Of a DNA stretch of 64,000 bases, positions 1-64,000 are shown in pieces. The stretch is from NCBI GenBank assembly GCA_051439505.1, contig JBFRWI010000009.1:1-64000 (forward strand), read 5' to 3'. The position numbers and the translations under genes were made by a program. The notes under the pieces were generated by a model. That model ran no database searches. It had not been told where the DNA came from and saw only the letters and a program-made list of their open reading frames with translations. Source of the DNA: Hormoscilla sp. GTDB taxonomy: Bacteria > Cyanobacteriota > Cyanobacteriia > Cyanobacteriales > Desertifilaceae. Each line of letters starts with the position of its first letter. Positions within the stretch are counted from its first letter, which is position 1.

Positions 1-207
1 AAACGCCTCTCCATGCAATTTCGCCAGAACCACCCAGAAATACCTTGGCGTAATCTAGCAGGGATGCGCGATATTATTATCCACGAATACGACCACGTTG
101 ATTTTGATATTGTCTGGGATGTCATCCAGAATGCCCTGCCTCAATTACTGGAAAATCTCCAACCGCTATTGATAAATCCCGAAGAACCACCGCCACCATC
201 ATCATAG
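1..207 (+). CDS. HepT/DUF86-family (HEPN) toxin, C-terminal part; gene starts before the window
   Basis: Frame open from base 1; IPWRNLAGMRDIIIHEYDHVDFDIVWDVI carries the DUF86 Rx4H motif. Confidence 0.85.
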   Translation, partial: KRLSMQFRQNHPEIPWRNLAGMRDIIIHEYDHVDFDIVWDVIQNALPQLLENLQPLLINPEEPPPPSS

Positions 208-320
208 GATGGGGTAAAGTAAGGGGAAAGGTAGATGCCCCGATCGCATCGGTCGGCAGTTCCTCAAATGGTTGGGTTTTTGTTGGGTTTCGTGCTAGTA
301 ACGATCGCGAAAAAACTCTT

Positions 321-373
321 AGTCGGTTTTAACCGACTTTAGCTATTAGCCGGGGGTTTGAACCCCCGGCGGG
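321..373 (-). repeat. REP-like double-hairpin repeat (family A)
   Basis: AGTCGGTTTTAACCGACT-TTAGCTATTAG-CCGGGGGTTTGAACCCCCGG-CGGG; homologous copies at 49008, 49161, 49252 and 51249. Confidence 0.9.
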
Positions 374-394
374 CTAACAACGAAGCGACAAAAC

Positions 395-3300
395 TTAGAC
401 AAAACTCAGTTCATCGGGAGTCGCACCCAGAACGATACCTAAGATATCCCGGGAATCTTCTATCCTGATGAGAGTATTATTGCCCCTCACCAATCTCAAA
501 TTCAAATCCCCTGCTGTCAGTCCTTCTGTAAGCCCGATCGCATCTATGCCAGACTCAAAATCGCGAATGCGATCGGCCTGCCTGGCATTAGCAACTGCTG
601 AGTCTAACAGGAAGATATCATTACCCGTGCCGCCAACGAGAAGATCTCGTCCCGCCTCCCCATTGAGGAGATCGTTACCCGCACCTCCTGCGAGAACATC
701 ATTGCCCCCGCCCCCCAGAAGAGTGTCATTGCCATTTTGACCCGAGAGGCGATCGCGCCCTGGAGTCCCGGTCAGGAGATCCCCTTCGGTCTCCGTCGAA
801 CCACCATCATTACTAGAAGTAACTGACAGCAGATAATCTCCCATACTGCCAGCAGCAGCGCCCGCCCCGGTGATAGGGTCGTAGTTGCGTGCCCCGGAAC
901 TATATCCATTCACGCCAATAATATATTCCGTTCCCGCTGTCACTGCTACCTGCAAAAAACTGCCGCGAGTCCCGTTATTCTCATCGTGATTGAAAGCTAT
1001 TTCATTTCCCCGGGCGTCGAATACCCGCAAGAATGTATCCGCGCTGGGATTTTCTGGGGATATTAGTAAGTTCGTACTGGTGCGAATATCTACCATCCCA
1101 GTAATGTCCGGGCGGAAGCGATAGAGGTCGATGTCCGTAGGCCCGATCGCGAAACCCTCATCTTCCCCAATATTCCCCAACAACTCCGAGTCGATCGCCA
1201 GTTCTTGCACGGCGATATTGTCGATCCTGTCATCGGAAAGACTGCCAGTTTCGCTAGGGGACAGCAGTCGCAGATTCAAGATATAATCACCTTCATCCCC
1301 CCCAGAACCGCTACTTAACTGGAAGGGGTCGAAGTTGCCATTCCCGTAACCCGTTACCGCGACAAAATAATCTTGGTTGGCTTCAATGGGTAACTGGATC
1401 AGGGGGTCGAAAGAATTGCTATCATCATCAAAGGCTAACTGATTGCCGGCGCTATCAAACACCAAGGCTACCGTATCCGCAGGATCTGCAATGCCCCCGG
1501 CCTCGTAAGCATCGATGTTTACTTCCAGAATGCCCCCAGTCCGCGATCGCACCTTGACCAAGTCCACATCCCGATCGCCCACTGACTGCGATCGACCCGT
1601 TTCCGGGTTGCTGTCCGACCCAATATTCTCCAGTTGCACGAAAGGCAAACTCACATCAGCAGTAGCTTGAGGTATGCTACCATTCAGGTCGCTATTGGCA
1701 AAGCTGACGATCAGATTGTAGAAACCCCCATCTCCTGTAAAAGGGCGATCGCCCGAACTGGTCGGGTCATAATCTTGATTCAAGAAGTCCGAGATCCCAA
1801 TATAATAAACCTCTCCCTCTTCTACCGAGGCCCGCAGGAAACTATCCGTAGTATGTCCGTTAAATAAATTGGAATCATCAAACACCAAGTCTGAGTCGGT
1901 GTCGGTGAACTCGGTCAAATTTCCCTCAGCATCCGTAGCGAGGTCATCATCGCTGGCCAAGGGACGGGCATTGACCCTGACCTCATTTCCCTCGGCATCG
2001 AATATCCGCACATAGGAGTCCAGATAATCGCTATTAAAGGGCGTGTCAATATCAATTAACAACACCCCATTGTCCGGGGCGACCACTTCAAATAAATCTA
2101 CATCTGCCACCCCCACAGTCTCGCCGTAGTCCGCACCAATAAAACCATCAAACTGTACCGGTTCGGTGTCCGTACCGAAATTGACTGCCACCGCCCCCGC
2201 GATCGTCCCATTGGGGTCGTCATTAATCAAGCTAAACTCTAAAGAATAATTACCCGTATCTCCGGCCAAGTCCGCACTGCCGGCCACATTGGGGTTGTAA
2301 TTCCCATTATTGTAACCGCTTACTCCCGCAAAGTAAACCCCTGGGTCGAGAGTAACATCCAGGCGCGAAAAAGTCCCCTCGCCCCCATCATCATCATCAG
2401 CAATTTCCCGACCAAACTCGTCAAACAGTCGCAGAAAACTATCAAAATTATCTGGGTTTTGGGTATGGGAACTCACTTCGATGGTCACATTCCCCCCAGA
2501 AGATACTTCAAAGCGAAAGATATCTACATCCTTATCTCCCACAAAAGTGGAATTGCCGTCAACCCCGATCGCCCCCAACAGGGGTGCCACGGGAGAACCA
2601 TCCAACACTGGACCCAGGAACGCCCCCGCGATCGTCCCATTAGAGTCCCCACTTCCCCCCGTAACTGGAGGGGGTGCGTTACCAGTAAAGCGGCGCTGAA
2701 TTTCCTTAACCGCTTCATAAACATTCAACCGAGGGTAAGATTTATCGGTGTTATCGACATTATCGTCTTCATCATCCCCATCAAAGATGCTATCTGCCGT
2801 CGAAGTGATAATTTCCTGCACCTCCGAAGGGGACAGCAAACGCCCGCCAAACTCCAGGGCCGCCTCTTGCATCAGGGCCACAGTTCCCGCTACCATTGGC
2901 GATGCCATGCTAGTGCCCGCTGATTCTTCAGTTCTGTTACCGGGCACTGTACTATTAATGAAAGCCCCCGGTGCGAAAATTACATTCGGCGCATCCAGAC
3001 GCTGACTGAAACTGACAATGCAATCGGTATCCGTCGAGCGATCGCGTGCCCCATTTCGCCAACGGACGCCCCTAGTAGTACCATCCTGCCAGACCGCCCC
3101 TACCGCCAGGGTACTGTAAATCGCCGGGGCCGCCAAGTTTTCATATTCATGGTCCTTATAATCATTTCCCGCTGCCGAGACCACGGTAATGCCCGCATCT
3201 TCCAGGCGCTGGACATCATCCTTGAGGATATCAAAAAATACCCCGGACTCCGAACGATAAAACCCACTGCCCAGGGACATATTCACCGCGACGATATTAT

Positions 3301-3769
3301 ATTCCTCGCGGTTGTCTAATACCCATTCCAAGGCATCCTCGATCGTCGAGTTGTAAGCATTGCCATTACGTTCAAACACTTGCAGTCCGATCAAACCCAC
3401 ATCCGGGGCGACGCCAATATTTTCATCCCTAGCGCCAACTATCCCCGCCACATGAGTGCCGTGACCGATGCGATCGATGGGATTATTGCCGCCATTAACA
3501 AAATCAACCCCCGTGATATAATTTTCCTCCAGCAGAGAGTGCGTGCGGTCCAAACCCGTATCGATAACTGCCACACTCACGCCACTGGGCAGGCTTAGGA
3601 TGTCAGCAAACTGGGGGTCATTGCGCAACTCAGTCAGTCCGATCAGATCGAAAGCCGGGTTAACCCCTGGGGTCGCCCGTTCCAGTTGCAACAGTTGTCC
3701 GTCCAGGGCCTGGGATCCGGTAAAGGTCCCTGGTGCATTCACAACAGGCAGTGATTGATTGAGTGTCAT
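395..3769 (-). CDS. S8 (subtilisin-like) serine protease with several pre-peptidase C-terminal (PPC)-like domains and C-terminal RTX Ca-binding repeats
   Basis: Catalytic motifs VAVIDTG, GHGTHVAG, GTSMASP; repeated DVDxF/Y...D(S/T)xLRxFD modules; GGxGxD nonapeptides at the C-terminus; no obvious N-terminal signal peptide. Confidence 0.9.
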   Translation of the reverse strand: MTLNQSLPVVNAPGTFTGSQALDGQLLQLERATPGVNPAFDLIGLTELRNDPQFADILSLPSGVSVAVIDTGLDRTHSLLEENYITGVDFVNGGNNPIDRIGHGTHVAGIVGARDENIGVAPDVGLIGLQVFERNGNAYNSTIEDALEWVLDNREEYNIVAVNMSLGSGFYRSESGVFFDILKDDVQRLEDAGITVVSAAGNDYKDHEYENLAAPAIYSTLAVGAVWQDGTTRGVRWRNGARDRSTDTDCIVSFSQRLDAPNVIFAPGAFINSTVPGNRTEESAGTSMASPMVAGTVALMQEAALEFGGRLLSPSEVQEIITSTADSIFDGDDEDDNVDNTDKSYPRLNVYEAVKEIQRRFTGNAPPPVTGGSGDSNGTIAGAFLGPVLDGSPVAPLLGAIGVDGNSTFVGDKDVDIFRFEVSSGGNVTIEVSSHTQNPDNFDSFLRLFDEFGREIADDDDGGEGTFSRLDVTLDPGVYFAGVSGYNNGNYNPNVAGSADLAGDTGNYSLEFSLINDDPNGTIAGAVAVNFGTDTEPVQFDGFIGADYGETVGVADVDLFEVVAPDNGVLLIDIDTPFNSDYLDSYVRIFDAEGNEVRVNARPLASDDDLATDAEGNLTEFTDTDSDLVFDDSNLFNGHTTDSFLRASVEEGEVYYIGISDFLNQDYDPTSSGDRPFTGDGGFYNLIVSFANSDLNGSIPQATADVSLPFVQLENIGSDSNPETGRSQSVGDRDVDLVKVRSRTGGILEVNIDAYEAGGIADPADTVALVFDSAGNQLAFDDDSNSFDPLIQLPIEANQDYFVAVTGYGNGNFDPFQLSSGSGGDEGDYILNLRLLSPSETGSLSDDRIDNIAVQELAIDSELLGNIGEDEGFAIGPTDIDLYRFRPDITGMVDIRTSTNLLISPENPSADTFLRVFDARGNEIAFNHDENNGTRGSFLQVAVTAGTEYIIGVNGYSSGARNYDPITGAGAAAGSMGDYLLSVTSSNDGGSTETEGDLLTGTPGRDRLSGQNGNDTLLGGGGNDVLAGGAGNDLLNGEAGRDLLVGGTGNDIFLLDSAVANARQADRIRDFESGIDAIGLTEGLTAGDLNLRLVRGNNTLIRIEDSRDILGIVLGATPDELSFV

Positions 3770-4127
3770 AGCTTTCGTTAATTCTATCTTCTCTTCTTAG
3801 TCTGGTTGAATGCACCTTTTGAGCCCTTTTTCCTAGCTTTTTTTACAACTCTTTACATAGCTAGCTAATTGCAGGGCTAGCACCGTTGTTTTCTGGAGCA
3901 CATTTAAGTGTATATAGGGTTCTAGCAAGTAACTATAGTGACCGCTAAGTACGTGGTTGTTTCACCTTCTATTCTACCACGTTCCCTTCCCAGTGCTGGG
4001 GCGATCGCCCGGTGTGGTCTTGCACCAGTTGGTAAAAAATATCACACCCACTTCTGACAGTGGGTGCTACTGAGGCAAAAACTTCGGATCCGCACCCGCG
4101 ATCGCCCAACTTGCAACCGCAATCATT

Positions 4128-5834
4128 TCAAGCAAATGCACCGATATCTGGATTGTATTCTACCGCTGGCATCACCCGCCATTGCCGATCGCCCTGCAGT
4201 TCCAAGACTAGATCGTGATACTTTAACAAGCTAGCACGGTGACCGACACTAATATATGTTGTAGCCGACTCTTGCAATTGCCAGTATAGTTCCGCTTCAT
4301 TTTTCAAATCGAGAGCGCTAGTCGCTTCATCCAAAATAGCATAGTCTGGTTTTGTGAGCAGCAGTCGTGCGAAGGCCAGGCGTTGTTGTTCGCCTAAGGA
4401 AAGTACATCATCCCAGTCTAACTCAGTATCAAATCCTCCCAATCTTTCTGCTAAATCTGCCAAGTTCACTCGTTCTAAGACTGCTTGCAGTTCGGCGTCG
4501 GTGAGAGTGCGATCGGTTTGAGGGTAAAGCAGTTGGTCCCGCAGGGTACCCAAGATCATGTAAGGGCGCTGGGGCAAAAACAGGATTTCATCCAAGCTGG
4601 GTCGCACTAACAGTCCCGTACCCCTGTTCCATAAACCCGCGATCGCGCGCAGTAAAGAACTTTTACCCACGCCACTGTGGCCGACAATTAACATTCCCGC
4701 CCCCTCTGGCACCTCCACTGACAGGTCTGCCACTAGAGTCTTGTGGTTCGGCGTTTCTAGGGTAATATGTTCCAGAGACAACTGTGCATATTCTCGCAAG
4801 TCTATTGTTCTCTCTATCTGCCTGCGTGCTGTTTGTGCTTCCAGGGTATCCGTGAACACCGATAACCGATTAATTCCGGCGGCAAAGGCACTTATTTGTT
4901 CAAACTGATTGACGATAATCGATAGGGCCCCCAATACTTGAGAGAAGGCAAAACCTGCTTGACTTATGGCCCCAAAATCTATTTCCCCGGCAAAGTACAT
5001 GGGGGCTACCACTACTGTTGGTAAAATGATCACAAAATATCCGTATGCGGTCGTGAAAAAATCCAGATTTCGCTGCCAACCGATCAAGGCGTTAAAGTTG
5101 CTGATTACTTCCCTAAATCGGGATTTTAACTGCATTCCTTCCTGTGCTTCTCCCTGATAGAAGGCGATCGCCTCAGCGTTATCCCGCACGTGAACTAACC
5201 CATAGCGAAAGTCTGCTTCTCGGCGCAGCTGATGAAAGTTGAGGCCGATCAGTCTGCGGCCAAACAGAACCGTTACTACCGTGCCCAAGATAGAATAACC
5301 CACCAGGACTACTGTCAGGGGAATAGAAATGGACCAGAGAATTCCGGTAAAGGAAATCAGATCTATGAGGGAACTGAGAATTACCAATAAAAATCCCAAA
5401 CTGGTGACCGTAAATGATTTAATATCTTCAGATATCCGCTGGTCTGGGTTATCGATCGTCTTGGTGCTATTAATTTCATAATAGGCGCGATTTTGCAGAT
5501 ATTTGTTCAGGAAACTTTTGGTCAGCCATTCTCGCCAGTATAGTCCTAGCTTATCTCGGGTATAGCGGTAAATTACCACGATCGGAGTCCCGACTACGAA
5601 CACCCCAGCATAGATCAACAAATATTTCCAAAATTCCTCTGGGTTTTTATTCACTAGAGCATTTTGGAATATGCGACCGACGAAGCTAATTAACACGTTC
5701 AGGCCGCTGACTGATAAGGACAGCAGCAGCAACAGCGCTAGTATACCCCGGGCCCTCCATTTTTCGTCGGAAAACCAGTAGGGTTTGGCGATCGCCAAAA
5801 ACTTCTTCAACAATTGCCAGTCAAATTTATTCAT
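4128..5834 (-). CDS. ABC transporter fused permease/ATPase (ABCD/YddA-like)
   Basis: NPDQRI and EADFRYGLVHVRDNAEAIAFY motifs; Walker A GHSGVGKS; LSLGEQQR; ILDEATSALD. Probable start MNKFDW (5834); the ORF-track extension runs through repeats. Confidence 0.9.
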   Translation of the reverse strand: MNKFDWQLLKKFLAIAKPYWFSDEKWRARGILALLLLLSLSVSGLNVLISFVGRIFQNALVNKNPEEFWKYLLIYAGVFVVGTPIVVIYRYTRDKLGLYWREWLTKSFLNKYLQNRAYYEINSTKTIDNPDQRISEDIKSFTVTSLGFLLVILSSLIDLISFTGILWSISIPLTVVLVGYSILGTVVTVLFGRRLIGLNFHQLRREADFRYGLVHVRDNAEAIAFYQGEAQEGMQLKSRFREVISNFNALIGWQRNLDFFTTAYGYFVIILPTVVVAPMYFAGEIDFGAISQAGFAFSQVLGALSIIVNQFEQISAFAAGINRLSVFTDTLEAQTARRQIERTIDLREYAQLSLEHITLETPNHKTLVADLSVEVPEGAGMLIVGHSGVGKSSLLRAIAGLWNRGTGLLVRPSLDEILFLPQRPYMILGTLRDQLLYPQTDRTLTDAELQAVLERVNLADLAERLGGFDTELDWDDVLSLGEQQRLAFARLLLTKPDYAILDEATSALDLKNEAELYWQLQESATTYISVGHRASLLKYHDLVLELQGDRQWRVMPAVEYNPDIGAFA

Positions 5835-5850
5835 ACTTGCTTTCGGTAAT

Positions 5851-5906
5851 TGGTTTGTAGTAAGCGCTTGAGCGCTTAGGGGTTTGTAGTAAGCGCTTGA
5901 GCGCTT
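5851..5906 (+). repeat. Two tandem GTAG-type REP units (family C: GTTTGTAGTAAGCGCTTGAGCGCTT)
   Basis: Two copies seen directly; related units at 9896-9961 (reverse) and 12857-12880. Confidence 0.85.
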
Positions 5907-6075
5907 CAAAATATCCTTTGACAGGGAGTTGTCAGATATGGCACCATTTGGTGTCAAGGGATACCCCGGGTCTGACAGTCAGAGCTGCCTAGGGACTGGA
6001 TGAGGGCAGATCTGGGGTATTCTTGTAATTATGAGTTTACAATATTCAATATAACTTAACGTCAGCCGATGCCCG

Positions 6076-6927
6076 ATGAAAAATATTTTTGCCAATCTGT
6101 TTGCGAGAGCCTCTGAGGGGACGCGCTTTAAGACCAAAGGGAGTAGAATTGAGACCAAGTCACCCTCGGAAATCGCCATCATGCGCAGATCGGGGAAGAT
6201 TGTGGCCACGGTACTCCAGGAAATCTCCCAGATGGCCAGGCCGGGAATGACTACCGCTGACTTGGATGCCTATGCGGAAAAGCGCATCCGTGAAATGGGT
6301 GCTACCCCTAGCTTTAAAGGTTACCACGGTTTCCCCGCTGCCATCTGCGTCTGCGTGAATAATCAAGTGGTGCATGGTATCCCTTCTCCAAAGAAGGTAC
6401 TGCGTTCTGGAGACCTGTTAAAAGTAGATACGGGTGCTTACTACCAAGGCTTTCACGGCGATTCCTGTATTACTATTGCCGTGGGTAAGGTCAAACCTGC
6501 TGCCCTCAAGCTGATGCGGGTGGCCGAAGAAGCGCTCTGGCGGGGCATTGAGCAGGTCAAAGCAGGAAATCATCTCCTGGATATTGCGGGCGCGATCGAG
6601 GATCACGTCCGAGCACATGGCTTTTCTGTGGTAGAAAACTTCACAGGTCATGGTGTGGGTCGCAATCTCCATGAAGAACCGGCTGTATTTCATTTCCGCA
6701 CCCGGGCCCTGCCCAATGTTAAACTGCGACCGGGCATGACTCTGGCGATCGAGCCTATTGTCAATGCCGGTTCTAAGTTTACTCGGGTGTTGCCAGACCG
6801 CTGGACTGTAGAAACAATGGATAATAAATTGTCGGCTCAGTTTGAACATACGGTGCTGGTGACGGAGTCGGGCTACGAGATCTTGACCGATCGCTCCGGT
6901 GTGGGAACTGGTGAACGACCGCTATAA
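6076..6927 (+). CDS. map: Type I methionine aminopeptidase
   Basis: [29 protein letters not shown] and SAQFEHT motifs. Confidence 0.95.
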
Positions 6928-6955
6928 CTAACCACTGACAACTAACCACTAACAA

Positions 6956-8359
6956 ATGACAGATTTAGCTTTTACCACAGCTTTAGAACAAGCGCGTTTA
7001 GTTCGCACAAAGGAAGTATCGCCAGTGGAGTTGGTGGAACTTTACTTGCAACGGATCCAGCTGTTGGATGGCCAGTTGGGTGCATATGTGACTGTGATGG
7101 CAGAACAGGCGATCGCGGATGCCCGTGCTAAAAGTGAGAGATTAACCCAAAACTCCTCTCAACTGCCACCTTTCTTTGGGGTGCCGATCGCGATCAAAGA
7201 CCTGATCCCGGTTGCCGGGGTGCCTTGCGGCTACGGGGTAAAGGCTCTAATAAACGAAGAACCACCAAGCTACGATTGGGGAATAGTCACGCGCCTGCGA
7301 CAAGCGGGATTTATTATTCTGGGGAAAACGGCAACTTCTCAATTGGGGACTCTACCTTTTACTGAACCCCCTGGCTTCCCTCCGACTCGCAATCCCTGGC
7401 ATACCGATTATACTTCAGGTGGATCGAGTGGTGGAGCGGCGACGGCAGTGGCAGCAGGACTGTGCCCGATCGCCCAAGGTTCTGATGGGGGAGGTTCGAT
7501 TCGCATTCCCGCTGCTTGCTGTGGTTTGGTAGGATTGAAACCATCTCGGGGTCGGGTTTCCCATGCACCTCTGGGAGATAAACTCAGCGGTATTGCCATA
7601 GCAGGCCCGATCGCGCGCACGGTTGCTGATGCGGCGGCGATGCTAGATGCGATCGCGGGCTACATGACTGGGGATCCCTATTGGCTAGCAGATCCGGAAA
7701 TTTCTTTTGCCGAAGCTGCCCGTTCTCCTGTACCATCTTTACGCATTGCTTTTAGCACGAATATACCACCGATCGGCGAGGCATCTGATGACTATAAACA
7801 GGCAGTTTTATCAACTGTCAGACTGCTTGAAGATCTGGGTCACTCGGTGAGACCTGGTTGTCCTGATTTTAGGGAATTGGTCGATCCTTTTACGAAGGTT
7901 TGGCAGTCCGGGGTTGCATCTGCCTGTATCCCCCAATCATTGCTAGATCCAGTTAATGTTTGGCTGTGGGAGCAAAAATGCGATGCTGGAGAGTACCTAC
8001 AGGCTGTATCGAAGATGCAGTCTGTGGCCCGATCGATCGTGGCGTTTTTTGATGATGTGGATGTTTTGCTATTACCCGTGTATCTGCATGGACCGATTAA
8101 AATTGGCGAGTGGGCGGCCTTGGATCCCGCAGAAATAATCCAACGGGCAATTAATTGGATCGCCCCCTGTCCTCCCTTTAATGCTACTGGACAACCTGCG
8201 ATCGCTATTCCCGTGGGTTTGGACTCCAATGGTTTACCTATAGGAGTGCAGTTAGTGGGACGTCCCGCAGCGGAAACTACGATTATCTCCTTGGCCGCCC
8301 AAATTGAAGCTGCCCAACCTTGGCCCGATCGCCCAATTTCCTATTCTACTAATAACTGA
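6956..8359 (+). CDS. Amidase-signature family enzyme
   Basis: GVPIAIKD, GGSSGG, GSDGGGSIRIPAACCG. Confidence 0.92.
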   Translation: MTDLAFTTALEQARLVRTKEVSPVELVELYLQRIQLLDGQLGAYVTVMAEQAIADARAKSERLTQNSSQLPPFFGVPIAIKDLIPVAGVPCGYGVKALINEEPPSYDWGIVTRLRQAGFIILGKTATSQLGTLPFTEPPGFPPTRNPWHTDYTSGGSSGGAATAVAAGLCPIAQGSDGGGSIRIPAACCGLVGLKPSRGRVSHAPLGDKLSGIAIAGPIARTVADAAAMLDAIAGYMTGDPYWLADPEISFAEAARSPVPSLRIAFSTNIPPIGEASDDYKQAVLSTVRLLEDLGHSVRPGCPDFRELVDPFTKVWQSGVASACIPQSLLDPVNVWLWEQKCDAGEYLQAVSKMQSVARSIVAFFDDVDVLLLPVYLHGPIKIGEWAALDPAEIIQRAINWIAPCPPFNATGQPAIAIPVGLDSNGLPIGVQLVGRPAAETTIISLAAQIEAAQPWPDRPISYSTNN

Positions 8360-8371
8360 TATCATTTAGTA

Positions 8372-11020
8372 ATGTTGTCCTCAGCAGCATACATCCGATC
8401 GCTCATCACCCAACTAGCATCCTGTAAAATACTTTGGTTAGATACGGAGGTAGCTGACTGGCAAACTTCCCATCCCAGATTATCTTTAATTCAGCTGTTG
8501 GCATATCCTCATGACTTGACGGGAAAAAGCACTTATATCCTAGATGTGTTGGATAAGCATGATGTTGTTAAATATTTTGTTGACAATATCATGGCTAATG
8601 GCCAAATAGAAAAGGTATTTCACAACGCTAGTTACGATCTCAGGTTTCTGGATAAAGAACGGGCCCAGAATGTCACCTGCACCTTGAAGATGGCCAAAAA
8701 GATAGGACGCGATCGCCTGGGGGTATCGAACCTGAAGCTGAAAACCCTAGCAGCAGAACTTTGCCAGATATCCAATATAGACCGAGAAGAACAGCAAAGT
8801 GATTGGGGACGGCGACCCCTGAGGGCAAAACAGTTACAATATGCTAAGATGGATCCAGTTTATCTAGCTCAAGTACACGGCCATTTAGTAAAATTAATCA
8901 AACAGGATAATCCTGGTGCTACAGTGAAGACTGTCCAAACTTCATTCAGCGTCACAAACGTCAGAGTCGCGATCGAATGTCCGCGTCTCTTCTATTTAAC
9001 TCAGCGTTTTGGTGGCAAAACAATGTTTGTGCCCTCGGACGCTGCTGGTATTGGTACGATATTCCATCAGCTATGCGAGCAATTTGTGGCCCTAGCAAAG
9101 CAGCGATCGGAGTTTTCAACCTTGTTGGCCTCTGCTGATGCTAATGTAGAGGAAGTAGCCTCCCAGATGCAACAGTTGTTTTACCAGTTGGCTTTTTATG
9201 CCTACATGGAGACTGCGACGGAGATGGCATCGGAACTTCCGCAAATCTGGCAGGGTTTAACGGCATTGATTGGGCGCTGGGCCCAATTGCTAGTTAGCAA
9301 TAGGCGCTATTGTAATTTTACTGAAGCGATCGACAAAACTTTTATTGCCACGGAACAGAGACTAACTCATACTTTTATTTTACCCGATCGCACGCAGCAG
9401 CAAGTAGTGGGAGACTTTGATGGTTTGATCTATGATTTTGAACGCGATCGGCTCTGTGTGGTAGACTACAAAACCTACGCACCGATGGATCCATCAGCTC
9501 AATTAATCCAGGTTGCCCTCTATAGTTATACGATCTGGCAGCAGCAGCAAGTGCCAGTTGATGCCGCAGTATACTGCGTTTTACCAGAATTCAAAGTACA
9601 TGAATATTCCTGGGAACAGCTAGCAGAAACGGTACATCAGTTGATTCCTCATAAATTGCAACAGATGCGGGAATGGTTAAACTGGGAACCGCCACAAGCA
9701 GATCCGCCGCCCCCGACAACTCAGTCTCACCTCTGTGAAATTTGCCCCCAGCAAGAAAAATGTCAGACTTTTTTTGGTAGGGTGGGCACCGCCCACCATC
9801 CGCAAGAAAGCACTACTTTGTTTGGTAGGGTGGGCACCGCCCACCATCCGGGAGAAAGCACTACAAACCATCAAGAAAGCAGGACCCAGCAGGGAAGCGC
9901 TAAAGCGCTTACTACAAACAGCAACGCCCAGCAGGGAAGCGCTAAAGCGCTTACTACAAACGTAGGAGAACAGTTGGTAAAAATCCTGCAATCATTTAAT
10001 ATAGGAGTAGATTATCTAGGGGCAGCAGTTGGTCCCGCCTTTATTCGAGTTAAACTCAAACCCCATCTGGGAGTGAAAGTTATTTCTCTGCTAAATAGAT
10101 CGGAAGATTTACAAGTGCAGTTAGGAATTGCATCTCGTCCTTTAATTGCACCGAAAGCAGGATATGTAAGTGTAGATCTGCCCAGGCCCGATCGGGAAGT
10201 GGCGAAGTTCTCAGATTACATTCAACCTGGAGAAACACCGAAATCTCTCAGAATTGCCATAGGGGTGAATTTAGATGGTCAACTCACCGAAGCAGATCTA
10301 GGAGATCCAAATACCTGTCACTTTTTGGTGGGAGGAACCACCGGAAGTGGTAAAAGCGAGTTCTTGCGATCGCTTCTCCTCAGTCTGCTAGTTCGCCACT
10401 CTCCCGAACGTCTGAAAATCGCCCTAGTTGACCCCAAGCGGGTAACTTTTCCCGAGTTTGAACGGATGCCCTGGTTGTATGCGCCCGTCGTCAAAGACCC
10501 CGATCGGGCGATCGAACTCATGGCAGAATTAGTAGCAGAAATGGAATCTCGCTATCAGCTATTTGAATCAGCAAGCTGTGCCGATATTAACGCCTATAAC
10601 CTCAAATCTGTCAAGCAATTGCCCCGAATAGTCTGTATCTTTGATGAATATGCCGACTTCATGGCGGAAAAGGAAAGTCGCACGGAGTTAGAACAAAGTA
10701 TCAAGCGCTTAGGGGCCATGGCACGCGCTGCTGGCATTCATCTGATCGTTGCTACCCAACGCCCTGAAGCTAAAGTTGTTACCCCGATCGTCCGTTCTAA
10801 CTTACCAGGGCGAGTGGCACTCCGGACCGCTAGCGAAGCAGATTCAGTTATTATATTAGGTGGCAAGCAAACAGCCGCAGCATATCTGTTGGGGAAAGGC
10901 GATCTACTTTATCAAGTTGGTTCTCAGTTAGAAAGATTGCAAAGTTTATTGACTGAAAAGATTGATGTTGCACATTTTTGGGATGATAGCAGCCAATTTT
11001 TCAACTTTGCTAATGGCTAA
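8372..11020 (+). CDS. Fusion of RNase D-like 3'-5' exonuclease, PD-(D/E)XK (Cas4/AddB-like) nuclease and FtsK/SpoIIIE ATPase
   Basis: DEDDy motifs WLDTE / FHNASYD / YAKMD; ECPR...GDFDG...VVDYKT...QVALY...CEICPQQEKC; Walker A GGTTGSGKS, DPK, IFDE, ATQRP. Confidence 0.85.
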   Translation: MLSSAAYIRSLITQLASCKILWLDTEVADWQTSHPRLSLIQLLAYPHDLTGKSTYILDVLDKHDVVKYFVDNIMANGQIEKVFHNASYDLRFLDKERAQNVTCTLKMAKKIGRDRLGVSNLKLKTLAAELCQISNIDREEQQSDWGRRPLRAKQLQYAKMDPVYLAQVHGHLVKLIKQDNPGATVKTVQTSFSVTNVRVAIECPRLFYLTQRFGGKTMFVPSDAAGIGTIFHQLCEQFVALAKQRSEFSTLLASADANVEEVASQMQQLFYQLAFYAYMETATEMASELPQIWQGLTALIGRWAQLLVSNRRYCNFTEAIDKTFIATEQRLTHTFILPDRTQQQVVGDFDGLIYDFERDRLCVVDYKTYAPMDPSAQLIQVALYSYTIWQQQQVPVDAAVYCVLPEFKVHEYSWEQLAETVHQLIPHKLQQMREWLNWEPPQADPPPPTTQSHLCEICPQQEKCQTFFGRVGTAHHPQESTTLFGRVGTAHHPGESTTNHQESRTQQGSAKALTTNSNAQQGSAKALTTNVGEQLVKILQSFNIGVDYLGAAVGPAFIRVKLKPHLGVKVISLLNRSEDLQVQLGIASRPLIAPKAGYVSVDLPRPDREVAKFSDYIQPGETPKSLRIAIGVNLDGQLTEADLGDPNTCHFLVGGTTGSGKSEFLRSLLLSLLVRHSPERLKIALVDPKRVTFPEFERMPWLYAPVVKDPDRAIELMAELVAEMESRYQLFESASCADINAYNLKSVKQLPRIVCIFDEYADFMAEKESRTELEQSIKRLGAMARAAGIHLIVATQRPEAKVVTPIVRSNLPGRVALRTASEADSVIILGGKQTAAAYLLGKGDLLYQVGSQLERLQSLLTEKIDVAHFWDDSSQFFNFANG
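9773..9961. repeat. Four REP-like units inside the CDS (2x family B GGTAGGGTGGGCACCGCCCACC, 2x family C AGCGCTAAAGCGCTTACTACAAAC)
   Basis: Seen directly; encode GRVGTAHH x2 and GSAKALTTN x2; intergenic homologs at 11278, 42581 and 5851. Confidence 0.9.
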
Positions 11021-11159
11021 TTGCTAATTGAAAAGAGTAAAGCTATCTATTCATGACTACAAATGACGATCTCAATTAACCATTGACAATAGCGCTCCTG
11101 CGTCGCGCACTTCGTATAAGCAATTAGCAGCCCTCATCATCCCGTCGTTGTGCAACGCC
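10964..11159 (+). mobile_element. MITE-like element (family D, ends GGCGTTGCACA...TGTGCAACGCC) with a 30-bp nested insertion
   Basis: Aligns along its length with 21382-21553; extra 11091-11120 flanked by duplicated CAAT. Confidence 0.75.
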
Positions 11160-11307
11160 GATCGATCTATATTGGGATAAATAAACATATTTTTCCGGCG
11201 AGGGACTAATTTTAACATAGCAATTCCCGATAATCAACTATAATCTAATTTTAGATATCCCGCACGAAATCAAATTAGTAAGGTGGGCAGTGCCCACCCG
11301 GAGGCGA

Positions 11308-11631
11308 TTATAACTTCACAGCCGTACCGACAGCGGTAACGACTAACATAGTGCCTCCTTCCTCCACAGTAATCGTGCCAGTGTCAACCTGAATGCCCAC
11401 GATCGCATCAGCATCTAAACGTTCGGCCCGTCTTTCCAGTTCCGCGATCGCCTTTTCATGCCCCTCGTGAAACAGGCTCTCATAACTGCCAGTACGTCCG
11501 CCGATCAGATCGCGAATTCCAGCAAAGAAATCCCGCAGAGCATTGCTGCCATATACAACCTCAGCGGTAACAATGCCCAGGTATTCCGAAATCTCCTGTC
11601 CTTGGAGAGTAGGAGTAGTCGTGGTAATCAT
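11308..11631 (-). CDS. YbjQ/UPF0145 family protein
   Basis: MITTTTPTLQG...YLGIV...RDFFAGIRDLIGGRTGSYE...GTAVKL. Confidence 0.9.
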   Translation of the reverse strand: MITTTTPTLQGQEISEYLGIVTAEVVYGSNALRDFFAGIRDLIGGRTGSYESLFHEGHEKAIAELERRAERLDADAIVGIQVDTGTITVEEGGTMLVVTAVGTAVKL

Positions 11632-11736
11632 AAATAATTCCTCCAACCAAAAATAATAGATCTGACATTTCCAGATGGGAAGATTCTGGAAAAAAGTGAC
11701 GAAAATAGAGTACCATAATATTCGCTCCCAACACTA

Positions 11737-12837
11737 ATGATCGGAAAAGCCGTGAAAAAACAGACTCGATTTTTAACAGCCCTTTTGCTGTGGATAGGGA
11801 TGGCGATCGCCGCGCCGCCCATCTGGCCAGCACCCCCGCCCATAGCAGAACAGAACGATCGCCAGCTAGGGGAACTGCTGCACAAAGGCAGCGAGTTAGT
11901 AGAAGCCGGAGATTATGCCAGTGCATTGAGGATTTATCAACAAGCCCTCAACTTCGTAAGGGACAACCCCCGAATTTATTCTGGCATAGGGTACCTGCAA
12001 GCTCTGCAAGGAAACTTCCAGGCCGCAGTGGTAGCATATCAACAAGCCGTGACTCTCGACCCCAATAATGCCGATTTTCACTACGCCTTGGGATATAGTC
12101 TAGCTAATCTCGGGGATAATGCCGCCGCAGTGAAAGCCTATCAACGGGCTACCGAACTCGATCCCGATAACAAAGATGCCTATTTAGGTCTGGGGGTAGT
12201 GCTATGGCGTCAACGAGACTATGAAGGAGCGTTGAAAGCCTATCAACAGGTGCGCGACCTAGAACCAAACAATTGGCAGACTTATGAATCTATCGGGATC
12301 GCCCTGCTGCAACTGGGAAAACACAGCGAAGGAATAGAACAGCTCCAGCATGCAGCTAAACTGAACCCAAGAGCAACTAGCGTGCAATTGAAATTAGCTA
12401 CTGCGTGGCTGCAGCTGGGTAACGTCGAGGCCGGACGTGAGACCCTGCAACAAGCAGTCAGAATAGCTCCAGCTAATGCCCTTGTCCACTTTCAAGTTGG
12501 TAGAATTCACGAGAAATACAACCATTACCCCGAAGCATTAGCCGCTTATCAAAAGGCTGTCGGACTCCAACCCAGTCTAGTCGAAGCACATGTAGCAATA
12601 GGCGATATTTACATGCAGCAGTCCGATTACATTATGGCGATCGTCGCCTATCGGGATGCGATCGCGCGATCGCCCCAACATGCCGATGCCCATTATAACC
12701 TGGGTCAAGCCCTGTTAATGCGCGATCGCCTTCCCGAAGCGATCGCGGCTTTATCTCAAGCTTTAGAAATCTACCGCCGTCAGGGAGACACTCAAAGCGT
12801 GCAAAAAGCAGAAGCCCTATTGCAGGAACTACGCTGA
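11737..12837 (+). CDS. Secreted tetratricopeptide repeat protein
   Basis: N-terminal hydrophobic signal; about 9 TPR units (AxxxYQQAxxLDP...YxLG). Confidence 0.9.
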   Translation: MIGKAVKKQTRFLTALLLWIGMAIAAPPIWPAPPPIAEQNDRQLGELLHKGSELVEAGDYASALRIYQQALNFVRDNPRIYSGIGYLQALQGNFQAAVVAYQQAVTLDPNNADFHYALGYSLANLGDNAAAVKAYQRATELDPDNKDAYLGLGVVLWRQRDYEGALKAYQQVRDLEPNNWQTYESIGIALLQLGKHSEGIEQLQHAAKLNPRATSVQLKLATAWLQLGNVEAGRETLQQAVRIAPANALVHFQVGRIHEKYNHYPEALAAYQKAVGLQPSLVEAHVAIGDIYMQQSDYIMAIVAYRDAIARSPQHADAHYNLGQALLMRDRLPEAIAALSQALEIYRRQGDTQSVQKAEALLQELR

Positions 12838-12884
12838 TCTCGTGAGTCTCCTCGTTCGTAGTAAGCACGAAGCGTGCTTGCCTA

Positions 12885-13568
12885 TTACTTCTGCCGTTGG
12901 CGAAGAATGAACTCGGCGATCGCCAGATCCGCTGGCGTCGTCAACTTCAGATTAGTCTCCTCCCCCTGAACAACCCGAACGGGCAACCCACACCGTTCAA
13001 ACAAAGCAGCATCATCAGTAACTTGCCAACCCAGATCCTGCCCCTTTTGGTGACATTGCCGCAAGAGAGGCACCTCAAAACCTTGGGGAGTTTGGGCCGC
13101 CCACAATGAAGAGCGATCGGGCGTACTCTGAATCACTCCAGTCTCATCGACTACTTTGATCGTGTCTTTAACTGGCACCGCCGCAATCAAACCCCCACAT
13201 TGGAGTAGGGCCTCAGCACAGCGATCGAACAACTCAGGAGTAGCCAGACAGCGGGCCCCATCATGAATTAACACCCGCTGGGCATCGTCGGGTAAAGCCT
13301 GCAAACCATTATAAACCGACTCCTGGCGCGTGGCCCCGCCTGCAATCAGCTTTACAGGCTTACTCAGTGATAAACCAGCGACAAGCTGCTGAAAATCATC
13401 CCAGTCAGCAGGTTGTCCGATAATCCCAATCCAGCGAATCAGGCCAGAGGACTGGGCGGAACGCAGAGTCCAAGCGATCAAAGGTTCGCCCAACAAACTC
13501 AGGAGTAGCTTATTGCGACTACTCCCCATCCGTCTGCCCATCCCAGCAGCTGGAATCAATAAATGCAC
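12885..13568 (-). CDS. ispD: 2-C-methyl-D-erythritol 4-phosphate cytidylyltransferase
   Basis: PAAGMGRRMG, GGATRQESV, HDGAR, AQTPQ, TDDA, NLKLTTP. Confidence 0.96.
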   Translation of the reverse strand: MHLLIPAAGMGRRMGSSRNKLLLSLLGEPLIAWTLRSAQSSGLIRWIGIIGQPADWDDFQQLVAGLSLSKPVKLIAGGATRQESVYNGLQALPDDAQRVLIHDGARCLATPELFDRCAEALLQCGGLIAAVPVKDTIKVVDETGVIQSTPDRSSLWAAQTPQGFEVPLLRQCHQKGQDLGWQVTDDAALFERCGLPVRVVQGEETNLKLTTPADLAIAEFILRQRQK

Positions 13569-13655
13569 GGCAACTGTCTCCTGTTAGACATCACCTTCCA
13601 TTAACTCATGGGAATAAGCAGTAGAATGAATGGTTGGTAAATTAGGGAGAAAATC

Positions 13656-14615
13656 ATGAGAGTAGTAGCTCTTGTCCCTGGGGGAATTGGCGACCAAATT
13701 CTATTTTTCCCCACCCTGGAGGACATCAAGCAGTCTTACCCAAGCGCCCAGATTAACGTAATTGTCGAACCTCGCGCCAAAGGAGCCTATCGAGTCTGCA
13801 AGTCAGTCAACGAAGTCATCCCCTTTGACTTCAAAGACCGCAACTCTGCCGCCGACTGGGGCAACTTGCTGGGTCTCCTCCGCGATCGGGAGTATGAAGT
13901 AGCCCTATCCCTAGGGCAGCGCTGGGCCGTCGGACTGCTGCTTTGGCTGACCGGCATTCCCACCCGGGTTGGCTATAGCGGTCCCGGTTCTGGGTTTCTC
14001 ACCAACCCGGTCCCCCTGAAGACCGAGCAGTATGCAGCTAGTATGTACCACGACCTGCTGCAAGGTCTCAGTATAAACCAGCCCTGTCAAGAAGTTACCA
14101 TTACTGTGCCCCAAAAAGATATAGAGTGGGCAGAAGCGGAGCAGAAACGACTAGAGATTGGCGAAAGCGGCTACCTACTAATCCACGGGGGTTCCAGCGA
14201 ACTAGCGCAAACAAAAGGCATTGACAAAATCTACCCCGTAGAGAACTGGCAGCAGATTATTGAGAAGCTGCAACAGCAGCAACCAGACTTGCCCATAGTG
14301 GTACTGCAAGGACCAGAAGATTCCGAATGGGTGAATGCTCTGTTGCAGTCAGTACCCAATCTAAAAGTTACCTCACCAGGGGATGTGGGTAAACTAGCAG
14401 CAATAATTGCCAGTGCCGACCTCATGGTCTGTACCGACAGTGCGCCCATGCATCTAGCGGTAGGGGTGAAAACTCCCACCATTGCCCTATTTGGTCCGAC
14501 GGACCCCAAAAAACTCTTACCCAACTCCGAGAATTATATAGGCATCAAATCCCCCACGGGCAAGATGGCAGACATTTCACCGGAAACCGTCCTGGAGAAA
14601 ATCCTAGGTGGTTAA
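13656..14615 (+). CDS. Glycosyltransferase family 9 (heptosyltransferase-like)
   Basis: GGIGDQIL, DSAPMHLA, ALFGPT. Confidence 0.9.
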   Translation: MRVVALVPGGIGDQILFFPTLEDIKQSYPSAQINVIVEPRAKGAYRVCKSVNEVIPFDFKDRNSAADWGNLLGLLRDREYEVALSLGQRWAVGLLLWLTGIPTRVGYSGPGSGFLTNPVPLKTEQYAASMYHDLLQGLSINQPCQEVTITVPQKDIEWAEAEQKRLEIGESGYLLIHGGSSELAQTKGIDKIYPVENWQQIIEKLQQQQPDLPIVVLQGPEDSEWVNALLQSVPNLKVTSPGDVGKLAAIIASADLMVCTDSAPMHLAVGVKTPTIALFGPTDPKKLLPNSENYIGIKSPTGKMADISPETVLEKILGG

Positions 14616-14727
14616 TTGCTAATGGCTAATGGTTAATGGTTAATTGTTAATTGTGAAGCAAATCGCCAACAATTTTCAATTAACCATTGACAATTTTCAC
14701 AACAGCACTAGATGAGAGAATAAAACT

Positions 14728-14973
14728 ATGAGCGTTGTCATTGAGGATGAAGTATTACATAAAATTCATCTGTCAGAAACCCAATTACTGACCGAAATTG
14801 CCGTCATGCTATTTCAACAAGAACGGTTTACCCTAGAACAGGCGAGTCGGTTTGCCCGCATGAATCAACTTCAATTTCAAAGGTTGCTCGCTAGTCGCCA
14901 AATCCCTCTCCACTATGACATTGCTGAACTCAGAGAGGACGTGAAAAGTCTAGAAGCAAATGGTTGGCGATGA
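14728..14973 (+). CDS. UPF0175 family antitoxin-like protein (orphan)
   Basis: EIAVMLFQQERFTLEQASRFA...RQIPLHYD...EDV pattern; no PIN-type partner downstream. Confidence 0.8.
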   Translation: MSVVIEDEVLHKIHLSETQLLTEIAVMLFQQERFTLEQASRFARMNQLQFQRLLASRQIPLHYDIAELREDVKSLEANGWR

Positions 14974-15056
14974 ACATGCTGTGTCCCCCCTTTTGTGCGT
15001 AAGGCGCTCCCAGGAGAAACCTCCCCGGCGGACACAGCAGTATTCAATATACCTGC

Positions 15057-15431
15057 TCAAAGACTCTGCAACTTAGCAATTATTTTTGCTGCTAGCAAAA
15101 AGTACTTCTTAGTTAGAATCGGCAAATCAGCAAATGTATCATCATAATCCGCTTGATTGCGACCAATCCTCAGACGCTTCAAACTGCTTCCTATCTATTG
15201 ACGATCGAGATCGGGACTATTCCTGAATTGATTGATGACGTATTCATGAGTGTTCCAAGTTGGGATAGCAAGACCATCCTGGTCTCGTAAATAATTCCGT
15301 GCTTGAATAAAAGCAGCGTAGTATGCTCTACTAACAGCAGAACGCAATCGAGATTCCTGAGTAGCAGAAATCAGAGCCTTTCCTGCCAATTGTTGAGCCA
15401 ACCCGAGATATTCTGACCAATTAAAACTCAT
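15057..15431 (-). pseudogene. HEPN-domain protein interrupted by an in-frame amber stop
   Basis: MSFNWSEYL...RSAVSRAYYAAF...DLDRQ*(TAG 15197-15195)IGSSLKRLRIGRNQADYDD...LQSL*; the RNxADY motif lies after the stop. Confidence 0.85.
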
Positions 15432-15783
15432 TATCGATAAACATCTTTCTCTGTGAACGACTTGAAATATCCAGCCCCCAAGCATAATCTAATTCTTCTA
15501 GGATGTCAACGGACTCTTCTGGGTCGATATCAGACTTAATCAAGAGTAGCAATTCATTACTGTCTTCTGAGTAACTCTCTGGATCGATATTAACTTTGAG
15601 GGCCAGTCCGGCGTCGGGAAAGAATTCGCGAACCTTATCCGGTGCTTCTAGTAACAGCGAAATCAGAAAAGGGTACTTCTCAATGAACTGTAATACCTCT
15701 CCTGGTTCTCTATCCTTAAAGCTATAGATTTCCTGAAGCTGCTTGATTTTGCCTGTCCCCATGTTTAAGGTGCCGATCGTCAT
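15421..15783 (-). CDS. Small acidic protein, probable antitoxin partner of the HEPN gene
   Basis: Overlaps the HEPN start; VLQFIEKYPFLISLLLEAP...DPE...L..LD..W pattern typical of cyanobacterial HEPN partners. Confidence 0.6.
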   Translation of the reverse strand: MTIGTLNMGTGKIKQLQEIYSFKDREPGEVLQFIEKYPFLISLLLEAPDKVREFFPDAGLALKVNIDPESYSEDSNELLLLIKSDIDPEESVDILEELDYAWGLDISSRSQRKMFIDNEF

Positions 15784-15833
15784 ATTTACTCAAGCAAAAT
15801 GCTTGTCTGTGGATTATAACATGATGCCCGATC

Positions 15834-16108
15834 CAATACTTCGTAGGTTTTGGATTTATTTGTCATTGCGAGGGGGGGGGGTACTCCGCGATCAACGGCC
15901 TGCTCAATGAGCGATAACCCCCCCCCCGAAGCAATCCCCTCGCGAGCGTAACAGACTCGGTGAGATTGCTAGCCCTCCTGCGTCGGGCCGCTGCGCTTTT
16001 ACGAAGTGCGCGACGCAGGAGCGCTACGGGGGATTGGTTCAGGGGTCAACACAGCTGTTAATTGGCCAGCCCCCCTCGCAATGACAGGTTATTAACCGAG
16101 AAGTATTG
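15834..16108. mobile_element. MITE with CAATACTTC terminal inverted repeats and a 10-bp target-site duplication, containing nested palindromic elements
   Basis: ATGCCCGATC at 15824-15833 and 16109-16118; CAATACTTC...GAAGTATTG ends; internal TGTCATTGCGAG...CTCGCAATGACA element at 15861-16086. Confidence 0.85.
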
Positions 16109-16233
16109 ATGCCCGATCGCCAATAGCTCTGAGATAGTCCAGTTACCATATAGCGAGGCGACTGTAATGATTATACAACGCCTCGCATTTAGCATCTCAC
16201 TCAGGTCTGAAGAAGCCAGATAGACCTGCTACT

Positions 16234-16482
16234 TTAGCAATTGAAATATTTATCCATGCTTTCTGCCATACTTTCAATCGCGCCTTCATGTTGGCTTTGC
16301 CATGACAAGAAGTCTTTTTCTGCTTCCTTTATCTTCTTGACAGTTTCTGCATCTGTCCAGCAAGCCTCCAAGTCCTTAGAAGCCCTTCGTTCTGCGAATT
16401 CTACCACCAGTTTGGCCACTTCTGTATCCGGTTCCATAACCATCAGAGTCGCCAAAATTTTATAGATTAACGTTTTGTCCAT
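16234..16482 (-). CDS. Small hypothetical protein
   Basis: 82-aa ATG ORF co-oriented downstream of crr6, helical composition. Confidence 0.55.
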   Translation of the reverse strand: MDKTLIYKILATLMVMEPDTEVAKLVVEFAERRASKDLEACWTDAETVKKIKEAEKDFLSWQSQHEGAIESMAESMDKYFNC

Positions 16483-16541
16483 TCCCGTTTGTCCTCGCAA
16501 TTGCTCATTCTCTAGAATAGTACATGCAGGTCTACATCTAA

Positions 16542-17024
16542 TTAGCGATCGGCTATCAGCTCAAAGAAGCCATCATCCAGTTCATAGCCGAACATCTGGG
16601 CCATGGACTTCAGGCGGGATTGGCCCTCAATGCCCTGCTGTGCCATCCAATCCCTTAAAATGAAAATTTTCGCCATCACAAAGATTTCCAGGGCTTCTGG
16701 GTTATACTGGATGCCTTCGGTGCGATGAAACTCGTGGGGTACCAGCATAGCCGCATAGCGGGCCAGTTCCCCAGCTCTCCAATCTAGCAGAAACGGCAAC
16801 CAAGGATAAATCGCATCTAGGCGAATAAACCAGAGGCGCACTTCCGGGATTTCCGAGAGTTCCCGTGGGTCTTCTGGAGAACGGGGATAATCGATACTGA
16901 AGCTCAGCAGCTGTTCCGACGAGGCGATCGCCCCTTCGGCCAGCAACTGCTCGATCGCCTTTTGCACCGGTGATATCTGTAATTTATCGATCCACTCAGC
17001 TAGAATCGTGATTTTCATTGCCAT
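16542..17024 (-). CDS. crr6: CRR6 family NdhI maturation factor
   Basis: DPRELSEIPEVRLWFIRLDA.YPW, GELARYAAMLVPH, NPEALEIF. Confidence 0.9.
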   Translation of the reverse strand: MAMKITILAEWIDKLQISPVQKAIEQLLAEGAIASSEQLLSFSIDYPRSPEDPRELSEIPEVRLWFIRLDAIYPWLPFLLDWRAGELARYAAMLVPHEFHRTEGIQYNPEALEIFVMAKIFILRDWMAQQGIEGQSRLKSMAQMFGYELDDGFFELIADR

Positions 17025-17240
17025 GATTGTATCTGTTGACAAGAGCGAGGTATTATGCTATATAAGCGCAATGGATGTTTCACAACACTCTAACATGCCA
17101 AACCTGATGAACGATCGAGTCTTTCTTGTAGCTAGCACACAGACAGATTTTCCCAATCTGCGGTAAAGTGGTAATGAGTCCGCTTGAGCCTGGGAGGGGT
17201 AAGAAGCATTGTTCGTTCAGTTGGGTGAAGGTTACTAATT

Positions 17241-17681
17241 ATGCAAAAGCAAACGGCAGATGCCAAACCCATTCGCTCCCTAGAAGATGCCTTGAACCGT
17301 TGTCAGGAATTAGGCATGCGCCTGTCTCGTCAGCGGCGCTTTATTTTAGAATTACTCTGGGAAAGACAAGCACATATGTCAGCAAGGGATATCTATGATA
17401 GTTTGAACCAGTCAGGGAAAGCGATCGGCCATACCTCAGTCTATCAAAATCTAGAGGCTCTATCTGCTCAAGGGATTATAGAATGTGTGGAACGATCGGA
17501 AGGAAGGCTCTACGGTAACATCAGCGAATCTCACAGCCACATCAACTGTTTAGATACCAATCAAATTTTGGACATCCACGTGGAACTGCCCCCAGAGTTG
17601 ATTGAAAAAATCGAACAACAAACAGGAGTTCATATTACTGACTATCGCATCGACTTCTACGGTTACCGATCAAATGAATAA
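17241..17681 (+). CDS. furC: Fur-family regulator, cyanobacterial FurC/PerR type
   Basis: PIRSLEDAL...GMRLSRQRRFILELLW...IGHTSVYQNLEAL...HSHINCLDT. Confidence 0.85.
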   Translation: MQKQTADAKPIRSLEDALNRCQELGMRLSRQRRFILELLWERQAHMSARDIYDSLNQSGKAIGHTSVYQNLEALSAQGIIECVERSEGRLYGNISESHSHINCLDTNQILDIHVELPPELIEKIEQQTGVHITDYRIDFYGYRSNE

Positions 17682-17734
17682 TTTCTAATTGCGTTCCCAG
17701 GCGGGAGCAAGGGAACGAGGAGAATTGTCCATTC

Positions 17735-17769
17735 GCAATTAGCAATTAGCAATTAGCAATTAGCAATTA
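17735..17769. repeat. STRR-type heptamer tandem repeat (GCAATTA)x5
   Basis: Seen directly; similar heptamer tracts at about 6927-6953, 14615-14652, 26235-26282, 43421-43456, 47975-48005 and 55985-56041. Confidence 0.9.
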
Positions 17770-20700
17770 ACTATTATCCATACCAGAGTTTTGGTCGAGG
17801 ACAACGGTGTCAATATCTCCCTGAAGGTCGGGAATCTGAGTACTGAAAGTTGATGTGGCCTGAGCAACATTGGTGCTATAGACAACAGGTTCATCCTCCG
17901 CCATTTCAATGGGGAGGACGGAAGTCTCTTGTTCGTGAGAGTGGGTGAAGGTCGGGGTGCGGGATAAATCTTTGAGGCTTTGAGACCCGATCGCTTGACT
18001 GTAAGCTTGGAATTGGGCACTGGAGAAGAAAGCCCCTTTAGCTTTGGCAAGATTCTTAGTTTTCTCATCCATCTGAGCCTGAAACAGACAGGCATTAGTC
18101 AGATTAGCAGAAGTGATATTGGTGCGGTGGAGATTAGCACCGGTGAGATTAGCCCCTTCCAGATTAGTGCCCGATAAATTAGCACCCGATAGATTCGCAG
18201 CCGTCAGATTAGCCCAAGACAAATTGGTAGCTTTAAGGTTAGCTTCGGTCAAATTAGCCTCAATTAACACCGCCGCCTCCAAATCTGATTGCTGGAGACT
18301 GCCCCCAGCCAGCATAGCTCGATTCAAGTAAGCACCCCGCAGATTAAGATTTTTAAGAGTATGTCGCACTCTCGCCCAAAAAATAGTAGGAGAAAGCACG
18401 GCTGTCCTGCGGGCCAAAACCAACAGCTGGCTGGGATTAAAATTCAACAGACGAGAAGCATTGCTAACATCGAATTGGCCAATGGTCAGTTTGTCCGAAC
18501 CTATAGAGTTGTCGCAGGGAGAAAAGGGAATCTGGGCTTCCCGACCACAGGCGCAAAGCAATACAAACACATTCACTCCCACAGCGGCATCGATTTGGAG
18601 GGCGTTGAGAGGGTTGCCTTGCTCACCGAAGCGATCGCGAGCCGAGTGGGCCATCCCTTCATCCATCCACCGACCGCGACAGTAAGATATATAGAAACTG
18701 TGGAGGCGTGCAAACAGCGTCCGGAAACGGAACTTGCCCCGATCGCGAGCTTCCTCCCGCCACAGACGCTCTGCTATCAGTTCTTCCATCTCCATCGACA
18801 AAATACCATAGCCGAGTAAATTGTAGATTTCTTGGGCAAATACAGCTGGAGAGGAAATCTCAAAGGTGAGTTCCCCATAGGCATCCCGTGCGGTTGAGGT
18901 CAGGGATTTGAGTTTCGTAGCAATTTGCTCGGCACAAAGATATTCTCCCAGATGAGGATGAGAAAACTCTACGCTCAGCCCTTGGGATCTAGAACCCATT
19001 GGCCAGTTCGCCGAAACAGAACGGAAGTAAAAAGCCGGCAGAGGCCCGGTTTGGGTAGCCCAGGCCCGTCCGCTGTGACCGATCTTCAGAGCCGCTACAA
19101 GCATTTGATGACGCAGTTCCTGAGGTGGAGTATCACCGAGTAGATTGGCGATCGCCTCCCGAGACCGTCCCGCATGGCTCAAGCCCGCTTGGACGATTGC
19201 TGTCCGATGAATCGGGGAAGACAACCCCGCAGTCGGTTCTCCCAGCAGCCAGGTTACCAGCCGGTCATAAATTTCAAACTTAACTTGGGGATAGGGCATT
19301 TGCAAAATCCCCTCATCCAGCAAACCATCTCGATGTAATATTCCCAACAGATAGAGCATCAAAGGTTGGTGAACCATTGCCTTGAGTTCTACCCGAGCGG
19401 AGTCGCGGCGAAACATGCCTCCCCTTTTCAAGAAGTCAAAATAAGTTTGGGCAATATTTTTCGTTTGCAGCCTGGACCAATTCTTGAACCACTTTTTCAG
19501 CTGCTCTTGCCCCATGGGCTGAATTTCTATGCGCCGCAAACGGGCCTCTACGAGGGTCTGAAGAGAAGTGCCACCGAACAAATTCCCATTACCTAAGGTC
19601 CCGGTCCGACAGGTAAGCACGATTTTGTGGCGAGGCTTCCCAGTCCGACTCCGATATCGAGACTGAAACCGTAGTAGCTGGTCAAATAAAAGCCAGAGAG
19701 GATCTTCGGCTAAAGGAGAATGGGGCAGTTCTTCGAGTCCATCAAGGATCAATAAGCAGTCAGGAGCAACTGGCGATAGCCAGCCATCGGCACAGGTAAA
19801 GTTGGCTATAGGTAAGGCAGAATCGAGAGTTTGCTCCAGAGTATAACCCAAAGTAGCATGTCGTAACTGCACCAACAACGGCATCCAATCAGGATAAAGC
19901 TCCGAGGCCACTTTCGCTGCCCAGATTTGGCAGAAACTGGTTTTACCGTAACCTGGTGGGGCTTCAATCACGGCGAAGCTATTTCTATCTTGCAGCTGTC
20001 CCTCTAACCACTCCATCAAATCAACAGCCTCATGGGTAGAAGCCTGCAAGCTATCGCTCAAAGCTGCTTTGGGGATGCCCATTGGAGGGACGTATAAATC
20101 TTTCAGGGCAAAGCATTCTTCAAAAAATGCTTCGCTCAAGCCCATAATAAAACTGGCTCGATAGCGTTCCCTATTCAAGTCGATGCTTGGAGTCAGAGAG
20201 TTTTGGTGTACTGGTGAAGAGAGCAAATCATCATTATCGTTAGGGATCAGGGTTTCGCTCAAGCCAGCAGTATTTCCCAGACGGACAAATTTTTGTAGCT
20301 GAGGCAGTCCGATAGAATGCAGGGCGATGCAAGCCAGCAAGTGACCGGACAATCCATGATTCAGCCGTCCGGTCAGCAGTTTCGCTTCCGTCTCCTCAGC
20401 ACCATTGGCCACCAACCAAACCTTCGTCGTCCGGGACAGCCGTTGCACCAGGTCTGAGTTGCCCATTTCCGATAGAGCCTGTTCCGCTTGGGTATCACTC
20501 AAACGTCCGGGACTGATAGTTTTGAGCGACTCTAACAACTCCGAATCCTCAAGGGGTTGCTCCAGCAACCCCCGACCCCGGTGTCTTGAGGGTAGTGCCA
20601 CTAGCTCTCCGGAAAGACCCCGCCGGTTCATCCAGGGTTTGTGAAGTAATTCTTCTTGCTCTAATAGCTGCAGTAAGCCATTAAGATAGGCAATTTGAAA

Positions 20701-20970
20701 GGCAAGCCAGGTGCCTTCATTCCTCTTGAGCGGCTTTTTATGAGATAATTGGCGTAGCAAGGAGCCCGTCAGCTGAGATAAAGGCTGCATCTGAGTTCTA
20801 GCGACTACGAGGGGCAGCGATAAAACTTCTGCTAGCACGCTGATGTCAAATACCGTCAGGCTCTGTCGCTCCATTTCCTGGACGATGCCGAAGGCAACAC
20901 CTCCTGACTGGTCTAGCTGTAGAAGTTCAATCTGGTGTTCTTCCAGCCAATGCCTAATGCTTAAGTTCAT
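17767..20970 (-). CDS. NACHT-type P-loop NTPase with C-terminal pentapeptide repeats
   Basis: APPGYGKTSF Walker A, LLILDGLEEL Walker B, EFSHPHLGEYL, A(N/D)L..ANL pentapeptide array. Confidence 0.88.
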   Translation of the reverse strand: MNLSIRHWLEEHQIELLQLDQSGGVAFGIVQEMERQSLTVFDISVLAEVLSLPLVVARTQMQPLSQLTGSLLRQLSHKKPLKRNEGTWLAFQIAYLNGLLQLLEQEELLHKPWMNRRGLSGELVALPSRHRGRGLLEQPLEDSELLESLKTISPGRLSDTQAEQALSEMGNSDLVQRLSRTTKVWLVANGAEETEAKLLTGRLNHGLSGHLLACIALHSIGLPQLQKFVRLGNTAGLSETLIPNDNDDLLSSPVHQNSLTPSIDLNRERYRASFIMGLSEAFFEECFALKDLYVPPMGIPKAALSDSLQASTHEAVDLMEWLEGQLQDRNSFAVIEAPPGYGKTSFCQIWAAKVASELYPDWMPLLVQLRHATLGYTLEQTLDSALPIANFTCADGWLSPVAPDCLLILDGLEELPHSPLAEDPLWLLFDQLLRFQSRYRSRTGKPRHKIVLTCRTGTLGNGNLFGGTSLQTLVEARLRRIEIQPMGQEQLKKWFKNWSRLQTKNIAQTYFDFLKRGGMFRRDSARVELKAMVHQPLMLYLLGILHRDGLLDEGILQMPYPQVKFEIYDRLVTWLLGEPTAGLSSPIHRTAIVQAGLSHAGRSREAIANLLGDTPPQELRHQMLVAALKIGHSGRAWATQTGPLPAFYFRSVSANWPMGSRSQGLSVEFSHPHLGEYLCAEQIATKLKSLTSTARDAYGELTFEISSPAVFAQEIYNLLGYGILSMEMEELIAERLWREEARDRGKFRFRTLFARLHSFYISYCRGRWMDEGMAHSARDRFGEQGNPLNALQIDAAVGVNVFVLLCACGREAQIPFSPCDNSIGSDKLTIGQFDVSNASRLLNFNPSQLLVLARRTAVLSPTIFWARVRHTLKNLNLRGAYLNRAMLAGGSLQQSDLEAAVLIEANLTEANLKATNLSWANLTAANLSGANLSGTNLEGANLTGANLHRTNITSANLTNACLFQAQMDEKTKNLAKAKGAFFSSAQFQAYSQAIGSQSLKDLSRTPTFTHSHEQETSVLPIEMAEDEPVVYSTNVAQATSTFSTQIPDLQGDIDTVVLDQNSGMDNS

Positions 20971-21381
20971 CCGAGTTTTTCCGCAACACCGAAACCGAAG
21001 TTAGCTGATTATCTGTCCTAATTGCTGGCGGATGGGCCGCCTAGTCGGGGGATTCATCCGTAATACATCCGATTGTCACGATCATATAGGTTCAAGGGCG
21101 AGGGGTGAAACCCCTCATGAGGAATTTGTTCTTTGAGATTGTCGGACTAGCCAAATGCAAGCAAACATGTTACATATATGATACATTTATTGAGGGGACA
21201 AAACTTTTGGCAGCATTGATGTGTTCAATACCTTGGGCTTGCATAGATTTGAAGGATACGGTATAATGGGTAGACTCGACTTGCGGTGAGCGCAGTCGCA
21301 CCGCTGACCGTAACGACAGTCGATGCCTGGGGTGTCCGCTCCCTACTCTCTGCGTGGCCAACGGCCATGGAAAGATCTGTA

Positions 21382-21553
21382 GGCGTTGCACATTTTTACC
21401 GATGATGACAGCCAATTGTTAAAATTTGCTAATAGCTAATGGCTAATTGAAAAGAGTCAATTTATCTATTTATGACCAAAAATGACTATCGCGATTAACC
21501 ATTGACAATTAGCAAGCCCGCAACCCCGATCGTCGGTGTCGTTGTGCAACGCC
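21382..21553 (+). mobile_element. MITE-like element family D
   Basis: Perfect 11-bp TIR GGCGTTGCACA / TGTGCAACGCC; internal similarity to 10964-11159 and 27037-27210. Confidence 0.8.
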
Positions 21554-21898
21554 GATGTTTAAATAGAGCACCCCTCAGCTCGCTGCCGCCCGAGAAACCC
21601 AGTTTCGGCGAAGCAGGGAAATATTTTTGATGTCGGCACATACTACTGGCTCGATCGCTTATACTGTGTCAAGGTCAGGAGCTAAAATTACTGTATTAGT
21701 AAAGAAAATAGTCCAGATGCTCGATGGAATAACAGAATCTGGGACTAGATAAGAGATAAATTTATCGGGATAGACGGATGTCAGGAAGCTTGTAGGAGGA
21801 AAGGAAAAAATCTGAGGGAACAATAAAAATTAACAGCTGCAACAGAGGAAAAAAGGGAAAAATAAAAAACCACCAGATGAAAAAGAAAAGTACAGAAA

Positions 21899-23770
21899 AT
21901 GAATCAAGCCCAGAGTTCAAATAACAATCAATTAACTCCAGGTTGGGGTTGGTCAATATTATGGCTGACTGTGCTCATGGTTTGTGGTGGCACGGTTGTA
22001 TATGCGGTGAGGTTCTTGGCGACGGTACCGCCACTGCCAAACTGCAAGGAAATTTCGACCATGTCGGCGGATGGCGAACGGCTATACTGTGCCCATAAGG
22101 CGGCGAGTTCGGGCTCTTTAGACCAGTTATGGGGAGCAGTAGAGTTGGTGGAAAGTTGGTCGGCGTCTCATCCCCTATACTCGGAGGCGCAAAGGTTAAT
22201 GGGCCAATGGTCGCAAGCAATTCTGGTGCGGGCACGTCAGCAAATGAATATGGGGAATATGTCGTTAGCGGTGGCGACGTTGAGCAAAATTTCGGCAAGT
22301 AGCCCAGTTTATGGGAAGGCTCAAGCATATATCGCTGACTGGCAGTTGTTATGGGAGCGAGGAGAGAAAATTGAAAAAGAGGTGCTCTCGGAGATAGAAG
22401 GGAAAAAATGGCAGTCAGCATTAGATAAGTTGCAATTGTTCTCAAATCTGGATAACCCCTACTGGAAAAGAAAAAAAATGGGGGAGCTGCGCAACATGGT
22501 AGCATCGGAAAAAAAGGCGTGGCAAGATTTGGCAGAGGCGAGGAGAAAGGCGAGGTGGGAAAGGCCAGAAGCACTAGAAGAGGCAATAAATTTGGCCCGG
22601 AGAATTGGGATAAAAAGCTATGCAAGACCAGAGGCGCAGGCGGAAATGGCTCGCTGGAGTCGCCAGTTGATAGATAAAGCTTCAGAAAGGTTGCGGCAGG
22701 GGATGTTTGCCGAGGCGATATCTATAGCAGGGCGAGTGCCTGAAGATACGGCTTTATACAGGGAAGCCCAAGATGTGAGGCAGCTGAGTCGCGCGCAAGA
22801 GTTGGCAGCAAAGGAAAATATAGGGTCATGGTTGGAGGCGCAGAAAATAGCGGGCAAGATCGGTCGAGATAGTCCGCTATACTCTCAAGCACGAGGGAAA
22901 ATGGAAAGCTGGGAGCAGCATGTCCAAGACCAGCTACAAATCCAATTCGCGAATGCGATCGCGTCGGTGGGACAACCGGTGACGTTGGCGATGGCGAGTG
23001 AAGTGGCTCAGATGGTAGAAAAAAACCGACCCCGACGCATTCAAGCCCAGACCAAAATAGCTCACTGGCGTAAGGAAATTCAACGCATTGAAGACCGACC
23101 GTTAATTATGCGTGCCCGCCAGCTGGCTCAAACGGAAACAATTTCCGGCTTGAGGGCGGCAGTGACGGAAGCATCTTTGGTGAAATTGGGACGCCCGCAG
23201 CGGCGCGAGGCTCAAACTTTGATCGCTGAGTGGAACAAGCGTATAGAAGTGATGGAGGATAAACCGCTCCTAGCTCGGGCGAGTTCTTTGGCAGAGCTAG
23301 GTAACCTCTCCGAGGCAATTGAGGTGGCGCAAAAAATTGCTCCCGATCGGGTATTATATTCGGAGGCAATTGAGGCGATCGCGGGTTGGGACGAGGAAAT
23401 AAAAATTGCCGAGGACCGCAAGACTCTGGATGATGGATACTATCTGGCATCTATGGGACGTTACAGTGCGGCGATCCAAACGGCTGCTTCTATTGATTGG
23501 AATAGACCTCTATATTATGAGGCTCAAGATGCGATCGCCCGCTGGAACTCACAACTGGCTGCTCTTTATGCTCCCCCTCCGGAACCGGAACGCCCGACAA
23601 GGTCCTACGAACCGGCTCCAGCCTACGAACCGGCTCCAGCCTATCGGCTGGCACCTCGCTCGGTACAAGCTGAACCTCCAGCTCCATCCTATCAGGCTCC
23701 AGCCCCGAGGCCAGTTTACAACAGACAACCCGTCCGATCGCGGATCGCCGAACCGGAACTAAACTATTAA
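21899..23770 (+). CDS. Membrane-anchored alpha-helical repeat protein (conserved cyanobacterial hypothetical) with a Pro-rich tail
   Basis: N-terminal TM, PPLPNC...RLYCA, repeated AIxxAxxIxxxxPLYxxAQxxIxxW units. Confidence 0.8.
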   Translation: MNQAQSSNNNQLTPGWGWSILWLTVLMVCGGTVVYAVRFLATVPPLPNCKEISTMSADGERLYCAHKAASSGSLDQLWGAVELVESWSASHPLYSEAQRLMGQWSQAILVRARQQMNMGNMSLAVATLSKISASSPVYGKAQAYIADWQLLWERGEKIEKEVLSEIEGKKWQSALDKLQLFSNLDNPYWKRKKMGELRNMVASEKKAWQDLAEARRKARWERPEALEEAINLARRIGIKSYARPEAQAEMARWSRQLIDKASERLRQGMFAEAISIAGRVPEDTALYREAQDVRQLSRAQELAAKENIGSWLEAQKIAGKIGRDSPLYSQARGKMESWEQHVQDQLQIQFANAIASVGQPVTLAMASEVAQMVEKNRPRRIQAQTKIAHWRKEIQRIEDRPLIMRARQLAQTETISGLRAAVTEASLVKLGRPQRREAQTLIAEWNKRIEVMEDKPLLARASSLAELGNLSEAIEVAQKIAPDRVLYSEAIEAIAGWDEEIKIAEDRKTLDDGYYLASMGRYSAAIQTAASIDWNRPLYYEAQDAIARWNSQLAALYAPPPEPERPTRSYEPAPAYEPAPAYRLAPRSVQAEPPAPSYQAPAPRPVYNRQPVRSRIAEPELNY

Positions 23771-23861
23771 GATAGGGATTGGGGAGCGGTAGGCAGTCGC
23801 TGACTACTGGCCGCTAGTATCGGATATCATCGGCAAGGTGCTTGTAAGTTAAGATTGACGA

Positions 23862-25556
23862 ATGAATGATGAGTATTCATGGCAGCTGTTGTTAGTCGAT
23901 CCCGACCCAATTTTCCGACTGGGTCTGCGGACGATATGCCAACAGTTTGACGACCTAGAGGTGGTGGCAGAAGCTGACAGTGGGGCAGTTGCGGAACAGG
24001 TTTTGGCCAGCAGTTCCGAAAGGGTCCGAGTGGACTTGATAATTCTCGATCTGGCATTGGAGATGTCCAATGCCGATCCCCTAGAAATCTGTCAACTGTT
24101 GAAAGCCAGATCCGATCGCTTGCCTGTGTTGCTGCTGACTGCTATACAGGATGCAACGGTGCTGGATCGATCGCGGGCTTTGGGGGTGAATGGTTATTGT
24201 CCTAAAGGGATGGCGGTCCCAGAGTTGGTGCGGGCGATTCGTCTGGTGGCAGCTGGGGAGAATTACTGGGAACTGGCGAGATCCGATGCTACTAAACCTC
24301 TAGGTTTTTGGGATCGCGTGGGCAATAGCTGGCGTTTGTCGGGGTTGCGACAAATTGCGGCCACCAGGGAAAAGGCGATCGCGCAGCTGCAAAACCCGGC
24401 CCTCTCCTCTCTGAGTCGGGCAATTTTGGTAGGTCGCTTGCGAGAACTGCAAAGTGCTAGTTGGTTGCTCAATCAGCTGTTAGCCCCACAGGTTGAGAAT
24501 AAGCTTCCCGTGCCGCTCAGCTCAAATATGAACATGGTTCACGTTGTGGGGTCGGAAATTTCGCGGGAACGCTGGAGTTTGAACTCGCGACAGGCTTTTT
24601 TATTTCGCTCGATGACGAGGAAACTGGGTTGGGACTTGACAAACTTGACGGGGGTGCCCTTAGAAATTGAGATTTTTAGAGAAGAGAAAAAACGGGAACT
24701 GCTATATAATATATTGCGGGAATTAGAAAAGATCTTGAAGGAATTGCATTTTGGCGAGGTAGGAATAAGTCAATTAGAAGCAAAAAAGTCGGAAATTTTG
24801 CATGATTTGTGGTCGGAGTCAACTAGGGAGTTTTTTGGGAAATACTATCGGGTGCAAGTGGGCGATCGCTCTTTGGACATGCTGGCGGTACTGCTGCAAG
24901 ATGCCCCAGTTGTCAGCGCCACAATTCTGAACAAAATTCCCCTGGTGGTGGAGTTATTCGCTCATTTGCTGTACGATCGGCCTTTAATGATTGATAATGC
25001 TCCCTACTCGGCGGGCAGTTCAGAGGCGATCGCCCGCGCGGAAGCGGTGATGGAAAATTTGCTCATTCAGGTGGCGAATGGCGTGGTGCAACCCCTGTTG
25101 AATCATTTTGCAGATGTGAGGGAAGTTAAATCATTGTTTTACGACCAGAAATTGATTTCAAGTCGCGCGATCGAACGATTTAGAAATGATTTGTCTTGGA
25201 AATATCGCTACGAGCAATTTTGGGCGGAACCAAAGGCGATATTTGAAAGCGAGTATAGGCTGTTTGGTTTTGATAGTCGGGGCATTAAAAAAATAACGAT
25301 CTATGCTCCCAGACGCGACGAGTTAGAAAAACTGACGGGCTGGTCCCTGGCGGTGACTTTGGCCCTGGAAATAAGGGATGCGATCGGGCCTCGGTTGCGA
25401 TCGGTGATTGCTTCGGTGGGTAGCAGCATTGTCTACATTCTGACTCAAATAGTTGGTAGAGGTATTGGTTTAATTGGTCGCGGCATCCTCCAAGGAATCG
25501 GTAATTCTTGGTCGGAAAATCAGCTCGATCGAAAGGGCGAACGACGGCAAAAATGA
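23862..25556 (+). CDS. Receiver domain + DUF3685 (Ycf55-like) protein
   Basis: LLLVDPDPIFRLGL...LIILD...YCPK receiver; C-terminal ERFRNDLSW...PKAIFES...LEIRDAIGP...GRGIGLIGRGILQG. Confidence 0.88.
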   Translation: MNDEYSWQLLLVDPDPIFRLGLRTICQQFDDLEVVAEADSGAVAEQVLASSSERVRVDLIILDLALEMSNADPLEICQLLKARSDRLPVLLLTAIQDATVLDRSRALGVNGYCPKGMAVPELVRAIRLVAAGENYWELARSDATKPLGFWDRVGNSWRLSGLRQIAATREKAIAQLQNPALSSLSRAILVGRLRELQSASWLLNQLLAPQVENKLPVPLSSNMNMVHVVGSEISRERWSLNSRQAFLFRSMTRKLGWDLTNLTGVPLEIEIFREEKKRELLYNILRELEKILKELHFGEVGISQLEAKKSEILHDLWSESTREFFGKYYRVQVGDRSLDMLAVLLQDAPVVSATILNKIPLVVELFAHLLYDRPLMIDNAPYSAGSSEAIARAEAVMENLLIQVANGVVQPLLNHFADVREVKSLFYDQKLISSRAIERFRNDLSWKYRYEQFWAEPKAIFESEYRLFGFDSRGIKKITIYAPRRDELEKLTGWSLAVTLALEIRDAIGPRLRSVIASVGSSIVYILTQIVGRGIGLIGRGILQGIGNSWSENQLDRKGERRQK

Positions 25557-25568
25557 GATAAAAATTGA

Positions 25569-25820
25569 GGCTTTGCACATCTTTACCGATGATGGCTAAT
25601 GGTTAATAGACAGAAAACGGTATCAATAGGCATATATGACGGGAGCATTGAGATGCATTTTTGCATTAAACTCTGCGAATTACGAATGGAGAAAGGAGAA
25701 TAGCCCAATTTTCAATTTTCAATTTTAGATTCTCGATTTGCCAAACACCAGATGCACCCTATATGACTGGCAATCATCACCGAATCAACAATTCCGCTCG
25801 TCCCCTAATTGTGCAACGCC
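25569..25820 (+). mobile_element. MITE-like element family D (divergent, longer)
   Basis: GGCTTTGCACATCTTTACCGATGAT ... TGTGCAACGCC ends. Confidence 0.6.
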
Positions 25821-25832
25821 AAATTAACAAGA

Positions 25833-26231
25833 TTAGGGAGAATTTTTGAGGATGGCGAGGGCCCGATCGAAGGGAAATTCCCTGGCCCGAGTTTGCATAA
25901 TTGCTTGCACAATGTCGAGAAAATTACAGTCAACATTGTTGTCGGCGTGGATAATTTTGCTAGCAGGATGTTTAGATGGGGTTGTGTGATTTTCAAAAGT
26001 AAAACCGGTTTCTAGTCCGGGTTGGTGTTGATGCCAGGTAAGACATTGACCTCGCAAGGTAAACTGAAACCAGATAACTTCATTGTCGAGCAAATCAAAA
26101 AATACGTCAAAATAAGGCTCTTCCCCTTGATACCAAATTCGCTCGCTCTGATTGGACTTGGCAGTTTTTAAGAGTTTGCGATCGATCCGGCGCAGAGTGG
26201 CCCCAAGGGCCCTAATCTCATTTTGATTCAT
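25833..26231 (-). CDS. Conserved cyanobacterial hypothetical protein
   Basis: 132-aa ORF, WYQGEEPYFD...WFQFTLRG...HPASK. Confidence 0.7.
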   Translation of the reverse strand: MNQNEIRALGATLRRIDRKLLKTAKSNQSERIWYQGEEPYFDVFFDLLDNEVIWFQFTLRGQCLTWHQHQPGLETGFTFENHTTPSKHPASKIIHADNNVDCNFLDIVQAIMQTRAREFPFDRALAILKNSP

Positions 26232-26327
26232 GGGTTGTCAGTTGTCAGTTATAAGTTGTAAGTTGTAAGTGGTCAGCTATCAGCGTTATGGTAGCGATCG
26301 CTATTGCGGTTTCAAATCTCAACTATT

Positions 26328-26900
26328 ATGACTGATTGTCGTAAGGGACGTATTTTGGCAGCGATCTGCCTGTTCGTGTTGTCTGTCACCCTGAGCTGGA
26401 TGCCGTTGCTGGGAACGCCACCGGCGCTAGCGGGGATTAATGATGATAAGTTTGATGGCAATATCTTTGCTCTCTATGGCGGCAATGGTTCATTGATACC
26501 GCCGAAAGTGACATTGGCGCAGGCCCTGAAGCGGGATAAACCCATCCTGCTGATGTTTTACGTGGAGGACAGTCGCGACTGCAAGCAATATTCGACTGTG
26601 GTTTCCCAACTTCAGGCATCTTATGGGGTGCCCGCAGATTTTATCTTGATCGATGTGGATGCGATCTTGCCCAAATCGACCTATGAACCTACGGAACCGG
26701 GATATTATTATGAAGGCTTGGTGCCTCAAACTCTGATTCTGGATTCCGCTGGTAAGGTGGTTTTTAAGGCTAGCGGCAATATCCCCTTTGAACGGGTGGA
26801 TGATGCCTTCCGAAAGGTGTTTGATTTGTTGCCCCGATCGGAATCGGTCGAGTTAAGGCGGCGACCGGTGAATGAAATTAATGTGGAGTTGACTCAATAA
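26328..26900 (+). CDS. Thylakoid photosystem I accumulation factor (thioredoxin-like fold)
   Basis: DDKFDGNIFALYGGNGSLIPP, FYVEDSRDCKQY, YYEGLVPQT, NEINVEL. Confidence 0.82.
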   Translation: MTDCRKGRILAAICLFVLSVTLSWMPLLGTPPALAGINDDKFDGNIFALYGGNGSLIPPKVTLAQALKRDKPILLMFYVEDSRDCKQYSTVVSQLQASYGVPADFILIDVDAILPKSTYEPTEPGYYYEGLVPQTLILDSAGKVVFKASGNIPFERVDDAFRKVFDLLPRSESVELRRRPVNEINVELTQ

Positions 26901-27036
26901 CTGGGACGTTGCATAATTATGGGGAGATTTGTCAAGGCGATCGTCCCATAATTGTGCAATCGGCCCCGGCTCGTCTCTTTGGATAACCAACAACTCCTCC
27001 ATGCTGAAGGAGAACCTGCCATTTTGCCGATGGTTT

Positions 27037-27210
27037 CAGCGTCTACATCCGATGATAAGGGGTTGCTAATTGCTAATGTTAAATGATTGCTCTCTCTAGT
27101 CATTAGTAGTCCTGAATAGATGGATTTACTCTTGGCAATTAGCAATTAACAATTAGCAATTAGCAATTTTAAACAATTGGCTGCTATCATCGGTAAAAAT
27201 GTGCAACGCC
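27037..27210 (-). mobile_element. MITE-like element family D (reverse orientation, one end degenerate)
   Basis: Reverse complement begins GGCGTTGCACATTTTTACCGATGAT as in 21382; a short related palindrome lies at 26905-26960. Confidence 0.65.
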
Positions 27211-27238
27211 TTAATGTTAAATTTTCCTGCTGTTAAAA

Positions 27239-29209
27239 TCAGGTTTCATCTTCAGCTAAAGTAATCAAGGCATCATCGAGAGTGAGATTTAGCTGCTGAT
27301 GCAGACTGGGAATTAAGTCAATACCAAAGTTTTTATTCTTATCCTCAGCTTGGGCACGAAGTTTTACACCAATACAGAGCTCGTCCCGGGCCAAAGCCGC
27401 CTCGACGCAGTCAGCAAAGGTAAGTTTGCTTAGTAGTTTGGGTGGAAAGTATAGGGACAGGGGCTTGATGTACAGTTCGCAGCCATTGATGTCGAATAAA
27501 TGATTGTAGATTAACATCACATCAGGCTCTTGGGATGCCTGGGCTAAAATTTTAGACACAATTTGATTAGAAAGCAGGAAGTCTTTAACACCGGCTTTAA
27601 TTACCAGGTCCGTGTCTTCAGAGTTAACTATCTCCGCAATTAATTCCGTGGTGATTTGCTGGCCCGTTTTCCGGCTATACTCTCGGAAAATTTGTCGCAG
27701 TTGCAGTAAGACTGTCAGGGTCTTGGCATCAATTTCATCGGGGTTTTCCCCACTGCCAGCTAAAATGGGGATGCTGTTAAACTCATAGGGCTTTAAGTTC
27801 CACAGTTCCTCGACTGAGTCTACATTCACCTGCATTGCTTCCATCCTGACATCGGGGTAGGATTTGGCTATCTGGTCAAATTCAGCTTGCATCTGCGGGG
27901 TTAAATCCTTCACCGCCAGGTTTACTTGCGAACCACGCAAGGCGTATTGGGCATATTCTCTCAGGGCGATCGGGGCTTTCGGGTTCCAACCAATCAGCAG
28001 ATGCTTTTCCGTTTGGCGAACTGCGCAGCGTCGATAGTCAGCATAGCCGAGGTTCCGAGGCCGTGCGAGAATTTCGGGATCAAACTTGATGGTCGAGTCA
28101 TCTTCTGCGAGGACAATAATTTCATCATCGTCAGCTAGCTGGTAATCTTTACTCGGTCTGAGGGAAATAGTGCCATCTGCATGACGCACCCCTAGGGGCA
28201 TACTTCTGAGGAAATGAAAGATCGACTCACCGAAAGAGAGATTCGGCCAACCGGTGGAGGGGCGATAGAAATAAAATTCGTTTCCTTCAAAGCCCACCAA
28301 GTTTAAGTATACTGCCGCTAGCCCCACGTTGCGGGAAGTCTGAACTAAAATCCGAGCTAAAATATCGGCTTCATTCAGAGTGGTGACTGCTCCGGGAGCA
28401 ATGTTTTCCGCAAGAATGCGATATTGCCCTGAGTGTAATTCTACCACTATTGCTGGCAAGGAGGAGCCTTCCTCATTTGCTGCTACCACAGCCAGAATGG
28501 CCTTCACCACCCGAGCATCGGATAAAGTCTTGAATTCCTCGGGGTCCGATCCCTTGGCATCATTCAAGATAATCACAGATTTAGCCAGTTGGACTGCGAC
28601 TTTATTCAGATTCTGCAAATTCGTGACTGCGCCATTTCTGGTAACTACTCTGGTAGTTTTGAGGTCTCCGATTTCATTGCGAATAAAATCATCCATATCC
28701 TCCTTATCTGCTTCCGACAGGATGACAACAACTGCATCTGGTTCTGATTCATTCGCCAACACTAACTCTGTAATAATATCTCCGCTCCGGTCATTGAATC
28801 CTAAAATTAAGGTATGGTTTTCTTCCACTACCATGCTTTTACCCTTGCGCAGCAATTGCAGTCGGGATTCAAATTCCTCAGTAATGAAGGCTACCAGACT
28901 GGAGAACAGCACTAAGCCGACAAAAATCGCGATCACGCCCACCAGTTTGGCAGCAAAATTGGCATCGTCCCCCGTGTCTCTCAGCCCGATCAGCTGCACG
29001 AATATTTCCCATGATAAATCAGATGAATTTTCAATATATTCATTGGGAAAAAAGACTTCTGCCAAGTAACGGCATATTGCCAGTAGCAAAAAGGCTACAA
29101 AAAAGGCTGACAATAAAGCCAGAAATACTGACAAGCCCCCACGGGACATAAAGTTGTCAAATTTGTACTGGAGGCGATTTTGCCAGGAAACTTTGTTTGA
29201 CGTTGACAT
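27239..29209 (-). CDS. CASTOR/POLLUX (DMI1)-like cation channel with tandem RCK-like domains
   Basis: RLQYKFDNFMSRG, TM helices, LRKGKSMVVEENHTLILG, ARILVQTSR, FEGNEFY, G.ELYIKP, ELCIG, ITLAED. Confidence 0.85.
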   Translation of the reverse strand: MSTSNKVSWQNRLQYKFDNFMSRGGLSVFLALLSAFFVAFLLLAICRYLAEVFFPNEYIENSSDLSWEIFVQLIGLRDTGDDANFAAKLVGVIAIFVGLVLFSSLVAFITEEFESRLQLLRKGKSMVVEENHTLILGFNDRSGDIITELVLANESEPDAVVVILSEADKEDMDDFIRNEIGDLKTTRVVTRNGAVTNLQNLNKVAVQLAKSVIILNDAKGSDPEEFKTLSDARVVKAILAVVAANEEGSSLPAIVVELHSGQYRILAENIAPGAVTTLNEADILARILVQTSRNVGLAAVYLNLVGFEGNEFYFYRPSTGWPNLSFGESIFHFLRSMPLGVRHADGTISLRPSKDYQLADDDEIIVLAEDDSTIKFDPEILARPRNLGYADYRRCAVRQTEKHLLIGWNPKAPIALREYAQYALRGSQVNLAVKDLTPQMQAEFDQIAKSYPDVRMEAMQVNVDSVEELWNLKPYEFNSIPILAGSGENPDEIDAKTLTVLLQLRQIFREYSRKTGQQITTELIAEIVNSEDTDLVIKAGVKDFLLSNQIVSKILAQASQEPDVMLIYNHLFDINGCELYIKPLSLYFPPKLLSKLTFADCVEAALARDELCIGVKLRAQAEDKNKNFGIDLIPSLHQQLNLTLDDALITLAEDET

Positions 29210-29369
29210 ACTATTGTGTTTCTCCACGATCGGATACCATCGGTTTGGGGGTAGTATAGAGGAATTGACTACCTCCAGTCAAGTCGGGGTATTTTGGTGC
29301 TACTTGACAAAGAAAGGGTTACGCTAGGGTAGCAGGGTACTCACCAGTATAGTACCCGATCGCCATGAA

Positions 29370-30488
29370 ATGACACCAGACGAAGAGAAATTTATGACTA
29401 AGAGAAGGCCACGCCCGTCTATCGGTTTTTTAGCAGGAGTGCTATTCCTGAGTGCGACCGCCTGTGGCGGCAATCAAAAGCAAAATACTACTACCCAGAT
29501 AGTTGCACCACCCCCAGAAGAACGATTGAGTAACTATGTACTGGCCGATGGTTCCAGTACCGTCTTCCCGATCGCGGAAGCCATGGCACAAAAGTTTATG
29601 AAAGCTAATCCGACAATTGGGGTAACGGTGGGCATATCCAGTTCGGGAGTGGGGTTCAAGAAGTTCTGCATTGGAGACACTGATATCTCTAACGCTTCTC
29701 GTCCCATTAAGAAATCCGAGATCGCATTTTGTGAGGCCAACAAAATTGAGTACGTGGAAATTCCCGTGGCCTTCGATGCGATCGCGGTGGCGGTCAACCG
29801 CTACAATGACTGGACAAGCTGCCTTACCCCACAGCAGTTGGGCAAAATTTGGGAACCTGCTGCAGAAGGGGAAGTAGTCAACTGGCAGCAGATCTCAGAG
29901 GAGTACCCCGATGTACGTCTGGGTCTCTATGGTGCTGAAAGTGATTCCGGTACCTACGATTACTTTACCGATGCTATCACGGGGGAAGAGGGTAAAAGCC
30001 GCAGTGACTACACCGCTAGTCCCGATGATATCGTCACCATTCAGGGGATCGAGTCGGAGTATGGCTCTTTGGGATTTATCAGCTTGTCTTCCTATGAAAA
30101 AAACAAGGATGCTTTAAACTTGATTGCCATTGAAAATGAAAGCGGCGAATGCACCGAACCAAGCCCAGAGACGATCGGCAAAGGCACCTACAATCCCTTG
30201 GCACGTCCCTTATTGCTATATATCAACAAGGAGTCTCTAGAAAAAATACCTGCGGTCAAAGCCTTTGTTGAGTACCTTCTCAATGCTGAACACCAAGCTG
30301 TAATCTCAGAAGCAGGATATGTACCTTTGCCAGAGAATCTGTTACTAAAAGTGCGGGAACGGATTGCCGATCGCATCACTGGTTCAATGTTTGTAGATGG
30401 GTCTTCAGTTGGTGTCGATTTATCAGAGAAGCTGTCGGAAACAAAAAAGAACAAACCAATAAACAGCCCTGAATCTAACGGTAATTGA
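29370..30488 (+). CDS. PstS-family substrate-binding lipoprotein (divergent, no pstCAB adjacent)
   Basis: Lipobox-like SATAC, DGSSTVFPI, GFKKFC, DISNASR, DSGTYDYF, YNPLARPL. Confidence 0.88.
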   Translation: MTPDEEKFMTKRRPRPSIGFLAGVLFLSATACGGNQKQNTTTQIVAPPPEERLSNYVLADGSSTVFPIAEAMAQKFMKANPTIGVTVGISSSGVGFKKFCIGDTDISNASRPIKKSEIAFCEANKIEYVEIPVAFDAIAVAVNRYNDWTSCLTPQQLGKIWEPAAEGEVVNWQQISEEYPDVRLGLYGAESDSGTYDYFTDAITGEEGKSRSDYTASPDDIVTIQGIESEYGSLGFISLSSYEKNKDALNLIAIENESGECTEPSPETIGKGTYNPLARPLLLYINKESLEKIPAVKAFVEYLLNAEHQAVISEAGYVPLPENLLLKVRERIADRITGSMFVDGSSVGVDLSEKLSETKKNKPINSPESNGN

Positions 30489-30570
30489 TTAGTCTCATCT
30501 CGCACTGGGTATAGGAAACCCGGTTTTTTGCTCGTACCGGGTTTCCGAGTTTCCCCAGGGAGAATCTCAA

Positions 30571-32739
30571 TCAAGCAAATACCAAAATCGTGATTACCAG
30601 CAATGTCTTCAGAAGTGTAGGCCAGTAAAGCAACTTTGATATCAAGTTATCCTTATACTTGATGAAAGGAGCGTTAGGATGAGAGAGCAACAGGATAGCA
30701 TTAACTGCCACCAGGAAAATGTAAAAATAGATCACGAAGTAGAAATACTCGAAGTAAAGAATTCCTTTCGTGACGATCTGTTCTCTCACGGCGATCTGGT
30801 CGAGGATGACAATAAAGACAAAACCAGCACAAGCTGCCAAAACCTCCGATGCCTTCTCCTCATCGGCGATCAGCAGCATCGCAAAGAGCAGAGTGACGAC
30901 AACGAAGAGTGGTCCGACTCTCGAAATAAACGGACCGATGAAATCCCTTTGCAGCACGATCGTGAAATTCAGTTCGGGAAAGTTAGTTTTGAACACATTA
31001 CTTTTGATGCCAAAATTGGTATCATAGGTTTTGAACCTGTACTCGAAAAAACTATCACTCAGATTCCAGTTGCCCAAGACAATATCTTTATCTACACCAG
31101 GTTTAGTTCTGGGATTGATCACTTGGTAGCCCCCGAGGTCTGGAACCAGAATTACCTGGCGGTTTAATTCCCGACGATTAAAGTCCTGGTGTAATAACCT
31201 AATCTTGACATCTTTATAGTCAAAGGGATAATTGGAAAAATCTAAGTCCTGACGCAAGGTAGCTTCAACATACCAACCAATCACCTCAACATCATCATTT
31301 TCCTCCTGGTGGCGATAAGCTTCCGTCACTTCCAAATCATTGGCATCAATAGCATCGGGTAGGATAAAACCACGCTCCAACTCATCATGGATTCCCTCCT
31401 GGTATTCCTGCCAGATATAGCCAGTCACGAATACGTCGTTAGAACTGGTAAAATCCAGGGACTGAATATAAACTCCCGTGGGTACTAACAGCGGTGGTTT
31501 CTGGTTTAATTTGGCGCTTAACTCAACTTGAGGAAGCAATAACTGATCTACGCCAGTCTCATTCAGCAGCAGATTCCGAGTCGAGGTATAGGTACGTGTT
31601 TTGATCGCCAAACTCCAGATAAATCCGATTTCTGCTATAAACAACAGGCTGGCAGTAGAGGATAGTACACTAAGACGCTTGACAGTACCCTTGTCAGTCC
31701 GGAATAGGAGGACAAAGAGAAACACGAAAAACCACACAAATGCCAGACTGAGGAAGATGAGTTGGCGTCGCGTGGTTTGGTTGTCGGGCAAAACTTCGTC
31801 CTGAATAAAGACTACTCCCACCACCCATCCATTCTGATTTGCTTGTCGCAGGAATACCCAGGAATTTTGACCCGTGATGTTATCGCTCAAATCTGCTTCT
31901 ACCGGTTCGCCACGCAAGGCTCTCGCTACTAAATCTACTAAAGGACGAACTTGTGATTCGTTGCGATCGTATACGAGATCGAAGATGTTTGCCTGACTTT
32001 TGACATACTCTTCATTGGGATGATAGAGAAAATTTCCCGTCCGAGAAACTAGAAAGCCGTAGCCAGTTTTGCCGAGATCGAGGGACTTGACTATATCTGA
32101 GATCGTCTCCACAGAATAGTCGGCGTAGACTATTCCTCGCGGACGCTGCTTGCGATCTCCTCGACTATAAAAAGGCGCTAAATATCCCACTGCTGGCTGA
32201 TTGAATAAAGAATTGTCCTGCCAAAAGTATGGTTCTCCCCAATGAGCCCCCTTGCTGAGAGTGTTCCGATACCAAGCATACTTAGGGCGAGTGTAGTTGT
32301 ATTTAACTTCCAGGGATTGCAGTTCGCCGTTTAATCTGGCATAATAGGGCGCATACAGCATCACATTCGGATCGTAGGCGCGCGGTTCATAGGCAAGGCC
32401 CACATCTAAAAGCTGAGGCTTTTTCTCCAGTTCTGCTTTGAGTCGGCTTAATACCTGGGCGTCATTTAATCTGCCCGAAGTCAAATCGTTGGCGATCGCC
32501 AGGGTTGTGTCTTTAGCCACACGCAGTTCTCGGTCAATCTCCAAAGCCGCCCGGACTGTTTGTCGCTTGGCTGTTTTTCTCGCCTCTGAGATTATTCGCT
32601 GCTGTTCTCGCGAGTACAAAAACAGCCCGCCTGTCGCCAAGACGAAAGTGGTGGCGCAGAGGAGCAATGACGTGTAAAATGTCAGTTGTTGCCACGGTTT
32701 CTGTTTCTGTTTCTGTTTCTTTTTGACTTTCTGTTTCAT
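30571..32739 (-). CDS. Cache-domain-fused pentameric ligand-gated ion channel (Pro-loop receptor)
   Basis: TM-dCache (YAPYY...WY...WGEPYF...GIVYAD, LGKTGYGFLVS)-2TM, then ECD (VPTGVYIQSL, GYIWQ, FSNYPFD Pro-loop, LQR) and four TM helices. Confidence 0.8.
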   Translation of the reverse strand: MKQKVKKKQKQKQKPWQQLTFYTSLLLCATTFVLATGGLFLYSREQQRIISEARKTAKRQTVRAALEIDRELRVAKDTTLAIANDLTSGRLNDAQVLSRLKAELEKKPQLLDVGLAYEPRAYDPNVMLYAPYYARLNGELQSLEVKYNYTRPKYAWYRNTLSKGAHWGEPYFWQDNSLFNQPAVGYLAPFYSRGDRKQRPRGIVYADYSVETISDIVKSLDLGKTGYGFLVSRTGNFLYHPNEEYVKSQANIFDLVYDRNESQVRPLVDLVARALRGEPVEADLSDNITGQNSWVFLRQANQNGWVVGVVFIQDEVLPDNQTTRRQLIFLSLAFVWFFVFLFVLLFRTDKGTVKRLSVLSSTASLLFIAEIGFIWSLAIKTRTYTSTRNLLLNETGVDQLLLPQVELSAKLNQKPPLLVPTGVYIQSLDFTSSNDVFVTGYIWQEYQEGIHDELERGFILPDAIDANDLEVTEAYRHQEENDDVEVIGWYVEATLRQDLDFSNYPFDYKDVKIRLLHQDFNRRELNRQVILVPDLGGYQVINPRTKPGVDKDIVLGNWNLSDSFFEYRFKTYDTNFGIKSNVFKTNFPELNFTIVLQRDFIGPFISRVGPLFVVVTLLFAMLLIADEEKASEVLAACAGFVFIVILDQIAVREQIVTKGILYFEYFYFVIYFYIFLVAVNAILLLSHPNAPFIKYKDNLISKLLYWPTLLKTLLVITILVFA

Positions 32740-32793
32740 TCTGTTAATTGCTAATTGCTAATTTACCGATTCTCAATTTTAAATTCTCCATTC

Positions 32794-33969
32794 TCAAAAA
32801 CCACTGATGTTGATTAAAAACCCAAACACAGCACCACCCAAAACTAGCCATGCTGCGTTAATTTGAAAGCGAATGGCTCCAATAGCTGCGGCAATAGCAA
32901 TGAGGATAGTTGCTATATCAATCAGGGTACCTCGTGCCAACTGAATTGTCACCACTGCCATTAAGGCTACGGCCCCAGCATTGACCGCATCTAAAAATGC
33001 TGATGTCCACTTGGATGCCCGCAAGCGGGGAATCAGGGGATTTAAGGCAGCAACAAATAAAAATGAGGGCAGGAATATTCCCATTGTCGCAACTGCGGCA
33101 CCAGGTAAACCAGCAATTAGGTAGCCAATGAATGTAGATGTGGAAAGCACCGGACCTGGGGTGAATTGACCGATCGCGATCGCATCCAGCAGTTGCTGCT
33201 GAGTCAACCAACCATAGTCTCTGACCAAGCCATTTTCCAGAAAGGCCACCAGGACATAGCCACTACCAAATAAAATGCTTCCCACCTTCAGGAAAAATAA
33301 CCCCAACTGCCACAATGGCACCTGAGTTGCAGTCTTAGCAGCAACTGAGATCGCGGTTATGTCTGACAGGGCCGCACTGCTAGTTAACCCCAGGGCTACC
33401 AAGGCAGTATTCTGATGATTATCTCCTGCCGCCAGTCGCAGGCCGATCGTCCCCAAAACTCCCCCCAATAATAGCGCTGCTACCTGGTTTAATCCTAAGA
33501 ATAGGGAAATGGCTACGCCCAAGGCAATAATGAGCAATTTCCAGTTTTTCACTGCCTTTTTCCCCAGACGCCACAAAGCATTCAAGATAATTGCCAGCAC
33601 AGCAGGTTTAATGCCGTAAAGTAAAGGAGCAACTTGGGGTAGAGTGCCAAAGGAGACATAAACCCAGGCCAGGATAGCAGTGATAGAAACTGCTGGGAGA
33701 ATAAAACAGACCCCTGACACCACCAAACCGGGCAAACCTTTATAGATATAGCCGACATGGATGGCCATTTCGGTGGAATTGGGACCGGGAATGAGGTTGG
33801 TAGCACCAATTAAATCCAGGAAATGTTCCCTGGTTAACCACTGGCGTTTTTTGACGACCTCCTCCTCCATCATGGCAATGTGGGCGGCGGGGCCACCGAA
33901 GCCGATCGCCCCTAGTTTCAGAAATAATTTTGCCAGTTCGCCCAGATGCCCTTGATTTGAGTTTCTCAT
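32794..33969 (-). CDS. chrA: Chromate efflux transporter (long-chain CHR)
   Basis: FLKLGAIGFGGPAAHIAMM, PGPNSTE, FLKVGSILFGSG, GQFTPGP. Confidence 0.93.
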   Translation of the reverse strand: MRNSNQGHLGELAKLFLKLGAIGFGGPAAHIAMMEEEVVKKRQWLTREHFLDLIGATNLIPGPNSTEMAIHVGYIYKGLPGLVVSGVCFILPAVSITAILAWVYVSFGTLPQVAPLLYGIKPAVLAIILNALWRLGKKAVKNWKLLIIALGVAISLFLGLNQVAALLLGGVLGTIGLRLAAGDNHQNTALVALGLTSSAALSDITAISVAAKTATQVPLWQLGLFFLKVGSILFGSGYVLVAFLENGLVRDYGWLTQQQLLDAIAIGQFTPGPVLSTSTFIGYLIAGLPGAAVATMGIFLPSFLFVAALNPLIPRLRASKWTSAFLDAVNAGAVALMAVVTIQLARGTLIDIATILIAIAAAIGAIRFQINAAWLVLGGAVFGFLINISGF

Positions 33970-34012
33970 CACTTTCCTCACAAGCGCAAAGCGTGCTGAC
34001 GGGTGAACATGT

Positions 34013-35086
34013 CTAAAGCTGCGACATAGGATCGAGGGTAAGCAGGCGGCTAATTTCATCAGTTTGAAAACCTAAAGCCATGGGTCGGCGTACCCCTGGT
34101 AGAACCTGCACGTCATATAATTCTGTAATCACCCCTTCTAGCCTGAGCCAATGGACGATCGCACCAGTGTGAATATCAATTACCATTAAACCACAGCGAG
34201 GTTCGGCATCTTTAGCGATTAACCGCTCGTCTAATGCTAACCCCGAAAAAGTTTTATCTCCTCCCCGGGGCTTCGACAAGCCCGCGATCGCATAATTCCC
34301 CCAAAAAGTCAAGCCCCGCAGATAGCCAGGACAGAAAGCAACTGGTTCAAACCGTCCAGTTTGCAAGTCCCCATAGCCAAACTCGCCAGTACCCGAATTG
34401 TGCAGCCACAACTTTCCCTGATACCATCGAGGGGAGTGGGGCATGGACAAACCAGTGAGAATAATTTCGTTAGACTGTAACTCTAGCACGCAACCGCCCG
34501 ATCGCCTTTTATCCCGCCAACCATCCACCACATCCGATCGACTACAGACCGTCACAAAACCAGGTTTGCCCTCTACCATAGCCAAACCATTCAGATGACA
34601 GCGGTCTTCATTCACCAGTTGAGAAATAAACGGCGGTTTCCATAAGGGAGTGCAACTATGGCGCTGACTCACCGTCGCCAGACAATTCAACAGACTACTG
34701 ACAAAAATCACCCGCCCAGTGCTATCTACTACCAGATCGTGGATATCCAAATCCCCAGTACTGTAGCCAATACGGGGCACGTAAAGTTTGTCGTAACCGT
34801 TGTATAATTGCCCCGCAGACAGCACATTATCGAACTGCCACAGCTGATATTTAGAACTCATATACAAGCGTTCTGTGGTAGCATATAAACCCATCGCCCG
34901 ATCGAACAGGCGCTCAAATCCAGAAATTCTTCCTTCCGGATTAACTCCTAGGAGAATGAGTCGCGAGGTTTGATAGGTAGTCAGGGCGAAGCAGATCTGC
35001 TGCCCAGTCATCCAGTCGAGTAACTGGCGAGAACAGAATACTTCCAGAGGTGGAGATGCTTTTGTTACTGGTTGCAATTGATTCAT
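34013..35086 (-). CDS. TIGR03032/DUF4915 family protein
   Basis: LTTYQT, FDRAMGL, TGDLDIHD, EDRCHLNGLA, MPHSPRW, CPGYLRG, ELYDV. Confidence 0.88.
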   Translation of the reverse strand: MNQLQPVTKASPPLEVFCSRQLLDWMTGQQICFALTTYQTSRLILLGVNPEGRISGFERLFDRAMGLYATTERLYMSSKYQLWQFDNVLSAGQLYNGYDKLYVPRIGYSTGDLDIHDLVVDSTGRVIFVSSLLNCLATVSQRHSCTPLWKPPFISQLVNEDRCHLNGLAMVEGKPGFVTVCSRSDVVDGWRDKRRSGGCVLELQSNEIILTGLSMPHSPRWYQGKLWLHNSGTGEFGYGDLQTGRFEPVAFCPGYLRGLTFWGNYAIAGLSKPRGGDKTFSGLALDERLIAKDAEPRCGLMVIDIHTGAIVHWLRLEGVITELYDVQVLPGVRRPMALGFQTDEISRLLTLDPMSQL

Positions 35087-35136
35087 TCACCTGATATATC
35101 CTGTTGCCTGGGGGGCGAGCATCGGTCCTGTGATGG

Positions 35137-35208
35137 CTAGAAACCCCGGGTTTCTTGCCCATCTGAACAGGATATTTCAATGCTCTCACGCCCAAAAACC
35201 CGGTTTCT
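35137..35208. repeat. AGAAACC(C/G)GGTTTCT paired-palindrome repeat (family E)
   Basis: Two palindromic units about 35 bp apart; homologs at 30513, 56434, 56552 and 57586. Confidence 0.75.
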
Positions 35209-35217
35209 TAACCGACA

Positions 35218-36015
35218 TTAGGATGTACGTGGGAAATGCTCAATTTGAGCGTAGCCGCTGAACAGCAATTTTTTCCCTTGAGTTTCTAGGCGATTAATAC
35301 GCAATTTTACTCCATCCAGGTCAAAGCGATCGAGGTCTACCATATCATTCAAAATTTCATCAAGTACCCCTGTCAACTTTTCCGAGAGCTGCCGGACCTC
35401 CTCGGGCACCAATTCTGGCTCAAACTGAGCTTGACTAAAGGTAATGCGGCGTCTACGCTCAACTGCCAGGGTTGAGGTCATGACAATGGGCACCGGTTCG
35501 CCGGCACCTAGATGACATTTCGCAAATAGCCGAATTTTGTTGTTGGCCAGTAACTCTATCTGCACGTCCTGAAAGGAGACCGGTTTGCCGCCAGAGAGTT
35601 CGGTCAAAGTTGGTACAGAAAGATTTTCCAGGCGTTTGGTCACCAGTTGGGCCTTGAAGGCATGGTTGATACCCTCTTCAGAAAGGGAGATCAGGGCAAC
35701 CGCTTGGGTGGGTTGCAACAGGCGAATTTCACCCCTGAGCACAGATGCCACATCAATAGCAACGGCGTCGGTAGTAAAGGACATTTCCGAAACCGGGAAA
35801 TCTTTGCGGATGACCAGACCGCGACCAGTCATTTGCAATCCATCTATTCTGCCTTGCAACAGTTTGCTGGAGGGGTTGCAGCGGATCGAGACATCTACCG
35901 AATCACTGCGGGTAAACAAATGACGAATGCCTTGGCTTGCCACTTTATTGAGTAGCTGCTCTCCCATATCCGTATCCCTGGAAAATGGAAATACACCAGT
36001 GATGCCAGTAAACAT
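35218..36015 (-). CDS. DUF2993/LmeA-family protein
   Basis: GEQLLNKVA...SKLLQG...GRGLVIR...DMVDLDRFDLDG. Confidence 0.8.
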   Translation of the reverse strand: MFTGITGVFPFSRDTDMGEQLLNKVASQGIRHLFTRSDSVDVSIRCNPSSKLLQGRIDGLQMTGRGLVIRKDFPVSEMSFTTDAVAIDVASVLRGEIRLLQPTQAVALISLSEEGINHAFKAQLVTKRLENLSVPTLTELSGGKPVSFQDVQIELLANNKIRLFAKCHLGAGEPVPIVMTSTLAVERRRRITFSQAQFEPELVPEEVRQLSEKLTGVLDEILNDMVDLDRFDLDGVKLRINRLETQGKKLLFSGYAQIEHFPRTS

Positions 36016-36345
36016 AGGGGTGATTGTTGCTAATTGTTTTCTCGATTCGCTTCTAATGTAACAAATTGTAAAAATATCGACAAGTTTAAGGTAACTTATA
36101 GTATATATAAGCCCTCCGGACAGGGGCGACAGCCGCTATCCCGTCGGTTGAGGGTCGATATCGCCCCCGATCGTCAACCCAGCAGGAGCCGGTCAGGAGA
36201 GACTATAGCACCGGTGCTATTGATAGCACCGGCAGCCAAGATATTAAGAAGATCTGCAAATTTTCAATTGCTCTTTATTCTTAGGGCAGCTTAGTAATAA
36301 TAGAGAGTAGAGTTTACCACCAACCAAATTTACCTTTTTTCTCAG

Positions 36346-36825
36346 ATGCATACCCTCAATCACACCCTAGAACAAAGCCTGATCGAAGCGGACGGTCGCT
36401 ATCTCAGCTCCACCGAACTCTACCCGCTAGAGCAGTATATTCAGAGTTACACTACCAGGCTGGAGACTTACCAGCAACTGAGCCAGCACGGCGAAAAACT
36501 GACCATCCAGGCGCTGCGTAAATTCGCGCAGGCTTATCCAGAACTGATTCGCCAGCATGGAGGACGCTGCAAATATGACATGTCTGAAGTGCTGCGCTAC
36601 ATCGCCTTGTCGATTTTGCGAGACGACGAACTGTTGTTTAAGGAACAGATGATCGTCTGGTTAGATACAATTCTGATGGCTCACAAACGCACAAATCATT
36701 GCCTCCCGGCTTATCAGAATTTGCAAGAAGTAATAGATGCTACTTTGCCCCCTGCATGTAGTAGTTTAGTGCGTCCTTATCTGGACATTGTGACTCTGGC
36801 GTTCAAGTCCCACGCGAAAAAGTAA
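36346..36825 (+). CDS. Divergent phycobiliprotein/globin-fold protein
   Basis: EADGRYL...RCKYDMSEVLRYIAL resembles the phycobiliprotein ADxxGRYL and CxRD...LRY motifs. Confidence 0.75.
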   Translation: MHTLNHTLEQSLIEADGRYLSSTELYPLEQYIQSYTTRLETYQQLSQHGEKLTIQALRKFAQAYPELIRQHGGRCKYDMSEVLRYIALSILRDDELLFKEQMIVWLDTILMAHKRTNHCLPAYQNLQEVIDATLPPACSSLVRPYLDIVTLAFKSHAKK

Positions 36826-36908
36826 TGAATTGGGATCACTTTCAGAAGATATCTAGGCACCGACTGAGCGCGAATTCAAAACTGAATTAACAGAAAAGAG
36901 GAAATAAA

Positions 36909-37634
36909 ATGAAGGGAATCAAACCATTGCAAGTTAGCCGCAGCTCCTCATTAGAAGAACGGCAGCAGGCACTGTACCAAATTTACCGTCAAGTCCTGGG
37001 TCGTCAGCCTTATGCTTTTGAACGACGGATTTTAGCCAAGGCGGAGAAAGACTTTCTCAAGGATAAAATCGGCGTGCGACGCTTTCTCAAGGAACTGGGG
37101 CACTCGGAAGTTTATCTGGATACCTTTTATCACGGTTGTGCTAACTTGAAGTTTCTGGAATTGTGCTTCAAGCACTTTTTAGGTCGGGCCCCGAAAAATC
37201 AGAAGGAGGTGCAAATTTACTGCGATATTCTGATGCACGAAGGGGTTAACCAGCTAATCACTGCTATTTTGGACTCGGAAGAATACCGCAAGGTGTTTGG
37301 CTGCTTTACGGTGCCCTATCCTCATCAACCAAAGTACTACGAATCTCCGAAAGCGTACTTAGAATCTCATATACTCAATCAGGAACAGATCGCTCAGCGG
37401 GGTATGTCAGTGCCAACGATGTACTGGCATCAGCTTGGTTTGAACTGTGAGGCGGGGGTCTGTCGTCACCCAGAAGCGGATGAAGTGCTCGAACCCCTAG
37501 TATCGGTAGAAGCCGAAATGTTGCAGGTGAAGTTGCAGGAGTTGCTGAAGCTATTGGAGTCCGATCGGGGAAAACAGGCGTTGGCTGAGTTGCCTCCTCA
37601 ACAGGTCCAAAAGCTGCGTCAAGTCATTGGTTAG
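36909..37634 (+). CDS. Phycobilisome linker-domain (rod-core linker type) protein
   Basis: IYRQVLGRQP, VRRFLKELGHSEVY, FKHFLGRAP, DSEEYRKVFG..VPY. Confidence 0.85.
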   Translation: MKGIKPLQVSRSSSLEERQQALYQIYRQVLGRQPYAFERRILAKAEKDFLKDKIGVRRFLKELGHSEVYLDTFYHGCANLKFLELCFKHFLGRAPKNQKEVQIYCDILMHEGVNQLITAILDSEEYRKVFGCFTVPYPHQPKYYESPKAYLESHILNQEQIAQRGMSVPTMYWHQLGLNCEAGVCRHPEADEVLEPLVSVEAEMLQVKLQELLKLLESDRGKQALAELPPQQVQKLRQVIG

Positions 37635-37655
37635 TTGTCAGTTGTCAGTTGCTTC

Positions 37656-37700
37656 TGGGTGCATCTGAAGGAAACCCCCTGCTTTCTTCAGATGCACCCA
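37656..37700. terminator. 15-bp perfect-stem hairpin between convergent genes (possible bidirectional terminator or repeat)
   Basis: TGGGTGCATCTGAAG ... CTTCAGATGCACCCA. Confidence 0.6.
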
Positions 37701-37708
37701 CTGAATAC

Positions 37709-38479
37709 TTAGAAGTTACAAGTTTGAAGAATTTGATAGAGGTCAACGGATCTTTCCAATAGACAGGCGTGACAGCTATCAGACAGCACTACCATCTGGG
37801 CATTAGGGAGGCAGTTGTTTAGGCGTTGAGCTTCTGTGACAGAAGGAAGGAGTCGGTCTTCACCACTAGCAAGAAGCAGCGTGGGTTGGGTGATGCGACT
37901 CAGGTGGGTTTCACTGATATGAAACTCCCTGAGCAAAGACAAACGCCAAATGAAGGTGCTTTGCGGTAGGCCGTGGATAGCAGACCACAGGGCGCGGACT
38001 TCCCAGGAGGCAACCCGTCCCCAGTCGGCTAAAAATGGCAGTATCCCCAGTTTAGAGACTCTGTAAAGGGCTTCGGGCAATGCGCGAGTAATTGGCTCTC
38101 CTAAACTCATCCAGGGATATAATTTAAAGGATGAGGCGGGATTGATGAGAATCAGTCGTTCTATTAGTCCTTTGGCCTGCATTATCACTTTTTGGGCTAA
38201 ACAACCGCCAAAGGATTCGCCGCATAGATAAACTGTACGCTGATAGAGCAACTCGCTTTCAATTAGGGCAATTACCTGTTTGGCCATGGCATCCCAGTCA
38301 GCGAGGTGATCGGGTGGGATGGCCAGACAGCGAATATCAAAATCTTTCTGTAAGCTAGGTATTTGTCGGTGCAGCAGCCTCCCGGTGCCATCCATTCCTG
38401 GCAGGAAGACAAACAGGGGATAGTCTGGTTTGGGTTGGCAAGGGGAGAGAAAACGGAGACAATTTTTCAGGTTTGGCAT
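37709..38479 (-). CDS. Alpha/beta hydrolase
   Basis: FLPGMDGTG, GESFGG nucleophile elbow, DRLLP, CHACLLE. Confidence 0.9.
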   Translation of the reverse strand: MPNLKNCLRFLSPCQPKPDYPLFVFLPGMDGTGRLLHRQIPSLQKDFDIRCLAIPPDHLADWDAMAKQVIALIESELLYQRTVYLCGESFGGCLAQKVIMQAKGLIERLILINPASSFKLYPWMSLGEPITRALPEALYRVSKLGILPFLADWGRVASWEVRALWSAIHGLPQSTFIWRLSLLREFHISETHLSRITQPTLLLASGEDRLLPSVTEAQRLNNCLPNAQMVVLSDSCHACLLERSVDLYQILQTCNF

Positions 38480-38866
38480 TTAAGGGAAGATAATTTATCA
38501 GTTCTCAGTTTCACTCGTAACTGACAGCTGACCACAAAATCGCGATCGCCAGATCGTCATTAATATACTTTACACTTCTCAAGCTGGGATTGGTAAAGTC
38601 CTGCGGTTATCCTTTCTCTCCTGAACCACCGGCGATAGTGGATGACAGCTAGTGCTGACCTCCTCCTTGGGGAGACGGCAGTCAGAACGATCGTACCCTG
38701 GGGCCTGCTTCCATGGCTGCGCCGCTGGCTCCCGGTCGTCCCTGGGCCCAGGGAAAGCTAAAATAATTAAGTATTTATTGGTAAATCTCGCTCAGTTCTA
38801 GAGAATAACCAGTAAAATGCAGAAATAGTTTAAGTCCCAGATTTGACAAGGATTGTTGAAAAATAG

Positions 38867-40471
38867 ATGAATTATACCGATCGAGAAAAACGAAGATTTG
38901 CTGTTACGACGCCTCTTTATTATGTCAATGATTTGCCTCACATCGGTAGTGCCTATACGACGATGGCGGCAGATGTATGCGCTCGCTACCAGCGGTTGCG
39001 GGGCGGCGAGGTGCTGATGATTACGGGGACGGACGAACATGGACAGAAAATTCAGCGCACAGCTCAGTCTAAGGGCCGCGCTCCCCTCGAACACTGCGAC
39101 CAAATTGTCACGGGCTTTGAAAAGCTTTGGCAGTTGCTGAACATCCAGTACGATCGCTTCAGCCGCACCACAGCTCCTCGCCACGAGGCAATTGTTAAAG
39201 AATTCTTTAGTTTGGTTTGGGAAAAAGGAGACATTTACTTGGGGCGTCAACAGGGCTGGTACTGCGTATCCTGTGAAGAATTTAAGGAAGAACGCGATCG
39301 CACTCCAGATAACCGCTGTCTAATCCACCCGAACGTGCAAACTGAGTGGCGAGACGAACAGAACTACTTTTTCCGACTGTCTAAGTACCAACAGCAGCTA
39401 GAAGCCCTTTACGAAGAACGACCGGATTTTATCGGGCCAGAGAGTCGCCGGAACGAAGTCCTCAGCTTTGTCAGCAGGGGACTGCAAGATTTTTCTATCT
39501 CGCGGGTGAATCTCGACTGGGGATTCCCGGTGCCAGTAGATTCAAATCATACTATCTATGTTTGGTTTGACGCTTTGTTAGGATATGTAACGGCACTCCT
39601 AGAACCAGAGGATCCGCCGACTTTGGCCAATGCCTTAGCCAAATGGTGGCCCATTAACTTGCATTTGATTGGTAAGGATATTTTGCGCTTCCATGCAGTT
39701 TACTGGCCAGCAATGCTGATGTCAGCGGGTCTGCCAGTACCGGAGCGGGTGTTCGGACATGGGTTTTTAACCAAAGATGGTATGAAAATGGGTAAAAGCT
39801 TGGGGAATACTATAGATCCGATCGCTCTTGTCAATAGATATGGAGCTGATGCCGTTCGTTACTACTTTATGAAGGAAATAGAATTTGGCAAGGATGGGGA
39901 TTTTAATGAAACCAGGTTTGTCAATATTCTGAATGCCGACTTGGCAAATGATTTGGGCAATTTGCTGAATCGCACCTTAGGCATGGCCAAGAAATACTGC
40001 GGCTCCACCGTGCCCTCTGTTGCGGAACTGCCCGCAGACAATCTGTTGCAAGAAATCGGAAGAAAATTGGGAGATCGGGTGTGTGCGGCCTACGAAGCGC
40101 TAGCATTTAGTAAAGCCTGCGGTGAAATTCTGGCTTTGGTACAAGCGGGCAATAAGTACATTGACGAGCAGGCCCCGTGGAAGCTGTACAAGGAGGGAAA
40201 ACAGTCAGCTACAGAACAGGTGCTCTACGCGGTTTTAGAATCGGTGCGATTGGCCGCCTATCTGCTCTCGCCAGTCATTCCCCGTGTCAGCAGTGCCATC
40301 TATCAGCAACTGGGTTTTAACATCGATTTTGACCAGCAAAGTTCCATTGACACGGTGCAATTCGCTCTTAATGCCAGCTGGGGAGCATTACCTGCAAACC
40401 AGAAGTTAGGCAAAGCCCAGCCAGTGTTTGAGCGTTTGGAACTTGCTTCGGAGGCTGGGCCGGAAAATTAA
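38867..40471 (+). CDS. metG: Methionine--tRNA ligase
   Basis: TTPLYYVN, HIGS, GTDEHG, YVWFDAL, GKDILRFH, KMGKS. Confidence 0.97.
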   Translation: MNYTDREKRRFAVTTPLYYVNDLPHIGSAYTTMAADVCARYQRLRGGEVLMITGTDEHGQKIQRTAQSKGRAPLEHCDQIVTGFEKLWQLLNIQYDRFSRTTAPRHEAIVKEFFSLVWEKGDIYLGRQQGWYCVSCEEFKEERDRTPDNRCLIHPNVQTEWRDEQNYFFRLSKYQQQLEALYEERPDFIGPESRRNEVLSFVSRGLQDFSISRVNLDWGFPVPVDSNHTIYVWFDALLGYVTALLEPEDPPTLANALAKWWPINLHLIGKDILRFHAVYWPAMLMSAGLPVPERVFGHGFLTKDGMKMGKSLGNTIDPIALVNRYGADAVRYYFMKEIEFGKDGDFNETRFVNILNADLANDLGNLLNRTLGMAKKYCGSTVPSVAELPADNLLQEIGRKLGDRVCAAYEALAFSKACGEILALVQAGNKYIDEQAPWKLYKEGKQSATEQVLYAVLESVRLAAYLLSPVIPRVSSAIYQQLGFNIDFDQQSSIDTVQFALNASWGALPANQKLGKAQPVFERLELASEAGPEN

Positions 40472-40537
40472 GTAGATGATAGCATGAATAAAGAGGAAAA
40501 AACTCAAATCAATTTAAGAAAAATGAGGAATTTAACA

Positions 40538-41155
40538 ATGTTGGATCATCCAGAAAATCATGACCTGTTCTCAGCAGAACAGCTGTTGTCAAATAGAGGG
40601 AGAGTGGCGATATTCATCGATGGCTCGAATCTGTTTTATGCGGCCCTGCAATTGGGAATAGAAATCGATTATACCAAGCTACTATGTCGCTTGACCGCTG
40701 GCTCCCGATTGCTACGCTCTTTCTTTTACACCGGTGTCGATCGGACGAATGAGAAACAGCAGGGTTTCCTGTTGTGGATGCGTCGGAACGGCTATCGCGT
40801 GATCGCGAAGGAGTTAATACAATTACCGGATGGCTCGAAAAAAGCTAATCTGGATGTGGAAATTGCTGTAGACATGATGGCCTTGGTGGGTGCTTACGAC
40901 ACGGCAGTCTTAGTCAGTGGAGATGGAGATCTGGCTTATGCTGTAGATGCAGTCAGTTATCGCGGCGTGCGGGTGGAGGTGGTGAGTCTGCGATCGATGA
41001 CCAGTGACAGCTTGATTAATGTAGCAGACCGCTACATTGATTTGGAACAGATCAAGGGGGATATCCAAAAGACTAATTCTCGCCCCACTAGCTATTCCTA
41101 CCGTCCTCTATCTGGTATCGGGTTAATTGAGGAGATCAAGGACGGGCATTGTTAA
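40538..41155 (+). CDS. NYN-domain LabA/DUF88 family protein
   Basis: AIFIDGSN, KANLDVEIAVD, SGDGD; GAGG RBS before ATG 40538. Confidence 0.9.
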   Translation: MLDHPENHDLFSAEQLLSNRGRVAIFIDGSNLFYAALQLGIEIDYTKLLCRLTAGSRLLRSFFYTGVDRTNEKQQGFLLWMRRNGYRVIAKELIQLPDGSKKANLDVEIAVDMMALVGAYDTAVLVSGDGDLAYAVDAVSYRGVRVEVVSLRSMTSDSLINVADRYIDLEQIKGDIQKTNSRPTSYSYRPLSGIGLIEEIKDGHC

Positions 41156-41249
41156 TTGTGAATTGAAAATTGTGAATGGCGAATTGTTTTTGCCATTCCA
41201 CTGGTTCCCGGGGTCGGCCTGGGAACTAGCCATTAGTAAATTACCAATA

Positions 41250-42497
41250 ATGCTCAACTTTTCTAATTGGCAAATTCGGAAGATTATCAGACCCACCCTC
41301 AAGGGTGGGTCTACAAACACAAAGCAATGTCATTGCGATTTTTCGCGCAGCGTGCGCAGCGTGGCAACCGCCTGCGCGGGCTATTTAGCAGCGGTTTTGG
41401 TGGCGCTGCTAGTAGGTGGTTGTGCGGGAGAAAAGCAGATAGAAAATAAGTTGACTGAGGATGGTTCTGACTCGCAAAAACTGGAAAACAGCTTGATTTT
41501 TAATGATGTTACTCTTGAGCAGGTGGATGAACAGGGGCGTCTGTTGTGGAAAGTGGAGGCGAAAGAGGCTACCTACAGCCGGGATGATAAAATTGCTATT
41601 GTTCATCATCCTAATAGCGAACTTTATCAGGATGGGAAGTTAGCGTTTCAGGTGACGGCGCAGAAAGGGGAAATTCATCAGGATGGGAAAAAGATCTTCC
41701 TGAAAGGAGAAATTCTGGCTACGGCGGTTGCAGATGGAGCTATATTGCGGGGCGAGGAGTTGGAGTGGAGTCCCCAGGAAGATATTTTAATTGTTCGCAA
41801 TAATTTGACTGGTACCCATCCGCAGGTGGAAGCATCTGCTGCTGAGGCGAGAGTTTTTAGCCGCGATCGCCGCATGGAATTACTCGGTGATGTGTCCGCG
41901 ACGACGACGTCTCCCAAGTTACAGATGCAAACTGAGAAACTGGTCTGGCAGATGCAGGACGAGCGGGTGATGGGCGATCGGCCCATACAGATCGATCGCT
42001 ATGAGGGGGAGAAGGTAACAGGTAAAGCAGTGGCAAATGTCTCATTAGTGGATCTGAAAGCTAACACGCTGACTCTGAAGCAAGATGCTAAACTGACGAT
42101 ATCAGAACCGCCTGCGATCGTGACAAGCGAGTCAATGACTTGGAATTTAGCAACAGAAACGATCGCATCAGATAGTTTAGTGAAGATAGATTATCCTCAG
42201 CAGCAAGTTGAGATCGCAGGTGACAAGGGACAGGTAGACTTAAAAAAGCAAGTTGCGTCTATTGTGGGTAACGCGATCGGCCTTGCGAAAAAAAATCAAT
42301 CTCAATTACAAGCAGATAAAATTATCTGGTACATTGCTGCGGAAGAAATAGTAGCGGAAGGGAATGTTAATTATCGTCAGGTAGATCCACCATTAAATTT
42401 AAAGGGTGCTAAAGCTTTTGGGAAACTCCCAGAGCAAAATATTGTGGTGAAAAGCGATCCGAGTGGTGGGAGAGTGGTGATGGAAATTATTCCTTAG
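41250..42497 (+). CDS. lptC: LPS export periplasmic protein LptC (cyanobacterial long form)
   Basis: LLVGGC lipobox-like motif, TLEQVDEQGRLLWKVEA, repeated beta-jellyroll pattern; position after metG-NYN; start uncertain. Confidence 0.8.
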   Translation: MLNFSNWQIRKIIRPTLKGGSTNTKQCHCDFSRSVRSVATACAGYLAAVLVALLVGGCAGEKQIENKLTEDGSDSQKLENSLIFNDVTLEQVDEQGRLLWKVEAKEATYSRDDKIAIVHHPNSELYQDGKLAFQVTAQKGEIHQDGKKIFLKGEILATAVADGAILRGEELEWSPQEDILIVRNNLTGTHPQVEASAAEARVFSRDRRMELLGDVSATTTSPKLQMQTEKLVWQMQDERVMGDRPIQIDRYEGEKVTGKAVANVSLVDLKANTLTLKQDAKLTISEPPAIVTSESMTWNLATETIASDSLVKIDYPQQQVEIAGDKGQVDLKKQVASIVGNAIGLAKKNQSQLQADKIIWYIAAEEIVAEGNVNYRQVDPPLNLKGAKAFGKLPEQNIVVKSDPSGGRVVMEIIP

Positions 42498-42741
42498 AGA
42501 ATGATTGCTAATCGCCAACGGGAGCATCTCACAGCAAGCAAATATATCCTCGGTAGCAGATGGCTGCTTTGGTGGGTGGTGTGGGCGGTGCCCACCCTAC
42601 GAATTATTAGTTTTAACCCCCTGCGGGTGACCTGGTACGCGATAATTGGCAACTTGTGCGCCAGACTACCGCAGACAGCACTATTGAGATATACTCCAAA
42701 ATAGAAGCTGATTAATGTAGTTGAATTTTCTGAGGTCCGAT

Positions 42742-43419
42742 ATGAGATCCTCCTATGCAACCTCCTCTGCTAGAGCAGAAATGAACGAACTGCGGCGCTT
42801 GAAAGGCTTGCTGCCGCCGGAATTGCAGAGTTGGGTCATGGTGGAAGGAAGCACTGAGGTGGCCCCTCCCTTGATCCGCTCTGAGGAAATTGGTAATGAT
42901 GAAGTGGAAATCCAAATTGACCTGGCCAAATGGGACCAACTGGCGATCGACCAGCGGAATCTCCTATTTTGGCACGAAGTGGGACGCATACAAAATGACA
43001 CCATTCCTAAAGATGGTTGGGAAATGGCTGCCCTCGCGATCGGGTTAGGGGGTGCGGTGGGCGAACTCTGGGTACAAGATGGTTTGCTGCTGATCTTGGC
43101 CCTGGCCCTGTGCGGCATTTCCGGCTACCGCTTGTATCAGAAAAATAGCGGCGAGCGGGTATTAAATGATGCCATTGATGCCGATGAAAAGGCGATCGCG
43201 ATCGCGACTCGCTTTGGTTACACTCTTCCCAACGCCTACAAGAGTTTGGGTAGCGCCTTAAAGGTGTTAATCGAACAAACCCCCAAAAAGCGGAATCGAA
43301 TTAAATACGAAGCGCGACTGCAAGCATTAAAACGCAGCGCTGCCAAAGCTAAATCTAAAGTCAAAGCTAGCAGCAATTCAAGAGAACCTTCGAGGAAATC
43401 TGAGAATATCTTCAACTAA
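42742..43419 (+). CDS. DUF3318 family protein
   Basis: ELRRLKGLLPPELQSWV, DQRNLLFWHEVGRIQ, GWEMAALAIGLGG. Confidence 0.8.
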   Translation: MRSSYATSSARAEMNELRRLKGLLPPELQSWVMVEGSTEVAPPLIRSEEIGNDEVEIQIDLAKWDQLAIDQRNLLFWHEVGRIQNDTIPKDGWEMAALAIGLGGAVGELWVQDGLLLILALALCGISGYRLYQKNSGERVLNDAIDADEKAIAIATRFGYTLPNAYKSLGSALKVLIEQTPKKRNRIKYEARLQALKRSAAKAKSKVKASSNSREPSRKSENIFN

Positions 43420-43503
43420 GGCTAATTGCTAATTGCTAATTGCTAATCGCTAATTAGTGAACTGACGCAAATAGCAATTTTTCTACATTGCTGGTAGCCT
43501 CCC

Positions 43504-43540
43504 GTAGGTTGGGTTGCTCTCAGGGCGAAACCCAACCTAC
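43504..43540. repeat. GTAG-type REP hairpin
   Basis: GTAGGTTGGGTT ... AACCCAACCTAC 12-bp stem. Confidence 0.75.
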
Positions 43541-43579
43541 AAGGAATTTCACTGACTTAAGAAAAAAAGCCGGAGCCAT

Positions 43580-43739
43580 GTCATTGCGAGGGGGGGGGTG
43601 GAAAAGCTGTCGATTATTATTCAAATTATCTTCCCCCCCGAAGCAATCTCCTGCTGCTGAACAGGGGAGATTGCTTCGGGGGGGGATGTTAATCGGTTTC
43701 GCATAAGTCGATCGCGGTTGTCCCCCCCCTCGCAATGAC
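43580..43739. repeat. GTCATTGCGAG...GAAGCAATC...GATTGCTTCG...CTCGCAATGAC palindromic element
   Basis: Same skeleton as 15861-16086, with G/C-run stems. Confidence 0.85.
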
Positions 43740-43790
43740 TGCATAGGAGGTAACGGCAATAGTCAGTGCCATTCCCACCTATAAGTGCAA

Positions 43791-44681
43791 TTAAATTTCT
43801 GCAAAAGCGCGATTAATCAAGCTGCGAGCCAGGGTTTGAGTGCCAGTATGTTCCATGTAGTTTGTGGTCATATCCAGAAAAGCCCCGACATAGTCCAACT
43901 TGTCATCGGCAATGTCAATGAAATTTTGCAGGTTATCCATGACCCCTTGTCGGGTGATGCCCCGATCGGCGACAAAATTGCCCATCCAGTCACTTACCGA
44001 GCCAAAGCTGTCACCAATAAAGCCCAACTTGCCACCGAGATCGCCCCCAGGAATGAAATTGCTGATGCTGCTGAAAGTGGGATTGTCTTCTAGGGTCGAG
44101 GGGCTCAACCCAGAGATAGTTTCGCCTACTTTCTTGATAAAATCGGGACCCAGGGGAAGGATGCCGTCGAAGCAAACTAGGGCCGCCATCCGCATCAGGG
44201 AGGGACCGCTGTATTCCTCAACTAGAGACTTGATAAAATCGCCAACGCTGTCCCCAGGAATACCATTAATTTGGCAGTAGGCAACGATCTCTACCACTAA
44301 TTTGATCGCCAGATCGATGCTTTGAGCTTTGTCTGCTTTGGGCGTGATTTTGGTCAAGAAGGACAGCAAGCCGATCTTCTGCCCGATTTTATTAGCTAAG
44401 GCCGCTGCACCCAAGGCTGTATCGGCATTATCTACCGTTTGGTACAGCCACATCGCCCGTTCGTATCCCTCGTCGGAATGGTGGTACAGATAGACCGCCC
44501 GTTCCCTGATCTGCTGAACGAGTTCTGGATCTGTCTCGCCAGTTGCGTCTTCAATGATGTTGTTAAAGCCAATGATGTTGTTCCACTCCCCCGGCACGAT
44601 ATAATCTAAGGCTCGCAGGGACATGGTGGTGATGTTCTTCTCGGGCAGGCGATCGGCCAATTCGATAATCGATTTGCTCAC
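43791..44681 (-). CDS. Conserved hypothetical protein
   Basis: 296-aa ORF (GTG start, AGGAGG RBS), operon with the upstream lipoprotein. Confidence 0.75.
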   Translation of the reverse strand: MSKSIIELADRLPEKNITTMSLRALDYIVPGEWNNIIGFNNIIEDATGETDPELVQQIRERAVYLYHHSDEGYERAMWLYQTVDNADTALGAAALANKIGQKIGLLSFLTKITPKADKAQSIDLAIKLVVEIVAYCQINGIPGDSVGDFIKSLVEEYSGPSLMRMAALVCFDGILPLGPDFIKKVGETISGLSPSTLEDNPTFSSISNFIPGGDLGGKLGFIGDSFGSVSDWMGNFVADRGITRQGVMDNLQNFIDIADDKLDYVGAFLDMTTNYMEHTGTQTLARSLINRAFAEI

Positions 44682-44752
44682 AATTTCCTCCTGATGTGAT
44701 GGTTGCGATCTGCGGTTCGACGAAGCTACCGCAAGTGGGCTGTAGCTTGAGT

Positions 44753-45271
44753 TTAGCGGAGTTGAGCCAGACCGCTGAGTTTAAATTTTGTTAACCAGTC
44801 TTCCCGATCGCTCTCGGTAAAGGAGGCTTTGTCCTTTGATTGCACCGAGACCTGGAAGCGATCGGCCACCAAGATCGAGGTTTTGGAGCCCACGGTAGCG
44901 GCGGGATAACCGGCAATTCTCTTGCTGCTGTTGTTGAATTTCCTGACAGCGCTGGGATTGTTTGCTGTATCGGAGATTGACAGCAATGCCACTAATGTGT
45001 CTCCTTTTTTCAAGTTTGCCTGGGCAAAGCCAGTTTTCTCTTGGGTAAAGGCGCGACTGTACCCACCAGCAGAGGCAGGGAAGAATTTGTTTAGTTCGCC
45101 CCCTGCCACTGGCTGTCCAGCGGTATTTCCGGTTGGTGAAACCCCCTGCTGAGTAGTGTCCGGCTGCTGGGTGCTTGTGTCTGGGGGCGGTGGCGGCGCA
45201 CAAGCGCTCACTAGGAGCAATGTGGCTAGCAGTAACGGTGCTAGAGTTTTCTTCGTGCGGGATAAGAACAT
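44753..45271 (-). CDS. Lipoprotein of unknown function
   Basis: LLVSAC lipobox, NKFFP...TQEKTGFAQA...LSISDT. Confidence 0.75.
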   Translation of the reverse strand: MFLSRTKKTLAPLLLATLLLVSACAPPPPPDTSTQQPDTTQQGVSPTGNTAGQPVAGGELNKFFPASAGGYSRAFTQEKTGFAQANLKKGDTLVALLSISDTANNPSAVRKFNNSSKRIAGYPAATVGSKTSILVADRFQVSVQSKDKASFTESDREDWLTKFKLSGLAQLR

Positions 45272-45567
45272 CGCGGCCTCCTGATAATTCAGTTCTCCGA
45301 TCTATTGTCGCTCATATTTGCCCTTCTGTACCACCCGATCCCAAATTTCTTTCTTATAGCCTATGCCAGCAGATATGAGCTTCCCTTTGTAGGATCTGAT
45401 TGGTAGTAGCAATTAACTTAAGTTCATTGGTGTACCGACCCGGGGGTTTAGCATCCCCTGCGATCGCAGTTTCGCCACCAAAGGGGATGGCCCTGCTTCT
45501 AGGCGTCTTCTTTCCTCATCAGTGAAGCCCTATTTATCTTAGCATATGCTGTGCCCATTGCCTGCGC

Positions 45568-45642
45568 TCAAAACATTTTTTATGCTGCTTTCGGTAACTC
45601 AATAGGTACGAAATACTCTGCCGGGTATAGGTAATCTTCTCC
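45568..45642 (-). pseudogene. Remnant of a small protein gene (GEDYLYP family)
   Basis: Minus strand reads GEDYLYPAEYFVPIELPKAA*, without an intact 5' part. Confidence 0.5.
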
Positions 45643-45880
45643 TACTGTCAGAGAATTTACCAATGCTCCTTAGACCAGATGCCTGTATTACTTTAATCTT
45701 ATCATATACTATCGGATCTTGCTTGTCAAGACACATGCAAGCCGACAACGGGGCAATAAACGGCGATCGCCATCAGCAGCGGTGGGAAAATTAAGGTAAA
45801 ATAGCTGCACAATCCTCAGAAATAGGGTTTCTGGATGTTCGGTCAAGATTTGAGATAGACAAGTCAGGAGTTCCTACCAA

Positions 45881-46546
45881 ATGAAAAGTCGTAAATGGCA
45901 GCGCTTCTTTACTCTCATCTTAGCCTCCCTGCTAGTAATCACCAGTTGCGGCAGTAATATCAATGGGGTCAAAAACCTGCAAGCGGGTACGGGCGAACAA
46001 GTGATAATCTTAGGGGATAGCATTGCCTCTGGATATGGGGTCGCAGCAGAACAAGCTTTCCCAAATATCCTGAGTCGGAAACTGGGGATCCCGATCCTCA
46101 ATCGCGGTGTCAGCGGCGATACAACTGCAATGGGTCTGAGTCGGTTACAAGCGGATGTTATAGATGCCGAACCTTGGTTAGTAATCGTCGAATTGGCAGG
46201 GAATGATTATCTGCGCAATGTCCCTAAATCTCAGACAGAAGAAAATTTGCGACAAATTGTTACCGCGATTCAACAAGAAGGTGCTATTGTGGTGCTGCTG
46301 GGAATTAATGCAGGTAGAATTGGCGACGAATACAAAGAAATGTTCGATCGCCTGGCCTCCGATACCCAAGCATACCTGATTCCCCAAGTCTTAAAAGGGA
46401 TCGTCGATAATCCCCAACATCGCCAAGATGATATCATTCATCCCAATGCCGCAGGACATGAGTTTTTAGCCACCCGCGTGGCGGAAGAATTACAGCCCTT
46501 GTTGGCAAAAGCGAAATGGCCCGCAACTCTGAAACAATTCAAATAG
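45881..46546 (+). CDS. GDSL/SGNH arylesterase lipoprotein
   Basis: GDSIASG, NRGVSGDTT, ELAGND, DIIHPN; LVITSC lipobox. Confidence 0.92.
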   Translation: MKSRKWQRFFTLILASLLVITSCGSNINGVKNLQAGTGEQVIILGDSIASGYGVAAEQAFPNILSRKLGIPILNRGVSGDTTAMGLSRLQADVIDAEPWLVIVELAGNDYLRNVPKSQTEENLRQIVTAIQQEGAIVVLLGINAGRIGDEYKEMFDRLASDTQAYLIPQVLKGIVDNPQHRQDDIIHPNAAGHEFLATRVAEELQPLLAKAKWPATLKQFK

Positions 46547-46548
46547 GA

Positions 46549-46626
46549 TTTACCTTCGTTGTTCCTCTCCTTACCAGGCGATCGCCTGGTAAGGAGAAAT
46601 CGCAATAAAGGGTAAACTGGTAACTG
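46549..46626 (+). repeat. HIP1-centred hairpin repeat (family F) copy 1
   Basis: 32-bp perfect palindrome 46566-46597 followed by AATCGCAATAAAGGGTAAACTGGTAA. Confidence 0.85.
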
Positions 46627-46742
46627 ATGAGGCTACTATCCCGGAGGTGGTATCTCTGAGGTCATGAATTTGTTGGTGTTGTCGAACTCGGTCCATAGAA
46701 GTGCCTCCTCGTGTTATGATTAAGAAAGTTAAGCATTACAAA

Positions 46743-47240
46743 ATGATGACTAAAGAAGAGATAATTTCAAAGCTCAAGCTGGTGAAGCATGTTGAAGGCG
46801 GTTATTTCTCAGAGACTTACCGGTCGGAAGATAAAATGGCGGTCGATCGAGTCGGAAAGGAAAGAAATGTAATGACTTCAATATTATATATGCTGACAGA
46901 TGATAGACCGATTGATTACTTACATAAAAACATTTCCGATGTCGTGCATTATTTTCATGCTGGCTCGGCGGTAACTTATCTGATTATCCATCCAGATGGA
47001 AAATTTGAGAAAATTCAGTTGGGAATGGATCTGAATGCAGGTGAAGTGCCGCAAATGATTGTTAAAGGCGGATGCTGGAAAGCGGCGACATTGTTAAGTG
47101 GCGAATATGGTTTGCTAGGAGAAGCGGTTGCTCCTGGTTTTGAATACCGGGACATGCAAATTGCCGATACCAGTCTTCTGGATGAATTTCCTCACTTGAA
47201 AGATGAAATTAAAAATTACATCAAGCCCACATCGATATGA
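46743..47240 (+). CDS. Cupin DUF985 (Cupin_5) family protein
   Basis: KHVEGGYFSETYRS, TSILYML, HYFHAG, EAVAPGFEYRD. Confidence 0.88.
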   Translation: MMTKEEIISKLKLVKHVEGGYFSETYRSEDKMAVDRVGKERNVMTSILYMLTDDRPIDYLHKNISDVVHYFHAGSAVTYLIIHPDGKFEKIQLGMDLNAGEVPQMIVKGGCWKAATLLSGEYGLLGEAVAPGFEYRDMQIADTSLLDEFPHLKDEIKNYIKPTSI

Positions 47241-47278
47241 TGCAAGTGCTACCCTCCCAGTAGTCAGAATAATCGGAC

Positions 47279-47349
47279 TTACCCTCGTTCCCCTCGTTAT
47301 CGGGCGATCGCCCGGTCACGAGAAATCGCAGTAAACGGTAAACTGGTAA
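47279..47349 (+). repeat. HIP1-centred hairpin repeat (family F) copy 2
   Basis: CTCGTTATCGGGCGATCGCCCGGTCACGAGAAATCGCAGTAAACGGTAAACTGGTAA. Confidence 0.85.
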
Positions 47350-47394
47350 TTAGCGGGGGGTTTGGGAGGATCCGCTGGTTTCCCATGTTATCAA

Positions 47395-47462
47395 CGGGTT
47401 GAAAATGCACCGTCCTTGAGCTGTTGGCATCATCGGGCATCCAATCATTTGGTGTTATACAT
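47395..47462 (-). pseudogene. Heavily deleted PIN-like (DUF5615-type) toxin remnant
   Basis: ATG overlaps the DUF433 stop; fragments TPNDWMPDDA and TAQGRCIF lie in different frames. Confidence 0.55.
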
Positions 47463-47853
47463 GAGCAGCCTCGATCGCTTGTTCGGCAGCAATAGCAGTC
47501 TCGATTTCCTGGCGGTGGGCGGCTGCGAAAGCAAGGGCATCATGCACTTGAGCTTCAGTTAAATCATACTCATCAGCGATCTGATGGGGAGATAGTCCCC
47601 ATTGCTGGGCGGCGATGTATATTGTCTGCACCCGCAAGCTAGTTCCCCCCAGGACTGGCACTTCCTGACCGCTAGCGCCGCGACGGTAGGTAATATCAGG
47701 GAAGGATGGATCGTCAGTTGGCAGGTCGAATGTACCAACTTTCTCTGCTACAGCCGAGAGGATAAACCGATCGAGTGAAATGCCTCGTTCTGCGGCCAAT
47801 TTCTCGGCTTTTTGCTGCAATTTAATTGGTAAATTTAATGGGTATGGTGACAT
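47455..47853 (-). CDS. DUF433-domain antitoxin with an N-terminal RHH-like segment
   Basis: ITYRRGASG..VL.GT.LRVQTI...IADEYDLTEAQVHDALAF. Confidence 0.85.
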   Translation of the reverse strand: MSPYPLNLPIKLQQKAEKLAAERGISLDRFILSAVAEKVGTFDLPTDDPSFPDITYRRGASGQEVPVLGGTSLRVQTIYIAAQQWGLSPHQIADEYDLTEAQVHDALAFAAAHRQEIETAIAAEQAIEAAHV

Positions 47854-47945
47854 CGTTCGTAAAGATGGTAATTCATTATTTATATCTTCCGAAGCTCGAC
47901 TTCAAGGTCGGCGGGATCCTCCCAAATCTCACGATCGGGTCGAGT

Positions 47946-48005
47946 CCGGTCACGAGAAATCGCAGTAAAGGGTAAACTGGTAACTGGTAACTGGTAACTG
48001 GTAAC
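47946..48005 (+). repeat. Family F partial copy 3 plus (GGTAACT)n tract
   Basis: CCGGTCACGAGAAATCGCAGTAAAGGGTAAACTGGTAA, nearly identical to 47312-47349. Confidence 0.85.
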
Positions 48006-48010
48006 CGATC

Positions 48011-48973
48011 GTGAAAGGAATCTGGCTAGAAAACAACCAACTGCAACTGCGTACTAACCTCCCCGTACCGGAACCGCCACCGGGAGAAGCTCTGGTGCGG
48101 GTCTTGCGGGCTGGCATCTGCAATACTGATTTAGAACTGATTCGAGGCTACTATCCCTACAATGGTATCTTAGGTCATGAATTTGTCGGCGTTGTCGAGC
48201 AAGGCCCATCACACTTGATTAACCAGCGGGTAGTGGGAGAAATTAATGCCGCCTGTGGCCACTGTCGCTTTTGTCGCACCGGACAACCCACTCACTGCGA
48301 AAATCGCACTGTCCTCGGTATCGTTAACCGTAACGGAGCTTTTGCTGAATATCTTACCTTGCCTGCGGCAAATCTTCATCCCGTGCCCGATCGCGTCTCC
48401 ACTGATGCGGCAACTTTTACCGAACCCGTGGCAGCGGCTCTGGAAATTCAACAGCAGGTTAAGATAACAGAAGGCGATCGCGTGTTAGTAGTGGGAGATG
48501 GTAAACTAGGGCAGTTAGTGGCCCAAACCCTGGCCCTAACTGGCTGCGAATTGCTAGTAATTGGTCGCCATACCGAAAAGCTGGCTAACCTAGAGGCCCG
48601 GGGCATTAAAACCGGGTTCGCCGATGCCGTGCCAGCAGGATACTTCGATATCTCCGTAGAATGTACGGGCAACCCCCAAGGATGGGCGATCGCCCGTCGG
48701 GCCTTACGTCCCCGGGGCATCCTGGTGCTCAAAAGCACCTACGCTGGCGACATCACCATCGATGCCTCTTCTCTGGTGGTAGATGAAATTACTCTCATCG
48801 GTTCTCGCTGCGGTCCCTTTCCGCCCGCACTCGACTTGCTATCACAAAACCAAGTCGATGTCAAGCCATTAATTCAGGCCCACTATCCCCTAGAAGAAGG
48901 ACTCGCAGCATTCAAACATGCCCAGCAGCGAGGCGTCTTGAAAGTATTATTGGAGATAGGTAGCGAGTCTTGA
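48011..48973 (+). CDS. Zn-dependent MDR alcohol dehydrogenase family protein
   Basis: GICNTD, GHEFVG, CGHCRFC...HC, GDGKLG. Confidence 0.92.
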   Translation: MKGIWLENNQLQLRTNLPVPEPPPGEALVRVLRAGICNTDLELIRGYYPYNGILGHEFVGVVEQGPSHLINQRVVGEINAACGHCRFCRTGQPTHCENRTVLGIVNRNGAFAEYLTLPAANLHPVPDRVSTDAATFTEPVAAALEIQQQVKITEGDRVLVVGDGKLGQLVAQTLALTGCELLVIGRHTEKLANLEARGIKTGFADAVPAGYFDISVECTGNPQGWAIARRALRPRGILVLKSTYAGDITIDASSLVVDEITLIGSRCGPFPPALDLLSQNQVDVKPLIQAHYPLEEGLAAFKHAQQRGVLKVLLEIGSES

Positions 48974-49007
48974 TATAATCATGTCCGTTCGATTTTAAGT
49001 CTCCTGG

Positions 49008-49307
49008 CCCGCCCGGGGTTCAAACCCCGGGCTAATAGCTAAAGTCGGTTTCAACCGACTGAAAACCTTATATAGAAAGCGTTTTACCCTCATTAAGAGG
49101 CTCCGCCTTAAGAGCAAAGGTAAATTACAGGGCTAAATCCTCGATCGCGATAATGCGGACAGTGGGTTTTAACCCACTTAAGCTATTAGCCGTGGGTTTG
49201 AACCCACGGCGGACTAGGAGACTAATTGACTAATTTACAATGGTGCATTCCGGTCAGTTTTAACCGACTTTAGCTAAAAGCCTTTGGGTTTGCAACCCCC
49301 GGCGGGC
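49008..49307. repeat. Cluster of three family A REP units (49008-49060 +, 49161-49212 -, 49252-49307 - degenerate)
   Basis: Seen directly; the first two form an inverted doublet. Confidence 0.85.
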
Positions 49308-49367
49308 TATCGGGAAATTTGCAAGATGTAAGTACTACAAACGGTTCTACTACTCAAATTAAAAATC

Positions 49368-49916
49368 GTGCAGAAACTGCTGAGACTTTCCAAAATAATC
49401 GATCGCATCAATCAAAGTATCGGTCAACTCACCCTCTGGTTAGTGCTAATCATGATAATTGTAGGAGTGTGGAATGTCATCGGTCGCTACCTCGGTAATG
49501 CGATCGGGCAAAACCTGAGTTCCAACTCCCTGATCGAAACCCAATGGTATCTCTTCGATATTATCTTCCTGGTGAGTGCCGCCTACGCCCTCAAGCACAA
49601 CGAACATGTCCGTGTCGATCTGTTCTACAGCGGATGGCCTCCCAAACGCAAAGCCCTCGTTAACTTCATCGGCACCCTACTGTTTCTCATTCCCTTCAGC
49701 ATCCTGGTGATTTACTTTTCCTGGCAAGCAGTCTATTATTCCTGGAAGATCCTGGAAGCATCTCCCGATCCAGGTGGTTTACCCCGTTACCCGATTAAAA
49801 CTATGATTCCGATCGCCTTTGCATTGCTTATTCTCCAAGGCATCTCCGAAGCGATTAAAAACTTTGCTATTTTTACTGGCAAATTACCTGCCCGGGAGGA
49901 ACGCGATGCCCTATGA
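49368..49916 (+). CDS. TRAP transporter small permease (DctQ-like)
   Basis: ETQWYLF, HNEHVRVD, SPDPGGLPRYP, LQGISE. Confidence 0.92.
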   Translation: MQKLLRLSKIIDRINQSIGQLTLWLVLIMIIVGVWNVIGRYLGNAIGQNLSSNSLIETQWYLFDIIFLVSAAYALKHNEHVRVDLFYSGWPPKRKALVNFIGTLLFLIPFSILVIYFSWQAVYYSWKILEASPDPGGLPRYPIKTMIPIAFALLILQGISEAIKNFAIFTGKLPAREERDAL

Positions 49917-51237
49917 TTGGTTAGGTCCGGCCATGTTTGCTGGCGCATTAGTATTGCTATCCTTTGGCTATCCCGTTGCCTTCTCCTTGGGAGGCGTTGC
50001 CATTATCTTCGGACTCATTGGCATAGCCCTGGGCATTTTTGACCCCATCTTTATGACTGCCATGCCCCAACGGATTTTTGGCATCATGGCAAATTATACT
50101 CTCCTCGCTATCCCCTATTTTATCTTTATGGGGTCGATGCTGGAAAAATCCGGCATCGCTGAAAATTTGCTCGAAACTATGGGCATTCTCTTTGGCCGCT
50201 TGCGCGGTGGTTTGGCCCTCGCTGTTATCCTCGTCGGCACCCTACTCGCTGCTACTACAGGGGTTGTTGCCGCAACTGTCGTCGCTATGGGGCTCATTTC
50301 TCTCCCCATTATGCTGCGTTACGGCTATAATAAGGAACTCGCTACTGGCGCGATCGTGGCTTCGGGTACCCTCGGACAAATTATCCCCCCTTCTGTTGTC
50401 CTGGTGGTTTTGGGAGACCAATTGGGTGTTTCCGTGGGAGACTTGTTTATTGGTTCGATCGTCCCGGGTTTGATGATGGCGGGGGCCTTTGCCCTTCAGG
50501 TACTGATTATTGCCTTTTTCCGACCCGACATGGCACCTCCTTTGCCCCCAGAAGTCAGGCAGATCGGCGGCAAAGCTTTGGGAATGCGAGTTGTAAAAGT
50601 CATGATCCCGCCACTGTTGCTGATCTTAATGGTACTGGGAAGTATCTTTTTCGGCTTTGCTACCCCCACGGAAGCTGGGGCTGTCGGTTGCCTAGGGGCG
50701 ATCGCCCTTGCTGCTGCGAACAAACAAGTTAACTGGGCCTCTCTGCGCCTTGTTTGTGACGTTACCATGCGCACCACCACTATGGTAATGTTCATTCTCA
50801 TCGGTTCCACTGCCTTTAGTCTCGTTTTCCGGGGATTGAATGGCGATCGGTTCATGGAAGAACTCTTAACAAACCTGCCGGGGGGTCAAACTGGCTTCTT
50901 GGTTGTCAGCATGGCAGTAGTTTTTCTGCTGGGATTTTTCATCGACTTTTTCGAGATCGCTTTTATCGTCGTCCCCCTCTTTGTACCGGTCGCCCAGCAG
51001 CTAGGAATAGACCTAGTTTGGTTCGGCATCATTCTCGGGGCTAACCTGCAAACTTCCTTTCTGACGCCACCCTTTGGTTTTGCCCTCTTCTACCTGCGCA
51101 GCATCGCCCCTCCTGAAGTTACTACGGGTCACATTTATCGCGGGGCGATCCCCTTTATCGCGATCCAGATGATTATTTTAATGTTAATTATCATCTTCCC
51201 AGGCATTGTCAGTTTCCTGCCCTCACTCAGTCGCTAA
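49906..51237 (+). CDS. TRAP transporter large permease (DctM-like)
   Basis: GYPVAFSLGG, LLAIPYFIFMG, GTLGQIIPPS, TPTEAG, TPPFGFAL. Confidence 0.93.
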   Translation: MPYDWLGPAMFAGALVLLSFGYPVAFSLGGVAIIFGLIGIALGIFDPIFMTAMPQRIFGIMANYTLLAIPYFIFMGSMLEKSGIAENLLETMGILFGRLRGGLALAVILVGTLLAATTGVVAATVVAMGLISLPIMLRYGYNKELATGAIVASGTLGQIIPPSVVLVVLGDQLGVSVGDLFIGSIVPGLMMAGAFALQVLIIAFFRPDMAPPLPPEVRQIGGKALGMRVVKVMIPPLLLILMVLGSIFFGFATPTEAGAVGCLGAIALAAANKQVNWASLRLVCDVTMRTTTMVMFILIGSTAFSLVFRGLNGDRFMEELLTNLPGGQTGFLVVSMAVVFLLGFFIDFFEIAFIVVPLFVPVAQQLGIDLVWFGIILGANLQTSFLTPPFGFALFYLRSIAPPEVTTGHIYRGAIPFIAIQMIILMLIIIFPGIVSFLPSLSR

Positions 51238-51248
51238 ATTGTACTTCA

Positions 51249-51301
51249 CCCGCCGGGGGTTCAAACCCCCGGCTAATAGCTAAAGTCGGTTAAAACCGAC
51301 T
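51249..51301 (+). repeat. Family A REP unit
   Basis: Exact reverse complement of 321-373. Confidence 0.9.
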
Positions 51302-51351
51302 AGAAACTTTATCGACAAAGTGTTTGTAATCCAATCCTGTCATTAAAAAAA

Positions 51352-51672
51352 ATGAACGATCGCATGAAAACGATCCTGACCAAAATAGATCGAGGTATCG
51401 TAAAAATATACGGCGAACGACTGGACAAAATTATTCTCTATGGTTCTCAAGCTAGAGGGGATGCGAGACTAGACTCGGATATCGATATCTTAATCGTGCT
51501 CAAAGAATCCTTTAGTTACTCTCAAGAACGCGATCGCATCAGTATGTTCATTGCCGATCTGTGCTTAGAATATGCTACAGTGATTAGCTGTATATTTGCG
51601 ACTCGCCAGAAATACCAAGAGTATGATAGCGGTTTTTTTCGCAATGTCCGTAGAGAAGGAATTTCGATATGA
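51352..51672 (+). CDS. Minimal nucleotidyltransferase (MNT) antitoxin
   Basis: ILYGSQARGDARLDSDIDILIV. Confidence 0.92.
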   Translation: MNDRMKTILTKIDRGIVKIYGERLDKIILYGSQARGDARLDSDIDILIVLKESFSYSQERDRISMFIADLCLEYATVISCIFATRQKYQEYDSGFFRNVRREGISI

Positions 51673-52058
51673 CTCCAGAACAGCAAAGATTACTTGATAA
51701 AGCAGATCGAACTTTACAAGCGGCAAAACTATTAAAAGCTCAAGGTTTTTTTGATGACGCTGCTTCTCGCGCTTACTACGTTATGTTTTATATCGCAGAG
51801 GCATTCTTAGAAGGTGAAAGATTGTCTTATGCTCGACACTCGGCAGTTATAGGCGCTTTTGGTCAACAGTTTGCGCGAACTGGACGAGTTCCCGTGCTGT
51901 TCCATCGTTATTTAATTGATACACAAAACCTTCGTCTAGAAGCTGATTATAATGCTGACATAGAGATCGCCGAAACAGATGCAGAGCAAGGAATATCTCG
52001 TGCGGAGGAAATGCTTAATTTTGCTATAGCTAATATCGATAATCTTCCGCCGCCATAA
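51669..52058 (+). CDS. HEPN-domain protein (MNT-HEPN pair)
   Basis: ATGA overlap; SRAYY.MFY, RHSAVI..FG, RLEADY. Confidence 0.9.
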   Translation: MTPEQQRLLDKADRTLQAAKLLKAQGFFDDAASRAYYVMFYIAEAFLEGERLSYARHSAVIGAFGQQFARTGRVPVLFHRYLIDTQNLRLEADYNADIEIAETDAEQGISRAEEMLNFAIANIDNLPPP

Positions 52059-52129
52059 GTGACCAAGTTCATAGCCCGATCGCAGAATCGTGAAGAAAGC
52101 AGGGCTATTTGATTTTCTGCTGGCATGGG

Positions 52130-52669
52130 TTACAGATTTACAGATGCAGTAACCGGTAACTGACTTACCAGCGGGGTAACAAAAGCAGGACGGATAAATG
52201 CTTCTTTATCTGACTGGGTAATGTAACCTTTATTGACTGCCATCTGCATCACGTCATTTAAGAAACCTCTTAGCACTCCTAAAACTTTATCTTTGTCCAG
52301 TTCCACAGTTTTTGACTGCCAAGAGTAGCCAAACTCTCCGATCTGACAAGATATTTTCTCACCTCTAGGCATGAATTTGAGAATTTGCCAACAACTCTCA
52401 GCAAATTCTATCTGCATGTTTTTTCCCTCCGCAAGCAGCGCAATTTGTTCTGGGAAGTTGTCTTCCAGCATCATGCATATGTCCGGATCTAAAAATACTC
52501 TGGTTGTGCTGGGCCCGATCGCGATCGCGACTGGTCGGTCCTGTTCGTAACAGAAGCGGCGCAGTCCCAATTCAAAATCTGAAAGTTCTCCCAGGGGATC
52601 TGATGGAGGGAGAGCCGAGTTTTCCAAACAAACTTCTCCTAATTGGATCTGAAATTGATGATTATTCAT
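52130..52669 (-). CDS. Putative immunity/antitoxin protein
   Basis: Overlaps the stop of the upstream toxin-like ORF; acidic 179-aa protein. Confidence 0.5.
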   Translation of the reverse strand: MNNHQFQIQLGEVCLENSALPPSDPLGELSDFELGLRRFCYEQDRPVAIAIGPSTTRVFLDPDICMMLEDNFPEQIALLAEGKNMQIEFAESCWQILKFMPRGEKISCQIGEFGYSWQSKTVELDKDKVLGVLRGFLNDVMQMAVNKGYITQSDKEAFIRPAFVTPLVSQLPVTASVNL

Positions 52670-53048
52670 GTTCTCTCCTCTTGAAGGTGTAATTATCTAC
52701 CACAGGATAAGCGTATTTCAGAGTGCCATCCAGCTTTCTTTTAATATTAACACGGGTAACATTTTCAGTTATGCTACCATCGGCATGATAAACTCGCCCT
52801 AGAGGACGCTGAAAATCGATGATATATCTGCCTGGATGTTTGGGAGTCACTTGTTCGGCCTTGACTAAATCCTGTAAGTTTAGCCACTGTCCTTGATCGG
52901 TGTTGGTACTTGCTATTCTACCCTGAAAATGACGGGGTTGTAGTTGAGGACCATGATGACGCAAAATATGATCGTAGACCTTGCTACATTTAGGATTGTT
53001 CCATTGGGGTTCTACGCCACGACCATTCCATGGACAACCACTTCCCAC
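52662..53048 (-). CDS. Stand-alone polymorphic-toxin-like (putative RNase) domain
   Basis: YDHILRHHG...GRVY...LKYAYPV resembles the HIxxxH...AYP signature of toxin RNases; the frame extends to an ATA at 53114 behind GGAGG. Confidence 0.5.
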   Translation of the reverse strand: MGSGCPWNGRGVEPQWNNPKCSKVYDHILRHHGPQLQPRHFQGRIASTNTDQGQWLNLQDLVKAEQVTPKHPGRYIIDFQRPLGRVYHADGSITENVTRVNIKRKLDGTLKYAYPVVDNYTFKRREHE

Positions 53049-53379
53049 TTGGATACTCGGGTCGTCGATCTCCTGTTCGACAATTTCTATAGCTTCTAGA
53101 TCTGAGTTAGATATAACGGCCGTCCTCCAACTGACACAACTGTTATTAGTATAGCATACAGCAGGACGTCCGCGCTACGGGATGATAAGTGACCGCCTAC
53201 CGGGTCAAGCGATCGCCAGTGGGGGCTCACCGCCAGCACATTCCGATGAGTCGAACTGACCGGTTTTGTTAAATTTATGTTAAATTTGCTCTGGGGGTTG
53301 CCGTTGGGCATTAGCTATGCTATAACAGAGTATATTGGTGCATCGCCGAACATGACTCGTTTTCAGGAGATGGAAAATT

Positions 53380-55509
53380 ATGGACCCTTTAATAGCGGCG
53401 ACTGTGGCATTAGGTACGATAGTTGGTACCAAGGTTTTGGAAAAAACAGGCGAAAAAGTCGGTGAAGCGGTTTGGGATAAAGGTGCGCAATTTTTGGATT
53501 CTCTCAAGCTAGAGTCTCCCGATACGGTGATGGCGATCGAACAAGCGCCGGAACAACCGTTAGATTACGGGGAAGCCGTTTTGGAGTTATACTCTGCAGC
53601 TAAAGCGAATTCCGAAATTGCCCGCAGGATGGAGGAGTTGGCAGCGGCAGGAAAGGCTAATCATCATCCCAAGTTTGCTGAGGTGATCGAAAAAATTGAA
53701 GCAGCGTTACAGTCTCAACAGTCGCAAGTGAAAACAGAAAAAGATCGTATTAAAGAGACAGGAGAATTTAAGGCAGAAAAAGGCGGGTTTGCGGGCATCG
53801 GCAAGATGGGAAGTATAAAGCAAAGGCAGGCGGCAGAGAGTTTAGGGGAAATAGGTGAAGGCAAGGAGATGGAGATCGCAGCTTTAGTCAAGTTAATCCG
53901 TACTTCTGAGTCTGAATCTACTATTGAGGAGGCGGTAAGGAATTTAGGGAAAATAGGAAAAGGTAGCGATACGGAGATCGCTGCTTTGCTTGAGTTAATC
54001 AACAATCCTCAGTTTCTGGATACTCAGAGTAAGGGGCGTCCTTTTGTATGTATGAGGCGTAGTCGTAGCAGGTGGGTGGCAAGAAGTTTAAAGGCAATAA
54101 GTCAAGGCAACGAAAAGGCTGCGATCGCTGCTTTAGTTGAGTTAATCAGCAATACTCAGTCTGAGGAGATTTGTACGTGGGTGGCAAGGATTTTGGGGGA
54201 AATAGGTGAAGGCAACGAGACGGCGATCGCAGCTTTGGTTGAGCTAATCGGCACTTCTGAGTCTGAGAGGATTCTTCAGCAGGCGGCAAGTAGTTTAGGG
54301 CGAATAGGTAACGGAAAGGAGACGGCGATCGCTGCTTTAGTTGAGTTAATCAGCAATACTCAGTCTGAGGAGATTTGTACGTGGGTGGCAAGGATTTTGG
54401 GGGAAATAGGTGAAGGCAACGAGACGGGGATCGCAGCTTTGGTTGAGCTAATCGGCACTTCTGAGTCTGAAGATATTCGTAAACAGGCGGCAAGTAGTTT
54501 AGGGCGAATAGGTAAAGGCAAGGAGACCGCGATCGCAGCTTTGGTTGAGCTAATCGGCACTTCTGAGTCTGAGGAGATTCTACAGCAGGCGGTAAGTAGT
54601 TTAGGGAAAATAGGTGAAGGCAAGGAGACCGCGATCGCAGCTTTGGTTGAGCTAATCGGCACTTCTGAGTCTGAAGATATTCGTAAACAGGCGACAGAGA
54701 GTTTGGATAAAATAGGAAAAGGCAACGAGACCGCGATCGCTGGTTTAGTTGAGTTAATCAGCACTTCTGAGTCTGAGGAGATTCTTCAGCAGGCGGTAAG
54801 TAGTTTAGGGGAAATAGGAAAAGGCAGCGAGACGGCGATCGCTGCTTTAGTTGACTTAATCGGCAAGACTCAGTCTGAGGAGATTCTGCAGCAGGCGGTA
54901 AGTAGTTTAGGGGAAATAGGTGAAGGCAACGAGACGGCGATCGCTGCTTTAGTTGACTTAATCGGCAATACTCAGTCTGAGGCGACTCTTCGACGGGTGG
55001 CATGGAGTTTATGGCAAATAGATAAAAGCAATGAAACTGCTGTCACTGCTTTGGTTCAGTTAATCGCCATTTCTCAGTTAGATGATAATCTTCAGTGGGC
55101 GGCAGATAGTTTAGAAAAAATAGACCCAGGCAATGAAATGGCGATCGTTGCTTTAGTTGACTTAATCAATAATTATCAATCTCGGTATAAGCGTAGGCAG
55201 GCAGTAATACGCTTAGGGGAAATAGGTAAAGATAATGAGACGGCGATCGCTGCTTTAGTTGATTTAATCGGCAATGCTCAGTCTGAGGATGATGAGGATA
55301 CTCTTCTGTCGGCGGCAGATAGTTTAGGGAAAATAGACCCAGGCAACGAAACGGCGATCGCTGGTTTAGTTTATTTAACCGGCAATCGTCAATCTCAGTT
55401 TACTCGTCGGGAGGCGGCAGCGAGTTTAGCGAAAATCGACCCCGGCAACCCGGCAACCAAAGCAGCGATCGCTGCTTTGGTTGATTTAAATCGGCAATTC
55501 TCGGTTTGA
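53380..55509 (+). CDS. HEAT-repeat protein (about 16 x 32-aa repeats), 3' end frameshifted
   Basis: Repeated AxxSLGxIGxGNETAIAALVELIxxSESE units; near-identical 96-nt repeats. Confidence 0.85.
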   Translation: MDPLIAATVALGTIVGTKVLEKTGEKVGEAVWDKGAQFLDSLKLESPDTVMAIEQAPEQPLDYGEAVLELYSAAKANSEIARRMEELAAAGKANHHPKFAEVIEKIEAALQSQQSQVKTEKDRIKETGEFKAEKGGFAGIGKMGSIKQRQAAESLGEIGEGKEMEIAALVKLIRTSESESTIEEAVRNLGKIGKGSDTEIAALLELINNPQFLDTQSKGRPFVCMRRSRSRWVARSLKAISQGNEKAAIAALVELISNTQSEEICTWVARILGEIGEGNETAIAALVELIGTSESERILQQAASSLGRIGNGKETAIAALVELISNTQSEEICTWVARILGEIGEGNETGIAALVELIGTSESEDIRKQAASSLGRIGKGKETAIAALVELIGTSESEEILQQAVSSLGKIGEGKETAIAALVELIGTSESEDIRKQATESLDKIGKGNETAIAGLVELISTSESEEILQQAVSSLGEIGKGSETAIAALVDLIGKTQSEEILQQAVSSLGEIGEGNETAIAALVDLIGNTQSEATLRRVAWSLWQIDKSNETAVTALVQLIAISQLDDNLQWAADSLEKIDPGNEMAIVALVDLINNYQSRYKRRQAVIRLGEIGKDNETAIAALVDLIGNAQSEDDEDTLLSAADSLGKIDPGNETAIAGLVYLTGNRQSQFTRREAAASLAKIDPGNPATKAAIAALVDLNRQFSV

Positions 55510-55968
55510 GGATATTCGTGGGCAGGCGGCAAAGAGTTTAGAGGAAATTGAGACAGATGTGAAATAATCCCAAATGCCAGAAGTAGTCAGCGCCTTAAAA
55601 AATTACTTCTCAGATGAAACTTACAAAAACAATCGCCGCCTATTCAATGAATGCTACAAAATAATCTGGAACTACGCCCAAACCCTACCCCACCCAATCT
55701 TCCATAGTCAACAACGCCCCCCAACTGCGCAAACACCTCCGCCCGATCGCGCAACAACAGGGGCGATCGCGCTTAGTAATCCTCATGCACAACTGCGAAC
55801 CCCAACCGGAAATCCAGCAATTCTGCCGCAAGATCGCGAACATCGCCCACATCGCCTGGATAACCGAAACCCCCCACCGAACCACCCTTGAGAGGATTTG
55901 CCCCCAGTCAGGAAGATTTAGCCGGCGCGATCGCATCTTGGTTGCAAGAATTAGGCATCGATGGGTGA
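55488..55968 (+). pseudogene. Disrupted C-terminus of the HEAT gene (last repeat + helical domain + alpha/beta domain typical of cyanobacterial NACHT/HEAT proteins)
   Basis: Extra A at 55488-90, TAA at 55565-67, then VVSALKNY..ETY.N...CYKIIW; later LMHNCEP...FCRKI...IAWITE, C6-run shift, PPLRGF...AIASWLQE*. Confidence 0.7.
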
Positions 55969-56042
55969 GGGGCGATCGCTTAATCACTGACAACCATCAA
56001 CTGACCACTGACAACTAACCATTGACAACTAACTACTGACAA

Positions 56043-56414
56043 ATGACAACATTTCCACCCCGTTCGATAACTAACGAAGCGGAATTAATCGCCACCCAAA
56101 ATCGGATTAATTCTATTTTGGATAAAGGACCGCTAACCAGAGACGATCGCGACTATCTCCATCTCCTAGGAATGTTAGTTTATGAATATGAAGAAAAACA
56201 CGAACCAATGCCTCCTGCTATTTGTGGTGTAGAACTTCTCAAAGCTTTGTTAGAAGAATTCCAACTTCAACCTCAAGATTTAGTTCCAATTTTCCACGAC
56301 GAATCTACGGTTTTGGAAGTTTTGAATGGTCAGCGCCAACTCCCTGCCAATCTTATCCAAGAGTTGGCAGATTTTTTCCATATTTCTCCATCGCTATTGG
56401 CGCCAGAGAGTTGA
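56043..56414 (+). CDS. HigA-like HTH antitoxin (orphan)
   Basis: FPPRSI...DYLHLLGMLVYEYEEKH...LKALLEE..L...DL.PIF..S...EVLNG.R.L. Confidence 0.85.
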   Translation: MTTFPPRSITNEAELIATQNRINSILDKGPLTRDDRDYLHLLGMLVYEYEEKHEPMPPAICGVELLKALLEEFQLQPQDLVPIFHDESTVLEVLNGQRQLPANLIQELADFFHISPSLLAPES

Positions 56415-56429
56415 GATCAAAACAAAACC

Positions 56430-56635
56430 AGACAAGAAACCGGGTTTCTCCGACAATTTTGGCGAAGAAACCAGATTGCTAAAAGAAACCCGGTTTCTGG
56501 CCACCCGCGATCGCCGACTACATGCGATCGCCTCCCTCACGCCACCAGACAAGAAACCGGGTTTCTGCGATATTTTTTGTTACTCGCGCCCGAGTTTGTA
56601 AAAGAAACCCGGTTTCTCGCCCCCGCCCGATCGCC
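56430..56635 (+). repeat. Two tandem family E units ending in HIP1-like CGATCGCC
   Basis: AAGAAACCGGGTTTCT...AAGAAACCCGGTTTCT...CGATCGCC at 56434-56515 and 56551-56634. Confidence 0.85.
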
Positions 56636-56712
56636 GAATCTCTCCTATCCATCGGGGGCACGGCAGGAGATAATTCTTTCGTTGTGCCCACCAATTGATT
56701 GATGCCGTACCG

Positions 56713-57195
56713 CTACTGATGTCTATGGTCCTCTCGTACTTGATGGAAGGTGACAACGACGCTATGCTCTACTCGATCGCAGTTTACCTCAAAGCTGCGC
56801 TGGGGATACAGTACTTTCAGACGACTTTGCCACATTTGGGCGATCGCCTTTCCCAGATAAAGGATATTTTCCATACCTACGGCCTGGGATCCTGGGAGAA
56901 TATCATCTACGTGCTGATGGTTGATTACCCGCTCAATTGAGGTCATGTCGTTTCCTAGCTTAGCTTTCCACTGCTCGTAGATCTGGAGATCGAACGCTTC
57001 TGATAAAAATATACCACCTTCATGCTCGATCGTATCGGGCCAGAATAGTTTACTAAAAGCTATAGCAAGTTCGACGCTACCGACTCCAAACAGATAATCC
57101 CATAGGGAAAAGTCATCATTATTAACTTTTTTCCACTGCTGGAAGTCCGGAAGCTTGTCTGCGTGCAAATTTGTTCTCTGTTTTACTGTTATCAT
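56713..57195 (-). CDS. Putative immunity protein
   Basis: Directly downstream of the toxin domain; LFWPD.IEH.G.IFL...IERVINH.H...W...L...YP pattern. Confidence 0.6.
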   Translation of the reverse strand: MITVKQRTNLHADKLPDFQQWKKVNNDDFSLWDYLFGVGSVELAIAFSKLFWPDTIEHEGGIFLSEAFDLQIYEQWKAKLGNDMTSIERVINHQHVDDILPGSQAVGMENILYLGKAIAQMWQSRLKVLYPQRSFEVNCDRVEHSVVVTFHQVREDHRHQ

Positions 57196-57197
57196 TT

Positions 57198-57521
57198 CTA
57201 AAGAATCTCATCTACTCTTGCAGGTCTAACTATTTTCTCAGCTTGAACGAAGATGTTTCCCGCTGGGTTCTGGTTATGTTTGTATTCCACCACGTGAGGT
57301 GTCGGCACACCTGCATGTTCTTTTCCTGTTAAGTCTACTCGCTTGATCGCCCGTCCGTTTTCATCATAGACAATGTAGCTAGTTATATTGCTGCCATCCA
57401 TACGATAACGTACTGAGTTCGCACTTGCACCGTCAAGGGGGAAATAACCGCTAACTTGCGTGCCGTTGCCTATCAGGGTGCTAGCATTTATCCCAACTGT
57501 CCAGTCAACTGGTTTAGACAC
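57198..57521 (-). CDS. Stand-alone polymorphic toxin domain (Ntox24-like putative RNase)
   Basis: YIVYDENGRAIKRVDLTGKEHAGVPTPHVVEY signature; GTG start with GGAG RBS. Confidence 0.7.
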   Translation of the reverse strand: MSKPVDWTVGINASTLIGNGTQVSGYFPLDGASANSVRYRMDGSNITSYIVYDENGRAIKRVDLTGKEHAGVPTPHVVEYKHNQNPAGNIFVQAEKIVRPARVDEIL

Positions 57522-57584
57522 ACCTATAGCTCCCTTTCACCAGATATCTTGTTGATATCTGCTTCTCCAAATATACAATAGACC

Positions 57585-57671
57585 TAGAAACCTGGTTTCT
57601 GCGATTAATTTTGCGTCATTCGCCAGATATGGTAACAGAAACCCGGTTTCTCGCCCGACCGCCCGATCGCC
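57585..57671 (+). repeat. Family E unit
   Basis: AGAAACCTGGTTTCT...AGAAACCCGGTTTCTCGCCC...GCCCGATCGCC, homologous to 56551-56634. Confidence 0.85.
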
Positions 57672-57683
57672 CCCCGTCCGCCA

Positions 57684-59516
57684 TCAATCATTAACCATAA
57701 CCGGAAAGTGATACAAAGGCACAGTGAAAGTGATAGTAGAACCCAAACCTTCTCCCATGCTGAAAAAATTTATCTCCCCTCCCATGGCTTCTATCAACCT
57801 TTGAGAGATCGCCAGTCCCAAACCCGTCCCACCATAGGTTCGGGTCCGTCCCCCATCTACTTGATAAAAGTTTTGAAACAGTTGCTGTTGTTTTTCCAGA
57901 GACACCCCGATGCCCGTATCTGCCACCCGGACTTTTACCATCCCAGGACACTCTTCCTTTCCCACACACACTGGTCTGCTGAGAATTTCCGTACTAATAT
58001 TTATGCCCCCTTCCTTAGTAAATTTTATGGCGTTGCTCGCTAAATTTAGAATTACCTGCAATATGCGTTTATAGTCGCCATACATGATAATTTTATCGAG
58101 AGTTCGTGGCTTTTCAATCGTTAAATATAACTTTTTATGCTCCGCTGAAATTTTCATTTTTTTCTCCACATCCCTCAACAGATCGTCCAGTACCACAGGA
58201 GACAGGTCTATTTCCATTTTGCCTGCTTCAATTTTCGCAATATCCAAGACATCATTGATCAGATCCAACAGGTGCAGGGCCGAACGATAGGCTTCATCAA
58301 TAAATTCTGCCTCTTCTTTAGGATCGTCTGCCATCCCATCCTGAATTAGCTTCAGAAACCCAATTATGCCGTTCAAGGGAGTGCGCAGTTCGTGGGAGGT
58401 ACTGGCGATAAAATTGCTTTTCAGACGGCAAGCTTCTTCTGCTTGCTCGTTTGCTAGTTCCAGTTCTCGATTTTTTTCCAGCATCTCTGCATTCACCCTT
58501 TGCAACTCCGATGCTAGGGCTTGGCTTTCCGCAAATAAATTCGCATGGGCGATCGCCGTCCCCACTTGAGAAGCCAGTTCCCGCACAAACTCAATTTCCT
58601 CTGTCGTCCAGAGGCGAGAGTTTTGCTGGTGCCAATTATCTTTCCTCTTCCCTTGGTAGAGAATAATCAGACCATTGGGTTGGTCTTGATAGCAGGTAGC
58701 CGCCACTAGCATTGACTGCCCATTTTCCCCCGATCGCGCCACTATTGCCACCGGTTCCAAGGTGAGCAATGCCTGACTCAACCCTTGCTCTTGAGCTAAC
58801 AGCAGTTGGCTACCGACTAGAGAACTTACCCCTGTCTGACTATACTCAGCCAGTACCTGCATTTCGTCTTTCGAGCCACTTTTGTAGTTACAGATCGCAC
58901 AGCGATCCAGACCTAGCGCCGTTCCCAGACCTATCACTGCTTGCTGCCAAATTGTCTCCAGATCCAGGGTGCGACGAATCTTGCGCGTGATTTCCTTCAG
59001 CAGTTTGGGGTATCGATCGGAACTGGAAAAAGTCACAGCTTGATGGGATCCTGCTTCGGGCCACCCAAATGCCTGAGAGTCTGTCGAACTCGAAAGCAGA
59101 CGTCCCATGACTAAGACAGTAGTTGCCGTGGCCTGACTTGTCAGAATTGGACTCACGACCAAATCAAACAGCAGGTATTGTTCCTCGTAGCGAAACGGAT
59201 AGCAAAACCTTACTGGTCTCTGGTCCTCTAGCACCTGCTGGCACCGGTTCAAGTATAATTCTGGGGCCACCGGGCTCAAAGTTTCACTCATCTGATGGTC
59301 AACTATTTCCGATGGCCTAAGACCATAGCATTCAGCTTGGGACCAGTAAAAGGACAGGTACTCACCCAACTCATTTTGGATAAATACTAACTCCGATCCT
59401 ATAGCTGACAAACTTTGGTCTTGGCTAATGGCTGACGGCTGCTTTGCGCGCCCTTTCCCATTAGCAGGTCTAAAATTGGTCAATGCGGTCAGGGGTAAAT
59501 CTGTAGATGCACTCAT
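57684..59516 (-). CDS. GAF-domain sensor histidine kinase
   Basis: IRRTLDLETI GAF, SHELRTPLNG H-box, NLASNAIKFT, DTGIG, GGTGLGL. Confidence 0.93.
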   Translation of the reverse strand: MSASTDLPLTALTNFRPANGKGRAKQPSAISQDQSLSAIGSELVFIQNELGEYLSFYWSQAECYGLRPSEIVDHQMSETLSPVAPELYLNRCQQVLEDQRPVRFCYPFRYEEQYLLFDLVVSPILTSQATATTVLVMGRLLSSSTDSQAFGWPEAGSHQAVTFSSSDRYPKLLKEITRKIRRTLDLETIWQQAVIGLGTALGLDRCAICNYKSGSKDEMQVLAEYSQTGVSSLVGSQLLLAQEQGLSQALLTLEPVAIVARSGENGQSMLVAATCYQDQPNGLIILYQGKRKDNWHQQNSRLWTTEEIEFVRELASQVGTAIAHANLFAESQALASELQRVNAEMLEKNRELELANEQAEEACRLKSNFIASTSHELRTPLNGIIGFLKLIQDGMADDPKEEAEFIDEAYRSALHLLDLINDVLDIAKIEAGKMEIDLSPVVLDDLLRDVEKKMKISAEHKKLYLTIEKPRTLDKIIMYGDYKRILQVILNLASNAIKFTKEGGINISTEILSRPVCVGKEECPGMVKVRVADTGIGVSLEKQQQLFQNFYQVDGGRTRTYGGTGLGLAISQRLIEAMGGEINFFSMGEGLGSTITFTVPLYHFPVMVND

Positions 59517-59957
59517 TACTCTGCCTTCCTGTCAACTGCTCAAACGATTGCCTGGTTTACTGATGGATGATGATTAATTTATTTTACCCGAACGCCAACC
59601 TGACAAGCTTTATATAACTACCTTTTATCCCACATATATTCCTTATTCTGGTAGTGAAAGTACAGGAATAGAAAATTATATAGATCGCATCAGTATTATA
59701 TATTTTATTATAGCAGGTTCAATCTTTTTGTCAATCTCAACGACCAACAATCTTGGCGAGTCCATTAGCCCTCGTTACGCACGGGACGCCTGGGAACGAG
59801 TTGGCGAATTTTTGCCCTACTCGCTCAAATGGGCGATCGCCAAAACCTTGTCGGGCAATTGTTAGGGGTAATTGGAGGGTTTCGCCCCCCAGGTAATCAA
59901 CATGCTTGGCATATAGTCACCGACTGAGGGCCATCAGTTTAGCTGTGAGCAGAATAA

Positions 59958-60212
59958 TCAATCATTCCATTCACCTCTAGGGGACACTGGGGGATTTTTG
60001 GGCAGGGTGCGAGTCAGATCGTCGTCTCGCTGAGCGTCGCCTCTAAGCCACTGGCGCACGGCCCGTTCCACGATTTTGCTGGGATCCTTGGTCAAATGCT
60101 TGACTTGCTCCCATAACTCGGCATCCAGGTAGAGGGAAACTTTCACCTTATCAGCAGTGTACCCATCGGGGACGGCCTGTTCGCGTACCGTATCGATCGC
60201 AGTATCGTTCAT
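59958..60212 (-). CDS. Small conserved protein with an RHH-like core
   Basis: KVKVSLYLDAELW...PSKIVERAVRQWL...PRGEWND. Confidence 0.7.
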   Translation of the reverse strand: MNDTAIDTVREQAVPDGYTADKVKVSLYLDAELWEQVKHLTKDPSKIVERAVRQWLRGDAQRDDDLTRTLPKNPPVSPRGEWND

Positions 60213-60401
60213 AATTTGTGAAGTTCGTTCTTCAGTGGTATTGTACCCATGCCAATTAAAAGATAATCTAGAGCTGAGATCCTTTCAACTGCTCCGGCCA
60301 CGGAAAAGATTACAATATATTAAACCCAAAGGACTGCAAATAAGCGCCGACTGTTGTCAGATCGCGCTGTTCGACCACCATCTTCTCTCCCTTGAATCTC
60401 T

Positions 60402-62216
60402 ATGACTGACGCTACTGTCGCTCAAATTCGCAATTTTTCCATTATCGCTCATATAGACCACGGCAAATCAACCCTAGCAGACCGGCTGCTGCAAGCCACG
60501 GGCACGGTGGCGGCCCGCCAGATGAAGGAACAGTTCCTCGACAATATGGACTTGGAACGGGAACGGGGCATTACCATTAAGCTGCAAGCGGCCCGGATGA
60601 ATTACCAGGCCAAGGACGGTCAGCAGTACGTACTGAATCTGATTGACACCCCGGGCCACGTGGATTTTTCCTACGAAGTGTCCCGTTCCCTGGCAGCTTG
60701 CGAAGGGGCACTGCTGGTGGTAGATGCTTCCCAAGGGGTGGAGGCCCAAACCCTGGCTAATGTCTATTTGGCCCTGGAACACAATCTGGAAATTATCCCG
60801 GTTTTAAATAAAATTGACCTGCCAGGGGCGAACCCAGAACGGGTCAAGGCGGAAATCGAAGAAATTATTGGCCTAGATTGTAGTGGGGCGATCGAGGCTT
60901 CGGCAAAAGAGGGTATTGGTATAGATGAGATACTGGAGTCCATCGTCCATCTGGTGCCAGCACCGGTAGACAAACTGTCAGAACCGCTCCGGGCTTTGAT
61001 TTTCGATAGCTATTATGACAGCTATCGGGGGGTGATCGTCTATTTTCGGGTGATGGATGGCACGGTGAAAAAGGGCGATCGCATCCGTCTGATGGCCACG
61101 GGGAAGGAATATGAAATCGACGAACTGGGAGTGTTAGCCCCAACGCAGGTGCAGTTACAGGCACTGCATTGCGGGGAAGTGGGCTATCTGGCAGCATCGA
61201 TCAAAGCGGTAGAAGATGCCCGGGTGGGAGATACCATCACCCTTAAGGCAGAACCGGCGGCAAGTCCTCTGCCAGGCTACACCGAAGCGAAGCCCATGGT
61301 GTTTTGCGGCATGTTCCCCACAGATGCAGACCAATTTCCGGAGTTGCGGGAAGCCTTGGAAAAGCTGAAACTCAATGATGCGGCCCTGTCCTATGAACCG
61401 GAAACCTCCAGCGCCATGGGGTTTGGCTTCCGCTGCGGCTTTCTGGGACTGCTGCATATGGAAATTGTCCAGGAACGCCTAGAACGAGAGTACGATCTGG
61501 ACTTGATTATCACCGCGCCGTCAGTGGTGTATCGGGTGACACTCAACAATGGCGAGGTCATCAATATAGATAACCCCAGCACTCTGCCCGAACCAAACGA
61601 TCGCCAAAAGATTGAAGAACCTTACGTGCAGCTGGACATGATCGCCCCAGAAACCTATGTGGGGGCCTTGATGGAACTCTGTCAAGGTCGCCGGGGGGTG
61701 TTCCGGGACATGAAGTATCTGACTCAGGGGCGCACTACTCTGATCTACGAGTTGCCCTTGGCAGAGGTGGTGACGGACTTTTTCGACCAGATGAAGTCCA
61801 GAACGCGAGGTTACGCCAGCATGGAATATCACATGCTGGGTTACCGAGAAAACCCCCTGGTCAGGTTGGACATCTTGATCAATAATGACCCGGTAGATGC
61901 TCTGGTGATGATCGTACATAAGGACAAAGCCTATGGTGTCGGTCGCAGCTTGACGGAAAAGCTGAAGGAACTGATACCTCGCCATCAGTTTAAGGTGCCC
62001 ATCCAAGCAGCGATCGGGTCTCGGGTGATTGCTAGCGAACATATCCCGGCCTTGCGCAAGGATGTGCTGGCAAAATGCTATGGCGGCGACATCTCCAGAA
62101 AGAAAAAGTTGCTAGCTAAACAGGCGAAAGGGAAAAAGCGGATGAAATCCATCGGGACTGTAGATGTGCCCCAATCAGCTTTTATGGCGGTGCTGCGCCT
62201 GGAACAAGGACAATAA
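60402..62216 (+). CDS. lepA: Translation elongation factor 4
   Basis: [41 protein letters not shown]. Confidence 0.98.
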
Positions 62217-62245
62217 TCAAAAATGGCAGTAAAGGGAGTACGTAG

Positions 62246-64000
62246 ATGCGAATTTTAGTTACGGGTGGAGCGGGTTTTGTCGGTTCCCATCTCGTCGATC
62301 GCTTGATGGAGGCGGGACATGAAGTGCTTTGCTTGGATAATTTCTACACGGGGAATAAGCGCAATATCCTCAAATGGCTGGATCATCCCTATTTTGAATT
62401 GATCCGCCATGATATCACAGAACCGATCAGGTTGGAAGTAGATCAAATATATCATCTGGCTTGCCCGGCATCACCAGTCCACTATCAGTCTAATCCCGTA
62501 AAAACGGTGAAGACTAGCGCGATCGGCACCCTGAATATGCTAGGACTGGCAAAACGGGTAAAGGCGAGATTCCTCCTAGCTTCAACTTCAGAAGTCTATG
62601 GAGACCCGGATGTCCATCCCCAAACAGAAGATTATCGCGGCAATGTGAATCCGATCGGGATTAGAAGTTGCTTTTCTGCTGATACAGAAGTTCTCACCAG
62701 TGAGGGATGGAAATATTTTCACGCCCTATCAGGAGAAGAGGAAATAGCGACACTGAATGGAGAAGGGGCGAACACGGCTACGCCTGCGCGAAAAATCGAG
62801 TATCATCAACCAGTAGAAATAATTGCCGAAAGGTACAGAGGGAAAGTCATTCACTTTCAGAACCATGACTGCGACCTGCTGGTGACGCCCAATCACAAAA
62901 TGTATGCCCAAAGCAGGAAGGATCCTAAGTTTGAACTAATTCGGGCAGATGCCCCGTTGCAGTGGGAAGCAGCGCAAATGCTGAAGGTGGCCCATTATCT
63001 TGGAGTTGAACGAGACTGGTTTGATTTATCCGGGTCTCCTTCAGACAGGATAAAAATGGATGATTGGGTAGAGTTCTTGGGATATTATATCGCATCGGGA
63101 ACGATTGGCATCCAAGATGGAAAATATCAAGTGATATTGGCAGAGGCAGAAGAAAAATCTGAGCAGATGAAAGCATGTGTGGCAAGGTTGCCGTTCCCGG
63201 ATGTAAAGATTAGCAAGCAGGAAATCAGCATCTCTTCTCAGCAGCTATACTCCTATCTGGAGAAGTTGGGTTCATCAGAGAATCGATATATTCCCAGAGA
63301 TGTGATGTGCTTGTCTAGCAGGCAGCTCAAGATTTTATGGACAGCTTTGATGCAGGGGGATGGAACGGGCGCTTGCTACGAGTGCAAGTCGGCGAGACTG
63401 ATAGGTGACGTGCAAGAACTGCTATTAAAATTGGGGTGTGCAGGCAATATAGAAGAGCAGGAGAGCCAGTCACAAGAAAAAGTATATCAGATTCAGGTGC
63501 AAGAAGTCCAGGAAAATCCCAGGTATGGAAAGCAAGCAGTTTCCGATTACGATGGTATGGTCTACTGCGTTAACGTACCCAACCACGTCATTTTTGTCAG
63601 GAGAAATGGGAAAGCCCTGTTTTGTGGAAATTGCTACGATGAAGGGAAACGCATTGCCGAAACTCTGTCCTTTGACTATCACCGGCAAAATAATGTAGAC
63701 ATTCGGGTGGTCCGGATCTTCAACACCTATGGACCCCGGATGTTGGAAAATGACGGACGAGTGGTGAGCAATTTTATCGCCCAGGCCCTAAAAGGCATCC
63801 CTCTGACGGTGTATGGAGATGGTTCCCAAACCAGGAGTTTTTGCTATGTATCGGACCTGGTAGAAGGAATCATCCGGTTGATGAATGGCGAACATGTAGG
63901 ACCAGTTAATATCGGCAATCCCGATGAATACAGTATCTTAGAACTGGCTCACAAGATTCAGGAAATGATTAACCCAGAGGCGGAGATAATCTTTAAGCCC
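62246..64000 (+). CDS. UDP-glucuronate decarboxylase (UXS-type SDR) precursor containing an intein; runs off the window
   Basis: Manual translation, open to the window end: MRILVTGGAGFVGSH...HLACPASP...ASTSEVYGDP...NPIGIRS[intein]CYDEGKR...RIFNTYGPRM...DGRVVSNF...QTRSFCYVSD. Confidence 0.93.
   Translation, partial: MRILVTGGAGFVGSHLVDRLMEAGHEVLCLDNFYTGNKRNILKWLDHPYFELIRHDITEPIRLEVDQIYHLACPASPVHYQSNPVKTVKTSAIGTLNMLGLAKRVKARFLLASTSEVYGDPDVHPQTEDYRGNVNPIGIRSCFSADTEVLTSEGWKYFHALSGEEEIATLNGEGANTATPARKIEYHQPVEIIAERYRGKVIHFQNHDCDLLVTPNHKMYAQSRKDPKFELIRADAPLQWEAAQMLKVAHYLGVERDWFDLSGSPSDRIKMDDWVEFLGYYIASGTIGIQDGKYQVILAEAEEKSEQMKACVARLPFPDVKISKQEISISSQQLYSYLEKLGSSENRYIPRDVMCLSSRQLKILWTALMQGDGTGACYECKSARLIGDVQELLLKLGCAGNIEEQESQSQEKVYQIQVQEVQENPRYGKQAVSDYDGMVYCVNVPNHVIFVRRNGKALFCGNCYDEGKRIAETLSFDYHRQNNVDIRVVRIFNTYGPRMLENDGRVVSNFIAQALKGIPLTVYGDGSQTRSFCYVSDLVEGIIRLMNGEHVGPVNIGNPDEYSILELAHKIQEMINPEAEIIFKP
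62669..63631 (+). mobile_element. Intein (321 aa) with a LAGLIDADG homing-endonuclease domain
   Basis: Block A CFSADTEVLT, block B VTPNH, LAGLIDADG-like FLGYYIASG and LWTALMQGDG, block F VYCVNVPNH, end RRNGKALFCGN followed by +1 Cys. Confidence 0.92.

Follow-up and report, generated by a model that had tools for sequence, protein, structure and literature searches.

A SphX-type PstS-family lipoprotein gene and a gene for a dCache-fused pentameric ligand-gated ion channel (pLGIC) lie side by side in a 64,000-nucleotide stretch of the Hormoscilla sp. genome (contig JBFRWI010000009.1, positions 1 to 64,000; here called the window), and the pair recurs in nine cyanobacterial lineages and five gene arrangements. 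The working unit probably consists of these two genes, with no need for the adjacent genes for a CASTOR-like channel and a ChrA-family protein. The reading that we favor, with a probability of about 55%, is that the lipoprotein is a dedicated binding protein that binds phosphate, or a ligand related to it, and either gates the channel or tunes it. Sequence comparisons show that a stray copy of a phosphate binder travels with a relative of nerve-cell receptor channels, a combination that may turn a nutrient signal into ion flow.

Table 1. Features of the locus in the window
Feature	Position	Strand	Remarks
CASTOR/DMI1-like channel gene	27239..29227	-	662 aa; optional neighbor
SphX-type (S-type) PstS-family lipoprotein gene	29370..30488	+	372-aa ORF; core
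Terminator-like hairpin	30504..30524	+	Consensus match; lies in the 82 bp that separate pstS from the channel gene converging on it
dCache-fused pLGIC gene	30571..32739	-	722 aa; core
ChrA chromate-transporter family gene	32794..33969	-	TIGR00937; bystander

An earlier note on this DNA had named four adjacent genes, and ORFs, profile matches, and folds bore out their identities, places, and orientations (Table 1). The CASTOR-like gene is divergent from pstS across 142 bp, pstS converges on the channel gene, and the channel gene lies 54 bp downstream of chrA on the same strand. All four frames are open, which ruled out pseudogene status. An assembly artefact at the CASTOR-pstS junction was rejected because contigs of relatives with ∼90 to 95% identity, from two other studies (X8 record 25 and X10 record 11), bridge the junction; run X10 is RNA represented by contigs only, so that it shows neither strand nor expression. 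For habitat, runs with small word shares were left out. A consensus scan found 14 terminator-like hairpins versus 9.1 in shuffled sequence, and a promoter scan (6 sites versus 11.3 in shuffles) was uninformative. As also described earlier, neither pstC nor pstA was found near the window pstS; the pstS-pstS-pstCAB operon of the same genome is on another contig (C59), and a further orphan pstS/sphX copy is on contig C46. No pstC or pstA gene was found at any of the 69 channel loci.

The channel protein begins with TM1 (residues ∼23 to 43), followed by a periplasmic dCache domain (∼45 to 318), a TM2-TM3 hairpin (321 to 379), a beta-sandwich extracellular domain (ECD; 414 to 598), and M1 to M4 (601 to 721), for seven transmembrane helices in total. 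Pfam detected dCache_1, and the channel part had no Pfam match and no PDB sequence match; proteins of this kind are thus filed only as Cache-domain proteins. Its model matched GLIC and GABA-A receptors by fold (Foldseek). The [F/Y]PxD motif that defines Pro-loop receptors (PMC4795631) is present as Y504-P505-F506-D507 (YPFD), with the proline and aspartate in 76/76 aligned family rows. The pre-M1 arginine (R598) was likewise found in 76/76 family rows, and the M1 proline (P610) in 33 of 35 clade rows. Two majority, not absolute, features of pLGICs are absent: the M2-M3 loop proline (88% of the pLGIC family), in place of which Gly659 is near-invariant, and a basic residue at M2 0' (79% of the family), where valine occupies the position assigned by manual inference of the prime numbering. 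The characterised prokaryotic pLGICs GLIC, ELIC, and DeCLIC share with the window channel the ECD and four-helix fold, the Pro-loop, and the pre-M1 arginine. The window channel differs from them in its three extra transmembrane helices and dCache domain, in these two M2-related positions, and in having a candidate separate ligand-binding subunit. The nearest structures to the dCache domain are amine-type dCache domains; at the terminal position of the amine or amino-acid binding motif known from dCache_1AM and dCache_1AA sensors, the residue is acidic (D207; 11 of the 12 representatives of the clade have E, and proteins outside it mostly N). The dCache pocket has clade-specific changes of its own, and the domain may bind a small ligand directly.

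The lipoprotein was identified as a PstS-family protein (TIGR02136, 263.8 bits versus a cut-off of 206.6), with a likely start at ATG 29394 that gives 364 aa and a lipobox cysteine (Cys32) that is invariant in 39 rows. It is 53 to 60% identical to operonic SphX and retains 8/8 phosphate contacts, which were mapped from Clostridium perfringens PBP-1 (PMC5381212) by alignment and spacing and not from a liganded model, together with the SphX Asp-Arg-Thr triad; its glycine loop is changed. The S-type pocket described for Synechocystis SphX (Thr17, Ser63, Asp89, Thr148, Asp173, and Arg231; available portions of PMC13614923) maps by spacing to T64, S110, D136, T195, D220, and R279. Among linked PstS proteins generally, the G-x-G-G-G loop was intact in 0/25 versus 26/28 operonic proteins, the phosphate pocket was complete in 10/25 versus 25/28, and 19 of 35 clade members had the SphX triad set. 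Pocket loss in the linked proteins fits relaxed selection as well as it fits a change of ligand.

All PstS-linked channels fell within one 36-row clade of a 141-row channel tree (FastTree support, 98): 24 of 36 channels inside the clade were linked, versus 0 of 105 outside. Restricting the count to loci flanked by 3 kb on each side gave 19/24 and 0/57. This tree was built from the C-terminal 330 residues; frames with fewer than 330 aligned residues or short of the C terminus were dropped, which removed broken congener copies. In genomes G002 and G004, a broken channel gene accompanies an intact pstS. On the other side of the pair, all 25 linked PstS proteins in an 84-row tree fell in one 35-row clade that contains no pstC-adjacent member, and the remaining 10 clade rows come from channel-bearing genomes. 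A careful tree with 37 of those rows gave the PstS clade a support of 94/94; of 104 rows, 37 and 46 entered the PstS trees. The linked PstS proteins sit on long branches, and the 94/94 value falls slightly short of the starred mark. The five arrangements of the two genes are convergent (directly or with an intervening Peripla_BP_5 gene), divergent (directly or with three intervening genes), and tandem, and gene order around the locus varies even within the genus. Approximately two-thirds of the wider channel family has no PstS neighbor, so PstS is not needed by the channel in general. Fisher tests were set aside since kin are not independent. Co-divergence by distance correlation was rejected, as rho of 0.81 over 24 pairs was driven by close kin; with one pair per lineage, rho was 0.47 (303/5000 shuffles; not significant).

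It seems rather unlikely that the linkage is inherited or co-transferred synteny without partnership, in which a redundant sphX copy landed once beside the channel gene and has been carried along, drifting. A single origin would account for both clades, convergent genes require no common promoter, the pocket is eroded in 15 of 25 linked PstS proteins, and in seven Okeania/Dapis loci both genes are kept and their adjacency has been lost. Against these points, adjacency has outlived at least three local rearrangements, with partners 38 to 60% identical and flanking genes changed, and the clade pstS frames are open except for one frameshifted Xenococcus copy. Moreover, none of 20 further top PstS matches, picked from a 401-genome sample without regard to linkage, joined the clade; this control covered only the top 30 matches, so that it could have overlooked a divergent clade member in a genome without the channel. 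Binding-protein fusions also recur in the channel family: a scan of 27 long family members found 5 with a binding protein (SBP_bac_5, Bmp plus ABC_sub_bind, or Peripla_BP_5) fused after M4. No SphX-channel fusion was found among 62 long matches, a weak negative since such searches are crowded by long proteins.

Regulatory sequence bears on a second alternative, namely that the orphan is an ordinary extra phosphate binder that serves the distant PstCAB in trans while the channel senses its own dCache ligand, so that the two share a physiological setting at most. The conserved pocket and the identity of the window protein to operonic SphX agree with this, and unlinked pstS/sphX copies are common in cyanobacteria (available portions of PMC1906773 and PMC13614923), the C46 copy being another. 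However, a Pho-box-like pair (≤2 mismatches) was found upstream of only 2 of 34 clade genes, versus 16 of 27 operon genes and 17 of 500 background genes, and such sites occur in 6 of 20 ordinary orphans. A simple consensus scan found none upstream of the window pstS, where the best pair had 5 mismatches; in the same genome, the C59 genes had pairs with 1 and 2 mismatches and the C46 orphan had one with 1. Synechocystis SphX, in contrast, is in the pst1 cluster and under SphR control according to the available portions of PMC13614923, whereas the window copy is outside a pst operon. Ordinary orphans also keep the glycine loop (15/20 outside the clade), which the linked clade does not, and service in trans leaves unexplained why one channel clade alone has a PstS neighbor. 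We regard this alternative as improbable.

The earlier proposal that the binding protein serves the channel in place of an ABC permease thus gains genomic support from the matching clades, the linkage, the loss of Pho-box-like sites, and the fusions. The wider ion-sensing idea found support in this part and failed as a four-gene module, as the recurrence of the channel-PstS pair was not matched by its neighbors, whose adjacency is rare.

The CASTOR-like protein (PF06241 Castor_Poll_mid plus a Slo-like RCK) is laid out as TM1, pore helix, TM2, RCK1, and RCK2, and matched the LjCASTOR/MtDMI1 gating rings by sequence (E = 8e-48) and by fold (target-normalised TM, 0.90). As in plant CASTOR/POLLUX/DMI1 (available portions of PMC6697748), it has a tandem RCK ring with the Ca(II) glutamate and the E-D-D cluster. 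It differs from the plant proteins, for which four transmembrane helices are predicted, in having two plus the pore helix, in a clade-specific pore loop with an arginine that also sets it apart from other bacterial homologues, and in the replacement of the Ca(I) aspartates D442/D444, so that not both clusters are kept. Studies of bacterial CASTOR-like channels were not found in a literature search in which subscription journals were poorly covered.

A larger ion-signaling island, with the pLGIC-SphX sensor coupled to the CASTOR-like channel (and, in Okeania/Dapis, to MscS) as an amplifier or a path for counter-ions, would be consistent with CASTOR genes within 8 kb of the channel in two families (the window; loci L048, L055, L056, L071, L072, and L207), with locus L071, which holds CASTOR, MscS, channel, and pstS together, and with the presence of the channel in 13 of the 22 close-CASTOR genomes versus 46 of 401 overall, although kin are not independent in this count. 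However, adjacency was seen in only 2 of those 13 genomes. CASTOR adjoined the channel gene at 5 of 69 genome loci, only here and in Okeania/Dapis, and a presence survey of 50 of the 69 loci placed CASTOR in 27 of 50 channel genomes, with adjacency in 5. No partner gene was found at any of 20 other close-CASTOR loci, and no CASTOR-like gene was found in 4/4 congeners or in those genomes of Spirulina, Nostoc, and Prochloraceae where the pair is retained. In a quick tree, the window and Okeania copies were not joined; with the backbone unresolved, one and two origins of the adjacency are indistinguishable. Such an island is quite doubtful. A four-gene oxyanion module including ChrA is very improbable and largely refuted: chrA could share a transcript with the channel gene here and adjoins it in close relatives, but this adjacency was seen at 2 of 69 genome loci, both in this genus, at 0 of 76 metagenome loci, and in 0 of 60 further regions, and one genome (G001) has chrA, with neither core gene found.

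The earlier statement that no system of this kind had been described was too strong. Cache-fused prokaryotic pLGICs (ART-LGIC), with conserved neighborhoods containing stand-alone PBP-II genes, were reported by Tasneem et al. in 2005 (available portions of PMC549065), so that the category has been known since then and the PstS/SphX pairing is a variant of it. Their proteins, like the one here, place MCP-N and Cache regions before the ligand-binding domain and four transmembrane helices, and the neighboring binding proteins were proposed to pre-concentrate or sense ligand. In contrast to the present case, the Cache fusions were from Methanosarcina, Cytophaga, and Microbulbifer, and the cyanobacterial members had a simple architecture; PstS/SphX and phosphate are not named in section 7 part 1 or the figure legends. 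The present analysis goes further in matching a defined SphX clade to a defined channel clade and in the loss of Pho-box-like sites. The literature search, with the same coverage of subscription journals, found no paper that connects a pLGIC to PstS/SphX.

A binding protein that signals to a membrane receptor also has precedent. In PstS-CtpL, LuxP-LuxQ, and HptA-HptS (available portions of PMC8050422), a binding protein in the periplasm signals its ligand occupancy to a sensor domain that is often dCache-like, and phosphate-loaded PstS activates CtpL, which is a precedent both for PstS-to-receptor signaling and for signaling from a solute-binding protein (SBP) to a dCache domain. CtpL uses the transporter's own PstS, whereas the copy here would be dedicated. 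Prediction of a complex between the window proteins, one of the checks proposed earlier, gave a score of 0.35 versus 0.00 for the best of three controls, which is weak support, with no agreed interface (contact agreement, at least 0%; partner pLDDT, at least 82). The mark for this score was reached by 116 of 157 solved pairs and 2 of 215 mismatched pairs, and at ≤0.60 by only 18 of the 157 solved pairs and by both mismatches.

Under the reading of a dedicated binding protein, a SphX-type lipoprotein gene would have arisen by duplication from an ancestor of the pstSCAB type, escaped control by the Pho regulon, and become the source of the extracellular partner of one dCache-fused channel clade. 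The membrane-anchored protein may capture phosphate, or a related ligand where the pocket has drifted, and once closed may dock on the periplasmic crown of the channel (dCache and/or ECD). Coupling through the Pro-loop and the pre-M1 arginine would then carry the signal to the gate in M2 (Phe642), and the channel would pass cations (Glu632 precedes M2). The output could be a membrane-potential or Ca2+ signal, plausibly steering the gliding of benthic filaments. It is conceivable, if doubtful, that cyanobacteria use a channel gated in trans by a repurposed PstS lipoprotein to turn external phosphate directly into electrical or Ca2+ signaling, independently of SphS-SphR, and that in Hormoscilla and Okeania this channel belongs to an ancestral island with the CASTOR-like channel as amplifier.

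For most prokaryotic pLGICs, the natural ligand and the role in the cell are not known. The pair points to a candidate route for the ligand, together with a partner protein and hosts in culture, which makes the question testable. By record titles, these hosts are Xenococcus sp. PCC 7305, Brasilonema sp. UFV-L1, and Spirulina sp. CCY15215. The receptor families covered in the available portions of PMC8050422, where the term "ion channel" is absent, are chemoreceptors, kinases, GGDEF/EAL proteins, and Ser/Thr kinases. Should the binding protein gate the channel, these four SBP-stimulated receptor classes would be extended by ion channels, and cyanobacteria would be able to sense phosphate rapidly by a route separate from the Pho regulon.

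The four adjacent open reading frames lie where the earlier note had placed them, and their identities were backed by family searches (ChrA; the lipoprotein as a TIGR02136 member) or by family and structure searches (the CASTOR/DMI1-like RCK channel; the dCache protein, whose C-terminal half has a pentameric ligand-gated channel [pLGIC] fold). The CASTOR-pstS, pstS-channel and channel-chrA junctions were each spanned by relatives' contigs from two other studies, and the gene order is therefore real. An ordinary pstS-pstS-pstCAB operon sits on another contig of this genome (C59), and a further orphan TIGR02136-like gene sits on a third (C46). The repeat between the slr1796-like gene and CASTOR is dispersed, includes short heptamer runs, recurs many times in the congeners, and is covered at very high read depth.

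Coordinates of the features discussed (L-numbers are loci in other genomes)
Feature	Sequence	Position	Strand
Dispersed repeat	window	27050-27210	
CASTOR-like channel	window	27239-29227	-
CASTOR pore loop	window	28950-29010	
PstS-family lipoprotein	window	29370-30488	+
dCache-pLGIC	window	30571-32739	-
ChrA	window	32794-33969	-
MscS-family channel	L056	4037-5182	
TPR-extended channel	L065	6213-10088	

Only part of the proposed four-gene ion-signalling module stood: pstS and the channel form a conserved two-gene candidate sensor, CASTOR is an optional neighbor, and ChrA is a bystander. At the 69 channel-family loci taken from genomes, a PstS-like gene lay no more than 8 kb from the channel gene in 22, CASTOR in 5, ChrA in 2, and pstC/pstA in none. 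The 76 mostly short metagenome channel loci had no PstS-like gene or ChrA, one CASTOR, and one distant pstC/pstA pair. Thus, ChrA is local to the genus.

All PstS-linked channels fell within one 36-row clade of the 141-row channel tree (24/36 rows linked inside versus 0/105 outside; 19/24 versus 0/57 when only loci with 3 kb on each side were counted). Five of the 12 unlinked clade rows stop at a contig edge, and the other seven are from Okeania/Dapis, with the orthologous pstS elsewhere. The clade spans nine lineages (Hormoscilla, Okeania/Dapis, the Oscillatoria group, the L063/L074/L075 group, Scytonemataceae, Nostoc, Spirulina, Xenococcus, and Prochloraceae), in which the pair is convergent, convergent with Peripla_BP_5 between, divergent, tandem, or divergent with three genes between. 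An SBP_bac_3 domain is fused to PstS in three lineages. All 25 linked PstS proteins likewise formed one 35-row clade of the 84-row PstS tree, with no pstC-adjacent member and 94/94 support in a careful tree of 37 rows; its long branches are a caution. None of the 20 top hits newly added from the 401-genome sample entered this clade. Its closest relatives are operonic SphX-type proteins, so linked PstS looks like a duplicate recruited out of a transport operon.

Several observations count against partnership. Most of the channel family is without a PstS neighbor, and in one subgroup the two genes are unlinked. Two congeners (G002 and G004) have a broken channel gene and an intact pstS, and a third (G001) lacks both; these three are presumably sponge symbionts. 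The correlation of partner distances was not significant once close kin were removed. Each of the four congeners either has a broken channel gene or had none found (L025, L026, L027, L202, and L011), and in G002 chrA or DUF4915 is interrupted too.

The linked binding protein has signs of a changed role. Tandem upstream Pho-box-like sites (≤2 mismatches; consensus checked against the available text of PMC1906773) were found at 16/27 operon genes, 6/20 other orphans, 2/34 clade genes, and 17/500 background genes. Within this genome, such a site precedes the genes on C59 and C46 but not the window's pstS. The glycine loop is intact in 26/28 operonic proteins versus 0/25 linked ones. The window protein keeps all phosphate contacts mapped from PBP-1 (PMC5381212) and the SphX triad (from the accessible part of PMC13614923), and the mapped pocket is complete in only 10/25 linked proteins; therefore phosphate would be the best guess for the ligand of the window copy and a weaker guess clade-wide. 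A separate PstS-like group in Nostocales genomes (L327, L330, L332, and L343; three of four adjoin pstC) keeps only 4/8 mapped contacts and may carry another substrate.

Hydropathy and an AlphaFold model (pLDDT 80.9) gave the channel seven transmembrane helices (TM1, dCache, TM2-TM3 hairpin, ECD, and M1-M4), a layout that would put the dCache, ECD, and C terminus in the periplasm. W443, P505, D507, R598, and R652 are invariant (76/76 aligned rows), E632 before M2 is kept in 34/35 clade rows and F642 in M2 in 35/35, and the M2-M3 loop has glycine in place of proline. By the rules in the consulted portions of PMC549065 and PMC4795631, the sequence reads as that of a Phe-gated and probably cation-conducting channel; the latter also cautions that selectivity of prokaryotic members cannot be safely predicted. 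The distal dCache pocket is altered in the linked clade, where a loop has gained three residues, G185 is present, and position 207 is acidic. In Spirulina (L065-L068), the channel is extended at its N terminus by a long TPR region, and the gene facing it encodes an SBP_bac_3-SphX fusion. Tandem duplicate channel genes (L073, L085, L188, L190, L111, and L231) could yield heteropentamers.

Binding proteins are fused after M4 in 5/27 long family members scanned (P0204, P0326, P0217, P0227, and P0320), in three unrelated arrangements (SBP_bac_5, Bmp plus ABC_sub_bind, or Peripla_BP_5); no SphX fusion was found among 62 long hits. P0205, P0214, and P0267 have two or three dCache domains each. The predicted complex of channel residues 42-600 with the binding protein scored 0.35 (best control, 0.00), with contacts agreeing in at least 0% across runs and partner pLDDT of at least 82. 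The score mark was reached by 116/157 solved and 2/215 mismatched pairs; scores reaching it at ≤0.60 comprised only 18 of the 157 solved pairs and both mismatches. The prediction thus lends weak support and moved the odds of partnership little.

Close CASTOR homologues were present in 27/50 channel-bearing genomes and adjacent to the channel in only 5, all of one lineage, Okeania/Dapis. No channel, PstS, or ChrA gene was near 20 other close CASTOR homologues, CASTOR was not found in the four congeners, in which pstS has other genes as neighbors, and Nostoc, Spirulina, and Prochloraceae keep the pair without it. The order CASTOR, MscS, channel, pstS is complete in L071 and split in two different ways among its relatives. 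CASTOR adjoins the channel in two families, a hint of an old cluster, but the CASTOR tree did not resolve. The divergent MscS-family mechanosensitive channel gene lies upstream of the pLGIC across Okeania/Dapis (L048-L061, L071, and L072), between it and CASTOR, giving three channel families in <9 kb; MscS is also near the pLGIC in family f37 (L176, L180, and L181). The CASTOR-like clade (46 to 71% identity; 22/401 genomes) has a conserved G-L-R-D-(T/A)-G-D pore loop, arginine included, instead of the L-D-x-G-T-M-G-G-D type of bacterial homologues at 30% identity, and its selectivity may differ from theirs. Channel genes outside the linked clade (L097, L102, L107, and L109) adjoin a recurring three-gene set that by eye resembles ergothioneine synthesis genes, accompanied at two of these loci by a CHASE3 chemoreceptor.

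The earlier note knew of no comparable system. However, the available text of PMC549065 describes Cache-fused prokaryotic channels and neighborhoods with stand-alone PBP-II genes, for which cooperation was proposed, as in the pair here; its Figure 3 or additional files may name the PBP-II family. Relays from binding proteins to dCache domains and from PstS to CtpL are established, but the systems in the accessible part of a review of such relays (PMC8050422) include no channel, which would be the receptor here. Our literature search found no paper pairing PstS/SphX with a pLGIC. The pair is a variant of the already known neighborhood of Cache-fused channel and binding protein, and the SphX pairing is apparently new. 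We place the probability that the lipoprotein and the channel are functional partners slightly above even, at roughly 0.55. A bolder reading as a whole is a good deal less likely, and on present evidence doubtful: that the lipoprotein gates the channel in trans, that external phosphate is thereby turned directly into an electrical or Ca2+ signal, and that CASTOR acts as an amplifier in an ancestral Hormoscilla/Okeania island.
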